Shown: one piece after another, positions 1 to 64,000 of the stretch
Layout of the letters: every line of letters begins with the position of its first letter
How positions within the stretch are numbered: position 1 is the stretch's first letter
Assembly (NCBI GenBank): GCA_963839705.1
Contig: CAWIWL010000021.1
Coordinates: 221,072-285,071, forward strand
DNA length: 64,000 bases
Direction of reading: 5' to 3'
Source: an uncultured Acidobacteriota bacterium
Lineage (GTDB): Bacteria > Acidobacteriota > Vicinamibacteria > Vicinamibacterales > 2-12-FULL-66-21
The notes under the pieces: generated by a model
What the model was told of the DNA's origin: nothing
Seen by the model: only the letters and a program-made list of their open reading frames with translations
Databases searched by the model: none
Position numbers and translations under genes: made by a program

Positions 1-1
1 G

Positions 2-1159
2 CGGCTGGCGCCGGTCGAGAAGTACGACGAGTACTGGCAGATGCCGTTCGAGAAAGACCCGTGGTCGGTGCCGCTCGAGGAGAAAGTCGAGCTCCTCCGC
101 GGCGTCACGAGCGCGATCCAGAAGACCCCGGGCATCCTCTTCGCCAACGCGACCGCCGGCTTCGAGTACGAGTGGAAGTACCTCGCGACGAGCGAGGGAT
201 CGTTCATCGAGCAGCTCTTCCACTTCTGCAACTGTTCGGCGTCGGCGACGGCCCGGGCCGGCACGCAGGTGAAGACGCGCAACTACGAAAAGGCGGCTGG
301 CGGCGGCTACGAGTACCTGGTCAAATGCGATCTGCCCGGCCAGGCCGATCGGATTGCGGCCGAAGCCATCGAGCACTCGAAGGCGAAGCCGGTCGGCCAG
401 GGCGTCAAGGACCTCGTGCTGATGCCGTCCCACCTCGCTCTGACGATCCACGAGATCGTGGCGCACGCGACCGAGCTCGATCGCATCGCCGGCTACGAAG
501 CCAACTACGCCGGGACGAGCTTCGTCAAGATTGCCGACCTCGGCAAGCTGAAGTACGGATCGCCGAAGTTCAACGTGATCGCCGACCGGACCTATCCGGG
601 TGGCATGGCCACCGTCGGGTTCGACGATGACGGCGTGAAGTCGCAGAAATGGCAGATCGTCAAGGACGGCGTGCTCGTCGGGTTGCAGACCAACCGCGAG
701 ACCGCGTTTCTCGTCAACGAGAACTTCAGCCGCGGCTGCACCTTCGCCAATCACTGGCGCAACTATCCGTTCCTGCGCATGCCCAATATCCAGATGGAAG
801 CCGGGCCGGCAGGGTCGCCGAATGTCGAGGCGATGATTGCCGACGTGAAGGACGGCGTGCTCGTCGATGGGATGGGCAGCTTCAGCATCGACCAGCAGCG
901 TTACAACGGCCAGTTCGGGGGCGACGCGTTCTGGGAGATCAAGAACGGCAAGAAGACGCGGATGGTCAGCGACTTCACTTACAACGCCATCACCACCGAC
1001 TTCTGGGCCAACCTCGATGCCGTCGGTCCGCCCGAGGCGTGGGAACACGTCGGGATGACTGGTGACGCCAAGGGGCAGCCGGTGCAGTCGAACCATCCGT
1101 CGCACGGATCGTCGCCGTGCCTAATCCGGCGCGTCATGGTCGGCGCAGCTTATGGGTAG
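2..1159 (+). CDS. TldD/PmbA-family metallopeptidase, C-terminal part (5' end outside window)
   Basis: The frame is open to the window edge. It carries the HEIVAHATELDR metal-binding motif and a TldD-like C-terminal region (SFSIDQQRYNGQFGG ... HPSHGSSP). A PmbA-like paralog follows, which is the usual pairing. Confidence 0.8.
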   Translation, partial: RLAPVEKYDEYWQMPFEKDPWSVPLEEKVELLRGVTSAIQKTPGILFANATAGFEYEWKYLATSEGSFIEQLFHFCNCSASATARAGTQVKTRNYEKAAGGGYEYLVKCDLPGQADRIAAEAIEHSKAKPVGQGVKDLVLMPSHLALTIHEIVAHATELDRIAGYEANYAGTSFVKIADLGKLKYGSPKFNVIADRTYPGGMATVGFDDDGVKSQKWQIVKDGVLVGLQTNRETAFLVNENFSRGCTFANHWRNYPFLRMPNIQMEAGPAGSPNVEAMIADVKDGVLVDGMGSFSIDQQRYNGQFGGDAFWEIKNGKKTRMVSDFTYNAITTDFWANLDAVGPPEAWEHVGMTGDAKGQPVQSNHPSHGSSPCLIRRVMVGAAYG

Positions 1160-1274
1160 AATCTGAAATCCGAAGCCGATGCCTCTCCAAGCAGGCTGTC
1201 GCCGCAAACCACCGGCCCGAGCGAAGCGAAGGGCTGGCAGGCGCTGGGGGTGGGGCCCCAGCGCAAACTAAAAA

Positions 1275-2630
1275 ATGAGCTACTCACGCGACGACGTCAA
1301 GGCGATCACCGACAAGATCCTCGACATGGCGAAGGCCGAGGCCGTCGAGGTGGAATTCTCCGGCGGCGAGCGATCGGCGACTCGCTACGCCAATTCCACG
1401 ATCACCGCCAACTTGACCGAGCACGATCAGGAAGTGACGATCTCGGTCCGTTACGGACAGAAGTCCGGGTCGACCACCATCCATCAGTTCGATGACGCCT
1501 CGCTGAAGCGCGCGATTGCCGAGGCGCAGAGCCTGGCGAAGCAGCGGCCGGACAATCCCGAGCTGATGCCCCTCCTCAAACCGCCGCAGGACTACATCGT
1601 CGTCGACGCCGCGCTGCCGGCGGCGGTCAACTTCGGCGCGTCGGAGCGCGCCCGCCTCGTCAAGCAGAGCATCGACGTCTGTGAGAAAAAGGGAGTTGTC
1701 GGCGCCGGCTACATTCCCAAGATCCACTGGACCGACGCCCGGGCGAACTCGGCGGGGCTTTTCGCGTACCACCGCTACGCCGAGGCGAGCTTGATCCTCA
1801 CGTGCCGGACTCCGGACGCGACCGGCTCGGGCTGGGCCGGCACGACCGGCCTGAAGGACGTGACGAAGATCGATGCCGTGGGGATCAGCGAGACCGCAGC
1901 GACCAAGGCGCTGTCGTCGCGCAAGGCCCGCGCGATCGAGCCAGGCACTTACACCGTCATCCTCGAGCCCCGGCCGGCCGCGCGGTTCCTGTCGCTGCTG
2001 CTCGGGTCGCTGAACGCGCGCCAGGCGGAAGAGGGGCGCAGCTTCATGAGCGGCGGCGAGCCGGGCGCGACCAAGCTCGGACAGAAGGTGTTCGGCGACA
2101 ACGTCACGATCAGGAGCGACATCGGCAACAGCGTGCTGCGTCAGACACCGATTGGTCCCGACGGCCTGGCCGCAAAACCGACAACGTGGATCGAGAAAGG
2201 CGTGGTGAAGAATCTCGCCTACGATCGCTTCTGGGCGAACAAGAAGGGAATCGCGCCGACGCCGGCTTCACCGCAGATGAGTCTGGTGATGGACGGTGGC
2301 AACCAGACCATCGACCAGATGATCAAGTCGACGCGGCGCGGCCTGCTGGTCTCGTTCTTCTGGTACATCCGCGTCGTCGACGGCATGACGCTGCTCAACA
2401 CCGGCATGACCCGCGATGGGACGTTCCTGATCGAGAACGGCGAGATTGCCGGGCCGGTGCAGAACTTCCGCTGGAACGACGGGCCGGCGCGCGGATTCAA
2501 CAACATTTCGGCGCTCGGCCCGGCCGTGCCGATGCACATCGGCGAGGCCTACGACAACCCGGGCACGGCGCTGGTGCCGGCGATGCGGATCGAGGATTTC
2601 CGCATGACGTCGATCTCGCCGGCGGTGTGA
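1275..2630 (+). CDS. TldD/PmbA-family protein (PmbA-like partner)
   Basis: 451-aa ORF with family-typical segments (GAGYIP, FFWYIRVVD, GTFLIENGEI, C-terminal PAMRIEDFRMTS). It lies directly downstream of the TldD-like gene. Confidence 0.75.
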   Translation: MSYSRDDVKAITDKILDMAKAEAVEVEFSGGERSATRYANSTITANLTEHDQEVTISVRYGQKSGSTTIHQFDDASLKRAIAEAQSLAKQRPDNPELMPLLKPPQDYIVVDAALPAAVNFGASERARLVKQSIDVCEKKGVVGAGYIPKIHWTDARANSAGLFAYHRYAEASLILTCRTPDATGSGWAGTTGLKDVTKIDAVGISETAATKALSSRKARAIEPGTYTVILEPRPAARFLSLLLGSLNARQAEEGRSFMSGGEPGATKLGQKVFGDNVTIRSDIGNSVLRQTPIGPDGLAAKPTTWIEKGVVKNLAYDRFWANKKGIAPTPASPQMSLVMDGGNQTIDQMIKSTRRGLLVSFFWYIRVVDGMTLLNTGMTRDGTFLIENGEIAGPVQNFRWNDGPARGFNNISALGPAVPMHIGEAYDNPGTALVPAMRIEDFRMTSISPAV

Positions 2631-3004
2631 ACACAAGCCGGAGAGTTGACGCGATCGCGGGTCCTGTCGCCCGGCAGCCCCACCCGTCCTCGGCGCCAAA
2701 AGCCGTGTCGACGGGAGAGGCGCCTGCGCGGCGGGCGGGGCGGCCCCGCCGGGCGCCACCCGCTCACTGAGTCAACCCGTTGCGCTGTGGTCGCATGCCA
2801 TTGGGAAGCGACCGATGGTCCACCCGTTCACGTCTTGACACGCTCGGCGCCCTTGGTCACCATAGTGACAGCGCGCCCCCGGGGGCGCCTCCTGTCCGCG
2901 GCAAGGGAGATGACTCCCACCCCTCTCTGGTTCTGACAACGCTGTCGAACCTTCTTCCGGCCTGAATCAGCGGACGCCAGGCACTCAACGGAAGGAAGGT
3001 TTCC

Positions 3005-4894
3005 ATGATCCGGCAGATCCGTCCGGCCACGACCCTCGAGAATCTCAAAAAGGAAGCGAAGCGCTGGCTCAAGGCGCTGCGCGCGGGCGATGAGCAGGCG
3101 CGGGCACGCCTGACGCGCGCCCATCCGCAGGTGCCTGTCGATCCGGGCCTGCGCGACGTGCAGTACGCGCTCGCGCGTGAGCATGGACTTCCCGGTTGGA
3201 CCGCGCTCGTCGCGCAGCTCGAGACTCGTGCCGGCGCCGCGCGTGGCGCCGTCGACTTGATCCAGCCCGAGGAGCTTGGATTGGAGCGGCCGTATGGCCC
3301 CTGGTCGAGCCGCGGTTGCGACGTGTGGGACGCGATTCGCGCCGCCCGCTCGGGCGATGCCTCGGCCCTGCGCGGCCTGCTCGAGCGCGATCCGAAGCTG
3401 TCGCGCTACGGCGAGCCGCTCCGCTTTGCGGTACGTGAAGGTCACGTCGAGGCAGTCCAGATTCTGCTCGCTGCCGGCGCGGAGCCGGATGCCGTGGGTC
3501 CCGACGGAGAGAGCCTGACGACGGTCGCGCGCGACCGCGGTCACGAGGCTCTCGCGCGGATCGTCGAGGAGGCGATTCGCCGAAGTGTCCGGATCGCGCC
3601 AGCTGGCACGGTCGCCGCGGATCATCCAATCCATCTTGCGGCGGACGCGAACGACGCGGCGGCGCTGCGCGCGATGCTCGATGCCGAGCCGCACCTCGTC
3701 GCGCTCGGCGATCGCAAGGGCGGGACGCCGCTCCATCGAGCCGTGCTGGCATCGGCACACGATGCAATCAGCGTCCTGCTCGACCGTGGCGCTGACATCC
3801 ACGCCCGGCACGGCTCGGGTCCGGGGGATGATGCCGGCTACGCCGCCGCGGATTTCGCGCCGATCGATCTAGCCCTCTTCTGGCACGGTCGCGGCGACCT
3901 CGACACGGCGCGGCTGCTGCTCAGGCGCGGCGCCGCCAACGATCTCACGGTCGCGGCCGCCCTCGGCAATCTCGCGCGTGTCACGGCGCTCCTCGCCGAG
4001 GATCCCGCCCGGATTCGCGAGCAGCGGCCCTGCGGCAAGCGGCCGCTGTCCGCGGCAGTCGAGTTGGGGCACGACGCGATCGCCGCATTCCTGCTGGAGC
4101 GCGGCACGGACCCGTGCTGGCCGGAGGGGGCCGAGGCGCCGCGCGGATCCGCGCTCCATACGGCGGCGCGCGCCGGCAACCGCGCGATGGTGGAACTCCT
4201 CCTCGACCACGGCGCCGATCCGAGCGCCTACGTCGATGCGGCGGGGAACGCCACGTCGGCGGCCAAGACGAAGGAGCTGCGCGCGCTGCTGATGGCCCGC
4301 GGCGGCAGGCTCGACTGCTACGACCTCGTTTGGCTGAACGAAGATGACGAAGTGGTGCGGCGTGTCACCGCCGATTCGAGCGAAGCGAACGCCGGCTGCG
4401 GCGGCGTGTTCACCGCCGCGGCGACACTCGGCAAGCGCGATCTCGTCGTGCGACTGTTGAACGCCGGTGCGCGCGTGCCGCCGGTGCTGACCGCCTGCCG
4501 ATCGTACCTTCTCGAAAACGCCGGGATCCTTCGTCTGCTGCTGGCCGACGGCGGCTTGGATCCGAATCTGCCCGACTGGCAGCGCGCGACGCTGCTCCAC
4601 GTGACGTGCGGCCGCGACGCCCGGGGGCGGCCGCTCGAGACTCGCGTCGAGTGCGCCGCGATTCTCCTCGACGCCGGCGCTGACATTTCGGCCAGGGACG
4701 AAGAGTACCGGTCCACGCCGCTCGCGTGGGCAGCGCGCAACGGTCTGCCGGACATGGTCGAGCTCCTGCTCGCGCGCGGCGCGCCGACGCAGCTTGAAGA
4801 CGACGAGCCGTGGGCGACGCCGCTCGCGTGGGCAACTCGGCGAAGGCACGAGCGGATTGTCGAGATGCTGCGCGCCGCTGGCGCCACTCAGTAG
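3005..4894 (+). CDS. ankyrin-repeat protein
   Basis: Repeated G.TPLH.A...GH..IV..LL..GAD units, for example GGTPLHRAVLASAHDAISVLLDRGADI, GSALHTAARAGNRAMVELLLDHGADP and STPLAWAARNGLPDMVELLLARGAP. GGAAGGAAGG precedes the ATG. Confidence 0.8.
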   Translation: MIRQIRPATTLENLKKEAKRWLKALRAGDEQARARLTRAHPQVPVDPGLRDVQYALAREHGLPGWTALVAQLETRAGAARGAVDLIQPEELGLERPYGPWSSRGCDVWDAIRAARSGDASALRGLLERDPKLSRYGEPLRFAVREGHVEAVQILLAAGAEPDAVGPDGESLTTVARDRGHEALARIVEEAIRRSVRIAPAGTVAADHPIHLAADANDAAALRAMLDAEPHLVALGDRKGGTPLHRAVLASAHDAISVLLDRGADIHARHGSGPGDDAGYAAADFAPIDLALFWHGRGDLDTARLLLRRGAANDLTVAAALGNLARVTALLAEDPARIREQRPCGKRPLSAAVELGHDAIAAFLLERGTDPCWPEGAEAPRGSALHTAARAGNRAMVELLLDHGADPSAYVDAAGNATSAAKTKELRALLMARGGRLDCYDLVWLNEDDEVVRRVTADSSEANAGCGGVFTAAATLGKRDLVVRLLNAGARVPPVLTACRSYLLENAGILRLLLADGGLDPNLPDWQRATLLHVTCGRDARGRPLETRVECAAILLDAGADISARDEEYRSTPLAWAARNGLPDMVELLLARGAPTQLEDDEPWATPLAWATRRRHERIVEMLRAAGATQ

Positions 4895-5040
4895 TCGCGC
4901 CATCGTCTCGTCTTTCATGGGGAAAACGCGTGGTTGTTGAGCTGCTCTGGCAAGCAGTGTGCATCGCTACGAGAGAACACGACGCGTCCGGTTTCGCCGA
5001 GCTGCGGTCGCCGTGTGCGGCCGTGCCAGGAGAGTGAAAG

Positions 5041-5190
5041 ATGATTCGAAAGCTGAGCTCGGGGGAATATCGGTTGTATTCGCGAAAGGTCGACCCCAGG
5101 ACTGGAAAGCGCCGCAACCTCGGAACGTTCAAGTCCAGAGCCGCGGCCGAGAAGCATGAGCGTGCAGTCCAGTTCTTCAAGCACGGGTAG
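5041..5190 (+). CDS. small basic protein (49 aa), hypothetical
   Basis: It is below the ORF-track length cutoff. ATG 5041 is preceded by GGAGAGTGAAAG. The product is MIRKLSSGEYRLYSRKVDPRTGKRRNLGTFKSRAAAEKHERAVQFFKHG, with TAG at 5188-5190. Confidence 0.45.
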   Translation: MIRKLSSGEYRLYSRKVDPRTGKRRNLGTFKSRAAAEKHERAVQFFKHG

Positions 5191-5299
5191 CGTCTCACAG
5201 TCTGGTTATGTATCGATCCGTTACCAGCGGCCCCCCAGTCCGCGCGCCGACTACTATCTAGCAACCTTGCTTCTGTCGATCTTCGCTTCGGACATTTCG

Positions 5300-5655
5300 C
5301 CGCGAGCTTGAGGACGGAGGTCGGCGGAGCCGGAGAGGACGGAGTTAGGGAGACGGAGAGGGCGGAGTCAACGGATTCAACACGAAGAAACGGAGACGAA
5401 CGAAGATGCACGGAGGGCGGCGGGGTTAGGGGCGCCTTCCTGACACCGGTCGCGCCGCGCATTCGCGCGGGCCGTATCGAGGGTACACAGGCGATCGAGA
5501 GCACCACGCGATCCCCCAGGTGCTTTCGATCGCCTGTGTACCCTCGATACGACTCGCCGGCCGAACGGCCGGCGACGCGACCGGTGTGAACTACAGAGCA
5601 GCTCGATCTAGGCCTGTCTTCTCCGTGCGTCTCCGTTCGCTTCGTGCCTCCGTGT
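5300..5655. repeat. composite structured repeat region: short-motif arrays flanking a nested four-helix junction (core 5443-5587)
   Basis: The outer stem is 5443-5454/5576-5587. Hairpins lie at 5455-5470, 5473-5551 (33-nt arms, one mismatch) and 5555-5574. ACGGAG/ACGAAG-type motif arrays sit at 5311-5425 and, inverted, at 5608-5655. Confidence 0.8.
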
Positions 5656-5801
5656 CTAGTCTTGGTTTTGTTCGTCACTTGGTCGCGCGATGCGAGTAAA
5701 TGCCAAAAAACGCAGCGTTCTGCGATACTACTTCTCACTTCTGTAGTAAGTCCGGCGAGTCTGCTGCCAATCGACCCGCTTCTCGTAGAATCGTTACATC
5801 T

Positions 5802-7634
5802 ATGGACTCACCCACGACTTCGCGCGACACGTCGGCGCCGCTGTCAACCAATCCGCACCTGCTGAGGTGGGTGAGGAAGATGGCGGACCTGACGCAGCCC
5901 AAAGCCATCCACTGGGTCGATGGCTCCGAGGAAGAGTACGACCAGCTCTGCGATCAGATGGTGCAAAGTGGCACCCTGGTTCGCCTCAACCAGCAGCTGT
6001 GGCCCGGCTGCTTCTACGCCCGGTCGGATGCGAACGACGTCGCACGCGTCGAGTCACGCACGTTTGTGTGCTCACTGTCGAAGGACAGCGCCGGTCCGAC
6101 GAACAACTGGGTCAATCCGTTTGAGATGCACACGCGCCTAAAAGAGATGTTCAGCGGCGCGATGGCCGGCCGCACGATGTACGTGCTGGCATTCAGCATG
6201 GGGGTGCCAGGGTCGCCGATGTCGCGCATCGCCGTACAGCTGACCGATTCTCCATACGTGGTCGTCAGTATGCGCACCATGGCCCGCATCGGCCGCCCGG
6301 TGCTGCGCGAGATCGACCGCAACAATCAGCGCGTCGTTCCCTGCATGCATAGTGTCGGAGCGCCGCTCGCGCCAGGTCAGGCAGACGTGTCGTGGCCGTG
6401 CAATCCAGAGAAATACATCGTGCACTTTCCCGAAACGCGGGAGATCTGGTCCTTCGGCTCAGGCTACGGGGGCAATGCGCTTCTGGGAAAGAAGTGTTTC
6501 GGATTGCGCATCGCGTCCAACATCGCGCGAGACGAAGGCTGGATGGCGGAGCACATGTTGATTCTCGGCGTCGAGGATCCGCGAGGCGAGAAGACCTACA
6601 TGGCGGCGGCGTTTCCCAGTGCCTGCGGCAAGACCAACCTGGCGATGCTCATCCCGCCCGATGCGATGAAGGGCTGGAAAGTGTCGATGGTCGGCGACGA
6701 CATCGCCTGGATCAAGCCGGACGCGAGCGGTCGCCTGCGAGCCATCAATCCAGAGGCTGGTGTGTTTGGAGTCGCGCCGGGCACGTCGAGAACGACGAAT
6801 CCCCACGCCATGGCCACCGTCGCGCGGAACGCAATCTTCACGAACGTGGCCCTGACGCCCGAAGGAGGCGTGTGGTGGGAAGGCATGACGGAGCAGCCGC
6901 CCGCCGAGTGCCTGGACTGGAGGGGTGAGCGGTGGACGCCGGAGCTCGGCCGCTGCGAGGGCAGGACGGCGGCGCATCCCAACGCACGGTTCACCGCGCC
7001 AGCGTCGCAGTGCCCGATCATCGATACCGATTGGGAAGCACCGGAAGGCGTGCCGATCAGCGCCATCATCTTCGGCGGCCGCCGAGCCCACACCATGCCG
7101 CTTGTCTATCAGTCGTTCAATTGGAGCTCGGGAGTGTATGTCGGCGCGACGATGGGTTCGGAGACGACCGCTGCAGCGACCGGCAGCGTCGGCGCGCTCC
7201 GTCGCGATCCGATGGCGATGCTGCCCTTCTGCGGCTATCACATGGGCGATTACTTTCGGCACTGGATCAAGATGCAGCGGCTGCTCAGCGAAACGCCGAA
7301 GATATTTCACGTCAACTGGTTCCGCAAAGATGCGGACGGCCGGTTTCTCTGGCCGGGGTTTCGCGAGAACATGCGTGTCTTGAAGTGGATCGTCGATCGC
7401 GTGCACGGTCGCGTCCTCGCAAAGGAGTCACCGATCGGCTGGATGGCGCGTTACGAGGACATCGACTGGAGCGGTCTCGACATTCAGAGGGAGCAGTTCG
7501 AGGACATGCAGAGAGTCGATCCCGAGCAGTGGCGCCGGGAGGTGATCCAGCACGAGGAGCTGTTCATCGATCTGCACGATCACCTGCCGCCAGAAATGGT
7601 CTACGAACGCGAACTGCTCATCTGCCGGCTCTGA
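5802..7634 (+). CDS. pckG: phosphoenolpyruvate carboxykinase (GTP)
   Basis: The N-terminus [30 protein letters not shown] and the kinase-1a-like box [13 protein letters not shown] are typical of GTP-PEPCK. I prefer ATG 5802 over the ORF-track start 5700 because the 34 extra residues look non-homologous. Confidence 0.9.
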
Positions 7635-7677
7635 GCAGCCTGACTTCCCGAACGGGGTATCGAACGGTTGGCCGATC

Positions 7678-8580
7678 TTATCGGGCCGCGCCGCGGCCGC
7701 GTCCCGTCGCAAGATCGGCGGCGCTGCCTCTGAGGGGATGCGGCGCCGGCTCGGCGTCGGTCAAGCCGAGAGACCAACGGATGGCCTCGAAGTACATCTG
7801 TTGGACGTCGCGGATGTCCCAGGTCGCGCTCGAGTGGGCAAACGATCCGAAGAAGACGCGTCCCTTGCCGTACATCTTGGCCCACGCCAGCGGATGGTCA
7901 CCATCCGCGTGGACGCGCGTGTCGCCAGGCTTCACATCCAGGCGCAGGAGGACGTCGATCTTGTCCCGAGAGAACAGGCGTGGCTGATAGAACTCGTCGT
8001 TGAAGGCGAACGCGGCCGGGAAGTGCTTCGTCGCCGGAAAACCTGGACTCTCGTTGATGACGACGCCGTCACCCGTGATCGGGTGTCCGTCGAAACGCGC
8101 CCCGATCAGCTCCCCGAATTCCGGCCACGACTCGAACGCGGTCAGGCCGACGTGCGCCGCCACGAAACCATGGCCCTCGCGCACGAACTGAACGAGCTCC
8201 TCCTTTTGCGCGGCATCGAGCGCCACCTCGCGATGGCCCATGAAGAAGATCGCATCCACGTTGCCGAGGTTTGGCCCGCCGCTGGCCGGCGTGCCGTCGG
8301 TCTTCTTCGGGCTCTTCGCAATCACGTTCGAGTCGGTGCGGATCAGGGTGTCCCACATGCCGGACTCGTAGCCGAGCCGCTCGATGACCGCCAGCGCATG
8401 TCCGGTCGACTCGTGCTGGGCCTGGCCGTTTCTGGTGTCGGCCCAGGCGAGCACGCGCTTCCGCGGGCTCGCGCCGCGGCCACCCCCGGTGGCCTGCCCC
8501 GATCGCTGCTCGTCGGCAAACGCCAGCCAGCCGCACGCGGCAATGCCGATCGCAATCGTCAATCCAACGCGACGTCTCAT
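7678..8580 (-). CDS. ThuA-domain protein, exported
   Basis: N-terminal signal-like MRRRVGLTIAIGIAACGWLAFA. ThuA-like core: FFMGHREVAL..FVREGHGFVAAHVG..FDGHP..LAWAKMYGKGRVFFGSFAH. Confidence 0.65.
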   Translation of the reverse strand: MRRRVGLTIAIGIAACGWLAFADEQRSGQATGGGRGASPRKRVLAWADTRNGQAQHESTGHALAVIERLGYESGMWDTLIRTDSNVIAKSPKKTDGTPASGGPNLGNVDAIFFMGHREVALDAAQKEELVQFVREGHGFVAAHVGLTAFESWPEFGELIGARFDGHPITGDGVVINESPGFPATKHFPAAFAFNDEFYQPRLFSRDKIDVLLRLDVKPGDTRVHADGDHPLAWAKMYGKGRVFFGSFAHSSATWDIRDVQQMYFEAIRWSLGLTDAEPAPHPLRGSAADLATGRGRGAAR

Positions 8581-8593
8581 GCGAGCCCTTCCA

Positions 8594-9046
8594 TCAGTGT
8601 CCTCGTGTCGCGGCCTTGGCCTCGCGGACGATTTCAGCGAGTGCGCGAAGCGCAGCCGTATACGAACGCCATCCGAGACCCATGACCGAGCCCCGCACCG
8701 CCGGCGTCAGGATCGAACGCTGGTGGATCTCGTCTCGCGTGGCGAGGTTCGAGATGTGGACCTCGATCACCGGAAAGGGCATCGCCTTAATGACATCGTG
8801 AAGGGACACGCTGCTGAAGCTGAGACCCGCCGCGTTGATGATCGCGCCGTCCACGTCGTCCATGTGCGCCTGAAACGCTTCTACGAGCGTCCCTTCCTGG
8901 TTGGACTGCACGGTGACGAGCTCGAGGTTGATGTCTTTCGCCAGATTCTTGAGGTGGTCGTTGATTTGATCGAGTGTCGTCGTGCCATAGATCTGCGGCT
9001 CGCGCCGGCCGAGGAGGTTGAGGTTCGGCCCGTGCACGACGAGCAT
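8594..9046 (-). CDS. aroQ: type II 3-dehydroquinate dehydratase
   Basis: MLVVHGPNLNLLGRREPQIYG...QSNQEG.LVE..Q...DGAIINAAG.S.SSV.L.D...PVIEVHISN is the classic AroQ pattern. The start is placed at the internal ATG (9046), giving about 150 aa. Confidence 0.9.
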   Translation of the reverse strand: MLVVHGPNLNLLGRREPQIYGTTTLDQINDHLKNLAKDINLELVTVQSNQEGTLVEAFQAHMDDVDGAIINAAGLSFSSVSLHDVIKAMPFPVIEVHISNLATRDEIHQRSILTPAVRGSVMGLGWRSYTAALRALAEIVREAKAATRGH

Positions 9047-9216
9047 CTTCAGTCTGGGCAGCTGCTCTCCTCGCCGCTCCGGCGAGGCGTGCAGAGAGGG
9101 AGAGCCGCCCAGCGGCGGCTGTGGTGGACAGGACGGCCGCAAGGACCCACACACGCCGCCATGGCAAAGGCATAGTCAGGCTCCCGAACGTCGGCCAATA
9201 TATAACATTGGACACG

Positions 9217-10095
9217 ATGCCGAACCGTCGACGGTTTCTGGGAGTCATTACCGCCGCGAGCGGTGTCGTCTTTGTCCCCACCGGTCTGACCCAGGCGCCT
9301 CCCTTCACCGGCTTCACGCCAGGCGAGGAACGCGAAGTCGACGGCGTCCGGCTCTGTTGGTGTCCGCCAGGGCAGTTCGTCATGGGCAGCCCGGCAGAAG
9401 AGAAGGACCATCGGCCCGACGAGGCGCAGGTTACCGTGAGGCTGACCAGAGGCTTCTGGACGGCGAAGTTCGAGGCCACGCAGGGTCAATGGAAGCGGAT
9501 TGTCGGGGAGTTCCCTGGGAAACCGCAAACTGCCGAATTTGGCGAGGGCGACGACGTTCCGGTCTACTGGGTCAACTTCAACGACGCCGAGACGTTTTGC
9601 AGGAAGTTGACAGAACGCGCGTCAGGGTCTGGCGCCCTGCCGAAGGGCTGGGAATTCCGCCTTCCGACCGAAGCGCAGTGGGAGTACGCCTGCCGCGCCG
9701 GGACCGTCACCGCTACGTCGTTTGGCGACCAGCTGGGCCGCCATCAGGCGAACTTCAAAGGCGCGCCCGTGAACGGCGGCCGCGACGGACCCGTGGTCGG
9801 CCGATCCGCGAGAGTCGGCAGCTATCCGGCGAATCCCTGGGGCATCTGCGACATGCACGGCAACCTCTTCGAGTGGTGCCGCGACTGGTATCACCCGCGC
9901 CTGCCAGGCGGAACGGATCCCGACTTGTACGGCGTCAAGGGCACGCCCAATCGTGACGGGACCTATTCGCGCGTCCGCCGCGGCGGCGCCTGGATCGAGG
10001 AAGGCTGGGCGTGCCGCTCCGCATTCCGGCTGCGCTACGAACCAGAACGCAGCTCCGATCACATCGGCTTCCGCGTCGTCGCGGTTCAGGTGTAG
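9217..10095 (+). CDS. formylglycine-generating-enzyme (SUMF1/FGE) family protein with Tat-like signal
   Basis: MPNRRRFLGVITAASGVVFV signal. FGE-sulfatase motifs: WEYACRAG, NPWGICDMHGNLFEWCRDWY, RVRRGGAW. Confidence 0.8.
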   Translation: MPNRRRFLGVITAASGVVFVPTGLTQAPPFTGFTPGEEREVDGVRLCWCPPGQFVMGSPAEEKDHRPDEAQVTVRLTRGFWTAKFEATQGQWKRIVGEFPGKPQTAEFGEGDDVPVYWVNFNDAETFCRKLTERASGSGALPKGWEFRLPTEAQWEYACRAGTVTATSFGDQLGRHQANFKGAPVNGGRDGPVVGRSARVGSYPANPWGICDMHGNLFEWCRDWYHPRLPGGTDPDLYGVKGTPNRDGTYSRVRRGGAWIEEGWACRSAFRLRYEPERSSDHIGFRVVAVQV

Positions 10096-10155
10096 CGGCT
10101 TCCAGCCTGTTCGATCTGTTGATCTTGTGACAGCCCTTAGGTGGGGCAGTCAGCG

Positions 10156-11568
10156 TCAGGGCACGAGCAGGCGGATAACGCCGTCGCGCTTGTTGAGCAC
10201 GAAGATCTGTCCCTGCGGGCCCTCGCCGAAGCGCAGGTCCGCGCGCGCGGCCGGCTCCTTTTTCTGCTGGACGTTCTTCTCGGCGATGAGCTGGAGCAGC
10301 GTCTTCCGCGTGCCCTTGTCGTTGAAGAGGATCTGGCGGACGGCCGCCTGTCCGCCGTTCGGCAGGTTGTCGGCGTCGACGTAGAAGATCTGGCCGCTCG
10401 GGTTGTCGCCGAAGATCATCAGGTGCTGCAGCTCCTTGATCGCGGTCTGCCGATAGACGATGAGGCCGGTGATCGCGGCGCGCTGGAAGAGCAGATCGCG
10501 ATGATCGTATTCGACGACGGGCCAGGTCAGGCCGGGCTCATCACGCTGATGCGAGGTGTCCACCTGGCCCTTCACGTAGGGGAAGCTTGCCTCCCACTTG
10601 TTCCAGCCGAGATTGGCGCCTGCCGTGACCGGGCTGATCTCCTCGACGGCGTTCTGTCCGATGTCGGCCACGAACATGCGGCCGGTCTTCGCATCCCAGG
10701 TAAACCGCTGCGGGTTGCGCACGCCGGACGCATAAATCTCCTTGAGCGTGTCGGGCTTGCCGTCCTTGACGAACGGGTTGGTCGCCGGGATGCCATAGCG
10801 TCCGTTGGCGCTGTTCTTTCCGAGTGGATCGATGCGCAGAATCTTGCCGAAGGCAATGCTCAGGTTCTGTGAGACGTTCAGCGGGTCGCCGCCGTTTCCG
10901 CCGTCGCCGAGGCCGATGTAGAGAAGCCCGAACTCGGGGCTGCCCGGCGCAGCCAGGCGGTTGAAGCCAATCTGGCCGCCGTTGTGATTGGCGAAGGGCT
11001 GCGCGGCGCGAAAGAGCTCGCGCGGCGCGTCGCCGTCATACGTCGCGGCCGCCGGATTCTTCGCCGTCCACTCGAGCAGTACCGTGTCCTGTGTCCGATT
11101 GGGCCCGGGCGTGACGAAGTCGGGCTTCGGCGTCACGTTGGAGGTGTCGGTGTAGGTGTAGAACTTCCCGTAGCCCGGCGTGCCGCGCTGATTGAACTGG
11201 GGATGGAACGCAAAACTCTGGACGCCGCGTTCGAACCCGTTTGACTGCACGCTGACGTTCCACGCCGGCGCATTGGTGTCGACGTATTGCGTGACGACCT
11301 TGCCGTCGTAACTGATGGTGTAGAGCGCGCCGGTCATCAGGCTGACGACGACGCGCCGCGTGCCCGGCTCGTCGACGAAGTGCATCATCCGCGGCGCTTC
11401 GCCGTTGACGTCGGGAATGCTCGCGAACTCGACGAAGTTGACGGCGATCACACCCTGAGTCGTCTCGATTGGCGTTGGAAACGGATCGAGCGTGACTTGC
11501 TGCGCCGCGGCGAAGGCCGCGATCGACGTCGCTCCGACGAACCCGAGGATGGCGCGGTAACGTGACAT
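10156..11568 (-). CDS. PQQ-dependent sugar (glucose/sorbosone) dehydrogenase-like beta-propeller, exported
   Basis: Signal MSRYRAILGFVGATSIAAFAAAQ. Motifs: FANHNGGQIGFN, LYIGLGDGGNGGDP, YASGVRNPQRFTWD. The start is set at ATG 11568. Confidence 0.7.
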   Translation of the reverse strand: MSRYRAILGFVGATSIAAFAAAQQVTLDPFPTPIETTQGVIAVNFVEFASIPDVNGEAPRMMHFVDEPGTRRVVVSLMTGALYTISYDGKVVTQYVDTNAPAWNVSVQSNGFERGVQSFAFHPQFNQRGTPGYGKFYTYTDTSNVTPKPDFVTPGPNRTQDTVLLEWTAKNPAAATYDGDAPRELFRAAQPFANHNGGQIGFNRLAAPGSPEFGLLYIGLGDGGNGGDPLNVSQNLSIAFGKILRIDPLGKNSANGRYGIPATNPFVKDGKPDTLKEIYASGVRNPQRFTWDAKTGRMFVADIGQNAVEEISPVTAGANLGWNKWEASFPYVKGQVDTSHQRDEPGLTWPVVEYDHRDLLFQRAAITGLIVYRQTAIKELQHLMIFGDNPSGQIFYVDADNLPNGGQAAVRQILFNDKGTRKTLLQLIAEKNVQQKKEPAARADLRFGEGPQGQIFVLNKRDGVIRLLVP

Positions 11569-11585
11569 GGATCTGATTCTACAAC

Positions 11586-11923
11586 CTATCTCATAAACCA
11601 AGAGCAAACTGAACGCGCCGACGGCCATGGCTCACGATGAGCACGATGACCCGATGAACACGATGAGAACTCCACGGATCCATCGTGAACGTGTCATCGT
11701 GGCCATCGTGCTTGGACCGTAGAAGCCATCTTATAAACCTGACGTCGTTCCAAGGAGCGAGCGAGCCGTGCGAGCGAGCCACGCGACCGGCCCGCCTTCG
11801 CGCCGTAGGCGCTTCGGCGAGGTCTCGCCGTAGCTTCAGCGGAGGCGGAAGCGCGCCGACGAAGCGGCGCGTGAGGGCGCGTGTAGGGGAGTCCGAGGGG
11901 CGAAGCCCCTCGGGTAAGACTAG
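11586..11923. repeat. dispersed intergenic repeat, copy A (composite)
   Basis: TCATAAAC boxes at 11591 and 11732. Inverted CACGATG/CATCGTG array at 11633-11710. The conserved core 11720-11923 ends in hairpin CCGAGGGGC-GAA-GCCCCTCGG (11893-11913). It carries a 63-nt insertion (11787-11849) relative to copies B and C. Confidence 0.85.
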
Positions 11924-12333
11924 CCCTTTGCGGGGGTGGTGAGCGGCTTGCCTTTTTCAGCCAGCAGCACCGCGAGGAGCCTGGCCGGCTTCGTGTCGCT
12001 GGCGTTTCCTGACACCGCGTGGAGCTCTCCGGGATTCTCGAAGAACATCTGGCCGACGGAATAGGTGCGTTCCGGGTCGTTGCCGACCTTGGACCGGATC
12101 TCTCCCTCGAGAACATACGCGATGGTGATGCCCGGATGACTGTGGGCGGCCGAGCGCTCGCCAGGACCGTAGGTGACCTCCACTGCCGTAACCGCCCAGT
12201 TGTCGAGGTTCACGGAGGGGAGGTCGTGTTTGAAGATCGGCTGGCTGCGCGAGGCGCTCGTCTGGGCCGCCGCGTGTCGGGCGAGGAGCAGGAATCCGCC
12301 GGCGCTTTCGATCAGCGTTCTTCGAGTCATCAT
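11920..12333 (-). CDS. cupin-domain protein with Tat-like signal
   Basis: MMTRRTLIESAGGFLLLARHAAAQ, then cupin motifs AHSHPGITIAYVLEGEI and FENPGELHAV. The start is set at ATG 12333. Confidence 0.7.
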   Translation of the reverse strand: MMTRRTLIESAGGFLLLARHAAAQTSASRSQPIFKHDLPSVNLDNWAVTAVEVTYGPGERSAAHSHPGITIAYVLEGEIRSKVGNDPERTYSVGQMFFENPGELHAVSGNASDTKPARLLAVLLAEKGKPLTTPAKG

Positions 12334-12451
12334 GCCTTCACTAGTAAGGCAGATTCCTCTCGAGATCAAGTCAATGCTAGTGGTCGTCGTCCGAGGTTGC
12401 CTGGGCGTGTCATGCGGCAAGGCGCACGTCATTGCGGCAGAGGTAGAGGCG

Positions 12452-12503
12452 GGCGGACGGCTTGACACGACTGCCCAAGGCGAATATATTCGCTCAAGGC
12501 GAA
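12452..12503 (+). promoter_or_regulatory. sigma70-like promoter with two BlaI-type operator palindromes
   Basis: TTGACA (12452-12457), a 17-nt spacer, then TATATT (12475-12480). There is a perfect palindrome GCGAATATATTCGC (12470-12483) and a near-palindrome GGCGAAAATATTCGCC (12488-12503) just upstream of the BlaI-family gene. Confidence 0.6.
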
Positions 12504-12554
12504 AATATTCGCCCTTCCATAATCACGTCGTTCATCGGACAAGACTTCCCGCAC

Positions 12555-12950
12555 ATGGCCAGACCGACGCACCTCGCACTCACACGCCGTGAAAGTCAGA
12601 TCATGGAAATCCTCCATCGCCGCCGCCGTGCGACTGTCGAGGAGATCCGGGCCGAGCTGCCGGACGCACCCAGTCCTTCCAGCGTGCGAAAGCTGCTGGA
12701 GATCATGATCGACCGCGCGCTGCTCGCCCGCGAGCACGACGGGCCGCGCTATGTCTACTTTCCGGCGGCAAAGCCTGAAGACGCGAGCCGGTCGGCGCTC
12801 AAGCAGCTGGTGCGCACCTTTTTCGACAACTCGACGGGCTCGGCGATGGCGGCGCTGCTCGACATGACGGCGACGCCGCTCTCGGCCGACGAGTACAAGC
12901 GTTTGAACAATCTGCTGAAACGGACGCGGCAACAGGGAGACGAGCGATGA
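12555..12950 (+). CDS. BlaI/MecI/CopY-family transcriptional repressor
   Basis: LTRRESQIMEILHRRRRATVEEIRAELPD.PS.SSVRKLLEIM..R.LL.RE.DG.RYVY is a winged-helix pattern of this family. The stop overlaps the BlaR1-like start (ATGA). Confidence 0.85.
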   Translation: MARPTHLALTRRESQIMEILHRRRRATVEEIRAELPDAPSPSSVRKLLEIMIDRALLAREHDGPRYVYFPAAKPEDASRSALKQLVRTFFDNSTGSAMAALLDMTATPLSADEYKRLNNLLKRTRQQGDER

Positions 12951-15265
12951 ATGCGTTCTTTGTCGATTCCGCCGTATCCACCGGTCTCTGGATCGTTCTC
13001 AAGGCATCAGCCCTTCTTGGCGTTGCCGCCATCGTCCAGGCGGCACTCTACCGACGGGCGTCAGCCGCGACACGCCATCACATCTGGACGCTCGCCGTGT
13101 TGGGCGTCCTTCTGCTTCCGGTGATGTCTTTCGTCCTGCCCCGCTGGGCGGTGGTGATACCGGCCGCGCCGGCAGCCGACGTGACGCCGGTCGACGTTCG
13201 AACCAGTAGCCTCGTGGCCGTGACGAGCTCGCCCGTTCCCATGACGGCCGGTGTGGAGTCACCGTCCGCCGCGGCTGATTCGGCCGCGTTTCCGTGGTCT
13301 CTCATTTTTGTCGCCATCTACGCCGCCGGCGCGTTCGGCATGCTGCTGCACCTGATGGTTCAGCAATGGAGGGTGCGGCAGTTCGCCCGAAGTGCGATGG
13401 TCGTGCGGGACGCGGCCTGGACGGACCTGCTCGTCGAGTGCGCCGCCACTATGGGCGTGGGTCGAGCGATTCGCCTGCTGCGCAGCCGCGGCCAGACCGT
13501 TCCGGTGTCGTTCGGCACACGCCGGCCGTCGATTGTGGTTCCCGCTCTCGCTGATGAATGGGCGGACGACCGGCGACGAGCCGTGATCCTCCACGAAGTG
13601 GCCCACGTCGCCCGATACGATTGCCTGACGCAGCTGCTGGCGTCGGTCGCATGCGCGATGTACTGGTTTCATCCGGCGGCGTGGTGGGTCGCGCGTCGGT
13701 TGCGCGTCGAGCGCGAGCTCGCTTGCGACGATCGAGTGATTGCGGCCGGCACCCAGGCGCGCGACTATGCCGGTCATCTGCTCGAGATTGCGTACTCGCT
13801 CGGCCATCGCGGCGCGCCGGCTCTGGCCGTCAGCATGGCCGGACCGCGTCAGCTCGAAGGGCGGATGCTCGCCGCGCTCGACGAGCAGCGCGACCGGCGC
13901 GTGCCGGCGTTCGGCTTCCGTTGTGCCAGCGCTGTGGTCGCGGCCATCGTGCTGTTACCCCTGACCGTGGCGACGCCGACGCATGCCACGTCGGCCGCGG
14001 CGGCCCTGGAGCGCGTCCCGCCGCCCGCGATTGCGTCGCCGGCGCAAGACCGTACGGGGCCCCATCTGAAAGTCATGGAATGGCCGTCCAGCGAAACCGT
14101 GAAAGAGGTCATTCGCGCCGCAGCCGAGGTGATTGGGCGGGTGCAGGACGATCTGCCAGGGACGTGGGAAATCCGTCCAACGGGCTCGGAAGGTACGGTC
14201 CGCCTGCGACTCGTGGAAGTCAACTCGTCCTCCGACTCGACCGTCGCGCTCGCGCAATTGGAGGGACTGACGGCCGCGAAGCTTTCCGGCGACGGGCCGA
14301 TCCAGTTTCGCTTGCGGCGCGACGCAGGCACGTTCACGTTCGACGGCGTTCTCCGCCGCGGTGTCGGAGCGGGCACGTTTTCATTCGCCGCCGATCCGAA
14401 CTTCCCCGCGGAGCTCGCCAAGCGAGGCTTCGCGCGGCCCACGGCGCGCGAGCAATACCAGCTGGCGCGGCACGACATCGGCTACGCCTTCGTGGACGAA
14501 CTGAACACCCAGCGCTATGAGAAGCCGCAGACCTCCGACCTCGTTCGCGCCGGTCAGCACGGTGTGCAGCTCACCTACCTCCGCGAGATGGGTGCGCTCG
14601 GGTATCGTCTTGGCACGCTCCAGCCGTTGATCGAGCTCAGAGATCACGGGGTGACCCCGGCCTATGTTCGCGAGCTGGCGGAGCTCGGCTACAAGGGGCT
14701 TCCCGCCGACGAGCTGCGCCGCGCGCGCGATCACGGCGTCACGCCCGAGTACGTGAAAAGCATGCGCGACGGAGGCTACGGGTCGCTACCGATGACCGCG
14801 TTGATCAACGCGAGGGATCACGGTGTGACGCCGGAGTTCGTGCGCGGGCTCGCGGACGCCGGCCACTCCAAGGTGCCGCTCGAGCAGTTGATTCGTGTCC
14901 GGGATCACGGCGTGACGCCGGAGTACGTGCGCGAGATGCGTCAGCTCGGGCAGGCCCTGCCGCTGGAGGAGCTCGTGCAGGCGCGCGACCACGGCGTGAC
15001 CACCGAGTTCGTCCGAGAGATGGCGACGCTCGGTTACGCCAAGCTGTCGATGGCGTCGCTGATGCGACTCCGCGATCACGGCGTCACGCCGGAGTACGCG
15101 CGAGAACTGAAGGCACTCGGATACGACAACGTCGCACTCGACGATCTCGTCACGCTGCGCGACCACGGGCTGACCGCCGACCGTATCCGCGCCGCCAATG
15201 CGCGCGCCGGCTCGCGCCTGCCGGTCGACCTGCTGAAGTCGTTCGCAGCGGGAGGCGGGCGCTAG
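12947..15265 (+). CDS. BlaR1/M56-family membrane peptidase-sensor with a C-terminal 29-aa repeat array
   Basis: N-terminal TM helices, HEVAHVARYD zinc motif, and about 8 tandem HGVTPEYVREM..LGY..L....L...RD units (14558-15262). Confidence 0.85.
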   Translation: MNAFFVDSAVSTGLWIVLKASALLGVAAIVQAALYRRASAATRHHIWTLAVLGVLLLPVMSFVLPRWAVVIPAAPAADVTPVDVRTSSLVAVTSSPVPMTAGVESPSAAADSAAFPWSLIFVAIYAAGAFGMLLHLMVQQWRVRQFARSAMVVRDAAWTDLLVECAATMGVGRAIRLLRSRGQTVPVSFGTRRPSIVVPALADEWADDRRRAVILHEVAHVARYDCLTQLLASVACAMYWFHPAAWWVARRLRVERELACDDRVIAAGTQARDYAGHLLEIAYSLGHRGAPALAVSMAGPRQLEGRMLAALDEQRDRRVPAFGFRCASAVVAAIVLLPLTVATPTHATSAAAALERVPPPAIASPAQDRTGPHLKVMEWPSSETVKEVIRAAAEVIGRVQDDLPGTWEIRPTGSEGTVRLRLVEVNSSSDSTVALAQLEGLTAAKLSGDGPIQFRLRRDAGTFTFDGVLRRGVGAGTFSFAADPNFPAELAKRGFARPTAREQYQLARHDIGYAFVDELNTQRYEKPQTSDLVRAGQHGVQLTYLREMGALGYRLGTLQPLIELRDHGVTPAYVRELAELGYKGLPADELRRARDHGVTPEYVKSMRDGGYGSLPMTALINARDHGVTPEFVRGLADAGHSKVPLEQLIRVRDHGVTPEYVREMRQLGQALPLEELVQARDHGVTTEFVREMATLGYAKLSMASLMRLRDHGVTPEYARELKALGYDNVALDDLVTLRDHGLTADRIRAANARAGSRLPVDLLKSFAAGGGR

Positions 15266-15310
15266 CCCTTCTGCTCATCGCGATCGCTCGCGCCCAGAGC
15301 ACTTCAACGC

Positions 15311-15476
15311 TCAGGGATCAGGGATCAGGAATCAGCAAACCCTCCACCTCTCACTCGAAGCTCTTGCCTGAGCCCCGATCCTGTTCCTGATCCCCATCCC
15401 TGGAACCCTGATCCCTGATCCCTGGATCCCGATCCCCGGAACCTGATCCCTGATCCCTGGATCCTGAGCCCTGAGC
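15311..15476. repeat. GGGATCA-type heptamer array arranged as an inverted repeat
   Basis: The left arm TCAGGGATCAGGGATCAGG (15311-15329) is perfectly complementary to 15407-15425 and also to 15442-15460. A related CCTGAGCC motif run lies at 17471-17505. Confidence 0.8.
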
Positions 15477-15530
15477 ACGGCAGGTGGCGGTTCAGGTACA
15501 CTGCCATGTTCGTGACTGACAGGAGTCGAC

Positions 15531-16262
15531 GTGCAGGATCTGCCGGAACTCTTCGAGAACAACCGCCGTTGGGCGGCCCGGTGCGTGGCGGCGCGGCCGG
15601 ATTTCTTCGACAAGCTGAAGGCCCAGCAGGCGCCCGAGTACTTGTGGATCGGGTGCTCGGACAGCCGGGTTCCCGCCAACGAGATCGTCGGCCTCATGCC
15701 GGGCGAGCTGTTCGTGCATCGCAACGTCGCCAACGTCGTCGTCCCCAGCGATCTCAACTGTCTGTCGGTGCTTCAGTACGCCGTTGATGTGCTGCGCGTC
15801 CGGCACGTCATCGTGTGCGGCCACTACGGCTGCAGCGGCGTGCGCGCGGCCATCGAAGGCGCGAAGCTCGGCCTCATCGACAACTGGCTGCGCCACGTGC
15901 AGGACGTGTACGCGAAGTACCGGATGCAGGTGGACAACGCCGCGCCTTCGACAGGCTCTGGAGAGGCCCTTTCGACAGGCTCAGGGCAGCCCCCATCGAC
16001 AGGCTCGGAGCAGGCGGCTCTCGAAGTGCGGGTGAACAAGCTGTGCGAGCTGAACGCCATCGAACAGGCCGTCCACGTCTGCAAGTCAACGGTCGTGCAG
16101 GACGCGTGGGCCCGCGGGCAATCGCTGGCGGTTCACGCCCTCGTCTACGGCCTCGATGACGGACGATTGCGCGACATTGGGTTCAGCGTGACGAGCGCGC
16201 GGGACCTGCGATCGGGCGTCGTCACCGCCCTGAACACGCGGCCGCAACTGAGACCTGCATAG
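15531..16262 (+). CDS. can: beta-class carbonic anhydrase
   Basis: CSDSRVPANEIVGLMPGELFVHRNVANVV and VIVCGHYGCSGV zinc-ligand motifs. GTG start preceded by AGGAG. It contains an in-frame 3 x 24-nt tandem repeat (15945-16016). Confidence 0.9.
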   Translation: MQDLPELFENNRRWAARCVAARPDFFDKLKAQQAPEYLWIGCSDSRVPANEIVGLMPGELFVHRNVANVVVPSDLNCLSVLQYAVDVLRVRHVIVCGHYGCSGVRAAIEGAKLGLIDNWLRHVQDVYAKYRMQVDNAAPSTGSGEALSTGSGQPPSTGSEQAALEVRVNKLCELNAIEQAVHVCKSTVVQDAWARGQSLAVHALVYGLDDGRLRDIGFSVTSARDLRSGVVTALNTRPQLRPA

Positions 16263-16346
16263 GGAGCGACGACCATGTGTACGACCAGACGACCATACCT
16301 CGCGCTCGACGCCTACGTGCAGGCGCAACGAGCAAAGTAATCTGCT

Positions 16347-17133
16347 TTACGCCGGCTGCTCGAGCCGCAGCACTTCGACGATGGCCTGATTGGCGTCGAA
16401 GTACACCTGCCAGTAGTGATCGTGGTGGCAGAACGGCCGGACGCTGAGAACGACGCCCGTCTGGTTGAGCGTCAGGACCTGGACGAGCGGTTCCGGATTC
16501 TGGACCACGTGCGGAACCGCGCGCAGCCGGGCGCGCAGCCTGGCGACGGTCATCTCCACGTCGGCGGCTGATGGCACGTAGGCCGTCAGATCGACCCGCC
16601 GGAACGGGTTCGCGCTGAAGTTCTGGAGATTGTCCGAGAACAGTTTGTTGTTGCCGACGAAGGTCAGGACGTTGTCCTGAGTGTCGATCATCGTCACGAA
16701 CAGACCGATCTCGCGAACGGTTCCAGACACGCCAGCTGCGGCAATCGAGTCGCCGACCTTGAAGGGGCGAAACGTCAGGAGGAAGAGTCCCGCGGCGAAG
16801 TTCGAGAGCAGTCCCGACCATGCCGCGCCGATCGCGATGCCGGCCGCCGCCAGCAGGGCGGCGAACGACGTCGTCTCCACGCCGAGCACGCCGAGTACCG
16901 GCAATCAGCACCAGGAGCTGCAGCACGACGCTCGCCCCGGTGTCCATGTAGATGGCGAGGGTCGTGTCGAGCCTCCGGATGCGCATGAAGCGGCGCAGGG
17001 CCGCGCGCAACACCTTGATCGCCCAGCTGCCGGCCAGCCAGATGAGCAGCGCGCCGACGATCTTCCAGAGCATCGGAATGAGATAGACCTTAGCGATCGA
17101 ATCAAGCTGAGCGGTTAATCCCTGATCGAGCAT
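16347..17133 (-). pseudogene. MscS-family mechanosensitive channel gene interrupted by a single-base frame change
   Basis: The N-terminal TM part (MLDQGLTAQLDSIAKVYLIPMLWKIVGALLIW...VVLQLLVLIA) is in one frame. The rest (VLGVLGVETTSFAALLAAAGIAIGAAWSG...FRPFKVGDSI...GTVREIGLFVT) is in the next frame. The junction is at about 16897-16903. The total span is 787 nt, which is 3n+1. Confidence 0.7.
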
Positions 17134-17387
17134 TCCAAGGACGTTCGCACGGTTGATGCCAGTGGCGCGTGCGGTTCAATCGGAAGGAATCGTCAACGGG
17201 GGAGCCGGGAGTCACTCCATCATGGGATGTGCAACTCGGGGCCGCCTGTCTAGAATCTTTGCAGGTACGAGGCCGGCCAAGAAGAAACGCCATGCCTGGC
17301 CATCAACGGATGAGATTCAAACGATGCGCCGTCGATTGTCGTGCGCGCGTCGTGCACCGCCCACGACGAATCACGGAGACAGTTCAC

Positions 17388-17429
17388 ATGCCTACATTCA
17401 CCACTAAAGACGGCACGCAGATTTACTGA
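17388..17429 (+). pseudogene. 13-codon stump of an alpha/beta-hydrolase (chloroperoxidase/arylesterase-type) gene
   Basis: ACGGAGA, then ATG: MPTFTTKDGTQIY followed by TGA. In my recollection this string is the characteristic N-terminus of that hydrolase family. Nothing homologous follows. Confidence 0.4.
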
Positions 17430-17558
17430 TGCTCTTTCTCGCATCGAACGACTATCGATGCATCGCCCACTCAGCCTGAGCCTGAGCCTTGGCCTTGAGC
17501 CCTGCCCGCGTACGCTAGGATCGCGCACACGCGTGCTGGTCCAGGCCGGATCGCGGCG

Positions 17559-19568
17559 ATGTCCCCGTCAGGAGCGCAGCCGAACATGAGAAGCCGAGCA
17601 GGTTCACGTCTGGTCCGAAGCGGCGCCCTCGCCGTCGTGGTGATTGCGGCGCTCGCCAGCCCGAGGCTTGTCGGTCAGAAGCTGGCGGCGCAATCGGCGC
17701 CGGCGCAGGCGGCGCGGCCGGTATTCGCCGACGGTCAGGCGCAGATCGTTCCCGCCTTCGAGGATCAGGCGCTCTGGATTCGACAGACGCTCTTTGTCGA
17801 GACCGAGTTCGACTCCGACGGCGATGGCAAGCGCGACCGGATGTTTGTCGACGTCACGCGGCCACGCCAGACCGAGACCGAAGGTTTGAAGGTTCCGGTC
17901 CTGTATGAATCCTCGCCGTACTTCGCAGGCACGTCGGGCAACCGCCAGTTCCTGTGGGACGTGAAGCAGGAGGTCGGCGAAGCGCCACCGCCGCGAACGT
18001 CGCAGGCGGCCATCGTGTTCAAGCCGACACGTGAGAATGTCTCGACCTCGCTCGTCGCGACGTGGGTGCCGCGCGGCTTTGCCGTGGTGCATTCGGACGC
18101 GCCCGGCACGGGCCTCTCCCAGGGCTGCGTTACCGTCGGTTCTGATCCGGAGCAGCTCGCGCCGAAGGCGGTGATCGACTGGCTGAACGGACGCGCCAGG
18201 GGATTCACGACTATCGACGGCGCCGAGGCGGTTGTCGCGACCTCCTGGTCCACCGGGAAGGTCGGCATGACTGGGACGTCCTACAACGGCACGATTCCGC
18301 TCGCCGCCGCTGTCACCGGCGTCAAGGGGCTCGAGGCCATCATTCCCGTCGCGCCAAACACCTCGTACTACCACTACTACCGGTCGAACGGTCTCGTGCG
18401 ACACCCGGGCGGGTGGCTCGGCGAAGACATCGACTTCTTGTACGACTTCATCAACAGCGGCGACCCGGCGCGCCGCGACTACTGCAATCGAACGTATCGC
18501 GACGGCGAGTTCGCGCGCGGACGCGACCGCGCGCACGGCGACTACAACGATTTCTGGGCCGCGCGCGATCTGCTGAAGAAGGTCGACGGCATCAAGGCGG
18601 CGGTCTTCATGTCCCATGCCTTCAACGACTGGAACGTCGTGCCCGAGCACAGCGTGCGGATTTACGAAGCGCTCAAGGGCCGGGTGCCGCTGCGGGCGTA
18701 CTTTCACCAGGGCGGGCACGGCGGCGCGCCGCCGCTCGAGATGATGAACAAGTGGTTCACGCGCTACTTGTACGGAGTCGACAACGGCGTCGAGCGCGAG
18801 CCGAAGGCCTGGATCGTTCGCGAGACAAGTCCGGACAGCGCCGCCGCCGCGCAGGCCGTGCCCGAGGCGCCGCCTGCTGCCGGGCGCGGCCGTGGTCGGG
18901 GGCGGGGTTCGATTCCGCCGCCGGTTCCGTACGCCGACTATCCGAATCCCGGCGCGTCCGACGTGACGCTTCACGTTCGCGCGGGGGGTGGAAGTACCGG
19001 TGGTCTCGCGCTCGATCGGCAGGCGCAGGATGTGACGGAGACGCTCATCGACAACGTCGAGCTGGCCGGTCCGGCGCTGGCCAGCGCCGAGGCGTCCGAG
19101 GCGCGGCTGCTGTACGCCACGAGCGAGCTGACGGCGCCCGTCCACCTCTCGGGCACCGCACGGCTGACGGTGCGGCTCGCGTCGAGCAAGCCGGCGGCGA
19201 ATCTCTCGGCGTGGCTCGTCGTGCTGCCGTGGACCGACGGTCCCATCAGCCCGGCCAACCTGATTACCCGCGGCTGGGCCGATCCGCAGAATCACGACTC
19301 GCTCGAGAAGGGGGGCGACTACCACGCGCGCGCGCGTGGCGAGCCGCTCGTGCCCGGGCGGTTCTACACGCTGACGTTCGACCTGCAGCCCGACGATCAG
19401 ATCGTGCCCGCCGGCAAGCGCATCGGGTTGATGATCTTCTCGAGCGATCGCGACTTCACGCTGTGGCCGAAGCCCGGCACGGAGCTGACCATCGACGTCG
19501 GCCGGACGTCGCTCCGGCTGCCGGTCGTCGGCGGCGCGGCTGCGTTCAGCCGCGCTATCGGCCAGTAG
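17559..19568 (+). CDS. Xaa-Pro dipeptidyl-peptidase / CocE-NonD (S15) family hydrolase, exported
   Basis: ESSPYFAGTSGN, the nucleophile box GMTGTSYNGTIPLAAA, and NKWFTRYLYGVDNG. There is a signal-like N-terminus. The alternative start ATG 17586 (MRSRAG...) is equally plausible. Confidence 0.8.
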   Translation: MSPSGAQPNMRSRAGSRLVRSGALAVVVIAALASPRLVGQKLAAQSAPAQAARPVFADGQAQIVPAFEDQALWIRQTLFVETEFDSDGDGKRDRMFVDVTRPRQTETEGLKVPVLYESSPYFAGTSGNRQFLWDVKQEVGEAPPPRTSQAAIVFKPTRENVSTSLVATWVPRGFAVVHSDAPGTGLSQGCVTVGSDPEQLAPKAVIDWLNGRARGFTTIDGAEAVVATSWSTGKVGMTGTSYNGTIPLAAAVTGVKGLEAIIPVAPNTSYYHYYRSNGLVRHPGGWLGEDIDFLYDFINSGDPARRDYCNRTYRDGEFARGRDRAHGDYNDFWAARDLLKKVDGIKAAVFMSHAFNDWNVVPEHSVRIYEALKGRVPLRAYFHQGGHGGAPPLEMMNKWFTRYLYGVDNGVEREPKAWIVRETSPDSAAAAQAVPEAPPAAGRGRGRGRGSIPPPVPYADYPNPGASDVTLHVRAGGGSTGGLALDRQAQDVTETLIDNVELAGPALASAEASEARLLYATSELTAPVHLSGTARLTVRLASSKPAANLSAWLVVLPWTDGPISPANLITRGWADPQNHDSLEKGGDYHARARGEPLVPGRFYTLTFDLQPDDQIVPAGKRIGLMIFSSDRDFTLWPKPGTELTIDVGRTSLRLPVVGGAAAFSRAIGQ

Positions 19569-19950
19569 CACCGGTCTCGAGGGTGCGCCGGCCGGTCTTC
19601 AAGTACGCGGCGACGAAGAGCAGACCCAGCACGAAGTCCGGCAGGGCCGGGAGCAGTTCGGCAGAGCCGATGCGCGACTGCGCATAGAGCAGCGCGAGCG
19701 CGAGGACGAAACTGAACTTCTCGACGATCGATGGAATCATCAACGGGCGGAACCGCACCGGGTCCGACCCGATGACCCAGAACGCCAGCTGCCAGGCGAG
19801 CGCGACACAGAGAAAGCCGAAGTAGGCCTGCAAATAGGTGAACGGTGGATTCCCCGCGATACCGCTGCCGTTGAACATAAAGAACAGCGGTACGAGCACG
19901 AGCACACCCCAGACGGCAGCCACGCGGAACACGATGCTGGCGAATCTCAT
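19555..19950 (-). CDS. small integral membrane protein, hypothetical
   Basis: 131 aa with about four hydrophobic helices (VAAVWGVLVLVPLFFMF, FGFLCVALAWQLAFWVIG, FSFVLALALLY, FVLGLLFVAAYL). There is a convergent 14-nt overlap with the peptidase gene. Confidence 0.55.
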   Translation of the reverse strand: MRFASIVFRVAAVWGVLVLVPLFFMFNGSGIAGNPPFTYLQAYFGFLCVALAWQLAFWVIGSDPVRFRPLMIPSIVEKFSFVLALALLYAQSRIGSAELLPALPDFVLGLLFVAAYLKTGRRTLETGATGR

Positions 19951-20017
19951 ACAGAGCGAAGATAGCTCAATCGCACGCGAATCGTCGCGGTGCTTCCTTC
20001 AGGGGATGACTTGAGGC

Positions 20018-20136
20018 TACCTGATAAACGCGTAGTGTCCGCCTTTAGGCGGACCATCAGGAGTCCGGCTAACCAGCCTCCGCTAAAGCTACGGCGGTCC
20101 GCCGAAGCCTTGGCGAAGGCGGAAGCCGGACACTAC
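20018..20136. repeat. MITE-like structured repeat with ATAAAC box and 10-bp terminal inverted repeats
   Basis: CTGATAAACG box at 20021. GTAGTGTCCG (20032-20041) pairs with CGGACACTAC (20127-20136). Internal hairpin GTCCGCC-TTTA-GGCGGAC (20037-20054). Segment 20076-20130 is the reverse complement of the insertion in repeat copy A. Confidence 0.8.
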
Positions 20137-20163
20137 ATCGGAAAAGATCAGGCGAGGTGACCA

Positions 20164-21174
20164 ATGCAAGCATTTGAGCTCCATCCCGAGGAGGGGTTCG
20201 ACGCCCTCCGGCTCATCGAGCGCCCCGCGCCATCCGCGCCTGGCGCCCATGACGTCGTCGTCCGCATCCGGGCCGTCTCCCTCAACTACCGTGACCTCGC
20301 CGTCGCCCGCGCTGCGAAGAGGCGCGCGAAGCGAATCGTGCCGGCGTCGGACGGGGCTGGCGAGGTGGTGGCGGTCGGCGAACGCGTCACGAGGGTCAAG
20401 GTCGGCGACCGTGTGGCGGCCGCGTTCTTTCCCACCTGGATGAGCGGCGGCCTGACCAAAGAGCATCATGCGAACGCCCTCGGCGGCTCGATCGACGGCA
20501 TGCTCGCCGAGCAGGTGATGCTCCCCGAGAACGCATGGGTCCGGATCCCCGCGCATTTCTCCTTCGAACAAGCGTCGACGCTGCCGTGCGCCGGTGTCAC
20601 GGCGTGGCATGCGCTCTTCGAGGCCGTAGCGCTCAGGCCCGGCGACACTATCCTGGTCCAGGGAACGGGCGGAGTGTCCATCTTCGCCCTGCAGCTGGCG
20701 CGCGCCGCCGGCGCGGGCGTGATCGCCACCTCGAGCTCGGCTGCCAAGCGCGCCCGTCTCGAACAGATGGGCGCGGCGACGACCATCGACTACCGTCAGG
20801 AACCGAAGTGGGGCGACGCCGTGCGTGCGGCTACGGGTGGGCGCGGCGTCGATGTCGTAGTGGAGATCGGCGGCGCCGGCACGTTCGACGAGAGCGTGAA
20901 GGCGCTCGGTTTTGGCGGGACGATGAGCCTGATTGGCATCCTGGCCGGCACCGCGGGTCCGGTCGACACCTACGCCATCCTGCAGAAGAACGTCCGGGTC
21001 CACGGCATCTACGTCGGGTCCGTGGTGATGTTCGAGGCCCTGGTCCGTGCGCTCGAGGCGTCGAAGGTCGAGCCGATCGTCGACCGCGTGTTTCCGTTTG
21101 TGGAGGCGCGAAGCGCCTACGAGCACCTGGCGAGCGGCGCGCACTTCGGCAAGGTCGTCATCCGCGTCGACTGA
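20164..21174 (+). CDS. zinc-type alcohol dehydrogenase / quinone oxidoreductase (MDR family)
   Basis: VRIRAVSLNYRD, DGAGEVVAVG, and the Rossmann box ILVQGTGGVSIFALQLARAAGA. Confidence 0.8.
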   Translation: MQAFELHPEEGFDALRLIERPAPSAPGAHDVVVRIRAVSLNYRDLAVARAAKRRAKRIVPASDGAGEVVAVGERVTRVKVGDRVAAAFFPTWMSGGLTKEHHANALGGSIDGMLAEQVMLPENAWVRIPAHFSFEQASTLPCAGVTAWHALFEAVALRPGDTILVQGTGGVSIFALQLARAAGAGVIATSSSAAKRARLEQMGAATTIDYRQEPKWGDAVRAATGGRGVDVVVEIGGAGTFDESVKALGFGGTMSLIGILAGTAGPVDTYAILQKNVRVHGIYVGSVVMFEALVRALEASKVEPIVDRVFPFVEARSAYEHLASGAHFGKVVIRVD

Positions 21175-21177
21175 CCA

Positions 21178-21846
21178 CTACGGCGGCGCGGTTGCCTCCA
21201 CGAATGGTTCCGTTAGTTGTGACAGTGTCGTCCGGCCGTGGCGCCTCGCGAGCCTGAGGAGGCGAAGAAACACCTGTGCGGTCAGGAAGGCGTCGCCGCT
21301 CGCCGTATGGCGATCGTGCGGAATCACGCCGAACATCTCGCAGAGCGCGTCGAGGGTGAACTGGCGGATCGGTGGCCGTCCGGCGAAGGCGCCGTCACGC
21401 TCGAGGTGCAGCGTCAGGTCCATGGTGTCGAGGCTGCGATTCATCGTGCGGAAGCCCCACCCGCGCTCGTAGCCGGCGTCGAGCGTGTCGACGTCGTGAC
21501 CGATGTGGTGTCCGACGATCACGCCGTCACGGAGGTAGTCGAGAAACCGGGCCAGGGCATCCTCTTCGTCCAGCCCGCCGCGGCTCTCGTCGCGCGTAAC
21601 GCCGTGCACCGCCACCGCGCTGGTGTTCTTCGCCACTTTCAGAAGCGCGTTGAAGGAGTCCTCGAGCAGGATCTCGTGAGCGCTGACGACGACGGCGCCG
21701 ATCGTGATGATGCGGTCGGTGCGCGGATTGAGCCCGGTGGTCTCGGAGTCCAGCACGACGAACCGCACCTGATCGATTGGTGTCTCATCGGTCCACGTCG
21801 CATCGAAATGCGTCCGATAGCGGCCGATGAACAACGGCTCCGTCAT
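21178..21846 (-). CDS. DEDD 3'-5' exonuclease (DNA polymerase III epsilon-like)
   Basis: ExoI FVVLDSETTGL, ExoII GHHIGHDVDTLD and ExoIII HTASGDAFLTAQVF. The ATG at 21846 overlaps the upstream gene stop (ATGA). Confidence 0.8.
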   Translation of the reverse strand: MTEPLFIGRYRTHFDATWTDETPIDQVRFVVLDSETTGLNPRTDRIITIGAVVVSAHEILLEDSFNALLKVAKNTSAVAVHGVTRDESRGGLDEEDALARFLDYLRDGVIVGHHIGHDVDTLDAGYERGWGFRTMNRSLDTMDLTLHLERDGAFAGRPPIRQFTLDALCEMFGVIPHDRHTASGDAFLTAQVFLRLLRLARRHGRTTLSQLTEPFVEATAPP

Positions 21847-23753
21847 AGCCTGGCATACCAGGGCGAGTTGCCGGTGAGCTCCAGCAGCCGCAGGATGGAG
21901 CGGAATCCGCTCTTCAGCACGTGCCGGTCGTGGCGGCTGAGCAGCGCTGGCGGCAGCTCGGAGCCCGTGGTCTGTTGATCGATGCCGATGCGCCCCTGCT
22001 GCCACAGCAGGATGCGCAAGGTCTCTGACGCCTCGCGGAAGACTGATTCGTGCTCGGGCAGAAGGGTTCGAGCACCGGCGAGGCGCTCCTCTGTCGACGT
22101 GCCCAGCACTTTCTTTGCAGCGAGGCCGAATACGCGTCCGACATCCACGATTGGCTGCAGAGCGCTCTGTTCCAGGCGAAAGACGGCCGCCTGTTCGCCG
22201 GCTTCGTCGACGACGGCGTCTTCGAAGAACGTCAGCGGCGGCAGGCTCGCCAGGCAATCATTGGCCAGCACCTGGACGACGTCGCGATCAACCGCGCCGG
22301 CCACCGAGGCCTCGATGTCGCGCCACAGCGATTCAGGGCCGTGCACGGCCCGCAGGTCGAACAGGGGGCGAGCCAGGTGCATCTGCGCGCGCACCGGGTC
22401 GCGCAGCCAGTCCTGGTAGCGCGTCTGCCATTCGGCCCGGCTCGACACTTTGCCCGATCCGGGCACGGCGCGGTCGAAGGACGAGTCGAGTCGGGGAAGG
22501 TAGTCGCATTCGGAAAGTGACTGCGACACTCGTTCCCAGGCCCGCACCACGTCAGGGCGCGTGCTCTCGTCCTCCACGATGACTACCAGTTGCGGGGCGT
22601 GCCTGGTCAGCGATTCCCCGCGTCCGGCCGCTCCACAGAAGCACCAGCACGCCGGCGCGGCAGTCTCGTCCGCGAGAGCGATGAGGCGCCGGACAACGTG
22701 TACGTCGATCTGGAACATGAAGCGCGCCAGCCAGCTGACCGAGCTTGCGCTCGTCAGGTAGCGCAGCGCCAGCGCGCGCGCTCGATGATTGAGCTCGCCG
22801 AGCTCGCGGGTGTGTGTCGCGAGACCAATCTCGCGAAAGATCGCGGTGGGCTGATCGCCGAAGACCCGAGCGATGTCTCTCGGCGTCACGAGCGCCTGGA
22901 GCTCGCCGCTCGAGGAGCCGTCAGATGTGAGCGTCAGCGCGTCGGCGTCGGCCTGGCACATCGCCAGGACGGCGTCGGTGACCGACGCGGCTGATCCGAT
23001 CGCGGGCGGAGCGTCACGGACGACTTCGCCGACCGGCTGTCCAGCGTCGCCGGCGCCCCGGGCGACCCATGCGAGCACGGACTTGACGGTCACAACGGCA
23101 TCCACACGATTGGCCGCATCGACGACCGCGAGCGCATCGGACCCGGTCATCAGAAGGGATCGGGCCGCGTCGCGAATGGTCGTCGTCGAACTGCAGCTCT
23201 CGAGCGGTCGCCGGCGGACCACATCGTGGAGGAACATCCTCTGGGGGTCCCGCGCGTCTTTCGCCCATTGGTAGTCCGCGGTCACCGTTTCGTACGCCTC
23301 CACGAACTTGCGCGCGTACGCAGATTTCAGCACCAGATGTTCGAAGTCCGACGCTGGAAAGGTGTAGATCACGACGTCGCTTTCCGATCGCGCTGAGTTC
23401 ATGCAGAACGGCGCGCCGGTGAAGCGCTCGACGCCCAGCATGTCTCCGGCGCCTCGGACGTCCCACAAGGTGGCACGTCCGTCCGCCTCGTCCCAGAGCG
23501 TTACCGTCCCTTGCTGAATCACGGACACGTGTGGCTTGTGCGGCTCGCCTTGCCACACGAGGAAGTCGTTGGCCTCGTGAAACCTGACGCGGCCCCGCGC
23601 AGCAAGCGCGAGGAGGTCACCTTCGTCGACGGCTTGAAAGGGCGGATGTGTCTTGAGGAAATCGGCGACGCGGTAGCTGATGGCGGCTGTGTCCAAAGTG
23701 GGTCCTGACTGATGAAACGTGAAGAATAGCAGGTCTCTACCCTCGACTCGCAT
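21843..23753 (-). CDS. cyclic-nucleotide-binding / CBS-pair / DUF294 nucleotidyltransferase-like protein
   Basis: N-terminal cNMP-binding-like region (GEPHKPHVSVIQQGTV...GAGDMLGVE), a CBS-like middle, an NTase-like GAAGRGESLTRH segment and a DUF294_C-like tail. It is translationally coupled to the exonuclease, a pairing I recall as recurrent. Confidence 0.65.
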   Translation of the reverse strand: MRVEGRDLLFFTFHQSGPTLDTAAISYRVADFLKTHPPFQAVDEGDLLALAARGRVRFHEANDFLVWQGEPHKPHVSVIQQGTVTLWDEADGRATLWDVRGAGDMLGVERFTGAPFCMNSARSESDVVIYTFPASDFEHLVLKSAYARKFVEAYETVTADYQWAKDARDPQRMFLHDVVRRRPLESCSSTTTIRDAARSLLMTGSDALAVVDAANRVDAVVTVKSVLAWVARGAGDAGQPVGEVVRDAPPAIGSAASVTDAVLAMCQADADALTLTSDGSSSGELQALVTPRDIARVFGDQPTAIFREIGLATHTRELGELNHRARALALRYLTSASSVSWLARFMFQIDVHVVRRLIALADETAAPACWCFCGAAGRGESLTRHAPQLVVIVEDESTRPDVVRAWERVSQSLSECDYLPRLDSSFDRAVPGSGKVSSRAEWQTRYQDWLRDPVRAQMHLARPLFDLRAVHGPESLWRDIEASVAGAVDRDVVQVLANDCLASLPPLTFFEDAVVDEAGEQAAVFRLEQSALQPIVDVGRVFGLAAKKVLGTSTEERLAGARTLLPEHESVFREASETLRILLWQQGRIGIDQQTTGSELPPALLSRHDRHVLKSGFRSILRLLELTGNSPWYARL

Positions 23754-23831
23754 CGGTAGCGGCGCGCGAATTGCTCAAGGCCGGCACGGCGCCTGCTTTT
23801 CGAGAGAAGGTGGGTAGCGTGAGCGCCTGGT

Positions 23832-24068
23832 GTGGCGCGTATGAAGGTGAATGCACCGGGAAGACGAATAAGCGATCGCATCGACAGGGCGCTGAACCGT
23901 CTAGGTACGGTGTTCATCCAGATTCCGGGTGCCCGGCTGTCGCTGGCCGAGGCCGCTCGTCTAACGGAGCTCGAAACGCACATTTACCAGATTCTGCTCA
24001 ACGCGCTCGAAGACCTGGACTTCTTGAGACAAGAGGACGGTTGCTACCAGCGGCAGTCGAACGAATAG
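23832..24068 (+). CDS. small hypothetical protein, possibly winged-helix
   Basis: 78-aa ORF (GTG start) upstream of kaiC. The segment LSLAEAARLTELETHIYQILLNALEDLDFLRQEDGCY resembles a wHTH recognition unit. Third-position GC is lower than in neighbouring genes. Confidence 0.3.
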   Translation: MARMKVNAPGRRISDRIDRALNRLGTVFIQIPGARLSLAEAARLTELETHIYQILLNALEDLDFLRQEDGCYQRQSNE

Positions 24069-24289
24069 GTGTATCGTGCGCCTAGGAGGCGAAGGCAGCG
24101 CGATCCCCTGGCTGCCGAACCGGGTGCTCGGATGGGGTCGGAAGAGCGGCGGCATGAGTGTGTAAGCTGCTTCTCTCCCCGCGGCGCCGTGCGCATTTGC
24201 GCCCCTGGAACGCAATTACACTGCACATTTTTGATGCCGGGCTTGGATCCCGGGCTGGCCCGAGACATGCTCTTTCTCTCGGAGTGGTG

Positions 24290-26038
24290 ATGACCGATAC
24301 GACTGTTGCGGGCGCGATCGTGCGGAAGGTGCCCACTGGCATCCCCGGCCTGGACGAGATCACCTTCGGCGGGCTGCCCGCCGGGCGGCCGACACTGGTC
24401 TGTGGAGGCCCGGGGTCGGGCAAGACGCTGCTCGGTATCACGTTTCTCGTCAATGGCGCCCGGGAGTTCGGTGAGGCTGGCGTATTGATGAGCTTTGAGC
24501 AGAACGCGGAGGAACTGGCTCAGGACGTCGGCTCGCTCGGCTACGACTTAGCCAGCCTCGTCGACGATCGGAAGCTCGTCGTCGACTACGTTCACGTCGA
24601 CCGCAGCGAGATCGAGGAAACGGGTGAGTACGACCTCGAGGGGCTGTTTGTTCGCCTCGAACACGCGGTCAACTCAGTCGGTGCCAGACGCGTCGTGCTC
24701 GACACGATCGAATCGCTGTTTGCCGGCCTCGAAAACGAAACGATCCTCCGTGCCGAGCTTCGCCGTCTGTTCCGATGGCTTCGCGATCGCGACCTCACTG
24801 CCGTGATCACCGGCGAAAAAGGCGAAACCACGCTGACCCGCCACGGGCTCGAAGAGTATGTGACCGACGCCGTCATCCAACTCGATCACCGGGTGTCCGA
24901 TCAGATTTCGACGCGCCGTCTCCGGGTCGTCAAATACCGCGGGTCCCATCACGGAACCAACGAGTATCCGTTTCTCATCGACCAGGACGGCGTCAGCGTG
25001 CTTCCCGTCACGTCGCTCACGCTGCAGCACCCCGCCTCGTCCGAGCGCGTCTCGAGCGGCCTCGCGACGCTCGACGCGATGCTTGGCGGCGAGGGCTTCT
25101 ATCGCGGCAGCACCGTGCTCGTCTCCGGAACGGCCGGCACCGGAAAGACCACGCTGGCGGCGCACTTCGTCGACGCCGCCTGCAAGCGCGGGGAACGCAG
25201 TCTCTATTTTCTCTTCGAGGAGTCGCCGCAGCAGATGCTGCGCAACATGCGGTCGTGCGGCATCGATCTGGGGCCCTGCGTCGATGCCGGACTGCTTCAC
25301 TTTCACGCTGACCGTCCTTCGCGCTTCGGACTCGAGACGCACCTGATGGCGATGCACCGCGGCGTGGCGCAGTTCCGCCCCAAGGTCGTCGTCATCGATC
25401 CGATGACCAATCTGCTGTTGGTCGGCACGCAGCTTGACGTGCGCGCGATGTTGACCCGCATGATCGACTTTCTCAAGATGCAGAACATCACGGCCCTCTT
25501 CACCGGTCTGACCCAGGCCGGCAGCGACCTCGAAACGACAGAAACGATGGTGTCGTCGCTCATGGACGCGTGGGTGCTGACGTCGATCGAGGCCGTCGAG
25601 CGCCAGCGGCAACGATGGATCTACGTGCTGAAGGCGCGCGGGATCGCGCACTCGAATGAGACGCGGGAGTTTCGCATCACCGGGGGCGGAATCGACATCC
25701 TTCCCGCCCTCCCCGCGAAACATGCGGGCGGAGGTGACATGAGTGAGGAAATGTTCGACTTGCGCCTCTATGTCGCCGGACAGACGCCGAAGGCAATACG
25801 AGCCTTCGCCAATCTGAGGAAGATCTGCGACGAACATCTCGCCGGCCGCTACCGCATCGAAGTCATCGATCTGCTGGAGGATCCCCAGCTCGGTCGCGGC
25901 GATCAGATTCTTGCCCTGCCCACGCTCGTGCGCAGGCTGCCGCAGCCGATCAAGCGGATCATCGGCGATCTCTCGAATACCGAGCGGGTGCTGGTCGGGT
26001 TGGATCTGCGTCAGCGTCAGAAGGGCCTGCATGACTAA
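24290..26038 (+). CDS. kaiC: KaiC homolog (double RecA/DnaB-like ATPase) whose ORF runs without a stop into a KaiB-like module
   Basis: Walker A GGPGSGKT (CI) and GTAGTGKT (CII). Catalytic boxes [10 protein letters not shown] and [10 protein letters not shown]. Also [13 protein letters not shown] and [26 protein letters not shown] lies where the cyanobacterial Ser/Thr phosphosites sit. The start is set at ATG 24290 (MTDTTVAG...). Confidence 0.85.
25739..26038 (+). CDS. kaiB: KaiB-like module (possible internal cistron, in frame with kaiC)
   Basis: [90 protein letters not shown] is a full-length KaiB pattern. GGAGGTG lies 4 nt upstream of ATG 25739. Confidence 0.6.
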
Positions 26039-26369
26039 GCGATCGCCCACGTCGATTGCGGAAAAACTCGAGGCCGCCGCCCGGCACCCGAGTACGGAGC
26101 GCTACGTGCTTCGGCTGTATGTGACCGGCATGACGCCGCGCTCGACCCGTGCCGTCGAGAACGTGCGTACCATTTGCGAGGAACATCTTCACGGACGATA
26201 CGATCTCGAGGTCATCGACATTTATCAACAGCCAACCCTGGCCAAGGGGGAGCAGATTGTCGCGGCGCCGACGCTCATCAAGAAACTGCCTCTGCCGTTG
26301 CGACGTGTAATCGGCGATCTGTCGAGCACCGAACGGGTTCTTCTGGGGCTGGATCTCAGACGCGCCTAG
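26031..26369 (+). CDS. kaiB: KaiB homolog (second copy)
   Basis: [85 protein letters not shown]. The ATG at 26031 overlaps the preceding ORF end by 8 nt. Confidence 0.85.
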
Positions 26370-26376
26370 GACCCTC

Positions 26377-27982
26377 ATGGACGACCACGCAGCCAACGGC
26401 CCCGTCGACTCAGCCGAGCTCGATGAGGTGCGCGCGCGACTCGCCGAGGCCGAAGAGACCTTGCGGGCGATCCGCGATGGCGAGGTGGATGCGTTGCTGA
26501 TCGCCGACGGCTCGGGCGAACGCGTTTACACGCTCCGCAGTGCGGACGCACCGTATCGCGCGCTAATCGAGCAGATGCAGGACGGAGCCGTCACCCTCAC
26601 CAGCAAAGGGGACATCGTCTACTGCAACCAGCGCTTCGCCGATCTGGTCGGCACGCCGCTGCAGAACGTCATCGGCTCATCGATCGATCAGTTCGTCGAT
26701 GATGCCGACCAGGCGACGCTGAATGCGCTCATCGCCGAGGGCGCGGGCAAGCTGCGCACATGCCTTCGCCACTCGAGCCACCCGGCGCTCGAGGCCCACC
26801 TGTCGGTCAGCCACGTCACCGTGGATGAGGTCGCGTATCGCACGTTGATCGTGACCGACGTCAGCACGCTGACGAAGGTGCAGCGCGAAAGTCAGTCCAA
26901 GGATCAGTTCCTGGCCATGCTCGCACACGAGCTGCGCAATCCCCTGGGGGCGATCGAGGGCGCGGTGCAGGTCCTCGAGCTGGCGACTCTACGCGAGCCG
27001 CGCGCGATTCACGCTCGGGATGTCATTCACCGGCAGGCCGTGCACATGGCCCGGCTCGTCGACGATCTCCTCGACGTGGGACGGGTCATGACCGGCAAGA
27101 TTGTGCTGGAGCGCCAGCCCGTCGACTTCGGCGGAGAGCGTTCGGACCTGCGTTGCCGGAATCACCTCGGGTGACCGGAGCGCCGGCCGCGTCGAGACGA
27201 CGGTGGCACCGGTCTGGGTGAATGCGGATCCAGTGCGCCTCGAGCAGATTGTCACCAATCTCGTCTCCAATGCGCTCAAGTTCTCGCCCGGCGACAAACC
27301 CGTCCGCGTGTCGGTGAGCGCCCGCGGGACCGACGCGGTGCTGCGCGTCGCCGACGAAGGGAGCGGCATCAGCCCCGACTTGCTGCCGCACATCTTCGAC
27401 CTCTTCGTCCAGGGAGACGACACGAGCGACCGCGCCAAGGGTGGGCTCGGCATCGGCTTGACGCTGGTTCGACAGCTCGTGGAGCTCCACGGCGGGACCA
27501 TCGAAGTCTCGAGCGCGAACACCGGCGAGGGCTCGGTCTTCGAGGTGCGGCTGCCCGCTGCGCGGCCACCCGTCAAAGCCGGGGCGGTCGGCATGGGATC
27601 GACCGCGACACGACGGGTACATCGTGTCCTGCTAGTCGATGACCATGCCGACGCGAGGGAAATGTACGCCATGGTCCTGCAGGCTGATGGACACGAGGTC
27701 TTCCAGGCGGAAGACGGCGCCGCGGCAGTCGCCATGTTCCCGAGCCTCAGGCCGGACGTCGCGGTCGTGGACATCGGTCTTCCGCTGATGGACGGCTATG
27801 AGGTCGCGCGCCAGATCCGGTCCGGACCGGGCGGGGAAGACGTGCGGCTGATCGCCCTGACCGGTTACGGCTTCCCCGAGGATCGCGAGCGTTCGCGTGC
27901 GGCGGGCTTCGATCGTCACCTCGTCAAGCCGGCTATGCCCGAGGACCTGCGGCGTGAACTGGATCGGGTCGAGCGCGGCTAG
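26377..27982 (+). pseudogene. PAS - HisKA - HATPase_c - receiver hybrid histidine kinase, split by a frame change near 27130
   Basis: ORF 26377-27174 carries a coiled coil, PAS and the H-box FLAMLAHELRNPL, and stops at TGA 27172. The next frame (27101-27982) continues exactly where expected with AESVRTCVAG...VWVNADPVRLEQIVTNLVSNALKF, DEGSGI, GGLGIGLTLV and a receiver (VLLVDDHADAREM...VDIGLPLMDG...LTGYG...KP). Confidence 0.75.
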
Positions 27983-28065
27983 CGCCGCGGCGTGTCGTGG
28001 GGTCAACGGGCACCGGCCGCGTGGTGCTTGACCGGAAGCCACGTGATGCTGGACGATCACGCGAT

Positions 28066-28461
28066 ATGGCTGACTACAATGCAAATGTCGTAAGCGCGTC
28101 CTCAACCGGTCCGAAGCTGCCCGATGGCGTTGTCGATATCGAATCGATCGAGACGACCGACCCGGTCCTCGGCTGCCGGGTATTCACGCACTACAACGGA
28201 CCGACCGATCAGTTGAGCGGCCTCTGCGCCGGCATGTGCGTGCTCGACCCTGGCTCGAGCCCGCATCCGCCGCACCAGCATCCCGAGGAAGAGTTCATGA
28301 TCGTCGCCTCCGGAACCGGCGAAATCGAGTGTGCCGGAAAGACGACGAAGGTCGGACCCGGCGCGATGATGTACTGCGCGGGGAACACGATCCACGGGAT
28401 CACGAATACCGGGAAGGTGCCGCTGACGTTCTACTGGTCCAAGTGGCTGGCTCGCGCCTGA
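28066..28461 (+). CDS. cupin-domain protein
   Basis: HPPHQHPEEEFMIVASGTGEIE ... GNTIHGITNTG is the two-motif cupin signature. The start is set at ATG 28066 (the ORF-track start is GTG 27997). Confidence 0.7.
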   Translation: MADYNANVVSASSTGPKLPDGVVDIESIETTDPVLGCRVFTHYNGPTDQLSGLCAGMCVLDPGSSPHPPHQHPEEEFMIVASGTGEIECAGKTTKVGPGAMMYCAGNTIHGITNTGKVPLTFYWSKWLARA

Positions 28462-28823
28462 TCGATCACTTCGAAGACGTAGCCGTTCACCGGCTCCTTG
28501 AAGAAGAAGCGCTCGAACGGCGTCGAGCGGAGCGCCTCGCTCAGTTCCGCTCCCCGCTGGATCAGCCGCTGCTTGAGCCCCGGGAATTCCTGGAGCGGGT
28601 AGAAGACCGCTACATGACGCCCGAACTCGCGCTCGAACGGCGACACCTCGAAGCCCTCGACGAAGAAGACGTGCATCTGCTGGCCACGGCCGATGTTCAG
28701 CCAGACGGTCTCGTCCGGAACATTCGCCGGCACCGGATCGCGGAGATATCCGAGGGTTTCCTCGAGGAATGACGCGGTCTTCTCGACCTCACGGGTCGGC
28801 AATGTCAGATGGGCCAGGCTCAT
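28431..28823 (-). CDS. VOC (glyoxalase/bleomycin-resistance/dioxygenase) family protein
   Basis: 130 aa. MSLAHLTLPTREVEKTASFLEETLGY ... HVAVFYP ... GYVFEVID is the typical paired beta-alpha-beta-beta-beta pattern. There is a convergent 31-nt overlap with the cupin gene. Confidence 0.6.
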   Translation of the reverse strand: MSLAHLTLPTREVEKTASFLEETLGYLRDPVPANVPDETVWLNIGRGQQMHVFFVEGFEVSPFEREFGRHVAVFYPLQEFPGLKQRLIQRGAELSEALRSTPFERFFFKEPVNGYVFEVIDQARASHLDQ

Positions 28824-28974
28824 CAGGCATGATCTCCGGGGCAGTCGTCTTGTCCGTGGCAGCGGGGCTGGGTCCCCGATCCGCCACCTGACCTATTCTC
28901 CACTAACCCGACAGCGGGGAACACGCGAAGACTCGTGTCTTCTCCTGTAGAATCCGTCAAAGAGGTTCGCCTCA

Positions 28975-31620
28975 ATGCGAAGGATTGCCGAACGGTGGAC
29001 GGCCGTGTCCAGCGTCATCGTGGGCGCGGTCGTGCTCGCCGTTGCGCTGCATAGTCGAGTAGGCGAGGCGCAGGGACTCCAGAAGGAAAGTGTCCCGGCG
29101 CCAAGAATAGATTTCGACAAACAGATCAAGCCAATCCTCGAGGCCAACTGCCTCGAGTGCCACAGCGCGGATAAGCGCAAGGGCGGCTTGTCTCTTGCCG
29201 CGTACGCCGACGTGCTCGATGGTGGGCGCAGCGGCGCGGTCGTCCGGCCCGGCTCCGCCGCCAACAGCCTGCTCCTCGCGCGCGTCAAGGGCGAAGGCGT
29301 CGATCAGATGCCGCTCGACGCGCTCCCGTTGAGTGACGTCGAAATCGCGATGCTGGGGCAGTGGGTCGAGCAGGGCGCGCGGCTGACGCCGTCCTCACCA
29401 CCTGCCCCCGCGCCATGGGAAGCCCCGCTCGCGCTCAGCGCGCCAGCAGTCCCGGCGGCCGTCTGGCCGCGGTGGGACAGGCCCGCGGATCGACTCGTCG
29501 CCTCCTATCTCTCGAAGGCCCGGGTGCCTGAGCCGCGGCTGACTCCCGACGCTTTGTTCGCGCGTCGCGCCTATCTCGATATCTGGGGTCTCCTTCCTTC
29601 CCGAGAACAACTGCAGGCGTTTGTCGCGGACCCCGCGCCTGACAAGCGCGACCGGCTCGTGACGGCGTTGCTGGCAGACAACGTGAAGTACGCCGAGAAC
29701 TGGATTTCGTTCTGGAACGACCTGCTTCGCAACGACGACGGCCTGAGCTACTTCTCGGACGCCGAGGGCGGCGGCCGGCAGAGCATTACGCCGTACCTGC
29801 TGTCCGCGCTCACGAACAACACGTCCTACAAAGAGATGCTCACCCGGCTGCTGAACCCGACCGAGCCGGGTGACCCAGCGGGCTTCATCATCGGCGTCAA
29901 CTGGCGCGGCGAGACGAGCGCCGCGGTGACGCCCTGGATGCAGGCGTCGCAGAACACGGCGCAGGCCTTCCTGGGCGTCAACTTCAAGTGCAACGCGTGC
30001 CACGACAGCTTCGTGAGCAAGTGGAAGCTGAAAGACGCGTACGGCCTGGCGGCGTACTTCTCGCCCGAACCGAGGCTGCGGCTCTATCGCTGCGACATCC
30101 CGCGCGACGAATTCGCCGAGCCGTCGTTCTTCTTTCCCGAGCTGGCCCGCCCGACGCCGTCCTCCTCGCTGGCCGACCGGCGGGCGACGCTCGTCGAGAT
30201 CTTCACGGATCCGCGCAACGGCCGAATGCCGCGCACCGTCGTCAACCGGCTCTGGACCAGGCTCCTTGGCCGCGGCATCGTCGCCAGCTCCGACGAGATG
30301 GATGGAAAGCCCTGGAGTCCCGAGCTGCTCGATTGGCTCGCTGCCGACTTTGTGGCGAACCGCTACGATGTGAAACATCTGATCGGCACGATCGTCAGAT
30401 CGCGTGCCTACCAGATGGCCGCCGTGTCGCGCACGACGGAGGCGTCCGCGCGTGACTATCAGTTCCGTGGTCCGGAAATCCGCCGCCTCAGCGCCGAGCA
30501 GTTCGCTGACGCGATTGGGTCAATCACTGGGGAATGGGGCATCTACACGCCCTCGGGACGTGTCGGCGGCGGAGGAGCAAACGCGCAGTCGTTGGGCCGC
30601 GGAGCGCCGCTCGGCGCCGTCGGCGCCGCGCCGGCTGATGGTGGCCGGGTCAGCCCAGCCACGGGCCGCGGTGCGCAGCCTGCCCAGGCGCCAGCGGCTC
30701 AAGCCGTTCCGGCCGCGGCCGCAGGTTCGGGCCGCGGCAGCGGGCCGCGGACCGACTCTGACGCCTTGACGTCCGGCGTCTACGCGCGCGAGTTCCGATC
30801 GCCCTCCACACACTTGACCCGGGCGCTCGGACGTCCCATTCGCGATCAGGTGACGTCGGTCCGCGCGCAGGACGCGACGACGCTGCAGGCGCTCGAGCTG
30901 GTGAATGGGGAGATTCTGACCAATCGCCTGCTGCGCGGCGCGCGCCGGATGGTCGGCGATCTGCCGCCGGATCCAAAAAGCCTGTTCAACGCGCCGATTG
31001 CCGGACGCACTATCCAGGTGCGCCAGATGGACGTCGATATCTCGAGCGCGTCCAGGATCTACCTGCTCGTGTCCGATACGGGCTCGAACGCGCCGGAGCG
31101 AGTGCTGCCGGTCTGGACGAACATGCAGATGGTGGCGGCGGATGGCACGAGCGTCGCGCTGTCATCGCTGACGCCAGCCGATGCCTCAGGGCTGCGAGGG
31201 CCATCGGCCGGCAACCGTCTCCCGGTGAAGAATGGCTCCCGCGTCGTCTACGAGATCGCCGGCAGGGGCTTCACGAGACTTCGCGGCGGGACTGATGTCG
31301 ACAACGACCGCGCGGACATCGGCTCGACGTTGAACCCGGCGATCCGGTTCTTCATCTTCGGCACGGAGCCGAACATGGATCGTCTGCTCCCGCCATCGCC
31401 CGAGCCGCCGATGCCACCGGCAGCGCCGGTTACCATCGTGCGCGCCACCGTCGAGTACATCTTCTGGTCGGCGCTGGGACGTGCACCCTCCGCCGCGGAA
31501 CGAAAGACCGCGGAGGCGGCGATTGCCGACCCCGCGCGACCGGGCAGACCGTCACCTGACGCGGTTGCCGATCTGTTGTGGGCGGTATTGATGAAGCCGG
31601 AGTTCCAGTTGGTGTACTAG
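28975..31620 (+). CDS. PSCyt1 / DUF1549 / DUF1553 domain protein (planctomycete-type cytochrome c fusion)
   Basis: CLECHSADKRKGGLSLA heme-binding box. RRAYLDIWGLLPSREQLQAFV is DUF1549-like. CNACHDSFVSKWKLKDAY and LELVNGEIL are DUF1553-like. Confidence 0.8.
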   Translation: MRRIAERWTAVSSVIVGAVVLAVALHSRVGEAQGLQKESVPAPRIDFDKQIKPILEANCLECHSADKRKGGLSLAAYADVLDGGRSGAVVRPGSAANSLLLARVKGEGVDQMPLDALPLSDVEIAMLGQWVEQGARLTPSSPPAPAPWEAPLALSAPAVPAAVWPRWDRPADRLVASYLSKARVPEPRLTPDALFARRAYLDIWGLLPSREQLQAFVADPAPDKRDRLVTALLADNVKYAENWISFWNDLLRNDDGLSYFSDAEGGGRQSITPYLLSALTNNTSYKEMLTRLLNPTEPGDPAGFIIGVNWRGETSAAVTPWMQASQNTAQAFLGVNFKCNACHDSFVSKWKLKDAYGLAAYFSPEPRLRLYRCDIPRDEFAEPSFFFPELARPTPSSSLADRRATLVEIFTDPRNGRMPRTVVNRLWTRLLGRGIVASSDEMDGKPWSPELLDWLAADFVANRYDVKHLIGTIVRSRAYQMAAVSRTTEASARDYQFRGPEIRRLSAEQFADAIGSITGEWGIYTPSGRVGGGGANAQSLGRGAPLGAVGAAPADGGRVSPATGRGAQPAQAPAAQAVPAAAAGSGRGSGPRTDSDALTSGVYAREFRSPSTHLTRALGRPIRDQVTSVRAQDATTLQALELVNGEILTNRLLRGARRMVGDLPPDPKSLFNAPIAGRTIQVRQMDVDISSASRIYLLVSDTGSNAPERVLPVWTNMQMVAADGTSVALSSLTPADASGLRGPSAGNRLPVKNGSRVVYEIAGRGFTRLRGGTDVDNDRADIGSTLNPAIRFFIFGTEPNMDRLLPPSPEPPMPPAAPVTIVRATVEYIFWSALGRAPSAAERKTAEAAIADPARPGRPSPDAVADLLWAVLMKPEFQLVY

Positions 31621-31700
31621 TGCCACGGCGAAACGACATATGTCCTTCGCGACCTTCGTGGTTTTGCGATCTTCGTGACGTGAACGTGGCAGCGAAACAT

Positions 31701-31846
31701 TAGAGGCGATCTCATAAACGTGACGCTCGTTCCGAGTCGCGAGCGAGTTTGGCGAGCGAGCCACGCGAACGGAGCGCGCCGGCGAAGCGGCGCGCGAGAG
31801 AGCGTGTAGGGGAGTCCGAGGGGCGAAGCCCCTCGGAAAAGACCAG
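31701..31846. repeat. dispersed intergenic repeat, copy B
   Basis: TAGAGGCGATCTCATAAACGTGACG ... GCGAGCGAGCCACGCGAAC. Hairpin GCGCGCCG-GCGAAG-CGGCGCGC. Hairpin CCGAGGGGC-GAA-GCCCCTCGG (31816-31836). It is preceded by a CTTCGTG-type motif array (31644-31690). Confidence 0.85.
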
Positions 31847-31854
31847 AGGACGCA

Positions 31855-33378
31855 ATGAGCGATCACGAAAACCTCGGGGACTACCGGCTCGCCCGGCAGG
31901 ACGAACTGAATCGCCTGAGCCGCGAAGAGCGCCTGATTCACGCGAAGGTGAGCCGCCGGGCGTTTGTCGGCGCGACTGCCGCGGCGACGCTCGCGTCGCT
32001 GGTGGGGTACGAACCGAAGCGGCTGCATGCCGCCGGCCAGGAGAGCCCGAAGTCCGGACCGCGTTCCGCCGCCACGGCCGACGCCGTCATCGTCCTCTGG
32101 ATGGCGGGCGGCATGGCCAGCACGGAGACGTTCGACCCCAAGCGCTATACCCCGTTTGCGCCCGGCGTGCCGATCACGGACGTGCTGAGCACGTTTCCGA
32201 CCATCGACACCAGCGTGGACCACATCAAGTTCACACAGGGGCTCGAGAACATCGCGGGCGTCATGGACAAGGGCACGATCATCCGCGGCTTCACGGCCGC
32301 GGATCTCGGCTTCATCCTGCATTCGCGTCACCAGTATCACTGGCACACCGGCTACATCCCGCCCCAGCCGCAGGCGATGCCGCACATTGGTTCGGTCATC
32401 TCGCGCACGCTCGGACCGAAGAACGCGGACATGCCGGCCTTTGTCGCCATCGGCCAGACGGTCGAGGGAGCGGGGGAGATCGGCACGCTGAAGGCGTTCC
32501 ACACGGCGGGCTTCCTCGGCACGGATCACGGACCATTTCTCATCATCGATCCGCAAGACGCGGCGTCGGCGGTGCGGCCGCCCAGGGAGCTCGGCGACCA
32601 GCGCTTCGCGAGCCGCCGCCAGCTCCTCGAGCAGCTGCTGGCGCAGGAACCGGTCTATCAATATGGCAGCGCGTTCCAGCGTGAGGCGGTAGTGAAGTCC
32701 CTCGACGCGAGCGACCGGCTGCTTCGATCGCCCTCGGCAAAGGCGTTCGACCTGTCGCTCGAGCCGAAGGAGTCCTTCGACAACTACAACACCGGCCGGT
32801 TTGGCCAGGGGTGTCTCTTGGCGCGCCGTCTCGTCGAGGCGGGGGCGCGGTACGTCGAGGTGACGTCCGAATACATTCCGTTCGTCTATTGGGACACGCA
32901 CGAGAATGGCCACCAGCGCGCCGCGGACATGAAGAAGATCATCGACCGGCCGATCGCCCAGCTCGTGAAGGACCTCGACGAGCGCGGCCTGCTCGACCGC
33001 ACGCTGGTCGTTCTGGCCAGCGAGTTCAGCCGCGACGCCGTGACCGAAGGCAAGGTCGGCAAGGAAGTCAGAGATCAGGCCATCAATATTCCCGACATCA
33101 TGCAGGAGCCGAGACACTACGGGATGCACCGTCATTTCACGGCGGCCGGTTCCGTGCTGATGTTCGGCGGCGGGGTGAAGAAGGGTTTTGTCTACGGCAA
33201 GACGGCCGACGAGCGGCCGTGCACGACCATCGAGAATCCGATGCCGGTCGAAGACCTGCATGCCACGATCTTCCACGCGCTTGGGATCCCGGCCGATCTC
33301 GCCTACATCGATCAAAAGCGTCCCGTCTACGTCACGCGGGACGGCAAGGGCAAGGTCGCGACGGATGTCTTTGCCTGA
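31855..33378 (+). CDS. DUF1501 (sulfatase-fold) protein with Tat signal
   Basis: SRRAFVGATAAATLASL twin-arginine signal. Motifs: VIVLWMAGGMASTETFDPK, WDTHENG and GRTLVVLASEFSR-like. It is the usual partner of DUF1549/DUF1553 genes. Confidence 0.8.
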   Translation: MSDHENLGDYRLARQDELNRLSREERLIHAKVSRRAFVGATAAATLASLVGYEPKRLHAAGQESPKSGPRSAATADAVIVLWMAGGMASTETFDPKRYTPFAPGVPITDVLSTFPTIDTSVDHIKFTQGLENIAGVMDKGTIIRGFTAADLGFILHSRHQYHWHTGYIPPQPQAMPHIGSVISRTLGPKNADMPAFVAIGQTVEGAGEIGTLKAFHTAGFLGTDHGPFLIIDPQDAASAVRPPRELGDQRFASRRQLLEQLLAQEPVYQYGSAFQREAVVKSLDASDRLLRSPSAKAFDLSLEPKESFDNYNTGRFGQGCLLARRLVEAGARYVEVTSEYIPFVYWDTHENGHQRAADMKKIIDRPIAQLVKDLDERGLLDRTLVVLASEFSRDAVTEGKVGKEVRDQAINIPDIMQEPRHYGMHRHFTAAGSVLMFGGGVKKGFVYGKTADERPCTTIENPMPVEDLHATIFHALGIPADLAYIDQKRPVYVTRDGKGKVATDVFA

Positions 33379-33492
33379 TAGGCGTTTCGCATACCGAAAT
33401 ACGACGCCCTGCCCACATTGTCTTTGAATCTCGCGTAGCGGTGGCGTAGCCTCCCGAGTACGTTCGAAAGCTCGAACCAGAGGAGGAAACTC

Positions 33493-36400
33493 GTGGAGCA
33501 CTGTTTCGCCGTCGCCAAGCGGATGAGCGTCGTGTTCCTGCTATTCCTGGGCTCTGCCGCTGCGGCCGACGCCCAAGGCGAGCTCGGCACCATCACCGGC
33601 ACGCTGAAGGACGCACAGGGTGGCGTCATGCCGGGCGTCACCGCTACCGCCGTCAACCTTGAAACCAACGTCAAGACGACCGCCACCACCAACGAGGCTG
33701 GTGTCTACCTGTTGTCCTCGCTCGTCAACGGCCGTTACCGTCTGACCTGCACGCTGGACGGATTCGCGCCCGTCGCACGTGATCTCGAGGTGCGCGCCGG
33801 CGACCGTCTGCGCGTCGACCTCACGCTCACAGTCGGCGGCATTACGGAAGAGACGAAGGTCATCGCGGAGACGCCGCTGCTCGAAACGGCAACGGCGACG
33901 CGCAGTCAAGTGATAGACCAGGACACGATCGAAGCCATTCCGCTGGCGGGACGCAACCCCTACTCAGCCGCCTACACGATCGCCGGTGTCACGACGCAGT
34001 TCACCCGCCCGAGCATCAGCGCCCGCCCGTTCGATAACGGCGGCATGGATGTCATCTCCATCAACGGCGGCCGCAGCCGTTCGAACGAGCTCCTCCTCGA
34101 CGGCGCCCCGAACACGAGCCGGGAAGGCACCTCACAGGGCAGCCTGGCGTTTGTGCCGTCACCGGACGCCGTGCAGGAAGTTCGCGTCAGCACGAATACT
34201 TACGATGCCCAGTTCGGACGCACTGGCGGCGGCGTCATCGCCGTCAGCATTCGCAGCGGGACGAACACGTTTCGGGGCACGGCGTACTACAACCTCCGCG
34301 ACGCGGCGCTCAACAGCAACCTCTACGAGAACACCGTTCGAGGTATCCCCAAGGAAGACCTATTCCATTACAACCCGGGGTTCACGGTCGGCGGCCCGGT
34401 GCTGCTGCCGAAATACGACGGCCGCAACCGGTCGTTCTTCTTTTACGCGTTCGAGGGGTTGAAGTCCGGCATTCCGGTCTCTGCCGGCGAGCGGGCGCCG
34501 ACCGACCTCGAGCGCGCCGGCAACTTCTCGCAATCGGGGATGACGATTTACGACCCGTTCAACACGGTCAACGGGGTGCCGCAGCCGTTTCCCGGCAACA
34601 TCATCCCCGCGAACCGCATCGATCCTGTGGCGGCCAACCTGATGCAGTACATGGTGTCGCCCAACTCCGATCCCGATGCCTCGGGGAACAACTTTTTCCC
34701 GCGCGCCAATTCGCGGTTCGACACCTACACCTCGGGCATCATTCGAGTGGATCACAACTTCACCGACAACCACCGCTTCTTCGCCCGCTATGGGCACAAC
34801 GGACGGCGGGAGACCCGCGCGAAAGCCGAACGCGAGGAAGTGGCGCTGACTGCCGGGTACCATCACCGGTGGAACAGCGTCTTGAGCGTGGACCTCAGCT
34901 CAACGCTCAGTCCGAGCCTGCTCTCGAGCCTGCGCGCCGGTTGGACGCGCCACCGGCGGCTGGACATCAGCGGCGCCGAGGACATGGGTGGCTTCGATCC
35001 CACCATCATGGGATTCCAGGGGGCCTTCGTCTCCCAGGTGCCAGCCCGGTTCTATCCGATTCGGCTCAACGACTACACGGCGGCGGCGATCGGCCAGGGC
35101 GGCGGGCAGGACGGCCCGAGCGATGACTTCTACCTCCAGGAAACCCTGACGAAGATCATGGGCCGTCACCAACTGAAGTTCGGCGGCGAGTTCCGCTACG
35201 GCGTGAGCGTAGTCGAAAACCCGCTCGCCGGCGGCAGCTTTGCCGACCTCCGGTTCTCGCGCAATTTCACGTCGCTTCGGCCCAGCGTCAATACCCTCAC
35301 GGCCGCGGACGGGGGGAACGCTTTTGCCTCATATCTGCTGGGCTACATGGCCTCAAGCTCCGTCACGCTCAGCCCGAACTTCGACTGGCGGACCGCCTAT
35401 GGCGGCGCATTCGTGCAGGACGATTGGCGTCTCACGAGCCGGCTGACCCTCAACCTCGGGCTGCGGTGGGACTACGAGTCCCCCATCACCGAGCAGGGCA
35501 ACCAGGTCAACGGGGGCTTCGATCCGAACGCGTTGGCGCTCGTCTGCCCGGCCTGCCCGGCGTCCGGCCTGCCGCAGAACCTGAATGGTGGGCTGACGTT
35601 CGCTGACGGCGCCTTCTATTCGCGCGACGGGAACAATGTCGGGCCCCGTGCTGGCTTGACGTACTCGATCACCCCGAAGACGATCCTGCGCGGCGGCTAC
35701 GGACTCACGTACCTCGACTCGTCCACGGACCGTGGGACCTCCACGGGCTTCACACGTTCGACACCCTACGTGGCATCGCTCGACAGCAATCGCACACCCG
35801 CGAATCGGCTGTCGAATCCGTATCCGAACGGCATGCTGCAGCCGGCCGGCGCCTCGCAGGGGACGGCGACGGCACTCGGCACCGGCATCAGCTACGACAT
35901 CCACGATCGGCGGATCCCTCAGTTCCACCAATGGTCGGTCGGCGTGCAGCAGGAATTGTTCTGGCGCAGCGTGCTCGAGGTCGCCTATGTCGGCAGCGCG
36001 ACACGCATGATCGGCGTGAACCGCCCGATCAACAACCTGTCGGCGGATCAGATCGCGCTTGGCGACGCGTACCTCGACGCGCTCGTCCCGAATCCCTTTA
36101 TCGGCCTGGTGCCCGATGGGGGCGCCCGCAACACGGCGGCAACGATTCAACGGCGGGAGCTCCTCCGTCCATACCCGCAGTTTGTGGGCATCACCGAGCG
36201 TCTCGTGCCCATCGGCACGCTCGACTATCAGGCGATCCAGCTGACGTGGGACAAGCGCATGACCAACGGGATCCAGTTTCAGGTCAACTACACGGGCTCG
36301 CGCAATGTCGAGGCGGTCTCGGTGCTCAATCAAGGCGAGGGCCTCTACCGAGAAGTCTCCAACACGCATCGGCCGCACTTCGTGCGGTTCACAGGTGGCT

Positions 36401-36915
36401 GGACGTTGCCCGAGTTCGAGACGCATGGCAAGGCCATGCGGTGGGTGCTCGGTGGATGGCAAATCAATGCGAGCACCTTCCTGCGGTCTGGGGTGACGGT
36501 CGGCATGCCCGACAACGTCGATCTCATCGGCGACCCACGGCTCGAGAATCCCACGAAAGCCCGATGGTTCAACACCTGCACGCTCACGACCGCAGGCCTG
36601 CGCCAGGGGTGTGCGAGCGACAGCGAGCAGCCGGCGTTCAAGATCCGCCCGAACAATGCACTCGATACCACCGGGGCGCGACTCGAGGGTGTGTATTCTA
36701 GCGATCCGTTCATTCTCGACCTGTCGTTCTTCAAGACGTTCCGCTTCTCGCAGCGGATGAGTTTCCAGACCCGCGTGGAGATGTTCAACATTACCAATGC
36801 CGTGCAGTGGCCAGGTCCGAACACGACCGTAACCTCGACCGCATTCGGCACCGTCGCCGAGACGCAGTCAAACGATCCGCGCTTCGTGCAGATCGCGTTC
36901 CGGTTCCTCTGGTAA
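33493..36915 (+). CDS. TonB-dependent receptor with N-terminal carboxypeptidase-regulatory-like domain
   Basis: Signal peptide, GTITGTLKDAQGGVMPGVTATAVNLETNV...GVYLLSSLVNGRYRL (CarboxypepD_reg), a plug region, and the terminal aromatic motif FVQIAFRFLW. GTG start 5 nt after AGGAGGA. Confidence 0.85.
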   Translation: MEHCFAVAKRMSVVFLLFLGSAAAADAQGELGTITGTLKDAQGGVMPGVTATAVNLETNVKTTATTNEAGVYLLSSLVNGRYRLTCTLDGFAPVARDLEVRAGDRLRVDLTLTVGGITEETKVIAETPLLETATATRSQVIDQDTIEAIPLAGRNPYSAAYTIAGVTTQFTRPSISARPFDNGGMDVISINGGRSRSNELLLDGAPNTSREGTSQGSLAFVPSPDAVQEVRVSTNTYDAQFGRTGGGVIAVSIRSGTNTFRGTAYYNLRDAALNSNLYENTVRGIPKEDLFHYNPGFTVGGPVLLPKYDGRNRSFFFYAFEGLKSGIPVSAGERAPTDLERAGNFSQSGMTIYDPFNTVNGVPQPFPGNIIPANRIDPVAANLMQYMVSPNSDPDASGNNFFPRANSRFDTYTSGIIRVDHNFTDNHRFFARYGHNGRRETRAKAEREEVALTAGYHHRWNSVLSVDLSSTLSPSLLSSLRAGWTRHRRLDISGAEDMGGFDPTIMGFQGAFVSQVPARFYPIRLNDYTAAAIGQGGGQDGPSDDFYLQETLTKIMGRHQLKFGGEFRYGVSVVENPLAGGSFADLRFSRNFTSLRPSVNTLTAADGGNAFASYLLGYMASSSVTLSPNFDWRTAYGGAFVQDDWRLTSRLTLNLGLRWDYESPITEQGNQVNGGFDPNALALVCPACPASGLPQNLNGGLTFADGAFYSRDGNNVGPRAGLTYSITPKTILRGGYGLTYLDSSTDRGTSTGFTRSTPYVASLDSNRTPANRLSNPYPNGMLQPAGASQGTATALGTGISYDIHDRRIPQFHQWSVGVQQELFWRSVLEVAYVGSATRMIGVNRPINNLSADQIALGDAYLDALVPNPFIGLVPDGGARNTAATIQRRELLRPYPQFVGITERLVPIGTLDYQAIQLTWDKRMTNGIQFQVNYTGSRNVEAVSVLNQGEGLYREVSNTHRPHFVRFTGGWTLPEFETHGKAMRWVLGGWQINASTFLRSGVTVGMPDNVDLIGDPRLENPTKARWFNTCTLTTAGLRQGCASDSEQPAFKIRPNNALDTTGARLEGVYSSDPFILDLSFFKTFRFSQRMSFQTRVEMFNITNAVQWPGPNTTVTSTAFGTVAETQSNDPRFVQIAFRFLW

Positions 36916-36934
36916 GGGTTGCAAGCCCTCCGGT

Positions 36935-36973
36935 GGTCGGGGTCAGGTCCATCACTGTGATCTGATCCCGACC
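36935..36973 (+). terminator. GC-rich hairpin downstream of the TonB-dependent receptor gene
   Basis: GGTCGGGGTCAG (36935-36946) pairs with CTGATCCCGACC (36962-36973) with one mismatch. There is no clear U-tract. Confidence 0.35.
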
Positions 36974-37107
36974 GTGCGGCTCAGCGTCGGCCTTCAGTAG
37001 CTGTTGGATTACTCGCCGACTCCGGCGCTAGACAACCGGTGATCACGGTGCAACAAAAACCGTGTAATCATCACGTGAGCATCTCGCGTCAAAACTGGTG
37101 AGCCGAC

Positions 37108-37695
37108 ATGTCCATCTTGAAGAAAACGTTCGCCACGGCTCTGGCTTGCGCCGGTGCTGGCATCGTTGTCGCCACGGCTGCCGCAACCAGTACGGCCGGC
37201 TCGGCGGAGCGGAATGCCCCGCAGGCGAATCGCGACGAGATACTCGCGGCACAAATGAAAGACGAGAAAGGCGGCGCGGCGGACGCCGGGCGTCCGCTCT
37301 TCGAGGAGCGCTGCGCAGCCTGCCACCGCTTCGGCGGTATCGGCAGGGACGTCGGACCCGATCTGACAACGATCACGAGTCGCTTCAAGAAGAGTGACGT
37401 CCTCGAGGCGATCCTCTGGCCGTCCAAGGTCATTTCGGATCAGTACCAAGCGGAGATGTTCGAGCTGAGCGACGGCAAGATCGTGAGCGGCCTCATCGTC
37501 CGCGAGAGCGCGGCGGCGATCTTCGTCCGTACGGCCGATACGCCGGACAAGCCAGTCGCAGTGCCCAAGGCCCAGATCAAGAGCCGTGCGCAGTCGACGG
37601 TGTCGATGATGCCCGAAGGACTGGTCGACACGCTGACGCCGAAGCAGATCGCCGATATGCTGGCGTTCACGATGGCGCCGCCGCCGGACAAGTGA
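37108..37695 (+). CDS. c-type cytochrome domain protein (PVC-type putative heme-binding domain), exported
   Basis: Signal peptide, then the CAACHRFGG heme box followed by GPDLTTI and a distal MMPEGL methionine region. Confidence 0.75.
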   Translation: MSILKKTFATALACAGAGIVVATAAATSTAGSAERNAPQANRDEILAAQMKDEKGGAADAGRPLFEERCAACHRFGGIGRDVGPDLTTITSRFKKSDVLEAILWPSKVISDQYQAEMFELSDGKIVSGLIVRESAAAIFVRTADTPDKPVAVPKAQIKSRAQSTVSMMPEGLVDTLTPKQIADMLAFTMAPPPDK

Positions 37696-37696
37696 C

Positions 37697-38998
37697 GTGC
37701 CGCTGCGGCGTGTAGCGACACTCGTCCTTGTCATCACGATCGCGGCCGTGCAGGCCGCGCGGGCGCAGAGCCGCCCGATCTATCTCCAGTTCGAGCCCTT
37801 CACGGTCAAGGGCGCGCTCTACCGGCCGGATTCCGGCGACCAGCCGACGATCGGTGTGCTGCTGATCCATCGGGTCAACAACTACCTCGGCCACGGCGCC
37901 GCCAGCGAGCTGGCACGGCGCGGCTTTCTCGTGCTGGCCATGAACTCGCGCTTCGACAACAACGAGGCGGCGGTTCTCTGGGAGCAGATCGCCCTCGACG
38001 TGAAGACCGGCGTCGAGTTCCTGAAGCGCCAGGGTGTGCGCACGGTCGTGCTGTTTGGCCACAGCGGCGGCGCCGCCACGCTGAGCTTCTACCAGGCAGT
38101 CGCCGAGAAGGGCACCGCGTTCTGCGATGCGCCGGGGAAGCTGACTTCCTGCGGGAAGGAGCTGAGCAACCTGCCGCGAGCCGACGCGCTGATTCTCGTC
38201 GACGCGTCGATCGGCAATCCCGCCGGCTTGCTGCGCGGCCTCAACCCCGCGGTGGTCACCGAAGGCGATCCCAAGGCGATCAACCCCGCGCTCGACCCGT
38301 TCAACCCCGCCAACGGGTTCAACCCGGCCGGCTCGACGTATTCGGCTGAGTTCAAACAGAAGTACTACGAGGCGCAGGCCGCACGGATGAACCGCCTCAT
38401 CGCCGCGGCCAGCGCGCAGGCCATTCAGCTCGGGAGCGATCGCGGTCCATTCCCTGACAATAACGCCTTTCTGATCGTCCGCGCCCAGGGGGCTCGGCTC
38501 GTCGACGCCGAGACCACGGCCGAAACGGCGACCGCGAAGCCCCGCAAGCTTCTGCGGAACAACGGCACGACCGTCACCCAGATCGTGCGGAGCGTTCGGC
38601 CGTCGACACGGCCGAACCCCGCTCAGAACGCAACCTTCGATGGCGGCGCGAGGCTGCTGACGCTGAAGTCCTTCCTGACCGCCAACGCGATCCGGTCCAC
38701 CAATTCGATGACCGGCGTCGACTGGTGCTCGAGCAACAACTCGACGCCGTGCGCGCTCGGGCAGATTACCGTCCCGTTGCTCGTGTCGGCGATGGGAGGC
38801 AACACCGGCCTTCGCGACAACGAGTGGCTCTACGAGACGGCCGTGAGCCGCGACAAGGACTTCTTCGTTCTCGAGGGCGCCACCCACAACATCGACCCCT
38901 GCGTCGAATGCGAGACGCGCAAGGGCGAGTATGGCAACAGCGTCCGGAACTTCTTCAACTACGTGCGCGACTGGATGAACGTCCGGTTTTCGCGCTAG
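37697..38998 (+). CDS. alpha/beta-hydrolase-fold protein, exported
   Basis: Signal MPLRRVATLVLVITIAAVQAARAQ. Nucleophile elbow VVLFGHSGGAAT. The GTG start lies 1 nt after the cytochrome stop. Confidence 0.65.
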   Translation: MPLRRVATLVLVITIAAVQAARAQSRPIYLQFEPFTVKGALYRPDSGDQPTIGVLLIHRVNNYLGHGAASELARRGFLVLAMNSRFDNNEAAVLWEQIALDVKTGVEFLKRQGVRTVVLFGHSGGAATLSFYQAVAEKGTAFCDAPGKLTSCGKELSNLPRADALILVDASIGNPAGLLRGLNPAVVTEGDPKAINPALDPFNPANGFNPAGSTYSAEFKQKYYEAQAARMNRLIAAASAQAIQLGSDRGPFPDNNAFLIVRAQGARLVDAETTAETATAKPRKLLRNNGTTVTQIVRSVRPSTRPNPAQNATFDGGARLLTLKSFLTANAIRSTNSMTGVDWCSSNNSTPCALGQITVPLLVSAMGGNTGLRDNEWLYETAVSRDKDFFVLEGATHNIDPCVECETRKGEYGNSVRNFFNYVRDWMNVRFSR

Positions 38999-39280
38999 TG
39001 TCCCGGAACAGTAATTCGTTGCATAAATCCCGGAGCGCGGCGCCCGGATGGCAAGGCGCGACGACCGAGAATATTGGGCATATTTGAGGGAGTCTCTGTG
39101 TCACCGTTGGTGACCTCCAACACCATGAAAATGGGCCTGTTCTGGACGCTTAGCGGACGGCGGCTGCTAGCCCGAGCGTCGAGGTCAGCAAGGGCGAGCA
39201 GCCAGCTGCGAGCAGCGAGTGCGGTTCGTCGACGAGGCGCTCGGCGAAGGCCGGCCTGAATGAGACCACATTGTGTTAGG

Positions 39281-39294
39281 ATTGTAGTTACAAT
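39281..39294 (+). promoter_or_regulatory. palindromic operator / -10 region of the Phd-VapC operon
   Basis: ATTGTA-GT-TACAAT palindrome 16 nt upstream of the antitoxin ATG. TACAAT doubles as a -10 hexamer. Confidence 0.45.
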
Positions 39295-39309
39295 ACACGG
39301 AGGGCTGAG

Positions 39310-39579
39310 ATGCAGGCCGTTGGCGTTCGCGAACTGAAAGCAAACTTGAGCGCCTACCTGCGACGCGTGCAGGCCGGTCAGCGTGTGACGGTCACGGATC
39401 GCGGCCGTGCGATCGCCGAGCTCGTGCCGGCTGAACCCGCGCCCGCGCTCGAGTGGGCTCATGCAATGGTGGCGAAAGGGCACGCCAAGTGGATCGGCGG
39501 CAAGCCGGCCGGATTGAAAAGCAGAGTTCGCTCTCGGGGAACGCTGACGTCTCGGATGGTCATCCAAGATCGGCGATGA
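39310..39579 (+). CDS. Phd/YefM-family antitoxin
   Basis: MQAVGVRELKANLSAYLRRVQAGQRVTVTDRGRAIAELVP is the typical prevent-host-death N-terminal domain. The stop overlaps the toxin start (ATGA). Confidence 0.8.
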   Translation: MQAVGVRELKANLSAYLRRVQAGQRVTVTDRGRAIAELVPAEPAPALEWAHAMVAKGHAKWIGGKPAGLKSRVRSRGTLTSRMVIQDRR

Positions 39580-39989
39580 CGTTGTACCTCGACACCAGCA
39601 GCCTGGTGAAGCTCTACGTGGATGAGCCCGACGCCGATGACGTGCAGCGGGTCGTCGGCGAAGCCGATGTGGTGGCGACCTCGGTCCTTGCATATGCCGA
39701 GGCCCGCGCCGCGTTTGCGCGCCGGCGGCGGGAGAAGCTGATGACCCCAGCTGAGAGCCGGGCGGCGCTCCGACAGCTCGATGCGGACTGGCCCCGGTTC
39801 ATCGTGATCCTGCTTGGCGACGAGCTCGGCCAGGCCGCGGGACGGCTGGCTGACGTTCACGGCATCCGTGGCTGCGACGCCGTGCATCTCGCGGCGTTCG
39901 AGAACCTCCTGACGCAATGCGATGACGACGACGTTCGGTTCTCGTGTGCCGACGATCGTCTATCTCGCGCGGCGCGCGCGCTCGGGTAG
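39576..39989 (+). CDS. vapC: PIN-domain toxin (VapC)
   Basis: MTLYLDTSSLVKLY (first acidic residue), ...SVLAYAEA..., ...GIRGCDAVHLAA... These are the conserved PIN acidic positions. Confidence 0.75.
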   Translation: MTLYLDTSSLVKLYVDEPDADDVQRVVGEADVVATSVLAYAEARAAFARRRREKLMTPAESRAALRQLDADWPRFIVILLGDELGQAAGRLADVHGIRGCDAVHLAAFENLLTQCDDDDVRFSCADDRLSRAARALG

Positions 39990-40081
39990 AACGTGCCCTT
40001 CGTTTCTTCACCGCAGCCCATCCGAAAAGACTGACCCGGCGGGTACAGTCGATGCACGCCCGCGAAACTGGAGGTGTCCGT

Positions 40082-40588
40082 ATGGAGTTGACTGCTCTGT
40101 TTGTGTCGGAGCTCGACCGTGAGGTCGGGCGCAGCCGCCGGGCGCTCGAACAGGTGCCGGAAGGGAAGCACGACTGGAAGCCGCATGAGAAGTCCATGAT
40201 CTTCGGCTACCTGACCGACATGGTGGCCACGATCCCGACCTGGATCACCATGATCGTCAAACAGGACGAGCTCGACATCGCGCCTAAAGGCGGCCCGCAG
40301 CAGCCGCGCGGCGCCAGGAACACGAGCACTGAGTATCTGCAGGCGCTCGATAAGGCTGCCGCCGACGCGCGCGCGGCCCTCGAGGGGACCGATGAGGCGC
40401 ACCTGCAGACGCCATGGCGGCTGCTCGCCGGAGGACAGGTCGTCATGGAGCTGCCGCGTCACGAGATGATCCGCGACACGATCAACCACTGGGCACATCA
40501 TCGCGGCCAGATGACCGTCTATCTGCGTCTCATGGGAGCGACCGTGCCCGCGCTTTACGGGCCGTCAGCCGATGACAAGCGCTTCTAA
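40082..40588 (+). CDS. DinB-family protein
   Basis: GGAGGTG SD. Four-helix DinB pattern ending in INHWAHHRGQMTVYLRLMG. Confidence 0.7.
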   Translation: MELTALFVSELDREVGRSRRALEQVPEGKHDWKPHEKSMIFGYLTDMVATIPTWITMIVKQDELDIAPKGGPQQPRGARNTSTEYLQALDKAAADARAALEGTDEAHLQTPWRLLAGGQVVMELPRHEMIRDTINHWAHHRGQMTVYLRLMGATVPALYGPSADDKRF

Positions 40589-40697
40589 ATGAGGGTCTGG
40601 ACGTGGGTCGAGACGAAGCCGGCACTCGTGCACAAAAGACGAGCGGGCACGCGCAACTCCAGTACAATCGCCTTGGGAAGCTAATCCCGTTCCACTT

Positions 40698-40844
40698 ATG
40701 CTGATCTTCATCGGCGCTCTGATCACACTGACTATCGCGCTGGTCATTCACAAGGTGCGCGTGTCGAATCGTGCCGATGCGGCAAACCTGGGCGAAGTGA
40801 GCGAGCAGTGGCTCGCCGAGCACCGGGCGTCACACCCCTTGTAG
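40698..40844 (+). CDS. 48-aa single-pass membrane peptide, hypothetical
   Basis: It is below the ORF-track cutoff. The product is MLIFIGALITLTIALVIHKVRVSNRADAANLGEVSEQWLAEHRASHPL, with TAG at 40842-40844. Confidence 0.25.
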   Translation: MLIFIGALITLTIALVIHKVRVSNRADAANLGEVSEQWLAEHRASHPL

Positions 40845-41023
40845 CAATCGGCACGACCTTCAGCCGGTCACTCCGCCCTGAGGCTGCACCGCTGCAGCTT
40901 CGACGGAATGCGGCGCGCCATTTCGCTCCACATGGCGACGTGCTGCGAGAGCAGCGCCTCGATCTCGGACCGGCCCAGCTCCCACCCTTGCCAGCAGAGC
41001 CCGTCCAGTGTGGCAGCTGGCTC

Positions 41024-41143
41024 GCGCGTGAAGTTGCGCGCGTGCTCCACGAGACGAAGGGAAACAAGTCACGGGCGGCGGTGCGCCTTGGGCTCACGCG
41101 AAAGCAGCTCTACGGGCGCATGGCGCAGTACCGGCTCGACTGA
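41024..41143 (+). pseudogene. orphan Fis-type HTH_8 fragment (C-terminal stump of a sigma54-activator/NtrC-family gene)
   Basis: AREVARVLHETKGNKSRAAVRLGLTRKQLYGRMAQYRLD matches the GN.S.AA..LG..R..LY.K...Y pattern. No AAA+ domain lies upstream. Confidence 0.4.
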
Positions 41144-41569
41144 CTCTGCGATCGGCGATTCGTTGGCGATCGCCTCTTCCTTCGCGACGACGTCGAGCCG
41201 CTCCGACTTGATGTCCACGCGCAGTCGTCCGAATAGGCTCAGGTAGACGTTGGCCATTGCCGCGACCGCGAAGAAGCTGATGAGGTAACCGCGCCAGTCG
41301 TCGAGCAGGAGCCGATACCCAGTGACCGCCAGGAAGAAGATAGTGACGTAGTGGCTGAAGCAGTACTCGCAGGTGAAGACGTAGAAGAACTTGCGCGGTA
41401 TGAGGCGTCGGCAGCTCTTGCTCCGCGTGGCGCAGAATTCGCGCGCCTCGCGGAAGATCTCCTCGTGTGTGACAGTCCAGGAGACCGTCGCCACCGGTAG
41501 GGCAAGCACGAACAGCCACACGACTTGCTGCCAGAGCTCGGCGGCCTCGGGTGCCCTGAAGGTAGACAC
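41069..41569 (-). CDS. integral membrane protein, hypothetical (DUF1360-like impression)
   Basis: Hydrophobic helices (VVWLFVLALPVATVSW, YVTIFFLAVTGY, LISFFAVAAMANVYL) and a CEYCFSHY motif. The 3' end overlaps the HTH fragment on the other strand. Confidence 0.5.
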   Translation of the reverse strand: MSTFRAPEAAELWQQVVWLFVLALPVATVSWTVTHEEIFREAREFCATRSKSCRRLIPRKFFYVFTCEYCFSHYVTIFFLAVTGYRLLLDDWRGYLISFFAVAAMANVYLSLFGRLRVDIKSERLDVVAKEEAIANESPIAESVEPVLRHAPVELLSREPKAHRRP

Positions 41570-41653
41570 GGCCGTTTAGAAAGCACAATTCGCGCCAGGC
41601 AACTGACCCGCTGGTGGTAAGCACGTCAGCAAGTAGTGCGGGCCGTTCAACCG

Positions 41654-43951
41654 TCAGGGCGATTGGCGCGAAGTCGTGCCTGTCGGCGCGTCGACGCCGA
41701 GCAGGCCAGAGCCGCCTTCGTCACTGAAGATCTGCGCCGCGCGCTGATGTCGCGCGCGTGCGAGGGTCATGGCATCTGCGAAGGAGGGGTCCGATCGAAT
41801 CGGATCCAACCAGGAGTCTGCTTCGAATTGTTCCACGGAGAAGTATCCCTGCTCGATCGCCGCGCGGAATCCCAGCAGGCTGAGCTCTGAAAATCCCATC
41901 CGCGTGTAGAGCCGCGCCATCCACAAGTTGTCCTCTCCGTCAGGAAAGCGCGGCCATACCTGCAGATTCTGCGGATCGACACCGGCGGCGACGTGCAACC
42001 GAGCGATGGCTTCATCGGTCCGGTCTTCGAGGTAGGCGCGAAGAAACTGGCGCATGGGCGTGATGTTGTTGTGTCCCGAGATCGGCAGCCTCGCCTCACG
42101 GGCAAGCTCGAGGGCCTCGGCGCGCCGGTTCATCGCCGTGAGCACGACGATGCGGAGGTCGACGTTGTCTTCGCCGGACGCCACCTGCAGCGCTTCGTCG
42201 AGCTCGTACCGGGCCATCCTGGTCAACCCGATGGACGTCTTGATGGTGGGATCGAGCGCGACGGCTGACTCATGCGCGGCGACGCTCGCGTCGAGCAGTC
42301 CGCAGAACCGGCACACGAGCACCAGGCCGGCGTAGATTTCGGGCTCGGTCTGCCGCACGTGCAGGCGCCGCAGCAGCCGGCAGAGCGCCTCCTCGGTACG
42401 GCCCGAGTCCGCCTCGAGCTGTGCGTAGTGATAGTGCGCCTGCGGAAGCGCTGGGCTCAGCTCGAGCGCACGGCGGAGCGCGCGCTCCGCGATCTCGTAC
42501 CCCTGCACGACGTTGGCACCATCGACCTGATACTTCGCGAGCACGCGTTCGAGCCGGCCGAGTCCTGCCCACGAGGGGGCGAAGCGATCGTCGGCCTCCG
42601 TGCTCTCCTTGTACAGCGATCGCGCAGCCGTCCAGGTGTGCGGCTGGCGCGCGAGCTGGTTGGCCTGGAGATACAGACGATAGGCAACCTCGCTGCGCGG
42701 AATTTCCGCGCTGTCGCGCGCCGGCGTCTTGACGAAGGGCAGCGACGACATCATGGTGCACGCGATGTCGTCCTGCAAGTCGAACAAATCGTCGAGCACA
42801 CCGTCGGTCTGCTGCGCCCACTTGGCGTGGCCGGTGCCGACGTCGACGAGCTGAGCCGACACACGAACGCGGGCGCCCGATCGCAGCACGGTGCCGGTGA
42901 GGACGAAGTCCGCATCCAACTCGCTCCCGGCTCGCCGCACGTCGTTATCGTCTGCCACCGCCGCGGGCAGTGCCAGCGCCGAACGCACGACGATGTCGTC
43001 GTGGCCGGCGAGCGACGTGCCCAGGGCGTCGGCAAGACCCAGGCGAAGAAAGTCGATCTCTGGATCCGGCCGGAGCAGGCGGAAGGGCAGCACAGCGATC
43101 CGCTTGAGGCGCTTGATCCGTACCGGGAGCGCGTCCTGAGGCAGATCGGCGACGCGCCGCAGCTCGACGGCCATCGCGGCCGCGGATGCGAACCGATCGG
43201 CCGGATCCTTGGCCATGGCACGCTGAACGACCCGGTCGATGGCGACGAGCGCCGCCGAACCGCTCAGGGCCGGAGGATGTTCGGTCAGCACCGCCTGCAG
43301 CACATCGACGAACGTGGCGCCTCGGAACGGTCGCTCGCCTGTCACGAGCTCGTAGAGGAGGACCCCCGCGGCAAAGATGTCGGTTCTCGCGTCGACGGGC
43401 TCACTCCGAATCTGTTCAGGCGCCATATAGGCCGGCGTGCCCGCCAGCATTCCAGCGCTGCTGGAGGTTGATGTGAGATCGGTCACCGACTGCGCGCGAG
43501 CGAGCCCGAAATCGAGCAGCTTCATGCCCCGGCCGGTAATGAAGATGTTCGCCGGCTTGATGTCGAGGTGGACGAGCCCTTCGCGATGAAGTGCGTCCAG
43601 CGCGTCGAGGGCCGGAACGAGAATCGCGCAGGCGTTGAACGGACCCTGTGCGCCTTTGGCGAGTCGCGAGGCGACCGTCTCGCCATCGAGGAGCTCCATC
43701 ACGAGAAACGGCGTGCCGTCGTGCTCACCGACTTCGTAGATCGTGCACACACTGGGGTGGGTAATTCGCGCCGCCGCGCGCGCCTCGCGTAGAAGGGCTG
43801 TGGATCGCGCGGACGCATCCGCCCGGAGAAGCTTGATCGCCACGTCGCGCTGCAGGGCGTCATCGTAGCCGGCGTACACGACTCCCATGCCGCCCTCGCC
43901 GAGGTGGCGGGTGATCCGGAAGCGGCCGATGGAGGTAGGATCCTGAGCCAA
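41654..43951 (-). CDS. Ser/Thr protein kinase with TolB-N-like and TPR C-terminal regions
   Basis: GEGGMGVVYAG, VAIKLL, HLDIKPANIF, DFGLAR and GTPAYMAPE kinase subdomains. These are followed by IAVLPFR...DADFVLTGTV and TPR-like helices. Confidence 0.85.
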   Translation of the reverse strand: MAQDPTSIGRFRITRHLGEGGMGVVYAGYDDALQRDVAIKLLRADASARSTALLREARAAARITHPSVCTIYEVGEHDGTPFLVMELLDGETVASRLAKGAQGPFNACAILVPALDALDALHREGLVHLDIKPANIFITGRGMKLLDFGLARAQSVTDLTSTSSSAGMLAGTPAYMAPEQIRSEPVDARTDIFAAGVLLYELVTGERPFRGATFVDVLQAVLTEHPPALSGSAALVAIDRVVQRAMAKDPADRFASAAAMAVELRRVADLPQDALPVRIKRLKRIAVLPFRLLRPDPEIDFLRLGLADALGTSLAGHDDIVVRSALALPAAVADDNDVRRAGSELDADFVLTGTVLRSGARVRVSAQLVDVGTGHAKWAQQTDGVLDDLFDLQDDIACTMMSSLPFVKTPARDSAEIPRSEVAYRLYLQANQLARQPHTWTAARSLYKESTEADDRFAPSWAGLGRLERVLAKYQVDGANVVQGYEIAERALRRALELSPALPQAHYHYAQLEADSGRTEEALCRLLRRLHVRQTEPEIYAGLVLVCRFCGLLDASVAAHESAVALDPTIKTSIGLTRMARYELDEALQVASGEDNVDLRIVVLTAMNRRAEALELAREARLPISGHNNITPMRQFLRAYLEDRTDEAIARLHVAAGVDPQNLQVWPRFPDGEDNLWMARLYTRMGFSELSLLGFRAAIEQGYFSVEQFEADSWLDPIRSDPSFADAMTLARARHQRAAQIFSDEGGSGLLGVDAPTGTTSRQSP

Positions 43952-44026
43952 ATAGAGTCCGAGGCCATTGTAACTGGGGCTTACTGCTTCCCGCTTTCAG
44001 CTTCCAGTCGAACCTCAGCCTGAGAG

Positions 44027-45034
44027 GTGATCATGCGCAGCGTGGCGGGAATACCGGTGCGAGGCCCGGTGCGGACATGCCGCCACGAGCACGCCGAAAG
44101 GGATCGAGAGCTAGGTGACTGGCAGGCGCCTCGCGGAGTCACGATTGTCACATTTCGTCCCGATGGACAGGTGAGCGAGGGGCAATCGCACAATCACGAT
44201 GGTTCCGTCTCGCGATGGGTCCACTCCTACGATCACGAGGGACGTCTTGTCGAAGTGCAGTCATGGATGAATGACGGCCCGCGAAGTCGCGTGCTCCACA
44301 CCTACGATTCGATGGGGCGGCCCACCGTCAATACGCACGTCGCGCCGGACGGGACTCAACGGGAAGGCGAGACCTACAGCTACGACAGCGCCGGCCGGAA
44401 GACGCTGACGTTCTTCCTTCCAGATCTGCAGACTCTCGGACAGAAGGGGCATGTCGCTGTGCGCATCGGGCTCGGCGACGACGATGTCGACGAGGGGATC
44501 TTCTACGACGCGAACCATCGGCTCATGCGCAGAATAACGCGCTCGAGAGACCAGGATGGCCGCGTGCTCCGCGAGGTCGTGGTTCTCGGTGGGGACACGC
44601 CGTTCGGCGATTTCCAGGGCGAACTCGGCAAGGTTCCAATCGAGGAACGCGCGAAGATCACCGCGCTCGTGGAGCAGCTCTTCGTCGACCGGACGTTTGC
44701 GTCCGTCGATTACACCTATGACGCGACACGCCGCATGGTGGAGCAGACGACGCGCATGGGCAGCCTCGGGAAGGATCGCCGGACCCTTCGCTACGGCGAT
44801 CGCGACGATCCGATCGAGGAGATCACAGAACACCACAGCCGAAGCGCGAACCTTGACGAAGAAGGAGTGGTGCACACCACCGAGGACGCGCCGCAGGAAC
44901 AACGCACGCGCTTCGAGTACGAATACGACGACCACGGCAATTGGACCGAGCAAATCACGTGGAGTCGGGCCGATCCGGGAACTGACTTTCAGCCCGTCGT
45001 CAGAACGCGGCGGACGATCACGTACTACGGATGA
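44027..45034 (+). CDS. YD/RHS-repeat-like protein without signal peptide
   Basis: Repeated Y.YD..GR motifs (HSYDHEGRLV, HTYDSMGRPT, YSYDSAGRKT, YTYDATRRMV, YEYDDHGNWT). ATG 44033 after GAGAGG is an alternative start. Confidence 0.5.
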   Translation: MIMRSVAGIPVRGPVRTCRHEHAERDRELGDWQAPRGVTIVTFRPDGQVSEGQSHNHDGSVSRWVHSYDHEGRLVEVQSWMNDGPRSRVLHTYDSMGRPTVNTHVAPDGTQREGETYSYDSAGRKTLTFFLPDLQTLGQKGHVAVRIGLGDDDVDEGIFYDANHRLMRRITRSRDQDGRVLREVVVLGGDTPFGDFQGELGKVPIEERAKITALVEQLFVDRTFASVDYTYDATRRMVEQTTRMGSLGKDRRTLRYGDRDDPIEEITEHHSRSANLDEEGVVHTTEDAPQEQRTRFEYEYDDHGNWTEQITWSRADPGTDFQPVVRTRRTITYYG

Positions 45035-45093
45035 GCCGCCCGCGTGACTTCGCGGCCTGCTCCGGCGGCACCTGGCGAGCGAACCGGCTCCTC

Positions 45094-45134
45094 TTGACAA
45101 ACTAGATAAGAGGCGTATGCTGTCATCTAGTTTG
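45094..45134 (+). promoter_or_regulatory. promoter with inverted-repeat operator upstream of the PadR gene
   Basis: TTGACA (45094-45099), a 16-nt spacer, then TATGCT (45116-45121). The inverted repeat CAAACTAGAT (45098-45107) / ATCTAGTTTG (45125-45134) brackets the -10. Confidence 0.55.
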
Positions 45135-45139
45135 GCTAG

Positions 45140-45517
45140 ATGAGTGGGGGGTATCCCATGGCTGCGGAAGACAAAGCGACAGACCCGACAGACCTCGTGC
45201 AGGGCACCCTGCACATGCTCATTCTGAAGACGCTCGCGCTCGAACCGATGCACGGGTACGGGATCGGCGTCCGCCTCCAGCAGATCAGCAAGGGCGTGTT
45301 CCAGGTGAACGCCGGATCGCTCTTCCCGGCGCTGCGCCGGCTGGAACGCGACGGCCTGATCAGCGGCGACTGGCGCGTCACCGACAACAATCGGCGGGCG
45401 AAGTTCTACTCGATGACGCCGCAGGGGCGCGCCAGGTTCAGGCGCGAGGCGCGGGACTGGGAGGTTCAGACTGCTGCCATCTCGAGAATCCTGAAGGCGT
45501 CGCTCGGAGAGCTGTGA
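45140..45517 (+). CDS. PadR-family transcriptional regulator
   Basis: GTLHMLILKTLALEPMHGYGIGVRLQQIS......GSLFPALRRLERDGLI is the canonical PadR wHTH. Confidence 0.85.
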   Translation: MSGGYPMAAEDKATDPTDLVQGTLHMLILKTLALEPMHGYGIGVRLQQISKGVFQVNAGSLFPALRRLERDGLISGDWRVTDNNRRAKFYSMTPQGRARFRREARDWEVQTAAISRILKASLGEL

Positions 45518-48192
45518 TGGCGGCCTGGTCACGCTTCAGCGGCGGCATTCGCGGATGGGTCCAGAGACGACGGGTAGACCAGGAGCTCGACGACGAGCTG
45601 CGCGACTACCTGGAGGCCGCCACCGAGCAGAAGATGGCGGCAGGCATGAGCCGCGACGATGCGCGGCGGACCGCTCGCGCGGAGATGGGCAGCGTCGAAG
45701 CCGTGAAGGATCGCGTTCGCGACGTCGGCTGGGAGTCGGTGATCGAGAGCGTCTGGCAGGACGTGCGCTTTGCGCTCCGCATGCTGCGCAAGCAGCCCGC
45801 CTTCGCCGCGGCGGCGGTCGCGACGCTCGCCCTCGGCATCGGCGGCACGACGGCGATCTTCAGCGTCGTCGACGCCCTGTTCCTCCGTGCACCGGACGCG
45901 GTGACCGACGCGGGATCCCTGCGAAGGCTGTATATCAAGCGCGACGCGGGAAGCGTTCAGACGCCAACCGGCTGGACAGGCTCGTGGATCGATTACGTCG
46001 CCATGCGCGACAGTGGTTCTGCGTTTACCGGCATCGCGGCTTACCTGGATCCAGAGCTCGTTGACCTGGGCCGCGGCAGCGAGGTGGAGCAGGTGCGCGC
46101 GAGCGTGGTCTCGCACGATTTCCTGCGCGTGCTCGGGATCCGGCCAGTGCGCGGACGCCTCTTCGTCGCCGACGACGATGGCGCGCCGGGAGCGCACCCG
46201 GTCGCCGTGGTCAGTCACGCCTTGTGGCAGTCACGCTTCGCCGGCGCGTCCGACGCGATCGGCAGGACGCTTCTCGTGAACGGCGTGTTACTGGATGTTG
46301 TGGGAGTGACCGAGAAGGGCTTCATCGGCATCGAGGCGGACGCCGTTGATGTGTGGCTTCCCTCGTCGATGGCCGGACCTCTCGGCCTGGCACGCGCCGA
46401 CGGTGACTGGCGCGAGGGACTAGGTTTCTTTGCGCGCTATGTGGCGCGATTGGCGCCGGGAGCTGAAGAGGCGACCGCCGCGCTCCAGGCGGGGGAGGCG
46501 TTGCGGCTGCGCGCCGCGAACGCGGACCTCGATCCCACGCCGGAAGTCCTGACGTCTCCCATCGTGCTGGCTGCAGCGCAGCGCGATATGGGGGCGGTGG
46601 ATTTGTCGCTGTGGCTGGCGCTTGTCGCCGCTTTCGTGCTCATCATTGCGTGCGCAAACGTTGCGAACCTCCTCCTGGCGCGCGCGATCAAGCGGCGCCG
46701 CGAGCTCGCGATTCGCTTGTCGCTCGGGGCGGGGGCGTGGCGTGTGGCGAGGCAGCATCTCACCGAGAGCGCGGTGCTGGCTCTGCTCGGTGGCATCGCC
46801 GGAGTTGTCGTGGCGTATTGGGCGATCGGACTGATGCAGCAGTTCCCGCTGCCGCCGTCGGCTGGACGCATCGACGCCCGACTGCTCGCGTTCGCATTCG
46901 GGATCTCGCTGCTGACCGGGGTGCTCTTCGGTATCCTTCCCGCAATCCGCGCGGTGAAGGTCGATCCCGGAGTGGCGCTCAAGGACTCGCGCGCCATCGG
47001 CGCGCTGGGACGACACCACACGCGCCATGCGCTGGTCGTGCTGCAAATTGCCTTGTCGCTTGCGCTCCTGGTCGGCGCCGGGTTGTTCGTGCGCTCGCTC
47101 GGAAAGGTGTACGCGACTCGTAGCGGTGTCGACGTCGATCGCACGCTCATCGTGAGGGTCGATCTGCGGCGCGCCGGCTACACGTCAGAGGTGCGTCAGG
47201 CATTCTACGAGAGCGCGCTCTCGCGACTGTCGAGCCTTCCTGGCGTCGAGCGCGCAGCGATCATTCAGCTGGAGCCTTTCCACGGCGGGACACCAATAGC
47301 GTTTTGGGCCAAGCCGGGTGAGTCGACGATGCAGCCGACTCCTGCGACCCTGGCCGTGGCTGGTCCAGGGTACTTCGAGGCGGCCGGCACTCGGCTCCTG
47401 CGCGGTCGTACATTCGAGCCAACGGACCGGCAAGGCGGCGAGCCGGTGGCGGTGGTGAACGACGCGATGGCTCGGATGATCGCGCCGGATGGCGACGCTT
47501 TGGGACTCTGTGTGCCGTTCGATCGACAGGTCCGCCGCGGCGGCTGTAGCCGCATCATCGGAGTCGTCGAATCTCAACGCCGCTTTTACCTCGCCGCCGA
47601 CTTTCAGCCGTTGGTGTTCCTGGCGTGGGCGCAGTCCCCCAATGCCGTTCCCTTCGGCATGCCCTCGCTCATCGTAAGAACACGTAATCCTGGGACGGAT
47701 GCGCCGGCGGTGCGCGCAGCGCTCCAGAGCCTGCGGACCGACTTGCCGTTCGTGTCAGTGGAACCCCTGACCGAGAGGATCCGCCCGGACATCCTCCCGT
47801 TTCGTCTAGGCGCGACTCTGTTCAGCCTCTTCGGTACGCTGGCGCTCGCGCTCGCGGGGGTTGGCCTGTACGGCGTGCTTGGCTACTTCGTCGCCGAGCG
47901 TACGCCCGAAATCGGCATTCGCCGATCGCTCGGCGCGCCGGTCGGCAGCGTCGTCGCGCTCGTCATGCGACAGGGCATCGTGCCCGTTGGCGTCGGCCTC
48001 GTGCTCGGTCTTGCCACAGCTTTCGCCGGGACGCGGTACCTCGAGGCGCTGCTCTTCGGCGTCGAGGCGCGCGACCCCACGTCGTACGCCGGCGCGGTCG
48101 TGTTCCTCGTCTGCATCGCGTTGCTGGCCATGCTCGTGCCCGCGTGGCGCGCCGCACGCGTTGACGCGATGGTGGCGCTGAGGCAGGATTAG
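45517..48192 (+). CDS. MacB/FtsX-type duplicated permease (ADOP-like) with N-terminal cytoplasmic prefix
   Basis: About 890 aa with two FtsX-like 4-TM modules and large periplasmic domains. The prefix ELDDELRDYLEAATEQKMAAGMSRDDARRTARAEMGSVEAVKD is typical of PadR-linked permeases. The ATG overlaps the PadR stop (TGATG). Confidence 0.8.
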   Translation: MAAWSRFSGGIRGWVQRRRVDQELDDELRDYLEAATEQKMAAGMSRDDARRTARAEMGSVEAVKDRVRDVGWESVIESVWQDVRFALRMLRKQPAFAAAAVATLALGIGGTTAIFSVVDALFLRAPDAVTDAGSLRRLYIKRDAGSVQTPTGWTGSWIDYVAMRDSGSAFTGIAAYLDPELVDLGRGSEVEQVRASVVSHDFLRVLGIRPVRGRLFVADDDGAPGAHPVAVVSHALWQSRFAGASDAIGRTLLVNGVLLDVVGVTEKGFIGIEADAVDVWLPSSMAGPLGLARADGDWREGLGFFARYVARLAPGAEEATAALQAGEALRLRAANADLDPTPEVLTSPIVLAAAQRDMGAVDLSLWLALVAAFVLIIACANVANLLLARAIKRRRELAIRLSLGAGAWRVARQHLTESAVLALLGGIAGVVVAYWAIGLMQQFPLPPSAGRIDARLLAFAFGISLLTGVLFGILPAIRAVKVDPGVALKDSRAIGALGRHHTRHALVVLQIALSLALLVGAGLFVRSLGKVYATRSGVDVDRTLIVRVDLRRAGYTSEVRQAFYESALSRLSSLPGVERAAIIQLEPFHGGTPIAFWAKPGESTMQPTPATLAVAGPGYFEAAGTRLLRGRTFEPTDRQGGEPVAVVNDAMARMIAPDGDALGLCVPFDRQVRRGGCSRIIGVVESQRRFYLAADFQPLVFLAWAQSPNAVPFGMPSLIVRTRNPGTDAPAVRAALQSLRTDLPFVSVEPLTERIRPDILPFRLGATLFSLFGTLALALAGVGLYGVLGYFVAERTPEIGIRRSLGAPVGSVVALVMRQGIVPVGVGLVLGLATAFAGTRYLEALLFGVEARDPTSYAGAVVFLVCIALLAMLVPAWRAARVDAMVALRQD

Positions 48193-48335
48193 AAGCCGTC
48201 TCATAAACCTGCAGCTCGTTGCCCCGTGCGAGCGAGCATCGCGAGCGAGCCACGCGAACGGAGCGCGCCGGCGCAGCGGCGCGCGAGGGCGCGTGTCGGG
48301 GAGTCCGAGGGGCGAAGCCCCTCGGTTAAGACTAG
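48190..48335. repeat. dispersed intergenic repeat, copy C
   Basis: It starts on the permease stop codon: TAGAAGCCGTCTCATAAACCTGCAG. It has a GCGAGCGAGC duplication, hairpin GCGCGCCG-GCGCAG-CGGCGCGC, and hairpin CCGAGGGGC-GAA-GCCCCTCGG (48305-48325). It fills the convergent spacer. Confidence 0.85.
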
Positions 48336-48337
48336 AG

Positions 48338-50734
48338 TCACTCGCCCTTCAGCGCGGCGGTTGGATCCACGCGCATGGCCGTCAGCGCTGGTATCGCGGT
48401 CGCCAGAAGGCCGGCCACGACGGCGATTGACGTGACGATCAGGAAGGTCGGCGGATCGAGCGGCGTGATGCCGAAGAGGAGCGCGCTCAAAGTTCCTCCC
48501 GCCAGCGCGGCAAGCGCGAGTCCGCTCACCGTGCCGGCGCCCGTGAGCCAGGTGGCCTGCACCAGGATTGTTCGAGCCACGTCTGCTGGCCTCGCGCCGA
48601 GCGCGACCCGCACGCCTATCTCCCGCGATCGCTCGATAACCCCGAACGCCATCACGCCGTATACGCCCACGAACGCAAGGACGCAGGCAAGGGCGGCGAA
48701 CACGGCGAGCAATACCATGCTCGAGCGGCGCCACGCCCACGTGGAGTCGGCGAGCGACCCGAGGCTCTGCACGGCGCTGATGGGGACGGTGGAGTCGACG
48801 CGTCCCGCCGCGTCGCGGAGCGTCCGCTCCAATCCCTCCGCTGTCGACTGGGTTCGTATGACCAGGCCGAAGAAGGGCCAATACGCCTGCGAGGCCGGCC
48901 GGTAGATCTCAGCCTCGGGATCCTTGGCGAGATCGTGATGACGCGTGTCGCCCACGACACCGATCACCTGCCTTGGTGAGAATTCTCCAAAGTCCGGCAC
49001 CATCAGCGTCTCGCCGACCGGGTCGGCGCCAGGCCAGAGACGCCGTGCTGCCGTTTCGTTCACGACGATCACGCCTGGCGATCCGGGGCCGTCGCGTTCG
49101 TCAAAGCCGCGCCCCCGGCGGATCGGAATGGCCATCGTTCGAAAGTACGCTGGCGTGACGAGCCGGAACTCGGCCAGGCGCGTCTGAGGCGGTTGACCTG
49201 GCAGATTGTGAGGACGAAGCGCGTTGAAGCCCGTGAGGGGAAGCGTGTTGACGGCGGCCGCCGATTCGACCCCCGGCAGCGCCGCGACAGCAGAAACCAG
49301 CCGATCGAGGAACGCGCCGCTCTGCTGCGGTGACGCATATCGATCGCGGGGAAGGAGCAGCTGCGCGGTCACGACGTGGTCGGTGTCGAAGCCAAACGAT
49401 CGATCCTGCAGGCGGGCGAAGCTGCGCACGAGGAGGCCCGCGCCGACGAGCAACAGGACCGACAGCGCGACCTGTGCCGTGACGATGGCGTGCCGCAGGA
49501 GACGCGTGCGGCGATCGCCGGTCGCGCCGCGGCTCGTCCCATGAAGCGAGGCTGCCAACCCGTCGGCGCGCCGAAGCAGCGGCGTGATGCCGAAAAGTAC
49601 GCCGACGGCGATCGTCGCGCACGCCGTTGCCAGGACGACGCGTGCGTCGATCCAGCCGGCGAGGGTGCCGGGCATCGCGATGCTCTGCAATCGAGTGGCG
49701 AGGAGCTTCGGCAGGAGCTGGGTGCCCCACATCGCAACGAGCAGTCCGCCCGCCGCACCAAGACCCGCCAGCGCCAGTCCCTCGGCCAGATGCTGTCGAA
49801 AGAGATCGAGTCTGCGAGCGCCGAGCGCCAGGCGGACGGCTGTCTCGCGCTGCCGGCCCGTCTCGCGCACGAGTAGCAAGCCGGCCACATTCGAAACCGC
49901 GATGAGCAGGAGCACCCCCGCCGTTCCCTGCAGCACCCAGAGAAGTTGTCGTACGTCGCCAACATAGAAGTCACGCAGCGGACGGACCGACGTGGAGAAC
50001 CCCTGGTGCGTGTCCGGGTGTTCCCTGGCCAGGCGATCGGCGATTGAGCGTAGCTCGGCTTCGGCCCGCTCGCGGGTCACGCCCGCGCGGAGTCGGGCGA
50101 CGACCCTGAAAGACCGCTGCTTGCGGTCGTCGAGCGCCGTGCTCGAAAGCCCCGCCGGCGTCCACAGCTGCGCGATCGGATAGGGATGGGCGAAGGATGG
50201 CGGCATCACACCGGTGATCGTGTAGGGCCGCCCATCGAGCTCGACTGCCGTACCGACGACATCGGGTCGCGCGTCGAACCGCCGGCGCCAGAGGCCATCG
50301 CTCAACACGACCAGGTCGTCTCGTCCGGCGCTGCCATCCTCGCGAGTGAACGTACGGCCCATCGCCGGAGGCGTGCCGAACATCGCGAACAGTCCCGGCG
50401 TGAACTGCCAGCCGACCAGTCCCTCCGGCCGGACGGTGCCGGTGACGGTATACGCTCGATCCCAGAACGCTTCGACGGCTTCGAATATCTCCGTCCGCTG
50501 CTGCCAGACGCTCAAGTCGAAGCCCGAGCTCTTCGAGTACTGCCCGCGCTCGGCGTTCCAGGTCGCGATCCACACCAGCCGGTCCGAATTGCTGTAGGGA
50601 AGGGGAGCCAGGAGGACGCGGTTGACGACGGTGAACATCGATGCCGTGGCGCCGATGCCGAGCGCGATGGTCAGGACCGCGATGACGGCAAACCACGGGT
50701 TGCGCCGGAGCGCGCGGAGTGCGGAGATGGCCAT
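48338..50734 (-). CDS. MacB/FtsX-type duplicated permease (ADOP-like), second paralog
   Basis: 798 aa. N-terminus LRALRRNPWFAVIAVLTIALGIGATASMF, two FtsX modules, and C-terminus AMRVDPTAALKGE. Confidence 0.8.
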   Translation of the reverse strand: MAISALRALRRNPWFAVIAVLTIALGIGATASMFTVVNRVLLAPLPYSNSDRLVWIATWNAERGQYSKSSGFDLSVWQQRTEIFEAVEAFWDRAYTVTGTVRPEGLVGWQFTPGLFAMFGTPPAMGRTFTREDGSAGRDDLVVLSDGLWRRRFDARPDVVGTAVELDGRPYTITGVMPPSFAHPYPIAQLWTPAGLSSTALDDRKQRSFRVVARLRAGVTRERAEAELRSIADRLAREHPDTHQGFSTSVRPLRDFYVGDVRQLLWVLQGTAGVLLLIAVSNVAGLLLVRETGRQRETAVRLALGARRLDLFRQHLAEGLALAGLGAAGGLLVAMWGTQLLPKLLATRLQSIAMPGTLAGWIDARVVLATACATIAVGVLFGITPLLRRADGLAASLHGTSRGATGDRRTRLLRHAIVTAQVALSVLLLVGAGLLVRSFARLQDRSFGFDTDHVVTAQLLLPRDRYASPQQSGAFLDRLVSAVAALPGVESAAAVNTLPLTGFNALRPHNLPGQPPQTRLAEFRLVTPAYFRTMAIPIRRGRGFDERDGPGSPGVIVVNETAARRLWPGADPVGETLMVPDFGEFSPRQVIGVVGDTRHHDLAKDPEAEIYRPASQAYWPFFGLVIRTQSTAEGLERTLRDAAGRVDSTVPISAVQSLGSLADSTWAWRRSSMVLLAVFAALACVLAFVGVYGVMAFGVIERSREIGVRVALGARPADVARTILVQATWLTGAGTVSGLALAALAGGTLSALLFGITPLDPPTFLIVTSIAVVAGLLATAIPALTAMRVDPTAALKGE

Positions 50735-51005
50735 GCTAGAAATTTAGCAGCGCGGATACTCTCGCGGCAAGCTCTGCTGGACACACGTTACGATCACGCA
50801 GTTTGAGTCGCGACGGCTGCGTCGAGCTGGTGCCTCCATGTCGAAGTTCCTCCAATGGCAGAGGCACGGCCTATTTGTGGACGTGATCAACGCAACTCCT
50901 TGCTGTGATGATCGTGACTCGTCACGCCCTCCCACTTCTCAACCGCCCAGCACACGGTGTCGCCTCGGCGTCCACTCTGCTGGCAGCGCTTCGAACCTTG
51001 ACTTT

Positions 51006-51022
51006 TGTGCACAGTGTGCACA
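51006..51022 (+). promoter_or_regulatory. two tandem 8-bp palindromes upstream of the DUF433 gene
   Basis: TGTGCACA-G-TGTGCACA, 12 nt before ATG 51034. Confidence 0.4.
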
Positions 51023-51033
51023 CACTTGAGGAC

Positions 51034-51411
51034 ATGAGATCGGCATACGTATCCGGCCGCGTGCCTACGCGTTACGAGCAGTTGGTGACTAAACAGGCAC
51101 GCGCCGCCCGGACCTCAAAGAGCGACCTCGTCGCGCGATACGTCATCGAAAAGAGTCTCGAAACCGAGTTTCCTGGAATTTCCTTTCGCGATTCGCTTTC
51201 AGGCCGCGAAGCGTACCTGACCGGCCATCGCGTCGCCGTCTGGGAAGTCCTCGCGGTGCACGAGGAAACCAAATCGGTAGAGAAGACGGCGATCCACTTC
51301 CGGTGGCCGCGCGTGCTCGTCAAGCGAGCGCTGGCATACGCCAAGGCCTTCCTCGAAGAAATCCACACAGCGCGTGACGAAGAGACCGGTACAGCCTCGG
51401 CTGCTCGCTGA
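51034..51411 (+). CDS. DUF433-domain protein (putative antitoxin-like partner)
   Basis: The N-terminal basic/RHH-like part (KQARAARTSKSDLVARYVIEKSL) is followed by a DUF433-like part: YLTGHRVAVWEVLAVHEETKSVEKTAIHFRWPRVLVKRALAYAKAF. Confidence 0.6.
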   Translation: MRSAYVSGRVPTRYEQLVTKQARAARTSKSDLVARYVIEKSLETEFPGISFRDSLSGREAYLTGHRVAVWEVLAVHEETKSVEKTAIHFRWPRVLVKRALAYAKAFLEEIHTARDEETGTASAAR

Positions 51412-51769
51412 CGAGAATACGTCGCATCGATTCGTCTCGGCCTGCGCGCGTGTGCGCCGAGAGTTTCCCATTGTTCACATCGCGCGGTGGCAAGACGGGT
51501 CCTGGCTTGGCCTGGACGATGCGGCCCTGTTGATCTCGTGCGCCGAAGCCGGTCTGGTGCTTGTCGCCTTCGACCGCGCAACGCTACCGTGGCACGCCGG
51601 CCAGGTGCTGCGCGCGGGAGAAAGTCATGGCGGCCTCATCCTGTTTCGCCGCAGGGTTCGGAGTACCAACTACGGCGAGCAAGCGCGCCTGCTGACCGAG
51701 TTCTGGTTCACTGACGGTCACGCCTGGGACTGGATAAATCGAATCGTCTACCTGCCGAAGTCGCCGTGA
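51374..51769 (+). CDS. DUF5615-family PIN-like protein (putative toxin-like partner)
   Basis: RLLADENTSHRFVSA...LDDAALLISCAEAGLVLVAFDRA...GGLILF resembles DUF5615. GTG start, with a 38-nt overlap with the DUF433 gene. Confidence 0.55.
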   Translation: MTKRPVQPRLLADENTSHRFVSACARVRREFPIVHIARWQDGSWLGLDDAALLISCAEAGLVLVAFDRATLPWHAGQVLRAGESHGGLILFRRRVRSTNYGEQARLLTEFWFTDGHAWDWINRIVYLPKSP

Positions 51770-51907
51770 CCACTCTTGATATCGATCGGGAGAGGCCGAT
51801 CGAAGCCCCCGATCGCGGGAAAAGGGCCACGTCCAAAACTCTTCTCGCGGTGAGCCGCCGCCTGCTCTTGCTCATCACTCTCACAGATGCTCCCCTTCTG
51901 AATCCGC

Positions 51908-51954
51908 TTGACATTATACATGATGCGTGTCATAAATAGATATATGACGGTCAT
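51908..51954 (+). promoter_or_regulatory. AT-rich divergent promoter region with ATGA..TCAT palindromes
   Basis: TTGACA at 51908-51913. Palindromes ATGATGCGTGTCAT (51920-51933) and ATGAC-G-GTCAT (51944-51954). On the minus strand a perfect TATAAT lies at 51913-51918. Confidence 0.45.
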
Positions 51955-52015
51955 CCTCTAAATGACCGGCGGGAGCTCATGACCTCATCGGAGCACCCGG
52001 CGGAGGCTGGAATTA

Positions 52016-52555
52016 ATGAAAGGACGACCCATGACGAACTCGCACAGCCGTACCCTTCTCGACCCGACGGCGAGCGCCGACAGCGCTGCTCGAGCCGAGC
52101 GCGAATTGAACTCCGCCATCGTCAGTGCTGACATCAGCGCGAGCTACGAAGAATTCCTGGCGATCGTCGACCAGTTTTACGCCGACGATGTTGAACTACG
52201 GAGTGACTCGTCGGCAGAGCCGTTGATCGGACGAGCTCGCTTGAAATCTCTTCTGGCGGGCTTTCTTGTGCCGGTTCACGTGATGGCCGAAATTGGCGGG
52301 CTGTCGGTTTCGGTCAGTGAAAGGCCGATTGCCGGCGATTCACTTGACGAGCAGCATTCGCAATGGTCGGTCGAACTCGTGGGCGTAACAGGACGAGCCG
52401 TCCGAGTTAGTTGGTCCGTCCGACGGCGATGGAGGCACTCTCGAGTCGTCGGCGAATATCACTACCACCACCACCAGGAAGGTGAAGCGCTGGGACCCAG
52501 CGATCTTTGCATCCCCGCCTTCAATGGCATGGAAGGGTTTGACTCAGAGTTATAG
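52016..52555 (+). CDS. hypothetical protein, NTF2/SnoaL-like impression
   Basis: 179-aa ORF. YEEFLAIVDQFYADDVELRSD...IGRARLKSLLAGF resembles SnoaL-type folds. It has a His-rich tail (EYHYHHHQEGE). The alternative start is ATG 52031. Confidence 0.35.
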   Translation: MKGRPMTNSHSRTLLDPTASADSAARAERELNSAIVSADISASYEEFLAIVDQFYADDVELRSDSSAEPLIGRARLKSLLAGFLVPVHVMAEIGGLSVSVSERPIAGDSLDEQHSQWSVELVGVTGRAVRVSWSVRRRWRHSRVVGEYHYHHHQEGEALGPSDLCIPAFNGMEGFDSEL

Positions 52556-52723
52556 CGCTCATTGCGATGAAGACCGATCGCACACCGAAATGCGCGCCGA
52601 TGACACCGCCCATTACGGGGCAACACCTACCCGGCGTGTTGCAAGGACTGAGAATAGCCCAAAACTTTCCCGAGTTTGCGTTCGGGAACACTGTGTCGAA
52701 TGACTTCTATAAGGAGACCGAGT

Positions 52724-53584
52724 ATGTCCAAAACAATCCTGATCACAGGCGCTAGCAGCGGCTTTGGCCGTGACACGGCCGAAACCCTGTTCCACGCTGG
52801 CCACACTGTGTACGCCTCGATGCGGAGTGCGCAGGGCAAGAACCGAGAGGCCGCCGAGGCCCTACGGAAGCTTGGCATCAAGACCGTGGAATTAGACGTC
52901 AGCGATGACGCGTCTGTCGAAGCGGGCGTCAAGAAAGTGCTCGCGGAGGCCGGCGAGATCGACGTCCTGGTCAACAACGCCGGCATCGGGTCGGCCGGCG
53001 TAACTGAAGCCTTCACCGCGGAGCAGGCGAAGGTCGTCTTCGATACGAACGTCATCGGGCTCCTTCGCGTCACCCGCGCCGTGCTCCCCTCCATGCGCCA
53101 GAAGCGCGATGGCCTGATCATCAACATCGGCTCGGTCCTTGGCCGCGTCACGTTCCCTTTCTTGGGAATCTATGGTGCGAGCAAGTTTGCCGTCGAAGCG
53201 CTGACCGACAGTCTCCGGTACGAGGTCTCGCAGCTCGGCGTCGAGGTCGTGGAGGTGCAACCGAGCGCTTACCCGACCAACTTTCTCACCAGCATCCAGA
53301 CGCCAGCCGACACCGGAGTAACGAAGTCCTATGGCGAGGTCGGCCAAATCCCCGACGCCATGTTCAAGTCCTTCATGTCAAGGTTTGAGGGCAAGGACGC
53401 CCCGAATCCACACGATGTCGCGGAAGCCGTGGCCAGGCTCGTGGGGCAGTCCAAGGGCAGCCGCGCTGCCCGCACCGTCGTTGGCGCCGCGTTTGGCTCC
53501 GACAAGGCCAACGAGGATATCGCGCCGGTCCAGGCGAAGGTGGTCGAGGCCCTGGGCCTCAGCCATCTCGAAAAAATCGCCTGA
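52724..53584 (+). CDS. short-chain dehydrogenase/reductase (SDR)
   Basis: AAGGAGA SD. TILITGASSGFG, LVNNAGIG and YGASKFAVEAL (YxxxK). Confidence 0.85.
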   Translation: MSKTILITGASSGFGRDTAETLFHAGHTVYASMRSAQGKNREAAEALRKLGIKTVELDVSDDASVEAGVKKVLAEAGEIDVLVNNAGIGSAGVTEAFTAEQAKVVFDTNVIGLLRVTRAVLPSMRQKRDGLIINIGSVLGRVTFPFLGIYGASKFAVEALTDSLRYEVSQLGVEVVEVQPSAYPTNFLTSIQTPADTGVTKSYGEVGQIPDAMFKSFMSRFEGKDAPNPHDVAEAVARLVGQSKGSRAARTVVGAAFGSDKANEDIAPVQAKVVEALGLSHLEKIA

Positions 53585-53593
53585 TGAATCCTT

Positions 53594-53621
53594 CCGGGTC
53601 AGCGGCGTGCCGCTGACCCGG
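53594..53621. terminator. perfect 12-bp GC hairpin after the SDR gene
   Basis: CCGGGTCAGCGG-CGTG-CCGCTGACCCGG, 10 nt after the stop. There is no U-tract on either strand. Confidence 0.45.
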
Positions 53622-53891
53622 CGTCACGCGTCACTTGGGCGTGCCCCCCGCTGGGCTGACGATGAGCGCTCCAATTCTGAACAGCACTGGCGATCTGCGA
53701 CACTTCGCTCACAAGCGAGTCCAGTAACCCGTGCGCATCTCTCCACCTCGACAGGCTGGCGCTCTGTCCGGCCCACAGAGAGAGAAGATCGGTTCTCCCC
53801 AGGCCTGAAGAAATACGAGTCCTGTTCCACTGCGGTGACGAGCGACGCCAGTCGTTCACGGTGCAAACTTGTTCCAGTTGTAAGCCGCAAT

Positions 53892-54042
53892 CGATTCCTG
53901 TGGGATCGACGCCATGGCGATCCAGGAGACCGCGCACGGCATGCGTCGCGAGCGCGAGGGGCCCCGACGATGAAAACGCCTGGCCTGCCTTGACGAATGG
54001 CGTGCGAGCACCGGCAACGATGGCAACTCTATGGCTAGTCAT
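53892..54042 (-). pseudogene. N-terminal stump of a thiolase (acetyl-CoA acetyltransferase) gene
   Basis: MTSHRVAIVAGARTPFVKAGQAFSSSGPLALATHAVRGLLDRHGVDPTGID matches thiolase N-termini. Recognisable similarity is lost after about 50 codons. Confidence 0.5.
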
Positions 54043-54058
54043 GACTCTCTCGCGTTGA

Positions 54059-54298
54059 TCAACGGAGGAACGTGCGCGACCTTTCGTCGGACGGCGTGCG
54101 ACGGTCGACGGGATATGCTCCTCCCTGGCCGATGTCTCCGTCGGCAAGTGCGAGGTTCCGTAACTTCGCGAAGGCGGCCTTGGAAACGCTGCGCGAGGTT
54201 GCAACGACGTTATAGCCACGAGCCAGAAAGGCTTGGACAACAGCCGCTCCGATGCCTTGCGAGGCTCCGGTTGCGATGACTGTCTCTTTGCTTGCCAT
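54059..54298 (-). pseudogene. N-terminal stump of an SDR gene
   Basis: MASKETVIATGASQGIGAAVVQAFLARGYNVVATSRS...LALADGDIGQ, then nonsense and a stop. A ...VPPLINA piece (possibly the NNAG box) is visible in another frame before it abuts the thiolase stump. Confidence 0.55.
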
Positions 54299-54357
54299 AC
54301 TTGGCTCCAGATGCTTCCTCGCAGAACCCTGAAGGCTTCGACTCTTTGCAACGAGGC

Positions 54358-55128
54358 TCAGGCGCCCACGGCCGAAATGGCCGTGACCCCGCCGTCGATC
54401 AGGAAGTCTGCCCCGACGACGTACGCAGAATCGTCCGACGCGAGGTAAACTGCCAGCTTCGCGATTTCCAACGGATCGGCGATCCGCTTGCTTGGATTGT
54501 TGGTTCCGAGGACCCCCTTAACTACCTCGCCCTGCTCTTCGCCTGGGAAGCGACCGAACATCGCTGTGTCCGTCGGGCCTGGGCTTAGCGTATTCACGCG
54601 AATCCCGCGGTCCACGAGTTCGGCGCTGAGGATTCGAGCGAGATGGACGACCGCGGCCTTGCAGGTCGAGACGGTCGAGGTGGTCGGCCACCCCTTGCGC
54701 GCGCCAACGGACGCATTGATGATGACAGACGAGCCTCGCCTGAGTAGCGGCAAGGCCTTTTGAATCGTGAAGTAAACTCCTTTGAAATTGACGGCTATCA
54801 CCTTGTCGAAGCTTTCCTCCGTCACGTCTTCGAACAACAGGAACTCGCTGTAACCTGCGTTTACGAAGATGCCGTCCAGGTGCCCGAACTCCCGCCTGAT
54901 CGTGGCGAACATCGTGTCGAGGTCTCGGAGATTGCTGACGTCCGCGCGAAGGGCGAGACCGCGGGGCCCAAGCGTCTCCTTCGTCGCCTGCAGCGTCCTC
55001 TCATTCAAACCGCAGATGGCGACGCGCGCGCCCTCTCTGTCGAATTCCTGCGCTGTGGCCTGCCCGATCCCGCTGTTGCCGCCGGTGATCAGGATATTCT
55101 TGTCTGCTAGCCTCTGCATTGTCGTCAC
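54358..55128 (-). CDS. short-chain dehydrogenase/reductase (SDR)
   Basis: NILITGGNSGIGQATAQEF, FVNAGY, and TCKAAVVHL (Y/K box variant). Confidence 0.8.
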   Translation of the reverse strand: MTTMQRLADKNILITGGNSGIGQATAQEFDREGARVAICGLNERTLQATKETLGPRGLALRADVSNLRDLDTMFATIRREFGHLDGIFVNAGYSEFLLFEDVTEESFDKVIAVNFKGVYFTIQKALPLLRRGSSVIINASVGARKGWPTTSTVSTCKAAVVHLARILSAELVDRGIRVNTLSPGPTDTAMFGRFPGEEQGEVVKGVLGTNNPSKRIADPLEIAKLAVYLASDDSAYVVGADFLIDGGVTAISAVGA

Positions 55129-55641
55129 TCCTTGAGATCAAACATGTCCGTGTCGGTTACAGTTTCTGGCAACATTCGAGTGTCGATCGTCGAATTCCTC
55201 GTACGGAATGCCCGGTCATATGGTCCAGACTCATTTGGCGATCTGCAATGCGTTGGGGGCAACTCCGGGTTCGTTGAGACATCACACCCAGAGCCGCTGA
55301 TCTCTCCGTAATCCATGCGCTTGTCTACTCGTCCTGCGCGCGCACGTTGAGTGAACTGAAAGCGCCGCTTTGGCTGGGATCGTTTTCCTCCAGAGGTCGC
55401 TCCAGAGGCGCAGCCCGGCTCGCCGATTCGGCCTGTTCTTTCACCCGACGGAGTTGGTGGCCCCAGAAACGTTGAAAGATCTTCTCGCAGTGAGCCGCCG
55501 CCTGCTCGCGCGTCACTCTCACGGATGCCCCCCTTGCTCACCGCGTTCACCGGCCATCGTCTCAGGCAGCGGACACTCTTGCGAGCGATATCGTGCTCGA
55601 TCCGCCGTGTTGCGTTCGCCTCGCATGGCGGTCCGCAGGGC

Positions 55642-57198
55642 CTACGGAATCTTCAGGTAAGTTCGCCAATTGCTCGCTGCCTCTCCGAGGGCCCTCGCGA
55701 ACGCAAGTTTGGCCACGTTGTGTGCCAGAACGCTGTTGATCACATCGAGTTGAGCCGTGGCCACTGCTTCCTGCGCTTGCACGAGTGCCACGTTGTCGGA
55801 GACGCCGGCCTGCAATTTCTGACGAATCAACTCGACGTTCTCATTGGCGACCTTGAGATTGTCGTCAGCGACGGACACTTGGCTACCGGCAGTTTGCATA
55901 TCCAGCACTGCACTACGGACCTCGGCTTCGACCCTGCTCATCGCGTTCTCGCGCTCGGCCGCGCGCTGTCTCAACGCGGCGTCGGCCACTTGAACGGAGC
56001 CTTCCGTTCGCCCGCCGAGCCAGAGCGGGACGCTCACGAGCGCGGACGCCGAAAACGTTCGGTGCGCGTCGTCCGCACTCGTTCCGTTGACGCCATAGTC
56101 GCCAACCAGCGTCAGCGTCGGCAGGCGTTCAGCATGTGCTGCCGTTCGCGTCAACCGTGCCGCCCTCAGCTGCGCGTCGTTGGCCTTGAGATCCTGACGC
56201 TGTTCGAGCGCAGTTTTGAGCGCGGCACCCACATCGATCGCAGACGCTGGTGAAAATCCGACGACGACGGAGACGTCAAAGCGATCATCGGCAGGTAGAC
56301 CAATCAGCCGCGCCAGGTTGATCTTCTGCTTCGCCAGGTCGTTTCGAAGGGTCTCCAGCCGTTGACGCTCGGTGAGCATCTGAATCCGACTGCGGTTGAC
56401 GTCAGTCTGCGCCAGCACGCCTACGTCGTGTTGCTGTGAGGCCTGCTGAAAGAGGGCGGTCGCCGTATCAAGTTGGGCCTGTTCCGCTGCGACCCGCTCC
56501 TTCGCTGCGGACACCTGGAGGTAGGAGGCGCCAACCGCGAGGACGACGAGATCGCGAGCGTCCTTCATGACATGTTCGTCGGCGCGGACGATCTCTTTTG
56601 CCGACTGATAGTTTCGCCAGGCGGTCAGGTCCAAGACGGTCTGGGTCACACGGGCCCTGAGGTCAAAGTAGTTGTACGGGCCGACGACGGCCGGAATCGG
56701 TACGCCTCCGAAGGTGTTGGCCTGCAACCCCAGAACGGCCAGGTTTAGTTGCAACCTCGTTTCGCTCGCGGTGGCGCCGATGTGAGGCAGCAGTTCGCTT
56801 CGTGCGATTGTGGCTTGCCCCTGCGCCTGCCGAATCGCCTGCGCAATGCCCTCCGCGCCGAGATTGAAGTCGAGGCCGCGATCGATCGCGTCGGCAATTC
56901 CTAGCGCTCCCGACAATGGCCGGCGCGCAGACCCGTTGACGCTCCCGGAGAACGGCCCGAGCGTTTGCGTCGTCACATTCAGCGTGTTGACGCTGGTTGT
57001 CGTGCCGGCGACGGGTGCCTGGCCCACGATAACGGCGCCACCCTGTGGTGATTCTCCAGAGAGGGGCAGTTGAGACGTGACCGCGCCTTGCGCCGGCGGG
57101 CTCGCTCCGACTTGAGCCTGGGCCGGCCGCGCGACCAGCAGCATCAGAGCGAGGCTGCCGAACGAGGCCAGCCTGTACGTTGCATCGAACCGCTTCAT
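55642..57198 (-). CDS. TolC-family outer-membrane efflux protein
   Basis: Signal MKRFDATYRLASFGSLALMLLVARPAQAQ. Two repeats of the long coiled-coil/beta pattern (LNLAVLGLQ..., PTLTLVGDYG...). The start is set at ATG 57198. Confidence 0.8.
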   Translation of the reverse strand: MKRFDATYRLASFGSLALMLLVARPAQAQVGASPPAQGAVTSQLPLSGESPQGGAVIVGQAPVAGTTTSVNTLNVTTQTLGPFSGSVNGSARRPLSGALGIADAIDRGLDFNLGAEGIAQAIRQAQGQATIARSELLPHIGATASETRLQLNLAVLGLQANTFGGVPIPAVVGPYNYFDLRARVTQTVLDLTAWRNYQSAKEIVRADEHVMKDARDLVVLAVGASYLQVSAAKERVAAEQAQLDTATALFQQASQQHDVGVLAQTDVNRSRIQMLTERQRLETLRNDLAKQKINLARLIGLPADDRFDVSVVVGFSPASAIDVGAALKTALEQRQDLKANDAQLRAARLTRTAAHAERLPTLTLVGDYGVNGTSADDAHRTFSASALVSVPLWLGGRTEGSVQVADAALRQRAAERENAMSRVEAEVRSAVLDMQTAGSQVSVADDNLKVANENVELIRQKLQAGVSDNVALVQAQEAVATAQLDVINSVLAHNVAKLAFARALGEAASNWRTYLKIP

Positions 57199-57212
57199 AA
57201 ACGGCAATCTCC

Positions 57213-58376
57213 CTATGCGAGTTGCTGGCGAAAACGCATAATGCTCAGCGTCAGAAGCGCAAGCGCAATCAGCGCGAGCGCCAGGAAATTCGGCCAGAGC
57301 GTCTCGAGTCCGCTCCCCTTCAACATGCTGCCGCGGGCAATGACGCCGAAGTGGTAGATCGGATTGACCAGCGTGGCGGGTTGCAGCCAGGCAGGCATCG
57401 CTTCGACTGGGGTCACCGCACCTGATAGGAACGCCAGCGGTGGATTGATGAAGAAGGATGCGACCTGCGCCTGGTAAGCCGATCTCGTGAAGGTGGCGAG
57501 GAATGTGCCGATGCCGATGCCGCCCAACAGGCAGAGGGCTGCGCCGGCGAACACTGGGAACACGCCGCCGTTGAACGGCACGCCAAATACCATGCGTCCG
57601 ATACCGACCGCCAGAATGACCACCATCACGCAAAGCGAGGCGAACAGCGGCGCGATTTTCGCCACGATGATTTCCGATGTCGTGGCTGGTGACATGAGCA
57701 ACTGCTCGATCGTGCCAGCCTCGCGTTCCTTCACCAGGGCCTCTGAGGCGACGAGCGTACTATTCACGATGCAAAGCAGCCCCAGCACGCCAGTGACCGT
57801 GAACCACGCGGCAAACAACCCCGGGTTATAGAGAAACGATGGTTGGAGCTCGACGCCGCCTGCCCTCGCGACTGCGCCAGCGGCGGGTTCATCGAACCGC
57901 ACATGAATGCCAGATCCGCGCACACCCTTGCCGTAAGCGGATACCACGCCCTCAGCGTACGTCTTCGCGACCGTCGCCGTATTCGCATCCATCGCATTCA
58001 GGACGAACTGCACGGTCGCCTGACGGCCCTTCTCGAGATCGCGGCTGAACTCCGCGGGAATGATGAGGCCCGCCTGCACGCGGCCGTCGGTCATGGCGTC
58101 ACTCAGCTCGCTCGGCGACAGAAACGCACCTGTCAGTCGGAAACTCCTGCTCACGCTCAAGTCGGCGATGAGCTCACGGCTCTCGCGCGTGCCCGATTGG
58201 TCGATCACGCCTAACCGCACGTTTTCGATTTTCGAATTGAGCACGAATCCGAACAGCAGTAATAGCAGGGCGGGCGGCACGATGAGGGACACGACAATTC
58301 GGGTGTCGCGCCGAATGTGGCTGAACTCTTTCCGCATGAGCGCCAGGAGCCGGGGGGTGAAGAATCCTTTCAGCAT
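57213..58376 (-). CDS. ABC-2-type transporter permease (YbhR/YbhS-like)
   Basis: N-terminal REFSHIRRDTRIVVSLIVPP helix, a large periplasmic loop, and five C-terminal TM helices. Confidence 0.8.
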   Translation of the reverse strand: MLKGFFTPRLLALMRKEFSHIRRDTRIVVSLIVPPALLLLLFGFVLNSKIENVRLGVIDQSGTRESRELIADLSVSRSFRLTGAFLSPSELSDAMTDGRVQAGLIIPAEFSRDLEKGRQATVQFVLNAMDANTATVAKTYAEGVVSAYGKGVRGSGIHVRFDEPAAGAVARAGGVELQPSFLYNPGLFAAWFTVTGVLGLLCIVNSTLVASEALVKEREAGTIEQLLMSPATTSEIIVAKIAPLFASLCVMVVILAVGIGRMVFGVPFNGGVFPVFAGAALCLLGGIGIGTFLATFTRSAYQAQVASFFINPPLAFLSGAVTPVEAMPAWLQPATLVNPIYHFGVIARGSMLKGSGLETLWPNFLALALIALALLTLSIMRFRQQLA

Positions 58377-58385
58377 GGATTGCTC

Positions 58386-59501
58386 CTACACGCTCAGCTG
58401 CATGGGGCGCAGGGTCTTCCACGCAATCGCGTAGAAGACAAGGCCGGTAAAGGCAATGATCACGATTTCCAGCCAAGTAGAGCGCCACCCGCCGCCTTGA
58501 AGAAACGCGTCGCGGACGACGGCGATGTAGTGCTTGGCCCACACGAAGTCCGAAATCCACCGGATCTGCCACGGAATGTTGTCTACAGGAAAAATCAGAC
58601 CGGAGAGCAGGAACGTCAGCATGAATCCGCCTATAGAGACCACCTGGGTCGCCAACGCGCGGACGGGGATCGCAGCCCCGGCCATCACCCCGAATGCGGC
58701 AATACAGAAGGCATAGAGCACGGTGCCCACAATGAACGGGGTGGGATCGCCAGCGAACGACGCGCCGAAGTAGACAATGAGCGTGACGAGCATCGGAATG
58801 CTCTCAGCGAGGGCGACCAGCGTAAACGCGAGCACCTTGCCGAGCAAGAATTCATGGGCAGAAATGTTTGACACATAGACCTGTAGGATCGTTTTCGTCT
58901 CGCTCTCTTTGGCCATCGCCAACGCCGCGAGGAGCGGGGCGAACAGCGACAGATTGAGCACGTACGCGCCAGGTCCGGAGTACTTCTGACTGTCGAGGCC
59001 AGGGTTGTACCAGAAGCGCGTCTCGGCTCTTACCGGAGCTGCACGTTGGGCGCGGCCGTGGGACTGGTTGTACGCCGATACGATCGAGGTCACGTATCCG
59101 GCCACAAGTGCCGCGGTGTTTGCGTCCGACCCGTCGGCGAGCAGTTGGACGGGTGCTCCGCCGCGCCGCAATATGTCGCGTTCAAAATGAGAGGGAATCA
59201 CGAGGGCGGCCCGCGCCTTGTTCAGCAGGAACGCGTCTTCAGGGCCGCGATCGGTCGGCCATGAGACCACGTGGAGTGAATTGGACGCGCGGAACGCGTC
59301 CGCGAGTTCACGCGACGTGCCGGAGCCGTCGAAGTCCTGTATCACGATCGGCAGGTGACTGACCGTCAGCGTGGTCGCCGATCCAATGACAATCAGGAGG
59401 ACGACGGGCAACGCGAGAATCAGGATCAACGCCATGCGATCGCGCGTGATCTGAATGAGTTCGATGCGCGCCTGAGCGAGGACTCGGTTCATGGGGACCA
59501 C
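58386..59501 (-). CDS. ABC-2-type transporter permease (YbhR/YbhS-like)
   Basis: It has the same architecture as its neighbour (IELIQITRDRMALILILALP...). It abuts the ATPase stop codon. Confidence 0.8.
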   Translation of the reverse strand: MVPMNRVLAQARIELIQITRDRMALILILALPVVLLIVIGSATTLTVSHLPIVIQDFDGSGTSRELADAFRASNSLHVVSWPTDRGPEDAFLLNKARAALVIPSHFERDILRRGGAPVQLLADGSDANTAALVAGYVTSIVSAYNQSHGRAQRAAPVRAETRFWYNPGLDSQKYSGPGAYVLNLSLFAPLLAALAMAKESETKTILQVYVSNISAHEFLLGKVLAFTLVALAESIPMLVTLIVYFGASFAGDPTPFIVGTVLYAFCIAAFGVMAGAAIPVRALATQVVSIGGFMLTFLLSGLIFPVDNIPWQIRWISDFVWAKHYIAVVRDAFLQGGGWRSTWLEIVIIAFTGLVFYAIAWKTLRPMQLSV

Positions 59502-61478
59502 CTAGTTGTCGAGGGCGACTTTCCCTTGTTGTCGGGCCTTCTCCACCACGCCGATGAAGACGTCCTCGAGAGAAAAGGGCACGTCTCTGGCAGAGAGCAC
59601 TCGGATGCCATGACGGGCAAGCCGCGACGTCGTTCGCTCGATCCCGCGATTCGGCGCATCGTCCGAGATGACGTGCAGCCGATCGCCAAAGAGTGAAATG
59701 CGCCAGCGATCGAGATCCTGCTTGAGCACGTCCGCGGCGAATTGAGGCTTGTCGACGGATAATTCGAGAAGGGTCCCTTCCTGCCGGCCCTTGATCTCGC
59801 CGGGTGTGCCTTCCGCGACCAGTTCGCCCGCAATCAAGAAGCCGATGCGATTGCACTGCTCGGCTTCCTCGAGATAGTGCGTGGTGACAAGGATCGCCGT
59901 GCCGAGATCGGCGAGGCGATTGATGACCGTCCAGAACGCTCGGCGGGCGAGCGGATCCACGCCGGATGTGGGCTCGTCTAGGAAGAGGATGCTGGGCTCG
60001 TGCATGATGGCGGCGCCGAGAGCGACGCGCTGCTTCCACCCCCCCGGCAGACTCCCGGTTACCAGCTTCTCCTTGCCCTCAAGTCCCGCGAACGACAGGG
60101 CCCAATGACGCTTGGCCGCGCGCTCGGAGTCAGGGACGCCATAGACGCCAGCAAAGAACGCCAGGTTTTCTTCGATGCTCAGATCGTCATACAACGAGAA
60201 TTTCTGGGACATGTACCCAAGTTGCTGGCGGACGGCCTGCGAGCGCAGGCTGCCGGTCTCCCCCGCGAGTTGCATCTGGCCGGAGGTGGGAGCGAGTAGT
60301 CCGCACAGCATCTTGATCGTGGTGGTCTTGCCGGCGCCGTTGGCGCCGAGCAGGCCGTAGACCTCGCCGTACTTGATGTGAATGTTGACGTCCTTCACAG
60401 CGGTGAAGGACCCGAAGTGCTTCGTGAGGTTCGTTGCGCCGATGGCGATGCGTCCGCGAAGGTGCCCGTGGTCATGGTCGCCGGGAAAGGCTTCCGATCG
60501 GGTGTCTTCTCCCAGGGCTCGCAGCGTAGCGACGAACGTGTTCTCGAGTGTCGGTTGGCCCACCTGAATGTGCGAGATGGCCATACCCTTGCTGCGGAAC
60601 AGGGTTTCGACGGTCGACCGCGCGACGACCGGGTCCGCGACGAGCACATCGAGGCGGTCGCCGAACCGCTGCACGTCCTTGATCCCCATCGTCTCGAGCG
60701 CTTCGCCACTCAGCAACTGCTCGGCGATGGCCAAGTCCGGAGTCCGCAGTTCCAATCGTTGAGAGCTGATGCTCTGCTTGATGTCTGCGGGCGCGCCGAC
60801 CCGGTGCAACACGCCCTGGTGCATCAGCGCCACGCGATGGCAGCGTTCGGCTTCGTCCAGATACGGTGTCGCGACTACGACCGTGAGACCATCGCCCGCG
60901 AGATGAGCGAGCACATCCCAGAACTCCCGGCGAGAGACCGGGTCGACGCCGGTCGTCGGCTCGTCAAGCAGCAACACGCGAGGCTGGGGCACCAGCGCAC
61001 AGGCCAGGGCGAGCTTTTGCTTCATGCCACCACTGAGCCGGCCAGCGAGCCTGTGCTGAAAGCGGAGCATGTCGAACATCTCGAGATAGTGAGTCATGCG
61101 GTTCGTGATGTCGCTCGGCGGCACGCTGCGCAGATCGCCGACGTACCGGATGTTTTCCTTGACGGTCAGTTCAGGGTAGAGACTGAAGGCTTGCGTGAGA
61201 TAACCGGTCTGCGACCGCATCAGCCGCGCGGGACGACCAAAGATCTCTGCGACACCAGACGAGGCCTCCATCACCCCGGCGAGGATCTGGAACGTCGTCG
61301 TTTTTCCGGCACCGTCAGGTCCGATGAGGCCGAAGATCTCACCATGGCTAATGTCGAGATCGATGCCGCGCACTGCTTGGATGTCGCCGTACTTCTTGGC
61401 TAAGCGGACGACTCGAATCGCCGCCGTCCTCGGCGACACATCGGAAGTCACCGACGAGAGAGTTGCTGTGGTCGTCAT
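59502..61478 (-). CDS. ABC transporter ATP-binding protein with two fused ATPase cassettes (YbhF-like)
   Basis: Walker A GPDGAGKTTTFQIL and GANGAGKTTTIKML. Signatures LSGGMKQKL and LPGGWKQRV. Walker B LLLDEPT and LFLDEPT. I prefer ATG 61478, which overlaps the HlyD stop (ATGA), over ORF-track start 61502. Confidence 0.85.
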   Translation of the reverse strand: MTTTATLSSVTSDVSPRTAAIRVVRLAKKYGDIQAVRGIDLDISHGEIFGLIGPDGAGKTTTFQILAGVMEASSGVAEIFGRPARLMRSQTGYLTQAFSLYPELTVKENIRYVGDLRSVPPSDITNRMTHYLEMFDMLRFQHRLAGRLSGGMKQKLALACALVPQPRVLLLDEPTTGVDPVSRREFWDVLAHLAGDGLTVVVATPYLDEAERCHRVALMHQGVLHRVGAPADIKQSISSQRLELRTPDLAIAEQLLSGEALETMGIKDVQRFGDRLDVLVADPVVARSTVETLFRSKGMAISHIQVGQPTLENTFVATLRALGEDTRSEAFPGDHDHGHLRGRIAIGATNLTKHFGSFTAVKDVNIHIKYGEVYGLLGANGAGKTTTIKMLCGLLAPTSGQMQLAGETGSLRSQAVRQQLGYMSQKFSLYDDLSIEENLAFFAGVYGVPDSERAAKRHWALSFAGLEGKEKLVTGSLPGGWKQRVALGAAIMHEPSILFLDEPTSGVDPLARRAFWTVINRLADLGTAILVTTHYLEEAEQCNRIGFLIAGELVAEGTPGEIKGRQEGTLLELSVDKPQFAADVLKQDLDRWRISLFGDRLHVISDDAPNRGIERTTSRLARHGIRVLSARDVPFSLEDVFIGVVEKARQQGKVALDN

Positions 61479-62704
61479 CGGTGCCCCCGTCGCTTCGGCC
61501 AAGTGTCGCCGCTGACGAGAACCTCGCCATCAGACGGCATGCCGGGCTTTGCGTACCCGAAGCCCTCTTTCAGTTGGAGCTTCACTCCCACGACCTGTCG
61601 GACGCGATCGTCGCGGAAGTAGGTGTTCTCGGGTGTGAAGGTGGCCTGCGGATCGATGCGAGACACGTACGCATCGAGTGCCTGAGTGATGTTCGAGTCT
61701 AGATAGACATGGGCCGCTTGCCCGATCTTGACCCTGCCGATTTCACCCTCTGGCACAAAGCCCCGAAGGTAGACCTTGGTGAGATCGAGGAGCGTCACAA
61801 TTGGCGTGCCGGCCTGAATGACCTCGCCCGGCTCGGCGGCTCGAGTAATAACGGTGCCGGCAAATGGCGCGACCACGGTCAAGTCCTGGCGATTGGCGTC
61901 GGCCTCGGCCAACTGAAACCGCGCCTGCTCCGCGCTGGCGACGCTATTTGCGATTTCCGCCTGCTGCTGGATCAACTGCCGCCGGACTGCAGCGACCTGC
62001 GACTGACGAATGCCCGGATTGGACAGACTGGCCTTGGCGGTTGTTACCGCGCCACGTGCCGCCTCGACCCGCCGCTTCGCGCCAGCGACCGCGGCCTCCT
62101 GCTGATCGGCCGTCGCAACGGCCAGACGCCCTTGGCGTTCCGAGACGGCGCCGGTCGTGACCAAATGTGTATAGGCGTCTTTGTCGAACAGAGCGAGCTT
62201 GAGCGACGCCTCCTGCCGAGCACGGTCGGCCTCGGCCGCGGTGAGATCCGCCTCGGCTTGGGCGACCCGCCCCTGCGAATCGTTCTCCGACTGGCCGAAT
62301 GCAAGCTGTGTCTGCTTTAGTTCCTCTTCGAGAACAGCCACTTGCGCCCGCGCCGACGTGGTCCTTGCCTCGGCGGCAGTCAACGCGGCCCGCGCCTGAT
62401 CGTGACGAGACTGAACCTGACGATCATCGAGCACGGCGATCACATCGCCGGCCTTAAGGTCGTCGCCCTCGCGAACGCGAATCTCCAGAATGCGGCCCGC
62501 GACCTTGGCTGCTACCGCCGAGTCATCGCCTTCGACGCGGCCGGTCAGCTCGACGATGCTGGATGGGGTGGACGGTGCAAAGAACAGTCGCCAGACCACA
62601 AGTCCGACGATCGCGAGAGCAGCAACCGCGATCAATGGCGCGATTTTCTTGCTGGACGTTGTCTGGCTGGAGTCTGACGCAAGTGCTGCTCGTTCATCTA
62701 CCAT
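61475..62704 (-). CDS. HlyD-family periplasmic adaptor (YbhG-like)
   Basis: N-terminal TM anchor, a long coiled coil (AEADLTAAEADRARQEASL...), barrel motifs VVAPFAGTVI and RPGMPSDGEV-like. Confidence 0.8.
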   Translation of the reverse strand: MVDERAALASDSSQTTSSKKIAPLIAVAALAIVGLVVWRLFFAPSTPSSIVELTGRVEGDDSAVAAKVAGRILEIRVREGDDLKAGDVIAVLDDRQVQSRHDQARAALTAAEARTTSARAQVAVLEEELKQTQLAFGQSENDSQGRVAQAEADLTAAEADRARQEASLKLALFDKDAYTHLVTTGAVSERQGRLAVATADQQEAAVAGAKRRVEAARGAVTTAKASLSNPGIRQSQVAAVRRQLIQQQAEIANSVASAEQARFQLAEADANRQDLTVVAPFAGTVITRAAEPGEVIQAGTPIVTLLDLTKVYLRGFVPEGEIGRVKIGQAAHVYLDSNITQALDAYVSRIDPQATFTPENTYFRDDRVRQVVGVKLQLKEGFGYAKPGMPSDGEVLVSGDTWPKRRGHR

Positions 62705-62740
62705 TCTGGTCTCCCAAGTCTCCCGACACCTGCGGGCGAA

Positions 62741-63229
62741 CTATCCTTTGGTCAATGCCAACCTGATCTGCCCTGCATGGAAGCCGGCGTGGGTCGTTCT
62801 CGTCTGCAGCACGGAGAGACGATTGCGCAGGGGATCTTTCGCAAAATCTTCATCTGAGACCGCGTCGTGTTTCTTCAGCCACTCTTCTGGCGGCAACGCG
62901 GCCATGGCCGCGGTCAACCGCGCATTGACCTCCGACCATGCCAGACGTACGGCCTCCGGAGCGACGCGGTCCGCCGTAACGCGATCGGCATTGGTCAAGA
63001 AGTCATCGTCGAGCTCAGGATGTAGACGTTCGCCGAGGCCCAGCAGCGGCAGCAGGCGATCATGGACCGCCGTCAAATGGCCCATCAGGTAGAAGATGCG
63101 ATTTCTCCCTGGCGCCACTTCCCGTCGCAGTTCGTCATCGTTCATCGACGAGAACATCCGGTCGAGCCGCGCGATTATGAGCTTCCATGCATGGAGTGCG
63201 GTGTTCGTGTAAAGCGCTTCGGTCGTCAC
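62741..63229 (-). CDS. DinB-family protein
   Basis: LYTNTALHAWKLIIARLDRMF... and MGHLTAVHDRLL...THAGFHAGQIRL. The GTG start at 63229 overlaps the lipoprotein stop (GTGA). The ORF-track start 63277 is the alternative. Confidence 0.65.
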   Translation of the reverse strand: MTTEALYTNTALHAWKLIIARLDRMFSSMNDDELRREVAPGRNRIFYLMGHLTAVHDRLLPLLGLGERLHPELDDDFLTNADRVTADRVAPEAVRLAWSEVNARLTAAMAALPPEEWLKKHDAVSDEDFAKDPLRNRLSVLQTRTTHAGFHAGQIRLALTKG

Positions 63230-63432
63230 ATTGCCCTGCTTTCGTGTTCTTCGATTCGAGAGTTGGTGTCGCGCCATTTGTGGCCCAGCGGCGCCAAGTC
63301 CCCGTCGCGATGCCCGCCCAGACGCGTCTCTGCGCGCCCGTCACGATCGCGACCTTGCCATCCAACACGCACAGCACACCCAGCTGTGAAGAGCACGGAC
63401 GCCGCAAACAAGGCCAGCGTAACACTATTCAT
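63226..63432 (-). CDS. small lipoprotein (68 aa), hypothetical
   Basis: MNSVTLALFAASVLFTAGC is a lipobox-type signal, followed by an Arg/Asp/Gly-rich tail. Confidence 0.45.
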   Translation of the reverse strand: MNSVTLALFAASVLFTAGCAVRVGWQGRDRDGRAETRLGGHRDGDLAPLGHKWRDTNSRIEEHESRAM

Positions 63433-63467
63433 GACGACTGTCATCAATAATATATGACGACAGTCAT
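63431..63467 (-). promoter_or_regulatory. pair of ATGAC-N4-GTCAT palindromes in the promoter of the lipoprotein-DinB-efflux operon
   Basis: ATGACGACTGTCAT (63431-63444, overlapping the start codon) and ATGACGACAGTCAT (63454-63467). On the minus strand, TTGTAT-17-TATTAT places one palindrome in the spacer and the other over the transcript start. Confidence 0.5.
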
Positions 63468-63499
63468 GAATACAACGGTGCGCTGGCGAGGTCGTCCTA

Positions 63500-64000
63500 C
63501 TAGGCGAGTGATGAGAAGATGAGACTGGCGTTGGTCCCGCCGAAGCCAAACGAATTCGTCATGGCATGCATGATCGGCATCGGCGCAGCACGGTGCGCGA
63601 CCAGGTTCAATCCGTTGTCCGCATCCGGGATCTCGAGATTGATGGTCGGCGGGGCCATTTGATCTCGAAGGGCGAGGACCGTCAAACCAGCTTCGACGGC
63701 GCCAGCAGCGCCGAGCAGATGGCCCGTCATCGACTTCGTGGAGCTGACACCGAGGTCGCGCGTATGGCGGCCGAACACGTGCTCGATCGCCGTGGCTTCG
63801 GCGCGGTCGCCTAAATGGGTCGAGGTGGCGTGCGCATTGAGATACTGAATCTCGCTCGGTCTCACGCCGGCATCCTCTAAGGCCGCGGTCATCACACGCG
63901 CGACCCCTTCGCCGTCTTCAGGCGGCGTCGTCACATGATGCGCGTCGGCGGTCATCCCGTAGCCGACCAACTCGGCGAGTATCGGTGCGTCGCGCCTGCC
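63500..64000 (-). CDS. fabF: beta-ketoacyl-ACP synthase II, C-terminal part (5' end outside window)
   Basis: GYGMTADAHHVTTP, LNAHATSTHLGD, SSTKSMTGHLLGAAG and NSFGFGGTNASLIF are canonical KAS II motifs. The frame is open to the window edge. Confidence 0.9.
   Translation of the reverse strand, partial: GRRDAPILAELVGYGMTADAHHVTTPPEDGEGVARVMTAALEDAGVRPSEIQYLNAHATSTHLGDRAEATAIEHVFGRHTRDLGVSSTKSMTGHLLGAAGAVEAGLTVLALRDQMAPPTINLEIPDADNGLNLVAHRAAPMPIMHAMTNSFGFGGTNASLIFSSLA

Follow-up and report, generated by a model that had tools for sequence, protein, structure and literature searches.

The window, by which we mean the whole stretch of 64,000 nucleotides that was analysed, carries a kaiC gene that runs into the following kaiB without a stop codon, and the single extra A that creates this arrangement is probably an indel artefact of a long-read consensus and not a natural gene fusion. 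One open frame extends on the forward strand from the ATG at 24290 to the TAA at 26036-26038 and encodes 582 aa, as found both in the ORF list and by a separate translation, so the uninterrupted KaiC-KaiB frame described in the initial annotation is indeed present. It owes its existence to a single additional base at 25718-25720, where the window reads AAA and not AA. The locus otherwise represents an ordinary KaiA-less kaiC-kaiB1-kaiB2-histidine kinase operon of a soil acidobacterium (Vicinamibacteria-like), in which kaiC normally ends in a TGA overlapping the kaiB1 ATG, an arrangement expected to lead to translational coupling. The extra A would then be a probable consensus indel error of a Nanopore/Flye-type metagenome assembly. 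Of the three readings offered in the initial annotation, a fusion, dual expression or a one-base artefact, the last is favoured by the fact that a single base separates the window junction from that of five contigs of the same species. The features of the operon are as follows.

24290..25738, forward strand: kaiC coding sequence as read, matching KaiC profiles, with the stop before kaiB absent
25718..25720, forward strand: A-run AAA, which is AA in contigs L006-L010; the extra base yields the in-frame fusion
25730..25734, forward strand: GGAGG, ribosome-binding site of kaiB1, four bases 5' of its ATG and kept in all related contigs
25735..25742, forward strand: TGACATGA, the stop/start region, with two TGAs around the kaiB1 ATG at 25739
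25739..26038, forward strand: kaiB1, 99 aa, PF07689; the protein is a separately called gene on five short-read contigs
26031..26369, forward strand: kaiB2, 112 aa, PF07689; its start overlaps the kaiB1 stop (ATGACTAA)
26377..27982, forward strand: PAS-HisKA-HATPase_c-REC hybrid histidine kinase, split in the window by an extra G at 27133-27134

The kaiC-kaiB1 junction in the window and in related contigs

The junction sequence of the window is GCGAAACATG, with the A-run at 25718-25720. Two of the three possible frames close here, at the TGA of 25735-25737, which is the kaiC stop in L001-type relatives, and at the TGA of 25740-25742, which is the kaiC stop in L006-, L096- and L002-type relatives, where it forms the ATGA overlap. 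Neither TGA lies in the kaiC frame of the window, and read-through at the junction is possible solely in the frame that is actually present. Deleting one A closes kaiC at the TGA of 25740-25742 and gives a KaiC of 483 aa; the Shine-Dalgarno sequence and ATG of kaiB1 are unbroken in the window, and it is only once one A is removed that kaiC and kaiB overlap there. It had been proposed that the internal ATG at 25739, being preceded by a Shine-Dalgarno sequence, could allow free KaiB to be made besides the fused form. The signal is present, with GGAGG at 25730-25734 located four bases upstream, but it is the ordinary, conserved start signal of kaiB, and dual expression finds no comparative support.

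Thirteen related contigs were compared with the window, consisting of L006-L010 (four Logan assemblies of ERR99635xx runs and one SPAdes NODE contig, all short-read) and eight more distant ones (L001, L002-L004, L093, L094, L095 and L096), of which L095 is the same contig as L001, while L093, L094 and L096 were reached via a neighbouring cupin gene. L006-L010 are 97.4-97.8% identical to the window in nucleotide sequence, and no contig of the same strain (>99% identity) was found, the closest ones reaching 97.4-98.3%. Over up to approximately 2.9-3 kb, these five differ from the window by two indels only, an A at 25718 and a G at 27133, which are additional in the window (GCGAA[A]CATG and GGC[G]GAG, respectively). 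Their junction reads GCGAACATG, and their kaiC ends in ...PALPANMRAEVT before a TGA that overlaps the kaiB ATG (ATGA), so that the kaiB1 start overlaps the upstream kaiC stop by four bases. With AA, the kaiC tail reads ...ILPALPANMRAEVT and closes at the TGA of this ATGA. According to an exact look-up, the identical 99-aa KaiB1 occurs on five independent short-read contigs, each time as a separate gene. A stop before kaiB is present in all eight more distant contigs as well, and the extra A is carried by none of the 13. The ATGA overlap is found in L002-L004, L006-L010 and L096, and TGA-C-ATG in L001 and L093. The anchor-to-anchor span across the junction amounts to 97 nt in the L001 type and 98 nt in the L006, L096 and L002 types, and is 99 nt in the window alone. 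When one base is removed at each site, the gene lengths become those of the relatives, with a KaiC of 483 aa (as in L096 and L002) and a kinase of 534 aa (as in L001, L093 and L094).

These comparisons bear on two points of the initial annotation. It had anticipated that orthologs might show separate kaiC and kaiB genes with an ATGA overlap, which is what the five same-species contigs display. It had also suggested that deletion of one C from a C-run would restore the stop; a 483-aa product was confirmed, but the C-run at 25711-25714 is not the differing site and was ruled out as the place of the error, because CCCC is the same in every relative. The real difference lies in the A-run at 25718-25720, and the true tail is ...PALPANMRAEVT followed by the stop. 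A 2-nt insertion of AT, read from the alignment with L001 and L002, was superseded, since the closer L006-L010 share the CAT and lack just one A.

The proteins closest to the 582-aa query are KaiC proteins of 476-501 aa, with 95%, 91% and 87% identity, none of which has a KaiB domain. The loci of these closest relatives are syntenic, with kaiC, a kaiB of 99 aa, a kaiB of 112 aa and one PAS-HisKA-HATPase-REC kinase of 534-544 aa. In exact look-ups, neither the 582-aa product nor the neighbouring glyoxalase gave a record, and a pattern scan of JGI metagenome contigs matched neither version of the junction.

Besides, the last codons of kaiC (window 25715-25742; L001-L010, L093 and L096) contain real 1-nt indels among close lineages. 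The resulting KaiC tails, AKRGRR, ANMRAEVT, ATARAEVP and AKRGRRLP, are unrelated to one another, and each closes at one of the two TGAs near the kaiB ATG. The KaiC tail seems to be free of constraint apart from having to stop.

The Kai proteins and their closest known clock systems

The KaiC part occupies residues 10-472 (NF006799, 661 bits against a cutoff of 408; PF06745 twice, 350 bits; Pfam and NCBIfam), and the KaiB domain lies at residues 492-572 of the 582-aa frame. Both KaiB1 and KaiB2 match PF07689 (85.8 and 91.1 bits, respectively, against a cutoff of 27) and stay below the equivalog cutoffs of NF006798 (98 and 103 against 110) and TIGR02654 (91 and 98 against 145). These profile scores place them in the KaiB family but not among the cyanobacterial-type equivalogs.

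Among solved structures, the best match to KaiC (residues 11-473, E=1e-172) is its Rhodobacter sphaeroides homologue (8DB3/8DBA). The KaiBC system of R. sphaeroides, for which the structures PDB 8DB3, 8DBA, 8FWI and 8FWJ are available, is an hourglass timer, in which KaiB on the post-hydrolysis CI ring leads to dephosphorylation (PMC10076222). The window resembles it in having a two-domain KaiC with a Walker A P-loop in both halves (GGPGSGKT in CI and GTAGTGKT in CII, from the translation and the 8DB3 alignment) and KaiB without KaiA. As well, VSSLMD in CII aligns with GLSSLMD of R. sphaeroides KaiC (S413/S414), placing a serine pair at the positions mutated there as S413E/S414E, and the catalytic glutamate pair in CII is EE (LFEESP). 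Differences were also observed. The window KaiC lacks the C-terminal coiled-coil of ~100 residues that forms the dodecamer (483 aa after correction against 568 aa), and the window genes are arranged as kaiC-kaiB-kaiB-kinase with two kaiB paralogues. Moreover, a glutamine replaces the second catalytic glutamate in CI, so that the window has E70-Q71 (24497-24502, FEQ) where R. sphaeroides has E62-E63 (FEE), a Glu-Glu pair with a catalytic role in R. sphaeroides KaiC (PMC10076222). EQ is found in all contigs of the species complex and EE in 74 other species loci; on this distribution, the CI EQ is a clade trait, not a sequence error. It concerns activity, not homology: hydrolysis in CI, which gates the binding of KaiB, may be slowed or lost. 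By homology, the KaiC of the window would autophosphorylate, and its KaiB would bind the post-hydrolysis CI ring and thereby promote dephosphorylation, while the downstream hybrid kinase is a likely output or input component.

Compared with the KaiABC system of Synechococcus elongatus (PDB 1TF7, 2GBL and 5N8Y), KaiC and KaiB of the window are homologous (E ~1e-87 and ~1e-24, respectively). However, the window KaiC remains under the cyanobacterial equivalog cutoff (TIGR02655, 315 against 546), and the gene order is reversed relative to cyanobacteria, with kaiC before kaiB. No kaiA was seen in the annotated neighbourhood of kaiC. The order of kaiC followed by kaiB was also observed in 79 species loci, which span Acidobacteriota, Proteobacteria, Bacteroidota, Planctomycetota and Methanoperedens, and most of them possess a second, tandem kaiB. 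KaiC proteins in these loci comprise a short-tail class, as in the window, and a class with a C-terminal extension of ~100 residues.

Some further features were noticed around the operon. At 24225-24255, 5' of kaiC and in its probable promoter or leader region, there is a GC-rich short repeat (TTGATGCCGGGC-like), whose copy number differs from that of the relatives; relative to the window, L001 has 24 additional bases (2 + 22) and L094 has 12. A segment of ~3.6 kb at 33380-37012 contains an ORF of 1140 aa (33493..36915), whose product, by eye, resembles a secreted outer-membrane receptor-type protein. This segment is missing in L093 and L094, where the DUF1501 gene is directly followed by the cytochrome c gene, and L095 has the same order by its called genes; the segment was apparently gained or lost in a strain-specific manner. 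The cNMP-binding/DUF294 gene is unbroken in the window (21843-23753, 636 aa), and its counterpart in L001 (3528-5383) is split into 270 and 348 aa; the single-base differences responsible correspond to window positions 22935 and 23021-23025, the frameshift being on the L001 side.

Sequencing error and mutation as possible origins of the extra bases

The kinase gene of the window consists of two overlapping ORFs, 26377..27174 (PAS and HisKA) and 27101..27982 (HATPase_c and receiver), which, judged from the sequence, look like one kinase interrupted by a frameshift. The extra G at 27133 sits 1.4 kb downstream of the extra A. None of the eight related contigs spanning this position has it; their kinase is unbroken, with 534-544 aa, and removal of the G from the window gives a single kinase ORF of 534 aa. 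Most likely, this G would be an error of the same kind as the A.

Direct observation covers the base difference, the fact that no relative shares it, the gene lengths regained on correction and the many frameshifts of the sister long-read contigs, whereas we infer that the window derives from a long-read assembly and that its extra bases are errors rather than mutations. Among the relatives, all frameshifts in the kai operon lie on Flye-style 'contig_N' records, and the nine short-read contigs have none. In L093, kaiC is split into 331 and 110 aa and several neighbouring genes are split too, and L094 has a kaiC of 456 aa together with ~20 more single-base indels, by which genes nearby are split. 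The exact KaiB2 of the window is recorded on a contig in the 0.2-1 Mb length class, a size typical of soil assemblies made from long reads. Microflora Danica MAGs of Acidobacteriota/Vicinamibacteria are the nearest named genomes; they were built with Flye from Nanopore data alone and polished once with Medaka to lower the number of indel errors (PMC12313526). The ERZ accessions presumably belong to this Nanopore study, as contig naming and MAG titles indicate. The window is similar to the indel-derived fusions and splits of Nanopore-only assemblies in that it shows single-base insertions on one contig that are absent from same-species short-read contigs. It differs from them in that long homopolymers are absent from both sites (AA to AAA and G to GG) and in that it is cleaner than the sister contigs.

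It is possible, though unlikely, that the extra A is instead a real, recent and strain-specific insertion, and that the kinase frameshift might be real too, with decay of the operon just begun. Such an insertion would fall in a place where change is tolerated, given that the KaiC tail after ILPAL accepts natural 1-nt indels; because tail lengths vary naturally between the 97- and 98-nt classes, a real 99-nt variant is conceivable. The change is nevertheless found in none of the 13 related contigs. The window is a distinct strain, in which private mutations are to be expected, and the operon indeed carries 27 private substitutions, most of them synonymous. The window is also otherwise without obvious split genes. 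Using Pfam, none was evident among five other overlapping same-strand ORF pairs (ThuA/DHquinase II, BlaI/BlaR1, cytochrome c/signal-peptide protein, PIN/DinB and ABC/HlyD), which are complete, bear different domains each and are thus separate genes. With the rest of the window clean, both frame-breaking indels share a single operon of 3.7 kb. This clustering is slightly surprising for two random errors and would fit a loss of selection on the operon. Relaxed selection, however, is not visible on the window branch. The 27 private substitutions comprise 18 synonymous and 9 non-synonymous ones, with 20 of the 27 at codon position 3, which indicates purifying selection along the window lineage and argues against a decaying operon, so that decay under relaxed selection is unsupported. 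Any real mutation would have to be very recent, because the kinase frame past the shift is still open as far as the native stop, and frameshifts in the operon are otherwise confined to long-read contigs. A further argument against a real insertion comes from the structure of the complex, since KaiB docks on the CI ring (PMC10076222), whereas the fusion ties KaiB to the C-terminus of CII by ~15-20 residues. Being so far from the CI dock, a tethered KaiB would presumably be unable to reach the site on the same hexamer, and same-hexamer binding would be unlikely even if the fusion were real.

The window junction can be described as a union of haplotypes, combining AAA of the L001 type with CAT of the L006 type, which could stem from a mixed-strain consensus and equally from a real intermediate. 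An origin as a strain-collapsed consensus is possible for the junction and leaves the kinase indel unexplained.

KaiC-KaiB chimeras in other genomes and their meaning

In-frame junctions between kaiC and kaiB were also sought beyond the close relatives. In 79 species-representative genomes (L013-L092) in which kaiB immediately follows kaiC, no in-frame junction without a stop was found; where kaiC and kaiB share a frame, a stop codon lies in between. The fusion reading considered in the initial annotation is thus not borne out, as neither the 13 related contigs nor the 79 species genomes contain an in-frame junction. A junction-centred query run against 1.84 billion representative proteins, complemented by a second word-index search, returned singleton fragments only. 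P0033 and P0081, which were hits of the search with the 582-aa protein, come from Flye-style contigs of the same ENA accession series as L001, and at the P0081 locus the kinase is split three ways. P0121, P0129, P0144, P0148, P0152 and P0369 are visibly garbled by multiple frameshifts, with the true frame lost and regained along the sequence. In the closely related P0274 and P0275, the KaiC tails do not share a frame, which means that one or both must be shifted; similar singleton fragments are P0273, P0288 and P0351. For the most part, the KaiC-KaiB 'fusions' of the databases look like indel artefacts. A non-exhaustive literature search found no described natural KaiC-KaiB fusion, and the statement that none had been described holds in so far as nothing contrary was met and the database cases are singletons.

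An evolved and selected KaiC-KaiB architecture of the lineage is accordingly very improbable. Two full-length two-domain proteins are on record, P0033 (590 aa) and P0081 (686 aa), together with several junction-spanning fragments, and they might be taken to speak for it. Both are, however, singletons on Flye-style contigs, each fused cluster is confined to a single member and a single contig, and the junction is not kept even within the species, while none of the 79 species loci is fused. On the sequences compared, a conserved fusion in the lineage is excluded. Programmed recoding, in which ribosomal frameshifting or transcriptional slippage at the A-run would give both separate and fused products, is scarcely credible. 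Apart from the short A-run close to the junction, nothing was found in its favour, and this run has just three bases. The relatives show AA and an ordinary stop, neither a conserved slippery heptamer nor a downstream structure was seen, and a second, unrelated one-base insertion is present in the same window.

Should the extra A be real, which we consider doubtful, it would represent a very recent natural KaiC-KaiB1 fusion that keeps an internal start for free KaiB1 and a free KaiB2, and function would then be left to the free KaiB1 from the internal start and to KaiB2. It would constitute a natural experiment, in which the negative regulator of the clock is attached at the wrong end of KaiC, and this in a clade that already has EQ as its CI catalytic pair. 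For clock biology, a fusion that proved genuine and under selection would be a novelty, since the target of KaiB is the CI ring rather than the KaiC C-terminus.

With the long-read artefact as the preferred explanation, the locus is instructive for the Kai family in another way. Because the stop of kaiC overlaps or adjoins the start of kaiB and the third frame is free of stops nearby, any single indel in the last few codons of kaiC can give a clean-looking 'fusion'. Long-read contigs such as L093, L094, L011 and L012 (ENA ERZ250395xx, 'contig_N') contain many single-base indels that split or fuse genes, which accounts for the singleton KaiC-KaiB and KaiB-KaiB chimeras in the protein catalogue. 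The practical value of the finding is thus cautionary: catalogues built from long reads only hold many such singleton chimeras, and surveys of Kai domain architectures should filter them.
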